DNA of 20,474 nt from an archaeon (lineage in GTDB: Archaea; Iainarchaeota; Iainarchaeia; Iainarchaeales; Iainarchaeaceae): NCBI GenBank assembly GCA_038046625.1, contig JBBSVV010000016.1, positions 1 through 20,474 of the forward strand, given 5' to 3'. Positions 1 to 20,474 of this stretch are shown here, one piece after another. The notes under the pieces were generated by a model. It did not search any database. It was not told the origin of the DNA and saw only the letters and a list, made by a program, of their open reading frames with translations. Made by a program: the position numbers and the translations under genes. Numbering within the stretch: position 1 is the stretch's first letter; every line of letters begins with the position of its first letter.

Positions 1-167
1 GTAATTGATGCCGTTCACGATTTTTTGAACTATTTGCTGGTAATTTGGTTGATTAGTTTCAATAGTTCTTGGAAAGTGCCGGCTACGTTTTGGCGCGGGA
101 CATTTTATCCGCTTGAGTGTATCGGTTGTGTGCCACATCCCGGTGTGCCCTAATGCAAAGCGTCTTT

Positions 168-569
168 TTACCCAATCGGGTTTATTCCCTTGAATTGCGT
201 GAATCCCTTGTCGAAGGTTGCGATGTTTTTTATTCCGTTTTCCTGCATTGCCGCAATGCTTGTGCAATCCGTGAAGCTCAGTTCCTTCCCTTCGGCAAAT
301 AATTGCCACGCTTTTTCAAAATGCCACTGTGAAATGTGAATCAAGGTTATTTCTGAGTTGAGAATAGAGGTTCCGAGTGCCAAAGCCTTTGTGTGGCCCT
401 GCCTTGTGAGGGTAAAAGTGACGGCCTCGTCAAAAACGTAGGAAGAGGTGAAGATGCTTCCAAATTCGCCTTTCTTAATCAGCTCCGCTGTTTGCATTGC
501 CCTTTCGTGCATGGCCTCGCTTTTGTTTGCCAGTGCAATTACATAGCTCGTGTCGAGGAAGACGCTCAT
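168..569 (-). CDS. vapC: PIN-domain ribonuclease toxin (VapC family)
   Basis: 133 aa with PIN motifs VFLDTSYVIAL, TSSYVFDEAVT, LSFTDCTSIAAM and IATFDKGF. The start overlaps the upstream gene's stop (ATGA at 569-566). Confidence 0.93.
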   Translation of the reverse strand: MSVFLDTSYVIALANKSEAMHERAMQTAELIKKGEFGSIFTSSYVFDEAVTFTLTRQGHTKALALGTSILNSEITLIHISQWHFEKAWQLFAEGKELSFTDCTSIAAMQENGIKNIATFDKGFTQFKGINPIG

Positions 570-808
570 TTGTGGCCACCATAAAGAACTTCGTCAACCT
601 CGCTGCTCGCATTCCTGTTTTTCTTTCCCCAGTCCCATGCCTTAAGGTCGAAAAAGCTCTTTTCCTTTTTTTCCTTTTTTGCCTTTTTTTCCGCCCACTC
701 CCTCATCGCCTGCGTCACCGCCGCGCCCGTCTTCACTCCTGAGGCGACAGCAGTTGCCTTGAACTCCCTGAAAGTTTTCGGATCCACATCCCTTACGCTC
801 ATATTCAC
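566..808 (-). CDS. Putative antitoxin (VapB-like, ribbon-helix-helix-like N-terminus)
   Basis: 80 aa gene translationally coupled to vapC. N-terminal beta-alpha-alpha pattern (MSVRDVDPKTFREFKATAVASGVKTGAAVTQAMREW) and C-terminal SEVDEVLYG typical of archaeal antitoxins. AGGTGG SD at 820-815; start is GTG 808 or ATG 802. Confidence 0.8.
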   Translation of the reverse strand: MNMSVRDVDPKTFREFKATAVASGVKTGAAVTQAMREWAEKKAKKEKKEKSFFDLKAWDWGKKNRNASSEVDEVLYGGHK

Positions 809-820
809 AAAAAACCACCT

Positions 821-855
821 GATGTATTACATGTTTACATGTTTTTAAAGTTTTC
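821..855 (-). promoter_or_regulatory. vapBC promoter with probable antitoxin operator
   Basis: Minus strand reads GAAAAC-TTTAAAAA (BRE/TATA-like), then ACATGTAAACATGTAATACATC: two palindromic ACATGT hexamers (829-834, 837-842) directly downstream of the TATA box. Confidence 0.6.
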
Positions 856-876
856 TGCAGGGCCGTATCATGCTTA

Positions 877-1587
877 TCAAAGCCGTTTCATTGCTTTCTC
901 GGCCGTTTTTATCCTTTCCAATGTGTCTGTCGTGAACCATTTTCCCATGTGTTTGAACCCGAAAAGTTTTCCCTTTTTTGCCAGCGCGGGGAACATTGTG
1001 CGCTCAATCAGATTGAAGCCTTCAGGCAGAAATTCCATGGCCTTTTTTTCGATTATGTACGCGCCGGCATTCGCGAGGCTGCTCGGCGCTTTCTCGCGCG
1101 CAGGCTTTTCAACAAACTCAACAATTTTTTTCCCCTCAAGCTTTGCAACGCCGTAGCTCGAAACATCCTCAACGGAGACAAGCGCAATTGTTGCCAAACC
1201 TTTCATTGCGGAATGCTCTTTTGCCATTGATGAAAAATCAAAGTCCGCGATGTTGTCGCCGTTCAGCATGAAAAACTTTTTATCCAATAATTCCTCCGCC
1301 TGCTTCAGCGCCCCTCCGGTTCCAAGGGGCTCTGTTTCAACCGAGTAAACAATGCCCGCGCCGAATTTTTCCCCGGCGCCAAAATAAGATTCTATTTTTT
1401 CGTGCATATAACCTGTTCCGAGAATTATTTCGCGCACGCCGTGCTTCACAAGGTTCTCGATGCAGTACTGCAGAATGGGCTTTCCCGCAACCTTCACAAG
1501 CGGCTTCGGAATATTGTCCGTGAGTGGCCTGAGCCGTTCGCCTTTTCCGCCGGCGAGAACAAAAGCCTGCCTGATTTTGTTGACCGT
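877..1587 (-). CDS. Sugar-1-phosphate nucleotidyltransferase (NTP_transferase family, mannose-1-P guanylyltransferase-like)
   Basis: The frame of ORF 877..1497 stays open upstream and encodes the essential motif RQAFVLAGGKGERLRPLTDNIPKPL; EPLGTGGAL, LNGD, YGV and FVEKP follow. No in-frame ATG/GTG/TTG lies between the upstream TAG and this motif. Best candidate start is ACG at 1587-1585, 4 nt after GGTGA. Product is confident, start is uncertain. Confidence 0.85.
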   Translation of the reverse strand, partial: TVNKIRQAFVLAGGKGERLRPLTDNIPKPLVKVAGKPILQYCIENLVKHGVREIILGTGYMHEKIESYFGAGEKFGAGIVYSVETEPLGTGGALKQAEELLDKKFFMLNGDNIADFDFSSMAKEHSAMKGLATIALVSVEDVSSYGVAKLEGKKIVEFVEKPAREKAPSSLANAGAYIIEKKAMEFLPEGFNLIERTMFPALAKKGKLFGFKHMGKWFTTDTLERIKTAEKAMKRL

Positions 1588-1591
1588 GTTT

Positions 1592-1972
1592 TCACCGTGA
1601 CGAAGCGTTATTTTTTCCTAAACGAATTTTTCTGGTTCTTATTATTTTTTCCGTAATTACCGTGAATTCTTTTTCCGGTTCATGCGTGGCGCTTATTGCT
1701 CTTTTGAGCAGCCCAAACCTGATGTCCGCATCGGTGGTCGCGGTTCTCAGCAGCATTACTCCTGAGGATTTCATGTTTTTCCTGAATATGAGTTCTCCAA
1801 AATCCTTGTCATCGGTGATTATCACCCGCTTTTCTTTTGCCGCAAACCCAACGACTTTGTCGTCTGTCGCCCCTTTGAGTATCTCTGATACCGCTTTCAC
1901 ATCATAGCCGTTTCTTGACAGCAATCCGAAAATTTTTCTGCCCGTGGACTCATCAACAAGGAATTTTGGCAT
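1592..1972 (-). CDS. DUF5615 family PIN-like toxin (VapC45-like)
   Basis: 126 aa with KFLVDES, GATDDKV, RVIITDDKDFGEL and GVMLLR. Lies directly downstream of a DUF433 gene, the usual pairing. Confidence 0.88.
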   Translation of the reverse strand: MPKFLVDESTGRKIFGLLSRNGYDVKAVSEILKGATDDKVVGFAAKEKRVIITDDKDFGELIFRKNMKSSGVMLLRTATTDADIRFGLLKRAISATHEPEKEFTVITEKIIRTRKIRLGKNNASSR

Positions 1973-1978
1973 TGATTT

Positions 1979-2224
1979 TCACTTGAGGGCAATCTGCGTT
2001 ATTTTTTCGCCCTTAACGAGTCGTGCGCTGTACTCGAGAGCAGCGTAAATATCCTCTTTGGTTATTTTCGGGTAATCGGCAATAACGTTTTCAATGTTCA
2101 TGCCTTCGGCAAATCTTTTGATTATCGCATCTATAGGAATGCGGGTTCCCCTTATCACCGGTTTTCCGGCCATGATTCTTGGGTTTGCCACTATTCTCAA
2201 GGATATTGCTTTTTCTTGGTTCAT
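1979..2224 (-). CDS. DUF433 family antitoxin (VapB45-like, winged helix)
   Basis: RIVANPRIMAGKPVIRGTRIPIDAII...DYPKITKEDIYAALEYS is the DUF433 signature. ATG 2224 is preferred over GTG 2233 because TTTAAAA (2254-2248) lies 24-30 nt upstream of it. Confidence 0.92.
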   Translation of the reverse strand: MNQEKAISLRIVANPRIMAGKPVIRGTRIPIDAIIKRFAEGMNIENVIADYPKITKEDIYAALEYSARLVKGEKITQIALK

Positions 2225-2249
2225 GATCAACACTTACTGGCAAGTTGTT

Positions 2250-2309
2250 TTAAATTGTTTTGACGCCCACCCTTCCGCCCGCCAAAACAAAAGCCTGCTT
2301 AATACCCAT
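2250..2309 (-). pseudogene. Orphan 5' fragment of a nucleotidyltransferase gene (19 codons, MGIKQAFVLAGGRVGVKTI*)
   Basis: ATG at 2309-2307. IKQAFVLAGG matches IRQAFVLAGG of the gene at 877..1587. An AAAAAG-CATAAAT TATA-like element lies about 23-30 nt upstream. Confidence 0.8.
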
Positions 2310-2433
2310 GGAAATAAGGTGCACAAACGCAAATTTATGCTTTTTGCATTCCACACTCATTTTTCAGGGCAATTTTGGGAGTTGAACCAATTCCTTTAAA
2401 ATTACTGCCTGCGCCTTTTACATATATTCTTCT

Positions 2434-2441
2434 TTTATAAA
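2434..2441 (+). promoter_or_regulatory. Archaeal TATA box of the ugd operon
   Basis: TTTATAAA at -30 to -23 relative to ATG 2464, consistent with a leaderless or short-leader transcript. Confidence 0.55.
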
Positions 2442-2463
2442 ATATTGAATCCAGTGAAATTGA

Positions 2464-3747
2464 ATGAAAATAGCTGTTGTTGGAACCGGCTACGTCGGCT
2501 TGGTTGCGGGTGCATGCCTCGCCGATTTGGGCAACGAAGTGATTTGTGTCGATGTTGACGAGAAAAAGATAGCCGCGCTGAGGCAGGGCAAAATACCCAT
2601 TTATGAGCCCGGCCTCGAGGAACTCGTTGCGAAGAATGTGCGCGAAAAAAGGATTTTCTTCACTGTGGATTCCGCAAAGGCAATCCGCGAATCCAGAATA
2701 ATTTTCATTGCGGTAGGAACTCCGCAGGGAAGTGACGGGAGCGCGGATTTGAAGTATGTTTTCCAGGTTGCCGAAACCATCGGCAGGAATGCGAACGAAC
2801 CCAAAATTGTTGTTGATAAGAGCACTGTTCCTGTGGGAACCGCGAGGAAAGTCAGGGAACTCATAATGAAGCACTCGAAGCATAATGTCGAGGTTGTTTC
2901 GAACCCGGAATTCCTGCGCGAAGGCTCCGCAGTAAGGGACTTCATGGAGCCGGACAGGGTAGTGATAGGCGCTACTTCTGAAGAGGCTGAAAAAGCGATT
3001 TATGACTTGTACAGGCCTCTCGAATGCGGGATTCTCGTTACAACGCCCGAGAGCGCGGAGCTCATAAAGTACGCCTCAAACGCTTTTTTGGCGACGAAAA
3101 TTTCATTCATAAACGAAATCGCGAACCTCTCGGAGCTTGTGGGCGCTGACATAAACGAGGTCGCAAAGGGCATGGGTCTGGATGCGCGGATAGGGAAGCA
3201 CTTCCTCAATGCAGGGTGCGGTTACGGCGGAAGCTGCTTCCCCAAGGATGTGCAGGCGATACAGAAAATCGCGAAGGACAAAAACTATCCGCTGGAAATA
3301 GTAGAAGCAACGGAGAAGGTCAATGCGCGCCAGAAGCTTGTGCCGGTGCAGAAGCTCAATAAGGAATTTTCCTCTCTGAAAGGGAAAAAAATCGTGCTCC
3401 TCGGATTGGCGTTCAAGCCCAACACGGATGACATGCGCGAGGCCAGTTCCATTGAAATCGCGAATGCGCTCGTGAAGCAAGGCGCCACCGTAGTTGCCGT
3501 TGACCCGATTGCAAGGGAGAACGCGAAAAAGATCCTGAAAGGAATAGCTTACTCGGATTCCGTTTATGAGGCCGCGAAAGGCGCGGATGCAATAGTTCTT
3601 GTCACGGAGTGGAACGAGTTTCTGGAGCTCGACTTCGAAAAAATCGCGAAGGAAATGAAGTCCAAAATAATTGTTGACGGCAGGAATGTTTATGACAGGG
3701 AAAAGCTCATTTCATTGGGCTTCAAGTACAACGGAGTAGGAAGGTGA
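2464..3747 (+). CDS. ugd: UDP-glucose 6-dehydrogenase
   Basis: 427 aa with MKIAVVGTGYVGL, IAVGTP, KSTVPVGT, SNPEFLREG, AELIKYASNAFLATKISFINE, catalytic GYGGSCFPKD, GLAFKPNTDDMRE and IVDGRN. Confidence 0.97.
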   Translation: MKIAVVGTGYVGLVAGACLADLGNEVICVDVDEKKIAALRQGKIPIYEPGLEELVAKNVREKRIFFTVDSAKAIRESRIIFIAVGTPQGSDGSADLKYVFQVAETIGRNANEPKIVVDKSTVPVGTARKVRELIMKHSKHNVEVVSNPEFLREGSAVRDFMEPDRVVIGATSEEAEKAIYDLYRPLECGILVTTPESAELIKYASNAFLATKISFINEIANLSELVGADINEVAKGMGLDARIGKHFLNAGCGYGGSCFPKDVQAIQKIAKDKNYPLEIVEATEKVNARQKLVPVQKLNKEFSSLKGKKIVLLGLAFKPNTDDMREASSIEIANALVKQGATVVAVDPIARENAKKILKGIAYSDSVYEAAKGADAIVLVTEWNEFLELDFEKIAKEMKSKIIVDGRNVYDREKLISLGFKYNGVGR

Positions 3748-3753
3748 AATGTT

Positions 3754-4491
3754 TTGAGGGCAATGATACTTGCGGCGGGCTACGCGAAGAGGCTGTGGCC
3801 GCTCACAAAGAACAAGCCAAAACCATTGCTCGAGGTAAAGGGCAGGCCGATAATTGAGCACATCATAAAGCACTTCGGGGAAATTTCCGAAATAACCGAA
3901 ATAATAATTGTTACGAACAGCAGGTTCGCGCTCGAGTTTGAGCAGTGGGCCGAATCATTTGACGGGGAAACACCGATAAAGGTTATTGATGACTTGACCA
4001 CATCAAACGATGACAGGAAAGGCGCTGTGGGAGACATGCTTTGCGCAATCAACGAGGCAAAAATTGACGATGATTTGATGGTTATTGCCGGCGATAATTT
4101 GTTCGGGTATAAGCTTGCGGACTTCCACGCATTCTTCAGGGAAAAAAGAGCTTCTGTTGTCGCGTGCAAGGACATGCTTTCAATCGAGGAAGTCAAGGAG
4201 AAATTCGGTGTCGCGGAGCTGGATGGAAAAGGCAAAATCATCGGTTTCGAGGAGAAACCGGCGGAGCCAAAAAGCGCGTTGGCGGCAACCGCATGCTACA
4301 TTTTCACGAAAGCGGACGTGAAGGAAATAGGGCGGTTTATCGAGGCCGGAAACCCGCCCGACAATGCGGGCGATTTCATAAAATGGCTTGCCAACCACAA
4401 GCCCGTGTATGGCTTTGTTTTCACGGAAAAATGGTTTGATATCGGCTCGTTCGAGAACCTTGGAAAGGCAAGGGAAGAATTCGATGGCTAA
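3754..4491 (+). CDS. Sugar-1-phosphate nucleotidyltransferase (glucose-1-P thymidylyl/uridylyltransferase-like)
   Basis: MRAMILAAGYAKRLWPLTKNKPKPLL, IAGDNLF, FEEKP and WFDIGS. TTG start 6 nt after a GGTGA that contains the ugd stop. Confidence 0.9.
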   Translation: MRAMILAAGYAKRLWPLTKNKPKPLLEVKGRPIIEHIIKHFGEISEITEIIIVTNSRFALEFEQWAESFDGETPIKVIDDLTTSNDDRKGAVGDMLCAINEAKIDDDLMVIAGDNLFGYKLADFHAFFREKRASVVACKDMLSIEEVKEKFGVAELDGKGKIIGFEEKPAEPKSALAATACYIFTKADVKEIGRFIEAGNPPDNAGDFIKWLANHKPVYGFVFTEKWFDIGSFENLGKAREEFDG

Positions 4492-5039
4492 TTTTTTTCG
4501 CCCACAATAAGCAGGTTCAGGCCGAAAAGGAATGCCCTTGACTCGAGTATGGTGAACCCGTTTTTTTTCAGCAATCCCGTGAGTTCCATCAGGGTAAAGA
4601 TTTTTTGGTGGTCTTCCGCTGCAAATGATGACACCAGGCCTATTTTGCTGCCGATAGCATGGAGTTTGTCACCGAGCGTTGACGGGGTAGTGATTATTAT
4701 CCTTCCTTTCTTGTTCAGGATTTTGGTCACGTTTCTAACCGCCTGCCCGGGTTTTTTCAGGTGTTCTATGACTGCAATCATCGTGGCGGAGTCGAATTTT
4801 CCAAGTTCCGCGAGGCTATCTTCGGCGCTCACTTGCCTGTATGGGAATGTAATTGCGCTTGTCTTGGGGTGTATGTCTATTCCAGAGTAATAAGTATTTT
4901 TGGGCAGGAACTCCATGAGCTCACCGTGGTTGCAGCCTATGTCAAGGAGTTTTCCCCTGGCATATTTTGCCACTGCGGCATTCCTCTGCCTCATCAGGAA
5001 AAAGCTCAGTGCCCCTTGTTTTGTTCCCACTAAAACCAC
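4488..5039 (-). CDS. Class I SAM-dependent methyltransferase
   Basis: LLDIGCNHG motif I, GIDI, FDSATMIAVIEHL and GRIIITTP. GTG start uncertain (5039 or 5030). Convergent 4-nt overlap with the preceding gene. Confidence 0.88.
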   Translation of the reverse strand: MVLVGTKQGALSFFLMRQRNAAVAKYARGKLLDIGCNHGELMEFLPKNTYYSGIDIHPKTSAITFPYRQVSAEDSLAELGKFDSATMIAVIEHLKKPGQAVRNVTKILNKKGRIIITTPSTLGDKLHAIGSKIGLVSSFAAEDHQKIFTLMELTGLLKKNGFTILESRAFLFGLNLLIVGEKN

Positions 5040-5089
5040 TGATTGTTTTCGTATGGAATGAATTTAAAGCTAATTCATGTTAAATATGC

Positions 5090-7042
5090 ATGTTGACCAT
5101 GGGGAAAATTGTTGTTGCGGGCGGCGCGGGCTTCATCGGCTCGCATTTGTGCGGCTATCTTCTCGGAAAAGGCGAGAAAGTCGTGTGCATTGACAGCCTT
5201 GTTACCGGGAACAGGGCTAACATCGCGGGTTTGCTTGGCGACAAAAATTTTTCTTTTATCAACAGGGATGTTTCCGGGAAGTTCACTGTCAGGGGGGATG
5301 TACGCCAGGTTTACAACCTTGCCTCGCCCGCTTCCCCGGTTGATTACCAGGAGAAGCCGCTTGAGACTCTTGCGGCCGGTTCCAATGGAGTGAAAAACCT
5401 TTTGGAACTTGCGGAGGAGAAGAACGCCGCGTATTTGTTTGCCTCGACTTCGGAGGTTTATGGCAACCCCACTGAGCACCCGCAGAAGGAAACTTACTGG
5501 GGCAATGTGAATCCTGTCGGGCCGCGCAGTTGTTTTTCATCAGACACTCAAGTGCTCACGTATGAGGGATGGAAACTTTTCAACGAACTGGCCAAAGATG
5601 ATTTGATACTGACGAGAAACAGCAGTGGTTTCATTGAATACCATAAGCCTGTTGAAATAATCAAGGAAAAATATATCGGTGATCTCATCAGCTTTAAGAA
5701 TACGAAAATAGATTTGTTGATTACGCCAAACCATAATATGCTGGTGAAGGTACGTGGAAAATCAAGCTTTTCTTTTGTACCTGCCTTTGAAGGCATAACT
5801 TGGCATAAAGCAGAAATGCAAAAAGGTGCTAAGTGGGTTGGGGAGAATAAAGAGTATTTTTATTTACCTAAAGTAAAAAACTCCAAGAGTCCCGTAATAG
5901 AAAAAATAAAAATGCCTGATTGGCTGGAGTTTCTCGGTTATTTCCTTTCCGAGGGCTGCACTTACCTACAAAAAAAGAAGAAAACAGTTGGAGGAAAAAT
6001 TTATGATACGTTGGATTATGTTGTCTTAATTTCGCAATCCAAAAAATCTTCGCATAGGGAAAAGATAAGGTCATGCCTACAGAGATTAAATGTTAATTTT
6101 TTTGAGGAAAATGCGCAATTTAGGATTTTAAATAAGCAATTATTCTCTTATCTGGCAGTTTTTGGGAAATCAAAAGACAAATTCATTCCGCCTGAATTTA
6201 AATCCTTTTCTAAGGAATACCTGCAGATATTATTTGCTTCTTTAATGGCTGGTGACGGTTCAAGAGACGGGAAGGCATTTTATTCCAGTTCCTATAAATT
6301 GATAGGTGATATGCAAGAACTTTTGCTCAAGCTTGGTTGCGCCGGGTCAGTTGTGTCCAAAGATGCGCGTAAGAAAAACCCTGTTTACCAGATACATATT
6401 CTTACTGGCGAAAAAAAAGATTTTTTGACTCCTAAGTACCCAAAAAGAAATATTGTGAAATATGCTGGTGATGTTTATTGTGTCAATGTCCCAAATCATG
6501 TAATCTATGTGAGAAGGAACGGAAAAAGTGTTTTTTGTGGCAATTGCTATGATGAGGCAAAGCGTTTCGGCGAGGCCCTTTGCGTGGCGTTTTCAAAAGT
6601 TCGCGGTGTCGACGTTAAGATTGCGAGGATTTTCAATACCTATGGGCCGATGATGAGGAAGAATGACGGCCGGGTTGTCCCGAACTTTATTGAACAGGCG
6701 CTGGGCAATGAACCACTGACTGTTTATGGAAAAGGCGGGCAGACCAGGAGTTTTTGCTATGTAAGCGACATGGTAAATGGCATTTGCGCCCTCATGAACT
6801 CCCGGGAAAGGGGCCCCATTAACCTTGGGAACCCAGTTGAAACATCGATTTCCGGGCTCGCGGAAAAAATCATCAGGCTCTCCAAAAGCCGTTCAAGGAT
6901 AGTTTATCAGGAGCTTCCCATTGATGATCCTGAGAGGAGGCTTCCGGATATTTCCCTGGCAAAAAGCAGGCTATCTTGGGCACCTAAGGTGTCCCTGGAT
7001 GAGGGCCTGAACCTGACCATTTCATATTTTCAAAAACTTTAA
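5090..7042 (+). CDS. uxs: UDP-glucuronate decarboxylase (UDP-xylose synthase, extended SDR) precursor containing an intein
   Basis: GGAGFIGSHL, NLASPASPVDY, ASTSEVYG, ETYWGNVNPVGPRS/CYDEAKR, ARIFNTYGP, DGRVVPNFI, QTRSFCYVSD and DDPERRLPDI. Removing the intein leaves about 312 aa, the normal size. Start 5090 or 5099. Confidence 0.95.
   Translation: MLTMGKIVVAGGAGFIGSHLCGYLLGKGEKVVCIDSLVTGNRANIAGLLGDKNFSFINRDVSGKFTVRGDVRQVYNLASPASPVDYQEKPLETLAAGSNGVKNLLELAEEKNAAYLFASTSEVYGNPTEHPQKETYWGNVNPVGPRSCFSSDTQVLTYEGWKLFNELAKDDLILTRNSSGFIEYHKPVEIIKEKYIGDLISFKNTKIDLLITPNHNMLVKVRGKSSFSFVPAFEGITWHKAEMQKGAKWVGENKEYFYLPKVKNSKSPVIEKIKMPDWLEFLGYFLSEGCTYLQKKKKTVGGKIYDTLDYVVLISQSKKSSHREKIRSCLQRLNVNFFEENAQFRILNKQLFSYLAVFGKSKDKFIPPEFKSFSKEYLQILFASLMAGDGSRDGKAFYSSSYKLIGDMQELLLKLGCAGSVVSKDARKKNPVYQIHILTGEKKDFLTPKYPKRNIVKYAGDVYCVNVPNHVIYVRRNGKSVFCGNCYDEAKRFGEALCVAFSKVRGVDVKIARIFNTYGPMMRKNDGRVVPNFIEQALGNEPLTVYGKGGQTRSFCYVSDMVNGICALMNSRERGPINLGNPVETSISGLAEKIIRLSKSRSRIVYQELPIDDPERRLPDISLAKSRLSWAPKVSLDEGLNLTISYFQKL
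5531..6544 (+). mobile_element. Intein with LAGLIDADG homing endonuclease (338 aa)
   Basis: Block A CFSSDTQVLTYEGWK, block B LITPNHNM, LAGLIDADG-like motifs LEFLGYFLSEGC and ILFASLMAGDGS, block F GDVYCVNVPNHVIYV, terminus VFCGN followed by Cys+1. The DNA is visibly more AT-rich than the exteins. Confidence 0.95.
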
Positions 7043-7076
7043 TTATCCGTGTTTCCGGTTTATTTGGTGGTGTTGT

Positions 7077-7781
7077 TTGGCAAAAAAGCTTTCCATTGTG
7101 ATTCCGGCGTACAACGAGGAAAAAAATATTGTTCCAACCGTCAAATCCTATTACAATTTTTTTTCGGAAAACCTCCCGGATTTCGAGATTATAGTGGTTG
7201 TAAATAACAGTTCCGACAAAACCTTTGATTTGGCCAGCAAATTTTCTGCCGGCAGGCCGGAAATAGCGGTTCTCAACTTTGATTTTTACACTGGAAAAGG
7301 CGGAGCAGTAATCGAGGGATTCAGGGCCTGCAAAGGAAATTTGGCCGGGTTTGCCGATGCAGATGACTCCACCGTTCCTTCGGAATTTTTCCGCCTCGTC
7401 AAATGCTGTGATGAAGGTTTTGATGTTGTGATAGGCTCGCGTTCCGTAAATGATTCGGTCATCCGGAAAAAACAGCCCCTGTATCGTCGCATTCTCGGAA
7501 GCGGCTTCAGGTTCATTACAAACCTGCTGTTCGGGCTCGGGATTAATGATACCCAGTGCGGGGCAAAAGTGTTCAGCAGGAAAACTCTCGAGCTGCTGTT
7601 AAGGGAAAAAATTTCAAAAGGTTTTGAATTTGATGTGCAGATGCTCTGGATAGCGAAGCGCAACGGCCTCAGGATAAAGGAAAAGGGGATAAGGTGGTCG
7701 GACAACGCCGATTCCAAAGTAGGTTTTTTTGAGCCCTTAAAAATGCTTATCGGCCTGTTAAGGCTCCGTTTTGGAGGCTGA
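7077..7781 (+). CDS. GT2 glycosyltransferase, dolichyl-phosphate beta-glucosyltransferase (ALG5/DPG synthase)-like
   Basis: LSIVIPAYNEE, GKGGAV, FADADDS, VVIGSR, DTQCGAKVF and FEFDVQML. TTG start after a GGTGGTG SD. Confidence 0.9.
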   Translation: MAKKLSIVIPAYNEEKNIVPTVKSYYNFFSENLPDFEIIVVVNNSSDKTFDLASKFSAGRPEIAVLNFDFYTGKGGAVIEGFRACKGNLAGFADADDSTVPSEFFRLVKCCDEGFDVVIGSRSVNDSVIRKKQPLYRRILGSGFRFITNLLFGLGINDTQCGAKVFSRKTLELLLREKISKGFEFDVQMLWIAKRNGLRIKEKGIRWSDNADSKVGFFEPLKMLIGLLRLRFGG

Positions 7782-7787
7782 TGCAAA

Positions 7788-9482
7788 ATGGATTTTGAAC
7801 AACCCAAAAGGAATCCTCGCCATTCATGGCGAGGTTTTTGCTCGGATTCCTTTTCCGTTGACGGTCATCAAGAGACCTCACGGGCTTCAGCCCGTGGTGC
7901 TCAGAGATTTTTCTCTAAAACGGTTTTTTTCATCCTGATTTTTTTCCAGGTAATAATATTGTCCTCCGCCCTCACGGGTTTTTTTTGGCTGAACTCATAC
8001 TTCGTGCTTTTATTTTCACTTGTTTCCTCTTTTTTGATTTTCAAAAAATTTTATTTCAGTGAATTTGTTGTTCCAAAAAAAATTCTGCTTCTTTCCCTGC
8101 TGCTGGTTTCGCTCCTCGCGTATCCCGTGCTTTTATTGACGCCTTTCTTCCCCGCGAGCGCGGATCCAACAACTACGGGCAGCGTCGCTTTCCTCGGCGA
8201 TAAAATCCCGCAGGATTACCAGCCTTATTCCCCGCTTAATTTCGGGTACCAAATCGGGTTTCCCCTGCTTGTGAACGCGTTTTCGGATATTTTCACCTTT
8301 CTTCCCGTTTACCTGTGGTCATGGCTCCTGTCCCTTGTTTCGGGCGCATTGCAGCTGTTCGGGGTTTACTTTGTTGCGCGCGAATTCTTCAAAAGCGAAA
8401 AAGCGGCGGAGTTCGCATCATTGCTGTTTTTCGGGACCAAGCTTGTTTATGAAAACTTTTATGTGGGGGAATACGCGTGGCTGCTTGCAACCGGGCTAAT
8501 GCTGTTCACGCTGTATTTTGCCGCGAAAAAATCCGGCATGCAGTACCTTCTTTTCCCGGTAATATTGGTTCTTCATCCGGCAATAGCTTTCAACGCGCTT
8601 ATTTTCTTTGCCATTGCATGGCTTTTTTACCCGGGTTACTTTGAGCTGCCGAAAATTTTTGCTTCGGCCGTGTTCGCGCTTCCGGCCTTTTTTGCCAATT
8701 ATTCGCCCATAATTTTCAACGTTCTTTTCGGGGCCGGCCTGTCATCATGGGAGCCGGGAAGAGGTTTGCTGTATTATGCGCAGCTGCTTCCAACGTGGAT
8801 AGGGTTCGCGGTTTTTTTCGTGTTCGCGGTTTCTTTCGCTTACCTTGCCCTGCAAAAATTTTCTTTTACAAGGGAGCAGAAAATGTTCGGCGTGCTTTTT
8901 GCTTCGGGCACTTTGCTTTACCTGTTGTTCGGATTTTTCGGCGTAATGCTGGCGGGCAAGGCGGTTGAACTGGCGCTGCTGGGGGTTCTCTTTCTGGCCG
9001 CGTCTTTCCTGGAAAAAATACGCCTGCCGGATACAAGCCGGTTCAAACTGGCATTATTGGTTTTCTGCCTGGTTTTTTTCTTCACTTCCTCAATACTCAC
9101 GCATTATAGGGGCGGCTCTAAAATAACGCTTGAAGAGGCAACGTTTGCGGCCGACTTCAGGGAGTTCGACCCAGAATTGTCCAGAACACTCTTTTTGGCG
9201 CCTTACTCTTACAAAATCGCCGAGTTCTCAAACAAAGTGCCGTTTGACCTGACGGGGCATTACCTGAGTGATGTGAAACTGCTTTATTATTCGCAGGAAG
9301 AATACGCCAGGTTTAAGGGCCTCCCGAAAATAACGCAGTCAATAGTTGACACTTTGTGCGATGAGTGCATTGACGGCCTTGACGTAAAGTATGTTGTGGT
9401 CAAAAACGGTTATTACGGGAAAACCCTTGATTATCCCGTTGCCTTTTCAACAAGGGGTTTTGTGGTTTACAGGAAAACCTGA
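7788..9482 (+). CDS. Polytopic membrane protein, putative GT-C-fold glycosyltransferase
   Basis: 564 aa with more than 10 hydrophobic segments, an early loop ASADPTT...YQIGFPLL and a soluble C-terminal tail ending KYVVV...FVVYRK. Located behind a Dol-P sugar synthase. The function is inferred from architecture and context. Confidence 0.6.
   Translation: MDFEQPKRNPRHSWRGFCSDSFSVDGHQETSRASARGAQRFFSKTVFFILIFFQVIILSSALTGFFWLNSYFVLLFSLVSSFLIFKKFYFSEFVVPKKILLLSLLLVSLLAYPVLLLTPFFPASADPTTTGSVAFLGDKIPQDYQPYSPLNFGYQIGFPLLVNAFSDIFTFLPVYLWSWLLSLVSGALQLFGVYFVAREFFKSEKAAEFASLLFFGTKLVYENFYVGEYAWLLATGLMLFTLYFAAKKSGMQYLLFPVILVLHPAIAFNALIFFAIAWLFYPGYFELPKIFASAVFALPAFFANYSPIIFNVLFGAGLSSWEPGRGLLYYAQLLPTWIGFAVFFVFAVSFAYLALQKFSFTREQKMFGVLFASGTLLYLLFGFFGVMLAGKAVELALLGVLFLAASFLEKIRLPDTSRFKLALLVFCLVFFFTSSILTHYRGGSKITLEEATFAADFREFDPELSRTLFLAPYSYKIAEFSNKVPFDLTGHYLSDVKLLYYSQEEYARFKGLPKITQSIVDTLCDECIDGLDVKYVVVKNGYYGKTLDYPVAFSTRGFVVYRKT
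7798..7904 (+). mobile_element. Miniature IS200/IS605-end-like palindromic element, in frame within a CDS
   Basis: Hairpins CCTCGCCA-TTCA-TGGCGAGG (7815-7834) and CACGGGC-TTCA-GCCCGTG (7879-7896), plus an 11-bp inverted repeat AAAAGGAATCC/GGATTCCTTTT (7806-7816, 7844-7854). Related sequences occur at 13215 and 16937. Confidence 0.6.
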
Positions 9483-9527
9483 GGCGCGTTGCCAATATTT
9501 TTAATACAATCTAACCGACTCTTTTTT

Positions 9528-10466
9528 ATGAAAGTCTTGATAACGGGCTGTGCAGGTTTTATAGGAAGCAACCTCGCCAAACAACTTGTAAAGAATAACG
9601 TCCCGATAGTGGGAGTGGATAATTTTTTCGGCAATTACGGTGTTTCGCTCAAGAAAAAAAACATTGCCCCCATCCTGGAAAGCAAACTGGCGGAATTCAT
9701 CGAAGGGGACATTAATGGCCAAAAACTATTTGAAAGGCTTTCAAAAAAATCCATTACCCATGTCGTTCATCTTGCGGCCAGGACAGGCGTAAGGGATTCT
9801 TCCAAGTATCCTGGCGAATACCTGAAAACCAACATCATAGGCTCCCTTAATGTCCTCAATTTTGCCCGCGACAACAAAATAAAATCGGTTGTATTGGCAT
9901 CAACTTCCAGTGCTTATGGAAAGAACAAAACCCCGTTTAACGAGGAACAAAAAGTTTCCACCCCGCTAAACATTTATGCTGCCTCAAAAATCGGCATGGA
10001 AAACCTCGCCCATTCATTCCACCATTTGTACGGCACCCCGATTACAATACTCCGTTTTTTCACGGTTTACGGGCCCGGGGGGCGCCCCGACATGGCGGTT
10101 TACAAATTTGCCGATTTAATTTCAAAAGGCAAACAAATAGAAGTTTATGGTGACGGAAAAGCCAAAAGAGATTTTACTTTTGTTTCTGATGCGGTTGATT
10201 CAATAATTTTGTCATTAAAAAGGACAAGCGGTTTTGAGATTTTTAATATTGGGGACTCAGATTCCCGGAATTTATCTGAATTAATTTTTTTATTGGAAAA
10301 AAATTTAGACGTAAACGCAAAAATAAAATATTCTGCAAAAATGAAAGAAGATGTTGATGAAACACTTGCCGATATTTCAAAAGCCGAAAAATTATTGGGT
10401 TATTCTCCAAAAGTAAATCTTGAAGACGGAATAAAAGTTTTTGTAGACTGGTTTAAAAATCAGTGA
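9528..10466 (+). CDS. NAD-dependent epimerase, UDP-glucuronate 4-epimerase-like
   Basis: MKVLITGCAGFIGS, HLAARTGVRDS, ASTSSAYG, YAASK, LRFFTVYGPGGRPDMA and RDFTFVSD. ATG 9528 is preferred over TTG 9489 because TTTTTAAT lies at 9498-9505. Confidence 0.9.
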   Translation: MKVLITGCAGFIGSNLAKQLVKNNVPIVGVDNFFGNYGVSLKKKNIAPILESKLAEFIEGDINGQKLFERLSKKSITHVVHLAARTGVRDSSKYPGEYLKTNIIGSLNVLNFARDNKIKSVVLASTSSAYGKNKTPFNEEQKVSTPLNIYAASKIGMENLAHSFHHLYGTPITILRFFTVYGPGGRPDMAVYKFADLISKGKQIEVYGDGKAKRDFTFVSDAVDSIILSLKRTSGFEIFNIGDSDSRNLSELIFLLEKNLDVNAKIKYSAKMKEDVDETLADISKAEKLLGYSPKVNLEDGIKVFVDWFKNQ

Positions 10467-11116
10467 TTTTTTTGTTCTTTTAATATATTTTCTCTAGCTG
10501 CCTTGTGCTGTATCTCTGTCACAACCCCGCCTACATGGCCCACAATAATTGATGAGTCAACTTTTACTTCAAAGCCACTTTTGGTTGCAAGATTACAGAA
10601 GAAAACGTCTTCACCCATGCAGTTATTCTTGTCAATTTGAGGGGTATCAAATAAGAATTTTCCCGGATTATCTTCAGTCATTTTTTCAATTACTTTTCTC
10701 TTAATCAGACAGCAACCCATGCCAACCGAATCAACTTTGAAAATTCGATTCTCAGGATAATCAATAACTTTCATAACTTTTCCGTCTTTGTGTATTCTGA
10801 ATACGGGATTTTCCGGATCGTTCCTGGAAAAATAAAGAGCGCTAATTATATCCTCATCTTTTTCTTTGAGCAGGTCAAAAATGTTCGGAGGGAAAACCAT
10901 GTCGCTGTCAAGGAAAAAAAGGTATTCACAATCACTCTCTAAAAACAAGTTAAGAGTTTGTTGTCTTGCCATGCTAATGTACATATTATCGATTATAATC
11001 ATTGCAGGAGAATGGTTTTTTTGCATATACCCCGAAAATACAAAAAAACTCTTGAAAAATTCTGATGGAACCAATTTGTAAATTGGCAAGCCAATCGCTA
11101 CTCTTTCTTTATCCAT
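10460..11116 (-). CDS. GT-A fold (GT2-like) glycosyltransferase
   Basis: VAIGLP, ISMARQ, YLFFLDSDMVFP (DxD), VDSVGMGCCLIKR, GEDVFFC and VGHVG. AT-rich and opposite in orientation to both neighbours. Confidence 0.8.
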   Translation of the reverse strand: MDKERVAIGLPIYKLVPSEFFKSFFVFSGYMQKNHSPAMIIIDNMYISMARQQTLNLFLESDCEYLFFLDSDMVFPPNIFDLLKEKDEDIISALYFSRNDPENPVFRIHKDGKVMKVIDYPENRIFKVDSVGMGCCLIKRKVIEKMTEDNPGKFLFDTPQIDKNNCMGEDVFFCNLATKSGFEVKVDSSIIVGHVGGVVTEIQHKAARENILKEQKNH

Positions 11117-11242
11117 AAAACAATGTTATTCACAAAAAATATTAACCCTGCATATTTGCGGAATCCCGGAATTTTAGCTCATTTTAGTTGTATTAGGGTA
11201 ATCCGAACTATTATTACTGGTACAATGCTAGACAAACAATGC

Positions 11243-11250
11243 TTTTTAAT
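11243..11250 (+). promoter_or_regulatory. Archaeal TATA box
   Basis: TTTTTAAT at -30 to -23 relative to ATG 11273, with no SD motif. Confidence 0.5.
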
Positions 11251-11272
11251 CATTAGTTGACCTGTAGTTTAC

Positions 11273-12214
11273 ATGAAGCTAGTTGTCACGATTCCGGCTT
11301 TCAACGAGGAGAAAACAATCGGGAAAGTGATTCAGGAGATACCCCAAAAAATTCCGGGAATCACAAAAATAGGTGTGCTGGTAATTGATGACGGCTCTTC
11401 CGATTCGACTTCGGATGTTTCGCGAAAATTCGGGGCAACCGTAATAAGGAACACTTCCAACAGGGGCCTTGCACAGGCATTTTCCAGGGGCATGGCAAGG
11501 GCGCTCGAAATGGGCGCCGACATAATAGTGAACACCGATGCGGATTTCCAGTACAACCAGGCGCAGATTCCGCTGCTGGTCAAGCCCATTGTGGATGGAA
11601 AATCCGACATAGTGCTAGGCTCGAGGTTCCGCGGAAAAATAGAGCACATGCCCCTCCACAAGAAACTCGGGAACCAGTTGGTGTCATTGCTGATGCGCAC
11701 AATTACCGGCATCCCCCTGACCGATTCCCAAACAGGGTTCAGGGCTTTTTCCAGGGAGGCCGCGCTGAGGATAAGCATTTTTTCCGATTACACTTACACC
11801 CAGGAAACAATCCTCGAGGCGTTTGACAAAAAACTTTTAATAATGGAGGTTCCGGTAGATTTCAGGAAGAGGGACGGGCCTTCCAGGCTCATTTCCAACA
11901 TTTTTGTTTACGCCAAAAGGGTGGGCCTCACGATACTTTCATCTTACCTGAATTACCGCCCCCTGAAGGTTTTTTCTTTTGTAGGCGCCCTCATGTTTCT
12001 TGCCGGAACAATGTTCGGGCTCCGCGTGCTCGTGCACTACATTTCCACGGGCCTTGTTTCGCCTTACCTCCCGAGCGCGGTCCTGTCTGCCCTGCTCCTC
12101 ATAGTGGGCTTTCAGGTGATAATAATCGGCCTCATTGCCGAGATAATGAAGAGGTCCAGGAAAGTCCAGGAAGAAATATTGTATTATGAGAAAAAAAATG
12201 TGCTGAAAAAATAG
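11273..12214 (+). CDS. GT2 glycosyltransferase, DPM1-like with two C-terminal TM helices
   Basis: VTIPAFNEE, IDDGSSD, NRGLAQA, VNTDADFQY, IVLGSRF and DSQTGFRAFSR, followed by two hydrophobic helices. Confidence 0.92.
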   Translation: MKLVVTIPAFNEEKTIGKVIQEIPQKIPGITKIGVLVIDDGSSDSTSDVSRKFGATVIRNTSNRGLAQAFSRGMARALEMGADIIVNTDADFQYNQAQIPLLVKPIVDGKSDIVLGSRFRGKIEHMPLHKKLGNQLVSLLMRTITGIPLTDSQTGFRAFSREAALRISIFSDYTYTQETILEAFDKKLLIMEVPVDFRKRDGPSRLISNIFVYAKRVGLTILSSYLNYRPLKVFSFVGALMFLAGTMFGLRVLVHYISTGLVSPYLPSAVLSALLLIVGFQVIIIGLIAEIMKRSRKVQEEILYYEKKNVLKK

Positions 12215-12229
12215 TTTTGTTGCCGTGGT

Positions 12230-13210
12230 ATGATGAAGTTTGACAGAAGAATTCTCCTGTTCATAGGGCTGTTTTTTTTTGCGTTCATTTTGTCAAGGGT
12301 TGACCTGGGGCTTGTTGCAGTAACGCTCGTGGGCATTGATGCGGCTATTTATGTTTCTGCCCTCTTTGTTCTCCTCATGCTGATTTTGCTGAAGGGCCTG
12401 AAGTGGAAAGCCATACTGAAGAGCCAGGGGCAGGTCATTTCCCTTGCAGAATCCACCCGGCTGGTGAACGTGGGTTTTTTTGTGAGCAGCGTTACCCCCG
12501 GCAGGATAGGGGATTTCGTGCGGGCGCTTTACCTCAAGGATGACGGTGTGCCGCTTTCCATAGGGGTTTCCTCCGTTATTCTCGACAGGATAATTGACGT
12601 GAGCATTCTCCTGGGTTTCGCGCTGCTTTCGAGCCTCGCTTTCATAAGCTTTTATGGTTACTCCGCCGTTTCCGTGGAACTGATTTTTTCAGTGTTCCTG
12701 GTTTTCATTTTTGGTGTTTTTCTCCTCTTCAAGGAAAAGTACCTGAAGATTCTCCTCAGGCCGGCCTTTAACTTCATTGTCCCTGATGACATGAAGGAGA
12801 GGGTTTCGGTCGGGTTCTCAAGTTTTTTTTCCGCGCTGAAACTCGTGAAAAAAAGCCCCGTGCTTTTCCTGTCCTCGGTGCTCCTGGGCATTGTCATTTG
12901 GGTAGTGGGCACGTTCTTTTTCTATCTTCTCGCGGTTTCCCTGTCAATAGGCATGCCGCTTGAATTCGCTTTCCTCGTCTTCCCGATAACTTCTCTTCTT
13001 GACCTTCTCCCGATAAGCATTTCCGGAATCGGCACGAGGGATGTTTCCCTGGTATTCCTGCTTTCATTCGTTTCCGTGTCAAGCGAGAGTGCCGTGGCCC
13101 TTTCACTCCTTTTTTTCTTCACGGGTTACGTGCTCGTGTCATTTTTCGGCTTCATGTTTTTCCTCCGCAGGCCCATCAGCATGCGGTTTCTCGACAGCAA
13201 AATAATGTGA
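12230..13210 (+). CDS. UPF0104 / lysylphosphatidylglycerol synthase TM-domain flippase-like protein
   Basis: Polytopic protein with LKWKAIL, VTPGRIGDFVRALYL, SSVILDRIID and LPISISGIGTRD. Confidence 0.88.
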   Translation: MMKFDRRILLFIGLFFFAFILSRVDLGLVAVTLVGIDAAIYVSALFVLLMLILLKGLKWKAILKSQGQVISLAESTRLVNVGFFVSSVTPGRIGDFVRALYLKDDGVPLSIGVSSVILDRIIDVSILLGFALLSSLAFISFYGYSAVSVELIFSVFLVFIFGVFLLFKEKYLKILLRPAFNFIVPDDMKERVSVGFSSFFSALKLVKKSPVLFLSSVLLGIVIWVVGTFFFYLLAVSLSIGMPLEFAFLVFPITSLLDLLPISISGIGTRDVSLVFLLSFVSVSSESAVALSLLFFFTGYVLVSFFGFMFFLRRPISMRFLDSKIM

Positions 13211-13214
13211 CTGC

Positions 13215-13262
13215 AACAACCCAAAACAATCCACTGCCTTTAGGCGGCGGTCTTTTTGGTCT
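13215..13262 (+). repeat. Partial second copy of the palindromic element at 7798
   Basis: AACAACCCAAAA-C-AATCC, then CCACTGCC-TTTA-GGCGGCGG, then TCTTTTTGGTC. Aligns with 7798-7843. Confidence 0.65.
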
Positions 13263-13268
13263 GCTATC

Positions 13269-13311
13269 TAGCAAACCACGAAAGTTTTTCAGTTTTTCCC
13301 GTGGTTTGCTA
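13269..13311. repeat. 43-bp palindrome (12-bp perfect arms)
   Basis: TAGCAAACCACG (13269-13280) and CGTGGTTTGCTA (13300-13311) around a T-rich loop. Confidence 0.8.
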
Positions 13312-13364
13312 TAGCATGTTTTTTAAACTAAACCGGGTTTGAATCCTTATTCACGGTGTTTTAA

Positions 13365-14294
13365 TTGGGCAGACTGATTTTGTATTCTTTTTTTGCTTTT
13401 CTTACCGGGGTATTCCTTTATTCGCTCTTTTTTGCCAACTGGCTCCTTGATTTTTTCTGTTCATGCGGCTTCCAGGCCGGCGCATTAATCGATGCATCGA
13501 ATTGGCTGTTCCTGTTTTCGGTTCTCGGCTTTATGGCGGAATTCGCATTCATGAAATTGAATGAAAAGCCGAGAACGGTGAGGCAGGACCCAATCACAAA
13601 CCCGCAAATAAGCGTGGGGATGACCGCTTACAATGACGAGCTTTCCATCGGAGGCGCCGTGAGGGATTTCAAAAAAATGAGCGAAGTGGTGAACATTGTT
13701 GTTATTGACAACAATTGCGTGGACAAAACAGCCGAGGTCGCGAGGAAGGCCGGCGCAAAAGTCGTAAAAGAACCAATACAGGGGTACGGGGCCGCGTGTG
13801 TCCGCGCCCTCAAGGAAGCGAGGAAGGCCGGCAACCTTATCTGCCTTGTTGAGGGCGACCAGACCTATTTTGCGGCCGACATCAAGAAACTCCTTGCTTA
13901 CATTGAAAATGTCGACATGGTGGTTGGAACAAGGACCACCATGGAAATCGTGGCTTCCGATTCGCAGGTAACCCCATTCATTCAGATAGGCAACATTTTT
14001 GTTGCAAAGCTCATCCAGCTCAGGTATTGGGGAAAGCTGAGGCTCACCGATGTCGGATGCACTTACAGGCTGATACGCCCGGAAGCCCTTGATAAAATCA
14101 TTGGTAATTTTGATGTCACCGGAAACCACTTTTCCCCGCACATGATAATGGCGGCACTGAAAATGGGCCTCAAGGTTATTGAATGCCCGATTGCTTTCAG
14201 AAAAAGAGTAGGGCAGAGCAAGGGCGTTGGGAACGATTTTGTGAAGGGCCTGATTAACGGTTTCCAAATGATTTTTGATATCATGAAATCGTGA
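13365..14294 (+). CDS. GT2 glycosyltransferase (DPM1-like) with two N-terminal TM helices
   Basis: Hydrophobic N-terminus, then ISVGMTAYNDE, IDNNCVD, QGYGAAC, LVEGDQTY, MVVGTR, TDVGCTYRLI and RVGQSK. TTG start after GGTG. Confidence 0.9.
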   Translation: MGRLILYSFFAFLTGVFLYSLFFANWLLDFFCSCGFQAGALIDASNWLFLFSVLGFMAEFAFMKLNEKPRTVRQDPITNPQISVGMTAYNDELSIGGAVRDFKKMSEVVNIVVIDNNCVDKTAEVARKAGAKVVKEPIQGYGAACVRALKEARKAGNLICLVEGDQTYFAADIKKLLAYIENVDMVVGTRTTMEIVASDSQVTPFIQIGNIFVAKLIQLRYWGKLRLTDVGCTYRLIRPEALDKIIGNFDVTGNHFSPHMIMAALKMGLKVIECPIAFRKRVGQSKGVGNDFVKGLINGFQMIFDIMKS

Positions 14295-14309
14295 AAAAGG
14301 GGGCTTTTT

Positions 14310-15236
14310 TTGTCTTGCAACATCTGCGGTTCCGGCAATGCGGTTTTTTTCCTGAAATGCGCGGATTTCGAGTTCCGCGAAAAACAAGTGGAACTCTCAA
14401 AGTGCGGCTCCTGCGGAACAATTTTTGTCAATCCGCTTCCCCCGGATAAGGAACTTTCCGGGTATTACAGGGGGAATTATTATGAAAAACCCGGTTTTAT
14501 TTTCGGCATAATACAGGGCCTGAGGAAAGTTTTTTTTTCCGGAATAACGCCCGGAAAGGTTCTCGATGTCGGCTGTGGTGCCGGCACCTTTCTCAAAACA
14601 ATGAAAAATCTTGGCTGGGAATGCTCGGGCATCGAGGTTTCTGAGTCGTCAAAAAAATTCACGCGCAAATTAAAATCACAGGGAATTGATGTAAAATACG
14701 GCGACCTGCTGAAGGCCGATTATAAAAAAAATTCTTTTGGCCTCATTACATTCTGGCATGTTGTCGAACATTTGAAAAAGCCGGGGCTCTATCTTGAACG
14801 CGCCAACGAATTGCTGAAAAAGGGTGGGCTGCTTTTCATAGCCGTTCCGAACATCGACAGCTTCAGTTTCAGGCTTTGGAAATCCAATTGGTTCCACCTG
14901 GATGTTCCCAGGCACCTTAACCATTTTTCCCCGGGAACCATTTCCGCCTTGGTTGAAAAAAACGGGTTTAGGGTAGTAAAAATATCCCATTATTCATTTG
15001 AATTCAACCCTTTCGGGGTCCTGCAGTCTCTGTATAATTCGCTTGGGTTCGAATTCGATTTCCTGTACAAACTAATGAAAAAAAAACCCGTGAAAACAGG
15101 GGCGAGTTACTATCTGCAATTGTCATTGACTTTAATAACCCTGCCTGTAATGGCGCCGCTTTCCACGGCGCTGGCATACCTGTTTTCACTGGCCGGAAGA
15201 GGGGATACGATTCAGGTGCTGGCCGAGAAGCATTGA
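14310..15236 (+). CDS. Class I SAM-dependent methyltransferase with N-terminal Zn-binding motif
   Basis: CNICG...CGSCG, VLDVGCGAG, GIEVS, ITFWHVVEHL, GGLLFIAVPN and VPRHLNHFS. Confidence 0.92.
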   Translation: MSCNICGSGNAVFFLKCADFEFREKQVELSKCGSCGTIFVNPLPPDKELSGYYRGNYYEKPGFIFGIIQGLRKVFFSGITPGKVLDVGCGAGTFLKTMKNLGWECSGIEVSESSKKFTRKLKSQGIDVKYGDLLKADYKKNSFGLITFWHVVEHLKKPGLYLERANELLKKGGLLFIAVPNIDSFSFRLWKSNWFHLDVPRHLNHFSPGTISALVEKNGFRVVKISHYSFEFNPFGVLQSLYNSLGFEFDFLYKLMKKKPVKTGASYYLQLSLTLITLPVMAPLSTALAYLFSLAGRGDTIQVLAEKH

Positions 15237-15238
15237 TT

Positions 15239-15385
15239 ATATCAAAAGACATTATTTTAAAAACTTTTCAAGAGGTCTTTTGCTAGCTACGATTCAAATC
15301 CTTTGGATTTGAATGTACATTCAAACCATCGGTTTGAATTGTATCAAAGGACAATTTTTGTTTCTTTATTTTTGTCCTTTGATAT
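15239..15385. repeat. Cluster of four hairpins filling a convergent intergenic gap (REP/MITE-like, possible terminator role)
   Basis: TATCAAAAGAC...GTCTTTTGCTA (15240-15285); ATTCAAATCC-TTT-GGATTTGAAT (15292-15314); ATTCAAACC-ATC-GGTTTGAAT (15319-15339); TATCAAAGGACAA...TTGTCCTTTGATA (15342-15384). Confidence 0.8.
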
Positions 15386-16896
15386 TATTTGCAGGTCATC
15401 ATATCTGCGGTTATCCCATTTTCTTTCATGAACTCTTCCAAAGGTTTTACATCGGCTTCTAACCTGTCTGTTTTCATAAAAGCCTGTATTGAGAATTCTG
15501 TTCTGGGGAAAAGAGTGATCCTGCTGGAATAAATGTTATCCAGCCCCCCGTTTTCCTTTACCCAGCACGTGTTTCGAACCTTATAAAATAATTGTTCGGC
15601 CGTCATTACTTCCACCCTCCGGTCCCCGAATTTTTCAAAAAGAAAACTGACCGTGTGCCCGCCTTTGGTGTCAACCAATAGCGCCCCTTCCTTTGTTGAA
15701 TCGTAAATCTGCATTGAAACATCGTATTTCACCTGTGTTTTTTCCGACTGGACCATGAAAATCAGGCCGGTTGTAACGAGGAAAACAATTGCAACCCCAT
15801 AAATGGCCCTTTGCTTGTTTATGAACCCGATTTTTCCTTCCGCAAATCCAATTGCTTTATCCGCAAACGGAACCATGGCAAACAGGAACAGCGGCATCAG
15901 CGGTATAAAGTACCTGCCGTCAGGGACAATTGCCGAAAAGGAAAAAACCATTATTACAAGAGCCGTTGCCAGCAATGTTTCTATTTTTAGGTGTTTTGCC
16001 TTAAGCAAAGCGACAAGTGTCAGGGGGAACAGCAGCATTAATCCGCGTGACATTGAAGGGTGAATTCCCGCAACCAGGAACAGCGTGTACTGGATTGCAT
16101 AATCAGCCATTTTGAAAATGTCAAAATCCTGCTTGAACCCGCCCTGAATGTTGAACTCATTTGCCGCAAGGTAAGTGTATCCCCAGGGAGTTCCAATCAT
16201 GAGCTGGGTCACAATAAATGACGGCGCAGCCGATATGGCTATTCCAATCAGTAAACTCAGCGGGATTTTATCCAATAAACTTCCCTTATTTTTCCATGAT
16301 TTTATTTGGGCGCCCACAAGAAACGCCAGTATTATTGCCGCATTGGTAACCCTGAACCACACGGATAATCCCAAAAAAATTCCGGCGATAAACTGGTTTT
16401 TATCGAGTTTATTGCCGAATAACTTTTCCTTTTTTTCTTTGAGGTAAAAATAAGCCCCTGCCAGTATGAGCGCCGCCGATGCAATTTCCCCCAAAAGGAA
16501 TTTGTGCGCCACGATTGTGAGTGAAGGGTAGAAAAGGTAGATAAGCGAATATCTCGTGTCATAATTTTTCAGTTTCAGTATTTTGTAAAAAAACAGGAAC
16601 CCCAAAAGGTGGAAAAGCATTCCAAGGACGAACGGGGCGTTCCACGAGATTAACGTGAATGGCGCGCTTATGAGTGTCCTGCCGATTTCAAACGGGTAAA
16701 CAAAAGTCCCGTTTCCGGTCGGCCACATGTAATAGGCGTATTGTGCATCGGTTTCCAAAAATTTTCCTTCCCACAGCCAATGCGCCGTCCTAATGGTTCC
16801 GAGATAATCGACGTCCCAGAAATGCGGGTAAAAGGCAAAGAACATTGACGCGAATATCAATGCGAAAACAAAATACTGCATTTTGCCGGGCTTCAT
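15385..16896 (-). CDS. Polytopic membrane protein, putative GT-C-fold glycosyltransferase (PMT/ArnT-like architecture)
   Basis: 503 aa. First TM followed by WDVDY, then YPFEIG, LFYPS, GEIASAALI, GIFLGLSVWFRVTN and GRYFIPLMP. TTTTTAAAA TATA at 16926-16918. Confidence 0.7.
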   Translation of the reverse strand: MKPGKMQYFVFALIFASMFFAFYPHFWDVDYLGTIRTAHWLWEGKFLETDAQYAYYMWPTGNGTFVYPFEIGRTLISAPFTLISWNAPFVLGMLFHLLGFLFFYKILKLKNYDTRYSLIYLFYPSLTIVAHKFLLGEIASAALILAGAYFYLKEKKEKLFGNKLDKNQFIAGIFLGLSVWFRVTNAAIILAFLVGAQIKSWKNKGSLLDKIPLSLLIGIAISAAPSFIVTQLMIGTPWGYTYLAANEFNIQGGFKQDFDIFKMADYAIQYTLFLVAGIHPSMSRGLMLLFPLTLVALLKAKHLKIETLLATALVIMVFSFSAIVPDGRYFIPLMPLFLFAMVPFADKAIGFAEGKIGFINKQRAIYGVAIVFLVTTGLIFMVQSEKTQVKYDVSMQIYDSTKEGALLVDTKGGHTVSFLFEKFGDRRVEVMTAEQLFYKVRNTCWVKENGGLDNIYSSRITLFPRTEFSIQAFMKTDRLEADVKPLEEFMKENGITADMMTCK

Positions 16897-16936
16897 TAAC
16901 GGAACTTGGAAATATCATTTTAAAAAACGCATTCAG

Positions 16937-16972
16937 CAACCCGAATCCCTTAACGGGATTTCCGTTGGCGGT
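16937..16972 (+). repeat. Short third relative of the element at 7798
   Basis: CAAC-CC-GAATCCC-TTAAC-GGGATTT-CC-GTTG-GCGGT has the same frame as CAAC-CC-AAAAGGAATCC...GGATTCCTTTT-CC-GTTG-ACGGT at 7800-7865. Confidence 0.5.
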
Positions 16973-17001
16973 AAATTGATTTCAGGGCCCAAGCGGGGTT
17001 T

Positions 17002-18075
17002 TTATTTTTCGGATAAAATTTTTCTGTAAATTTCAAGGTGCTTTTTTGCGGACTGCCCCCATGTAAGTATTTTCGGGTTTTTCGCGGCAAATTTTCCGGG
17101 GTTTTCAAGGACTTCCAGGATTACGGAAGCGGTTTCCTCTTTATTTTCCGGGTCGCGTATTCCCACGACATACTTTTTTTCAATGAACTCCGGAACGGAA
17201 TCCGCGGTCGTAATAACGGGGAGCCCCATTGCAAGGGCTTCCATGACAACGGTTGAAACATTCCTGAAGCCCAAGAGCAGAATGAAAACGCCCGCCTTTT
17301 CCAGTTCTTTTACATATTCTTTCCTGCCGAGACCGCCCCTGAAAATAATGTTTTTTTCCGCCCCAAGGCTTTTTGCGAGCCCGGCAAGGTTTTCCCTTTC
17401 TGGGCCGTCCCCCACTATGACGAGTTTTGCCTCCGGTTTTTTTTCAGCCACCATTGCAAAAGCCGGAATAAGGTTTGAATACCCCTTGTTTTTGACCAGC
17501 CTGCCGGCGCAAAGGAGCCTGTACTTTTCCGGTTTTGCCCCGGATTTTTTCACCTCTTTAGGGTTAACCCCGGGGTAAATTATTTCAGATTGCGTGCCCC
17601 TGAAAATTTTTTTGTACATCTTTTTTTCGTCTTCCCCGAGGAACATGACAAAATCTATTTTTGAAGAGAACAGCCAGACAATAAAATCAAACACTTTTCT
17701 GAAGATTCTCGTTGCAATGGAATTCGCCCCGGAACTGCACGGGTAAAAAACAAGCTTTTGCCCCGCTTTTTTTGCAAAAATCCCGAAAAAACTTACGAGG
17801 TTGTTATAGCCGTTCAATTGCACGATGTCCGCGTCCGATTTTCTCAGGGCCAAAAAGAGGGGGATTGAAAGGTAATAGCTTTCGTTTGGGGCCCAGGCTG
17901 GAAATTCTTTCACCTCAATCCCTTCCATGGTGCTGTTTTCCGGTTTGGGCGAAGTAGTGTAGATTTCCGCCCTCACCCTGAGTTTGGCCAGCTCTTTTGC
18001 AATGCTAAGTGTCAGGTTTTCAAGCCCCGTGCTGTACAGTCTCGGCGTGCGTGGGCATGTAAGGATTACTTTCAT
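17002..18075 (-). CDS. GT4 family glycosyltransferase (GT-B)
   Basis: MKVILTCP, IYPGVN, AGRLVKNKG, LVIVGDGPER and VVMEALAMGLPVI. ATG 18075 overlaps the upstream stop (ATGA), so the extension to 18195 is not credible. Confidence 0.92.
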   Translation of the reverse strand: MKVILTCPRTPRLYSTGLENLTLSIAKELAKLRVRAEIYTTSPKPENSTMEGIEVKEFPAWAPNESYYLSIPLFLALRKSDADIVQLNGYNNLVSFFGIFAKKAGQKLVFYPCSSGANSIATRIFRKVFDFIVWLFSSKIDFVMFLGEDEKKMYKKIFRGTQSEIIYPGVNPKEVKKSGAKPEKYRLLCAGRLVKNKGYSNLIPAFAMVAEKKPEAKLVIVGDGPERENLAGLAKSLGAEKNIIFRGGLGRKEYVKELEKAGVFILLLGFRNVSTVVMEALAMGLPVITTADSVPEFIEKKYVVGIRDPENKEETASVILEVLENPGKFAAKNPKILTWGQSAKKHLEIYRKILSEK

Positions 18076-19343
18076 AATTCTTCCACGCCGCTGACAATCC
18101 TTACTTCCGGAATCGGTATGACGTATTTGCCGTTTTTTTCCCTGAACTCTTTTACCTGCGAGACCTTGGAGATTATTTCTTTTGAGAAGTTCCACGGGAA
18201 AATTATTATGTAATCCGGCTTCATTTCCCTTATTGCTTCAAACCCTTTGACCGGTATTTTTGTCCCCGCGTACAGCAAACCCTGTTTTTCCGGGGTTTCA
18301 TCCACAATGAATTTTATAAAATCCCTGTTTATGCCGCAGTAATTGAGCAGCGTATTCCCTTTTGCCGCCGCCCCAAAGCCCGCGACAAGTTTTCCTTCTT
18401 TCCTGAATTTCCGCATGAGCCGGCTGAAATCTCTTTTTATTTTTTCCACGTTCTCCCTGAACCTATAGTAAGTTTCAATCCTGTCAAGGCCGTTATTTTT
18501 CTCAAACTCAAGCAGTTCTTTTACAGAATCCTTGTCCTCAAGTGGGTTGTCCTTGTTTACCGCATAAATCCTTAATGCCCCGCCATGAACCGGGAATATC
18601 CTGGCATCAAATATGCGCATGCCGTGTTTCCCGAACAAAAATGTCAGCGGCCTGAGAAGAAAGTATGACAGGTGCTCGTGGTAAATCGTGTCAAACTCGG
18701 TTTTGCCGATAAGGTCCCCCGCATAATGGAATTCGAAAATCAGCATGCCGTCCTCTGCGAGGGCTTTTTTCGCGTTTGCCACAAACCCGTTCACGTCGTG
18801 AACATGCGCGAAAACATTTGTCGCCGTAATGATTTTTGCCTTTCCCCTCTTGGTGATTTTTCCCGCGGTTTCCGGGCCCCAGAACTCGCAAAGGGTTTCA
18901 ATGCCCCTCTCATTTGCAATCTTCGCAATATTTTTCGCGGGGTCAACCCCGAGCACTTTGAACCCTTTTTTCTTGAATTCATTCAAAAGGCAGCCGTCAT
19001 TGCTCGCGATGTCAACAACCAAGGTATCTTTTGGATTGGGGAAGTACTGCTTTGCCACTTCCGCCATTTCAGAGCAGTGGTTCTGGAAAGTCCTGGAAAT
19101 GGATGACCTGTAAGGGTAGTATGAGAACAGGATTTTCGGGTCAACCACCAGGCCGAGCTGTGACAGCCCGCAGTTGCCGCAGTACATGACTTCGAGCGGG
19201 AACCTCGGCTCTTCCTCGGACTCGCCTTTCACGAACCCGTTTGCAAGCGGCAGGCTGCCCAGGTCAAGGTAGTTTGTGAGGTCCTGGGAACCGCATATCC
19301 TGCAGTGCTTGAGTTTGATGTTATTTGCGGTCAAATCAGCCAT
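18072..19343 (-). CDS. NDP-hexose C3-methyltransferase (TcaB9/KijD1/NovU-like)
   Basis: CRICG...CGNCGLSQL Zn site, YPYRSSIS, VVDIASNDG, NVFAHV, FDTIYHEHLSYF, HGGALR, GFGAAAKGNTLLNYCG and PDYIIIFPWNF. TTTAAAAA TATA at 19375-19368. Confidence 0.93.
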   Translation of the reverse strand: MADLTANNIKLKHCRICGSQDLTNYLDLGSLPLANGFVKGESEEEPRFPLEVMYCGNCGLSQLGLVVDPKILFSYYPYRSSISRTFQNHCSEMAEVAKQYFPNPKDTLVVDIASNDGCLLNEFKKKGFKVLGVDPAKNIAKIANERGIETLCEFWGPETAGKITKRGKAKIITATNVFAHVHDVNGFVANAKKALAEDGMLIFEFHYAGDLIGKTEFDTIYHEHLSYFLLRPLTFLFGKHGMRIFDARIFPVHGGALRIYAVNKDNPLEDKDSVKELLEFEKNNGLDRIETYYRFRENVEKIKRDFSRLMRKFRKEGKLVAGFGAAAKGNTLLNYCGINRDFIKFIVDETPEKQGLLYAGTKIPVKGFEAIREMKPDYIIIFPWNFSKEIISKVSQVKEFREKNGKYVIPIPEVRIVSGVEEL

Positions 19344-19377
19344 ATATATCTCAACAACAAATAAGATTTTTTAAATG

Positions 19378-20340
19378 CTACTGAATTTTTTTGGGTTCGC
19401 GCCAGATGATTTGTGTTGCCCTGTTGAACAGCACAATGGTGATTATCAGGACAAGCAGATAGTTGAAAAAAAAGCCGATAAGCGAGGCAGAAACGGATGC
19501 CGCAACGGGAATGCCGAGCTGGAGCGTGAAAAATGCGAATGCGCCCTCCCTTATCCCTATGCCGCTTGTGGTTATCGGTACGAATGACAGCAGTGTTGTT
19601 GCAGCGAGCACGAGGGTTATGTCAACAACCCCTGCGCTTATGCCTATGCCCCAGAAAATGGTAACCATAATTACAGCTTGCAGCACTAATCTTGCAATGC
19701 TAAGCAAAAAGTTAAGCGCGATCCTTTTCTTTTCCTTTGCAAGGAAATAATTGAGGGTCAGGGAAAAGCCCGCGAATTTTTCCGTGTACTTTGCGGGAAC
19801 AATTTTTTTTATGATCCCCCTTCCATTCGAAGTGAAAACAAGGAATCCGCAGGCAAGCCACGCGAGCAAAACCAGAAGGAGTGCGGCCTCGGCAACCCCC
19901 TTTTCGGAGAAAAGCATGAATGCAAGCGAGCCAATCACTGAGAGTGCAGCAATTCCTATCACTTTGTCAAGGAGTATAACAGCGGTGCTCTCCCCGACCC
20001 TTATTTTGTCCTTGAGGAAGTATGCGAGGGAAAAGTCCCCGATTTTGCCGGGCAGCATGAAGCCGATTGCCCAGCTGGCGAGGAAATCGAGGAAAAATCC
20101 GCGGGACTCCAAACTGTATTTTGCGTCAAAAAGTATTTTGAGGTTAATCCAAGTGACAATCAGCGTGGCTGCGAATATCAGTAATATCCACCCGCTCAAA
20201 GCCGGATTAAAGAGGTCAAACGAGGAAATCGTGGCAAGCGTGTTTGCTATTCCCCCGAAGTACACGAGGAGCAGAACCAGGACCACCCCGATTCCGAGCC
20301 TAAATAACCGCATTATGCGTTCATCCATCAAGAGGACCAT
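19378..20340 (-). CDS. UPF0104 / lysylphosphatidylglycerol synthase TM-domain flippase-like protein
   Basis: Polytopic protein with MLPGKIGDFSLAYFLK, AVILLDKVIG and VPITTSGIGIREGA. Start 20340 or 20328. Confidence 0.88.
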   Translation of the reverse strand: MVLLMDERIMRLFRLGIGVVLVLLLVYFGGIANTLATISSFDLFNPALSGWILLIFAATLIVTWINLKILFDAKYSLESRGFFLDFLASWAIGFMLPGKIGDFSLAYFLKDKIRVGESTAVILLDKVIGIAALSVIGSLAFMLFSEKGVAEAALLLVLLAWLACGFLVFTSNGRGIIKKIVPAKYTEKFAGFSLTLNYFLAKEKKRIALNFLLSIARLVLQAVIMVTIFWGIGISAGVVDITLVLAATTLLSFVPITTSGIGIREGAFAFFTLQLGIPVAASVSASLIGFFFNYLLVLIITIVLFNRATQIIWREPKKIQ

Positions 20341-20437
20341 TTTTTTGTTTCAGCATTTTTTTCCATCTGCTTGGCTATAAGTCTGGGGAGAAACGGTTTT
20401 TAATCATTCTTTTGTTTTTATCTATGGTAGTGTGGTC

Positions 20438-20474
20438 ATGGACAAAAAGGTAATAGCCGTAATAGGTGCGGCCG
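20438..20474 (+). CDS. 5' end of a gene running off the window (MDKKVIAVIGAA...)
   Basis: ATG preceded by GGTAGTGTGGT and by TTTTAAT at about 20397-20403. Too short to assign; could be a signal/TM anchor or a Rossmann strand. Confidence 0.5.
   Translation, partial: MDKKVIAVIGAA

Follow-up and report, generated by a model that had tools for sequence, protein, structure and literature searches.

Introduction

At polymorphic toxin loci such as those of orphan Rhs and CdiA-CT, a module arrives with a copy of a conserved part of the gene, and the old end is stranded as an orphan. Elements that integrate into tRNA genes, as well as the plasmids and viruses integrated in archaeal genomes, target one end of a gene and bring its replacement. 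T6SS effector ends with their immunity genes are described as comparable displaced gene ends (PMC5361080), and in homology-facilitated illegitimate recombination foreign DNA enters by one homologous and one illegitimate joint (PMC3240628). Pairs of a COG2442 and a PIN protein have been described as toxin-antitoxin (TA) systems (PMC3834315, PMC5499597); for one of them, VapBC10, a distant relative of the pair treated here, toxicity and neutralisation were demonstrated (PMC3834315).

Here we describe a locus at which a DUF433/DUF5615 pair is bracketed by two copies of the start of a sugar-1-phosphate nucleotidyltransferase (NT) gene. The window is the whole stretch of 20,474 nucleotides that was analysed (assembly GCA_038046625.1, contig JBBSVV010000016.1), and all coordinates refer to it. 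It belongs to a metagenome-assembled draft of 57 contigs, in which a 1061-nt query has a single place. The genome encodes TBP and is therefore that of an archaeon; the host is a tiny groundwater organism of the Iainarchaeum group of DPANN.

The locus resembles polymorphic toxin loci (Rhs, CdiA-CT, T6SS), where a new module recombines at a conserved part and the old end is left stranded next to it; however, those loci displace 3' toxin-tip ends, whereas the part displaced here comprises a gene's 5' end and promoter, a TA pair serves as the cargo, and the host gene codes for a sugar nucleotidyltransferase. As with elements that integrate at gene ends, the insert lies between direct repeats of its target and a spare end keeps the gene whole. 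The 728 bp, however, contain no integrase, the two copies agree at no more than 26 of 31 positions, and the doubled sequence is the 5' end of a protein-coding gene. Homology-facilitated illegitimate recombination would likewise leave a resident piece, foreign cargo and a gene with a donor end; to our knowledge it has been shown only in bacteria and, unlike those cases, the present one is reconstructed from its product alone. Regarding the cargo, two small co-directional genes, DUF433 first and PIN-like second, are also the arrangement of Synechocystis VapBC10, M. tuberculosis VapBC45, COG4634 and PIN_10. In contrast to VapBC-like COG2442/PIN systems, this pair has settled within the 5' part of a gene of housekeeping type, which is probably its downstream cistron. 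Our literature search found no paper naming DUF433 together with DUF5615.

Results

The doubled gene start and the pair between its copies

The repeat search returned one family of direct repeats, spaced 728 nt, with 26 of 31 nt identical and a longest identical run of 13 nt; four of the five differences are synonymous (Table 1). On the minus strand the upstream copy lies in a stub that begins with ATG at 2309-2307, reads MGIKQAFVLAGGRVGVKTI and ends with TAA at 2252-2250. This stub repeats the start of the NT gene located 728 bp downstream, where the second copy reads ..NKIRQAFVLAGGKGERL in the frame of the PF00483 nucleotidyltransferase, and past about codon 19 no further NT-like sequence was seen. 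By a rough hand estimate the chance of 26/31 matches within 1.3 kb is about 5e-5, and chance is ruled out by the sister species G001, whose genome has the doubled architecture too. The duplicated NT start bracketing a TA pair, which the original prediction had proposed, was confirmed down to its 13-nt core and its share of synonymous differences.

Between the two copies lies only the VapBC-like DUF433/DUF5615 pair, its genes read in the same direction and separated by 6 nt. DUF433, for which an alternative GTG start exists at 2233, matches PF04255 with 80.2 bits (curated cut-off 23.6), and the DUF5615 toxin matches PF18480 with 72 bits (curated cut-off 23.8) over profile positions 2-108 of 110. 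Both domains, and a TATA-like box ahead of DUF433, agree with the earlier description of this interval as a TA pair with its promoter and nothing else. Elsewhere the pairing is kept in 152 of 160 loci, as DUF433 has a relative of the toxin beside it in 76 of 80 loci from metagenomes (the best 80 of 178 relatives) and in 76 of 80 from genomes. Compared with G001, both genes are under purifying selection (omega 0.158 for DUF433 and 0.11 for DUF5615). By its domains and gene order, this is very probably a type II TA pair. Within the family, the DUF5615 toxin was detected in only 2 of 23 genomes.

Table 1. Features of the locus, in window coordinates.
Feature	Position	Strand	Details
Second TA-like pair (small ORF and PIN)	168..808	-	PF01850, E 6.7e-14; directly downstream of the NT gene
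NT gene	877..1587	-	PF00483, E 5.6e-44; frame open from 1617
Downstream direct-repeat copy	1545..1575		Within the full NT gene; repeat search
ACG at the position of the NT ATG of G001	1585..1587	-	Alignment GTGAAAACACGG vs GTGAAAACATGG
DUF5615 PIN-like (Mut7-C group) toxin gene	1592..1972	-	PF18480, E 4.5e-20
DUF433 (COG2442) antitoxin-like gene	1979..2224	-	PF04255, E 9.6e-23
P2, TATA-like box	2248..2256	-	AATTTAAAA; centre ~28 nt before the DUF433 ATG; includes the stub stop codon
NT-gene stub	2250..2309	-	19 codons: ATG-led 12 conserved (MGIKQAFVLAGG), 7 unrelated, TAA
Upstream direct-repeat copy	2273..2303		26/31 nt shared with 1545-1575
P1, TATA-like box	2331..2338	-	ATAAATTT; centre ~26 nt before the stub ATG
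Conserved intergenic stretch	2382..2463		81/82 nt identical to G001
UDP-glucose/GDP-mannose dehydrogenase gene (UGDH)	2464..3747	+	PF03721, PF00984, PF03720

The start of the nucleotidyltransferase gene

The G-loop of NT (LAGGKGERL) is intact. In NCBIfam the protein matches several NDP-sugar transferases, all below threshold, with no equivalog at cut-off. From the in-frame stop at 1620-1618 up to the G-loop, the NT frame contains no ATG, GTG or TTG, a point absent from the original prediction; the full copy of G001 starts with ATG (MAKKITQ..., unlike its stub, MRIKQ), and the window carries ACG at the same place. Among the NT orthologues of relatives, all 19 have an in-frame ATG at most 6 codons before QAF[VI]LAGG. 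Position 1586 showed no variant letter in the contigs of four runs from two studies, at contig depths of up to 43, and the ACG in place of the start codon is real. With this codon as its start, NT would either be made at a low level by near-cognate initiation or have been silenced very recently in this genome. We know of no demonstration that ACG initiation works in archaea. The gene itself is without signs of decay: its omega against G001 is 0.146, and the 6 derived residues on this branch, versus 10 on that of G001, are no excess.

The locus in relatives

UGDH, the divergent neighbour, adjoins NT at the 17 loci of relatives that have both genes. In 13 of them a gap of 132-350 nt separates NT from the UGDH ATG, so that empty, uninserted sites, which the original prediction had suggested looking for in relatives, exist in these 13. 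In at least 15 of 16 relatives an A/T-rich box, read by eye, precedes the NT ATG by the distance at which P1 precedes the ATG of the stub; P1 is therefore probably the ancestral NT promoter, retained by the stub together with its ATG, in line with what had been claimed of the stub. Together, the 13 of 17 relatives with NT near UGDH and the ancestral TATA box and ATG kept by the stub indicate an insertion into the 5' end of NT. The stub peptide MGIKQAFVLAGG equals the N-terminus of NT in one relative, L009, which starts MGIKQAFVLAGGKGERL. In L006, L008 and L009 there are inserts between UGDH and NT, but these lie upstream of the NT promoter, lack a stub and give only weak Pfam matches; DUF2283, for example, scores 20.3 bits and misses its cut-off.

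The order stub, DUF433, DUF5615 and NT is also that of G001, whose stub reads MRIKQAFVLAGGGGSTV..., and of 18 loci only those of the window and G001 have a second QAFVLAGG-like stretch. The counterpart of P2 in G001, ATATAAAAC, lies at the matching place, and P2 is a candidate second, TATA-like promoter. In blastn comparisons, the window and G001 are 97.6% identical over 2382-5526 and 78.6% over 880-2225; both flanks of the block formed by the TA pair and NT are 96-98% identical. Synonymous divergence (dS) is 0.82-1.28 in the block and 0.083 in UGDH, making the block about 10-fold more diverged, uniformly along its length and with omega of 0.11-0.16 in all three of its genes. A block far more diverged than its flanks, in an architecture common to both genomes, implies that the insertion is old, most probably a single event shared by the two, and the end of high identity to G001 at 2382 marks a recombination breakpoint. 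The second TA-like pair is absent at the matching place in G001, which has no match left of 880, and is part of the same variable island as the block.

The donor arrangement, a pair directly before NT without a stub, was found in none of the 80 metagenome loci and none of the 80 genome loci. A match to NT or UGDH beside the pair was likewise seen in 0 of the 80 metagenome loci (the best 80 of 178 relatives, with a top identity of 54%), and among the genome loci only L109 has the pair adjoining NT, in the same architecture as here. Two further candidates were judged uninformative, an NT-like match in L147 (29% identical, on the opposite strand and 1.3 kb away) and weak UGDH-like pieces in L118.

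Conservation of the stub

The stubs of the two species differ at 11 of 36 nt and at 1 of 12 residues, and in random-substitution trials none of 200,000 gave so few residue changes. In an 8-codon core, three variable sites pair the stub with the full copy of its own genome and none pairs stub with stub; differences in this core number 3 within a genome and 6-7 between genomes. Codon bias as the source of the shared codons was set aside, the genomes being 91-98% identical outside the block. The match of core codons to the full copy of the same genome suggests gene conversion between the repeats, as read from three informative sites in two genomes.

Discussion

The explanation that we favour, and consider probable, is an old insertion of the type II TA pair within the first 12-19 codons of NT. 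The incoming DNA would have brought a different NT allele with the pair immediately before it, recombining homologously inside NT at one end and joining illegitimately a little way into the resident gene at the other, either by homology-facilitated illegitimate recombination or, equally, by a single crossover of a circle. Either route would leave the resident promoter, the ATG and the first 12 codons upstream as the stub, and the functional NT would take the donor start (MAKKITQ... in G001). This accords with the earlier proposal that the pair entered the NT 5' end with a replacement start, which the empty sites and the distinct, ATG-led start of the G001 copy support; the insertion probably brought that replacement start with it. 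Since NT lacks a TATA box of its own, it would be the last cistron of the TA operon, driven by P1 and/or P2, and as only 4 nt separate the toxin stop from the NT start position it may be translated by coupling. Repeated conversion of the core from the full copy would keep the stub recognisable. Were the repeats to cross over, the pair would be lost and NT would return to its ancestral form. The toxin would select against loss of the antitoxin gene.

We read the locus as a fossil insertion, probably by one-sided recombination. The architecture fits such an event, and divergence in the block is about 10-fold that of its flanks. No donor was found among the 80 metagenome and 80 genome loci, and the junctions are too old for microhomology to be read; from such junctions one-sided recombination, integration of a circle and an as yet unknown mechanism of long duplication cannot be told apart. 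The integrative-element mechanism that had been invoked found no support: the 728 bp contain no recombinase, the repeats are not identical and no inverted repeats turned up in 1300-2600.

On the other hand, the copies might have begun identical, produced by an unknown machinery that makes target duplications of 30-40 nt and also serves the small hairpin elements of this genome. What speaks for such a machinery is the abce1 gene of the same genome, whose start (40 nt) is doubled around a 169-nt non-coding dispersed element present in more than 20 copies in G001; as at NT, a doubled gene start with silent differences surrounds a selfish insert. In contrast to that element, the cargo at NT is a TA pair without hairpin ends: no inverted repeat was found in 1300-2600, and the cassette occupies a single place. 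Moreover, the start of the full copy is one codon longer than that of the stub and has different residues (MAKKITQ vs MRIKQ), which a plain duplication would not give, and at abce1 the copies are too uneven for divergence after a recent duplication, the upstream one being equal to the single copy of G001 at 40/40 nt and the downstream one carrying five synonymous differences in 24 nt. We therefore consider this origin unlikely.

How often gene starts are doubled in this genome was read from a self-blastn with word size 11, which gave 37 direct-repeat pairs spaced 200-3000 nt (more diverged repeats would escape it). Only the NT locus and abce1 are gene-start duplications, so the further TA pairs between doubled gene starts that the original prediction had suggested looking for did not turn up; the abce1 insert is not a TA pair. 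A similar-looking pair on contig C30 consists of two copies of a palindromic dispersed element. Rfam gave nothing inside the abce1 insert, the sole match being IMES-1 at E 0.27 elsewhere in the abce1 locus.

It is quite unlikely that the stub is all that remains of a complete upstream NT paralogue, born by tandem duplication and mostly replaced by the TA pair. This had been the fallback of the original prediction, and the genome does contain other PF00483 genes (at 3754-4491 and on contig C49); however, these are at most 37-49% identical to NT and lack QAFVLAGG. None of the 17 relatives has two copies of the NT orthologue at the locus, the stub has kept both the ancestral promoter and the ancestral spacing to UGDH, and nothing NT-like is seen past about codon 19.

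A working excision switch, in which the 728 bp are deleted, possibly as a circle, and an ATG-initiated NT is turned on from the old promoter, tying glycan synthesis to loss of the TA pair, seems to us very unlikely. A crossover in the core would indeed yield an intact ATG-initiated gene, as had been foreseen, and its product would read MGIKQAFVLAGGKGERL, a natural N-terminus, that of L009; the codon pattern suggests exchange between the repeats, and in a genome whose NT lacks a start codon the switch would have a phenotype. Against this, the identical core spans just 13 nt, a dS of about 1 has accumulated with the architecture still in place, which fits a fossil better, the full copy of G001 has its ATG and would need no switch, and deletion of an antitoxin gene should punish itself. 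No joint skipping the 728 bp was present in the contigs of the four runs, although contigs drop rare variants and cannot show them. In run X6 the contigs stop at 1545 and resume at 1577, exactly at the repeat, a gap that proves nothing. Of the two outcomes left open by the original prediction, the fossil is the one favoured, by an architecture common to G001 and by its age, and the switch is left without support.

That the doubled start is a chimera of two strains, conceivable in a metagenome-assembled draft, has next to no probability and is contradicted both by the independently assembled G001, which has the same architecture, and by the contigs covering the region in four runs of two studies, since in three of the four runs one contig spans 983-2900 (977-2900 in X4) with 0-3 other letters, among them two independent contigs from the second study, one of 6845 nt (983-2900, 1 other letter) and one of 6851 nt (977-2900, 3 other letters); the doubled gene start is not an assembly artefact.

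The fossil insertion that we favour would mean that a selfish two-gene module can settle non-destructively inside an intact gene of an archaeon with leaderless mRNAs, by means of a spare gene start. The module would also have captured a host gene as its downstream cistron, placing a sugar-nucleotide step of glycan synthesis under the control of a TA operon. Two questions of archaeal gene expression could find a natural test here: whether ribosomes can reach downstream genes by way of a leaderless stub ORF, and whether ACG, a near-cognate codon, can act as start codon following termination-reinitiation. Alongside abce1, the locus suggests that genomes of DPANN archaea change recurrently by displacement of gene starts.

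A more far-reaching reading, to which we give little credence, is that the repeats may be a live recombination substrate, the start-less NT remaining silent until a crossover in the QAFVLAGG core takes out the TA pair and rejoins NT to the ancestral leaderless promoter and ATG. This would be a one-way switch for a surface-glycan precursor, possibly reversible through a circle and restrained by toxin addiction. More generally, selfish cassettes such as TA pairs, hairpin elements and homing endonucleases would have, in start displacement with a spare copy, a common route into leaderless DPANN genes. If the excision reading is true, the locus would represent a new kind of toxin-guarded genetic switch.

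Doubled start of the nucleotidyltransferase gene

The start of the sugar-1-phosphate nucleotidyltransferase (NT) gene occurs twice in the window, as a stub of 19 codons and again, 728 bp downstream, at the head of the complete gene. The two copies of the repeat are identical at 26 of 31 nt, with a longest identical run of 13 nt, and four of their five differences are synonymous. Between them lie only the two genes of a DUF433/DUF5615 toxin-antitoxin (TA) pair, so that the repeat search, the Pfam matches and the sequence itself bear out the original prediction of a doubled NT start bracketing this pair. An assembly artefact is ruled out because contigs of four runs from two studies cover the locus; two contigs from the second study, of 6845 and 6851 nt, span 983-2900 (one other letter) and 977-2900 (three other letters), respectively. 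In a low-depth run (X6) the contigs end at 1545 and resume at 1577, leaving a gap that coincides exactly with the downstream copy of the repeat; such a hole proves nothing.

Features of the NT locus and of other parts of the window
Feature	Position	Strand	Remarks
TATA-like box P1	2338-2331		ATAAATTT, ~26 nt before stub ATG
Stub	2309-2250	minus	ATG at 2309, 19 codons, MGIKQAFVLAGGRVGVKTI, stop 2252-2250
Upstream repeat copy	2273-2303		
TATA-like box P2	2256-2248		AATTTAAAA, ~28 nt before DUF433 ATG
DUF433 gene	2224-1979	minus	above Pfam cut-off
DUF5615 PIN-like gene	1972-1592	minus	above Pfam cut-off
Complete NT frame	1617-877	minus	..NKIRQAFVLAGGKGERL...; PF00483, E 5.6e-44
ACG	1587-1585		
Downstream repeat copy	1545-1575		
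First canonical start in NT frame	1497		GTG
Small-ORF/PIN pair	within 168-880		downstream of NT
Intein-like insert	5527-6544	plus	in ORF 5090-7042
Palindromic dispersed repeats	~13260-13320, 15237-15390		

DUF433 (COG2442) with a PIN-like toxin is a recognised TA type, to which the present pair is assigned by its Pfam matches. Synechocystis VapBC10 is described as toxic and neutralised (PMC3834315), and PMC5499597 counts the Mut7-C-like PIN groups COG4634 and PIN_10, which have DUF433 partners, among potential TA toxins.

The complete NT frame has no ATG, GTG or TTG ahead of the G-loop, and its first canonical start lies behind it. In all 19 orthologous loci from relatives an in-frame ATG precedes QAF[VI]LAGG by at most six codons. 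Alignment of the sister species G001 (GTGAAAACATGG) with the window (GTGAAAACACGG) puts an ACG at the position of the G001 ATG, and the window gene therefore has ACG in place of its start codon. No other letter was seen at 1586 in the contigs of four runs, with contig depths up to 43. This loss was absent from the original prediction. The gene with ACG either yields a low-level product or else was recently silenced. Among its 39 residue differences from G001, set against 18 outgroups, 6 are derived on the window branch, 10 are derived in G001 and 23 are ambiguous, with no excess on the window branch; the sole NT polymorphism seen in the run contigs, at 1174, is silent.

Ancestral promoter and spacer in relatives

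We compared 17 loci of relatives, each with NT and a divergent UDP-glucose dehydrogenase gene (UGDH). The distance from the UGDH ATG to NT is 132-257 nt in 12 loci and 350 nt in one; it is 795-888 nt in three (L006, L008 and L009), where other small ORFs are inserted, and 1321 nt in G001. None of these three inserts comes with a stub, and all are placed ahead of the NT promoter; L006 and L008 (genus g2) carry two ORFs, the second weakly DUF2283-like, and L009 (genus g4) a 167-aa ORF. In G001 (L003 338-715) a lone 125-aa ORF related to that second ORF, with a DUF2283 match far below the Pfam cut-off, also lies upstream of the NT promoter.

As judged by eye, at least 15 of 16 loci of relatives have an A/T-rich box some 22-32 nt ahead of the NT ATG, the distance to be expected of leaderless transcripts in archaea. 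The genome holding the window, a 986-kb draft of 57 contigs, encodes a TATA-binding protein and so belongs to an archaeon. The stub has such a box, P1, matched in place by TTTTTTAAAAAC at the G001 stub, whereas the full NT copies of both genomes have none at that distance and the toxin 3' end lies there instead. To judge from this spacing, the stub is the original start of the NT gene, still on its original promoter.

Age and conservation of the block

The gene order in G001 is UGDH, the 125-aa ORF, stub, DUF433, DUF5615 and NT. Its stub (MRIKQAFVLAGGGGSTV...) has 27 codons and a stop that overlaps the DUF433 start as ATGA; its NT gene starts with ATG (MAKKITQAFVLAGG). Only the window and G001, among 18 loci, contain a second QAFVLAGG-like stretch; just 2 of 23 genomes of the family yielded the DUF5615 toxin, and among the public genome records L109 alone shares this layout of the locus.

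Identity to G001 is 97.6% over 2382-5526, 97.4% over 6545-7790 and 91-97% over the rest of the window, and beyond NT, where G001 resumes on another contig of the genome, it is 96.3%; over the TA pair and NT (880-2225) it is 78.6%, with divergence even along the block. dS reaches 0.91 in DUF433, 1.28 in DUF5615 and 0.82 in NT but 0.083 in UGDH (omega 0.11-0.16 in the three block genes); by these values the stub-TA-NT block is an old allele class, its age about tenfold that of the split between the backbones. The block sits in a variable island with its right border at 2382, and must have been acquired by recombination in at least one of the two genomes. At the small-ORF/PIN pair G001 has no counterpart, but a 203-aa membrane-protein ORF. 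Four linked SNPs at 755-802 in runs X2, X4 and X6, and a 107-letter replacement between 856 and 965 in X4, show that the left side of the island varies among strains.

Across the 12 stub codons the two genomes have 11 differences in 36 nt, yet only one in residues; none of 200,000 trials of 11 random substitutions gave so few residue changes. The promoter region and the stub codons beyond the twelfth are hardly alignable. Judged by its codons, the stub is not in free decay. In the eight-codon core QAFVLAGG, three variable sites link a stub to the full copy in the same genome and none links the two stubs (3 differences within a genome, 6-7 between genomes), while in the first four codons the stubs group together ([G/R]IK, where the full copies have KKIT and NKIR). 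Such a mosaic would be expected if the core were converted from the selected full copy and, with few sites and two genomes, is suggestive of this.

Origin of the insertion

The start of the full copy is not a plain duplicate of the stub, as it is one codon longer and has different residues. In the simplest origin, donor DNA with the TA pair directly ahead of another NT allele would have recombined with the resident locus, with a homologous joint within NT and an illegitimate one after 12-19 codons of the resident gene; integration of a circle by a single crossover would lead to the same arrangement. Such a pairing of joints matches homology-facilitated illegitimate recombination as defined in PMC3240628. 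The donor arrangement was seen in none of the 80 metagenome and 80 genome loci scanned, yet it is plausible because small cassettes have settled in the UGDH-NT spacer of other genera. The main rival is a transposition-like process with a long target duplication; against it, the repeat search found no inverted repeats at the TA cassette, which is single-copy in the genome. We conclude that an old insertion, now a fossil, gave the locus its replacement gene start, and that one-sided recombination probably produced it.

When the genome was compared with itself, 37 pairs of direct repeats lay 200-3000 nt apart. Among these, a search for further TA pairs within doubled gene starts turned up one other doubled start, that of abce1 on contig C3, and its cargo is a 169-nt dispersed element. 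On either side of this element stands a copy of the first 40 nt of abce1 with the ATG (C3:38213-38461; locus L106 614-863); the element has more than 20 partial copies in G001. There the abce1 start occurs once, as an empty site, and equals the upstream copy at 40 of 40 nt; five differences, all silent, set the downstream copy apart, and the TGA of the upstream ORF overlaps the real ATG.

Other repeats and inserts were also recorded. Palindromic dispersed repeats of the TGGTCTGCTATCTAGCAAACCAC...GTGGTTTGCTATA type lie in the window and at C30:1307-1399 and 4018-4110, and pieces of about 48 nt have dozens of G001 matches at 83-91% identity. Where a 1240-aa ORF has its 3' end, a perfect direct repeat of 28 nt (C56:17510-17537 and 18737-18764) encloses some 1.2 kb that hold two ORFs (128 and 172 aa), perhaps a further insertion that doubled the end of a gene. 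An in-frame, intein-like insert about 1 kb long, with a LAGLIDADG domain (PF14528), interrupts the NAD-dependent epimerase/dehydratase gene of the window; it is absent from G001, whose alignment passes directly from 5526 to 6545 at 97% identity.

Expression of the NT gene

There are two TATA-like boxes, P1 ahead of the stub and P2 ahead of DUF433, and P2 has a counterpart in G001. No such box precedes the complete NT gene, which most likely forms the final cistron of the TA operon, so that its expression would follow the regulation of that operon. The gaps of 6 nt from the antitoxin stop to the toxin ATG and of 4 nt from the toxin stop to the ACG would suit termination-reinitiation, described for archaea (PMC6728339).

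The original prediction also offered, as one possibility, an excision switch, in which a crossover between the repeats deletes the TA pair. The crossover product is as claimed: recombination in the core would give MGIKQAFVLAGGKGERL, an intact start under P1 equal to the L009 N-terminus, and given the ACG it would switch the gene on. However, the run contigs, which cannot reveal rare forms, hold no joint across the 728 bp, the architecture has lasted through a dS of about 1, G001 needs no switch, and the toxin should act against cells that lose the antitoxin gene; we therefore regard the switch as very improbable. Of the proposed TA insertion, the part that stands is the fossil insertion with its replacement start. 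In itself the cassette is ordinary, and the unusual points are its place inside a gene start for which it brought a spare, the long life of the stub and the lost start codon.
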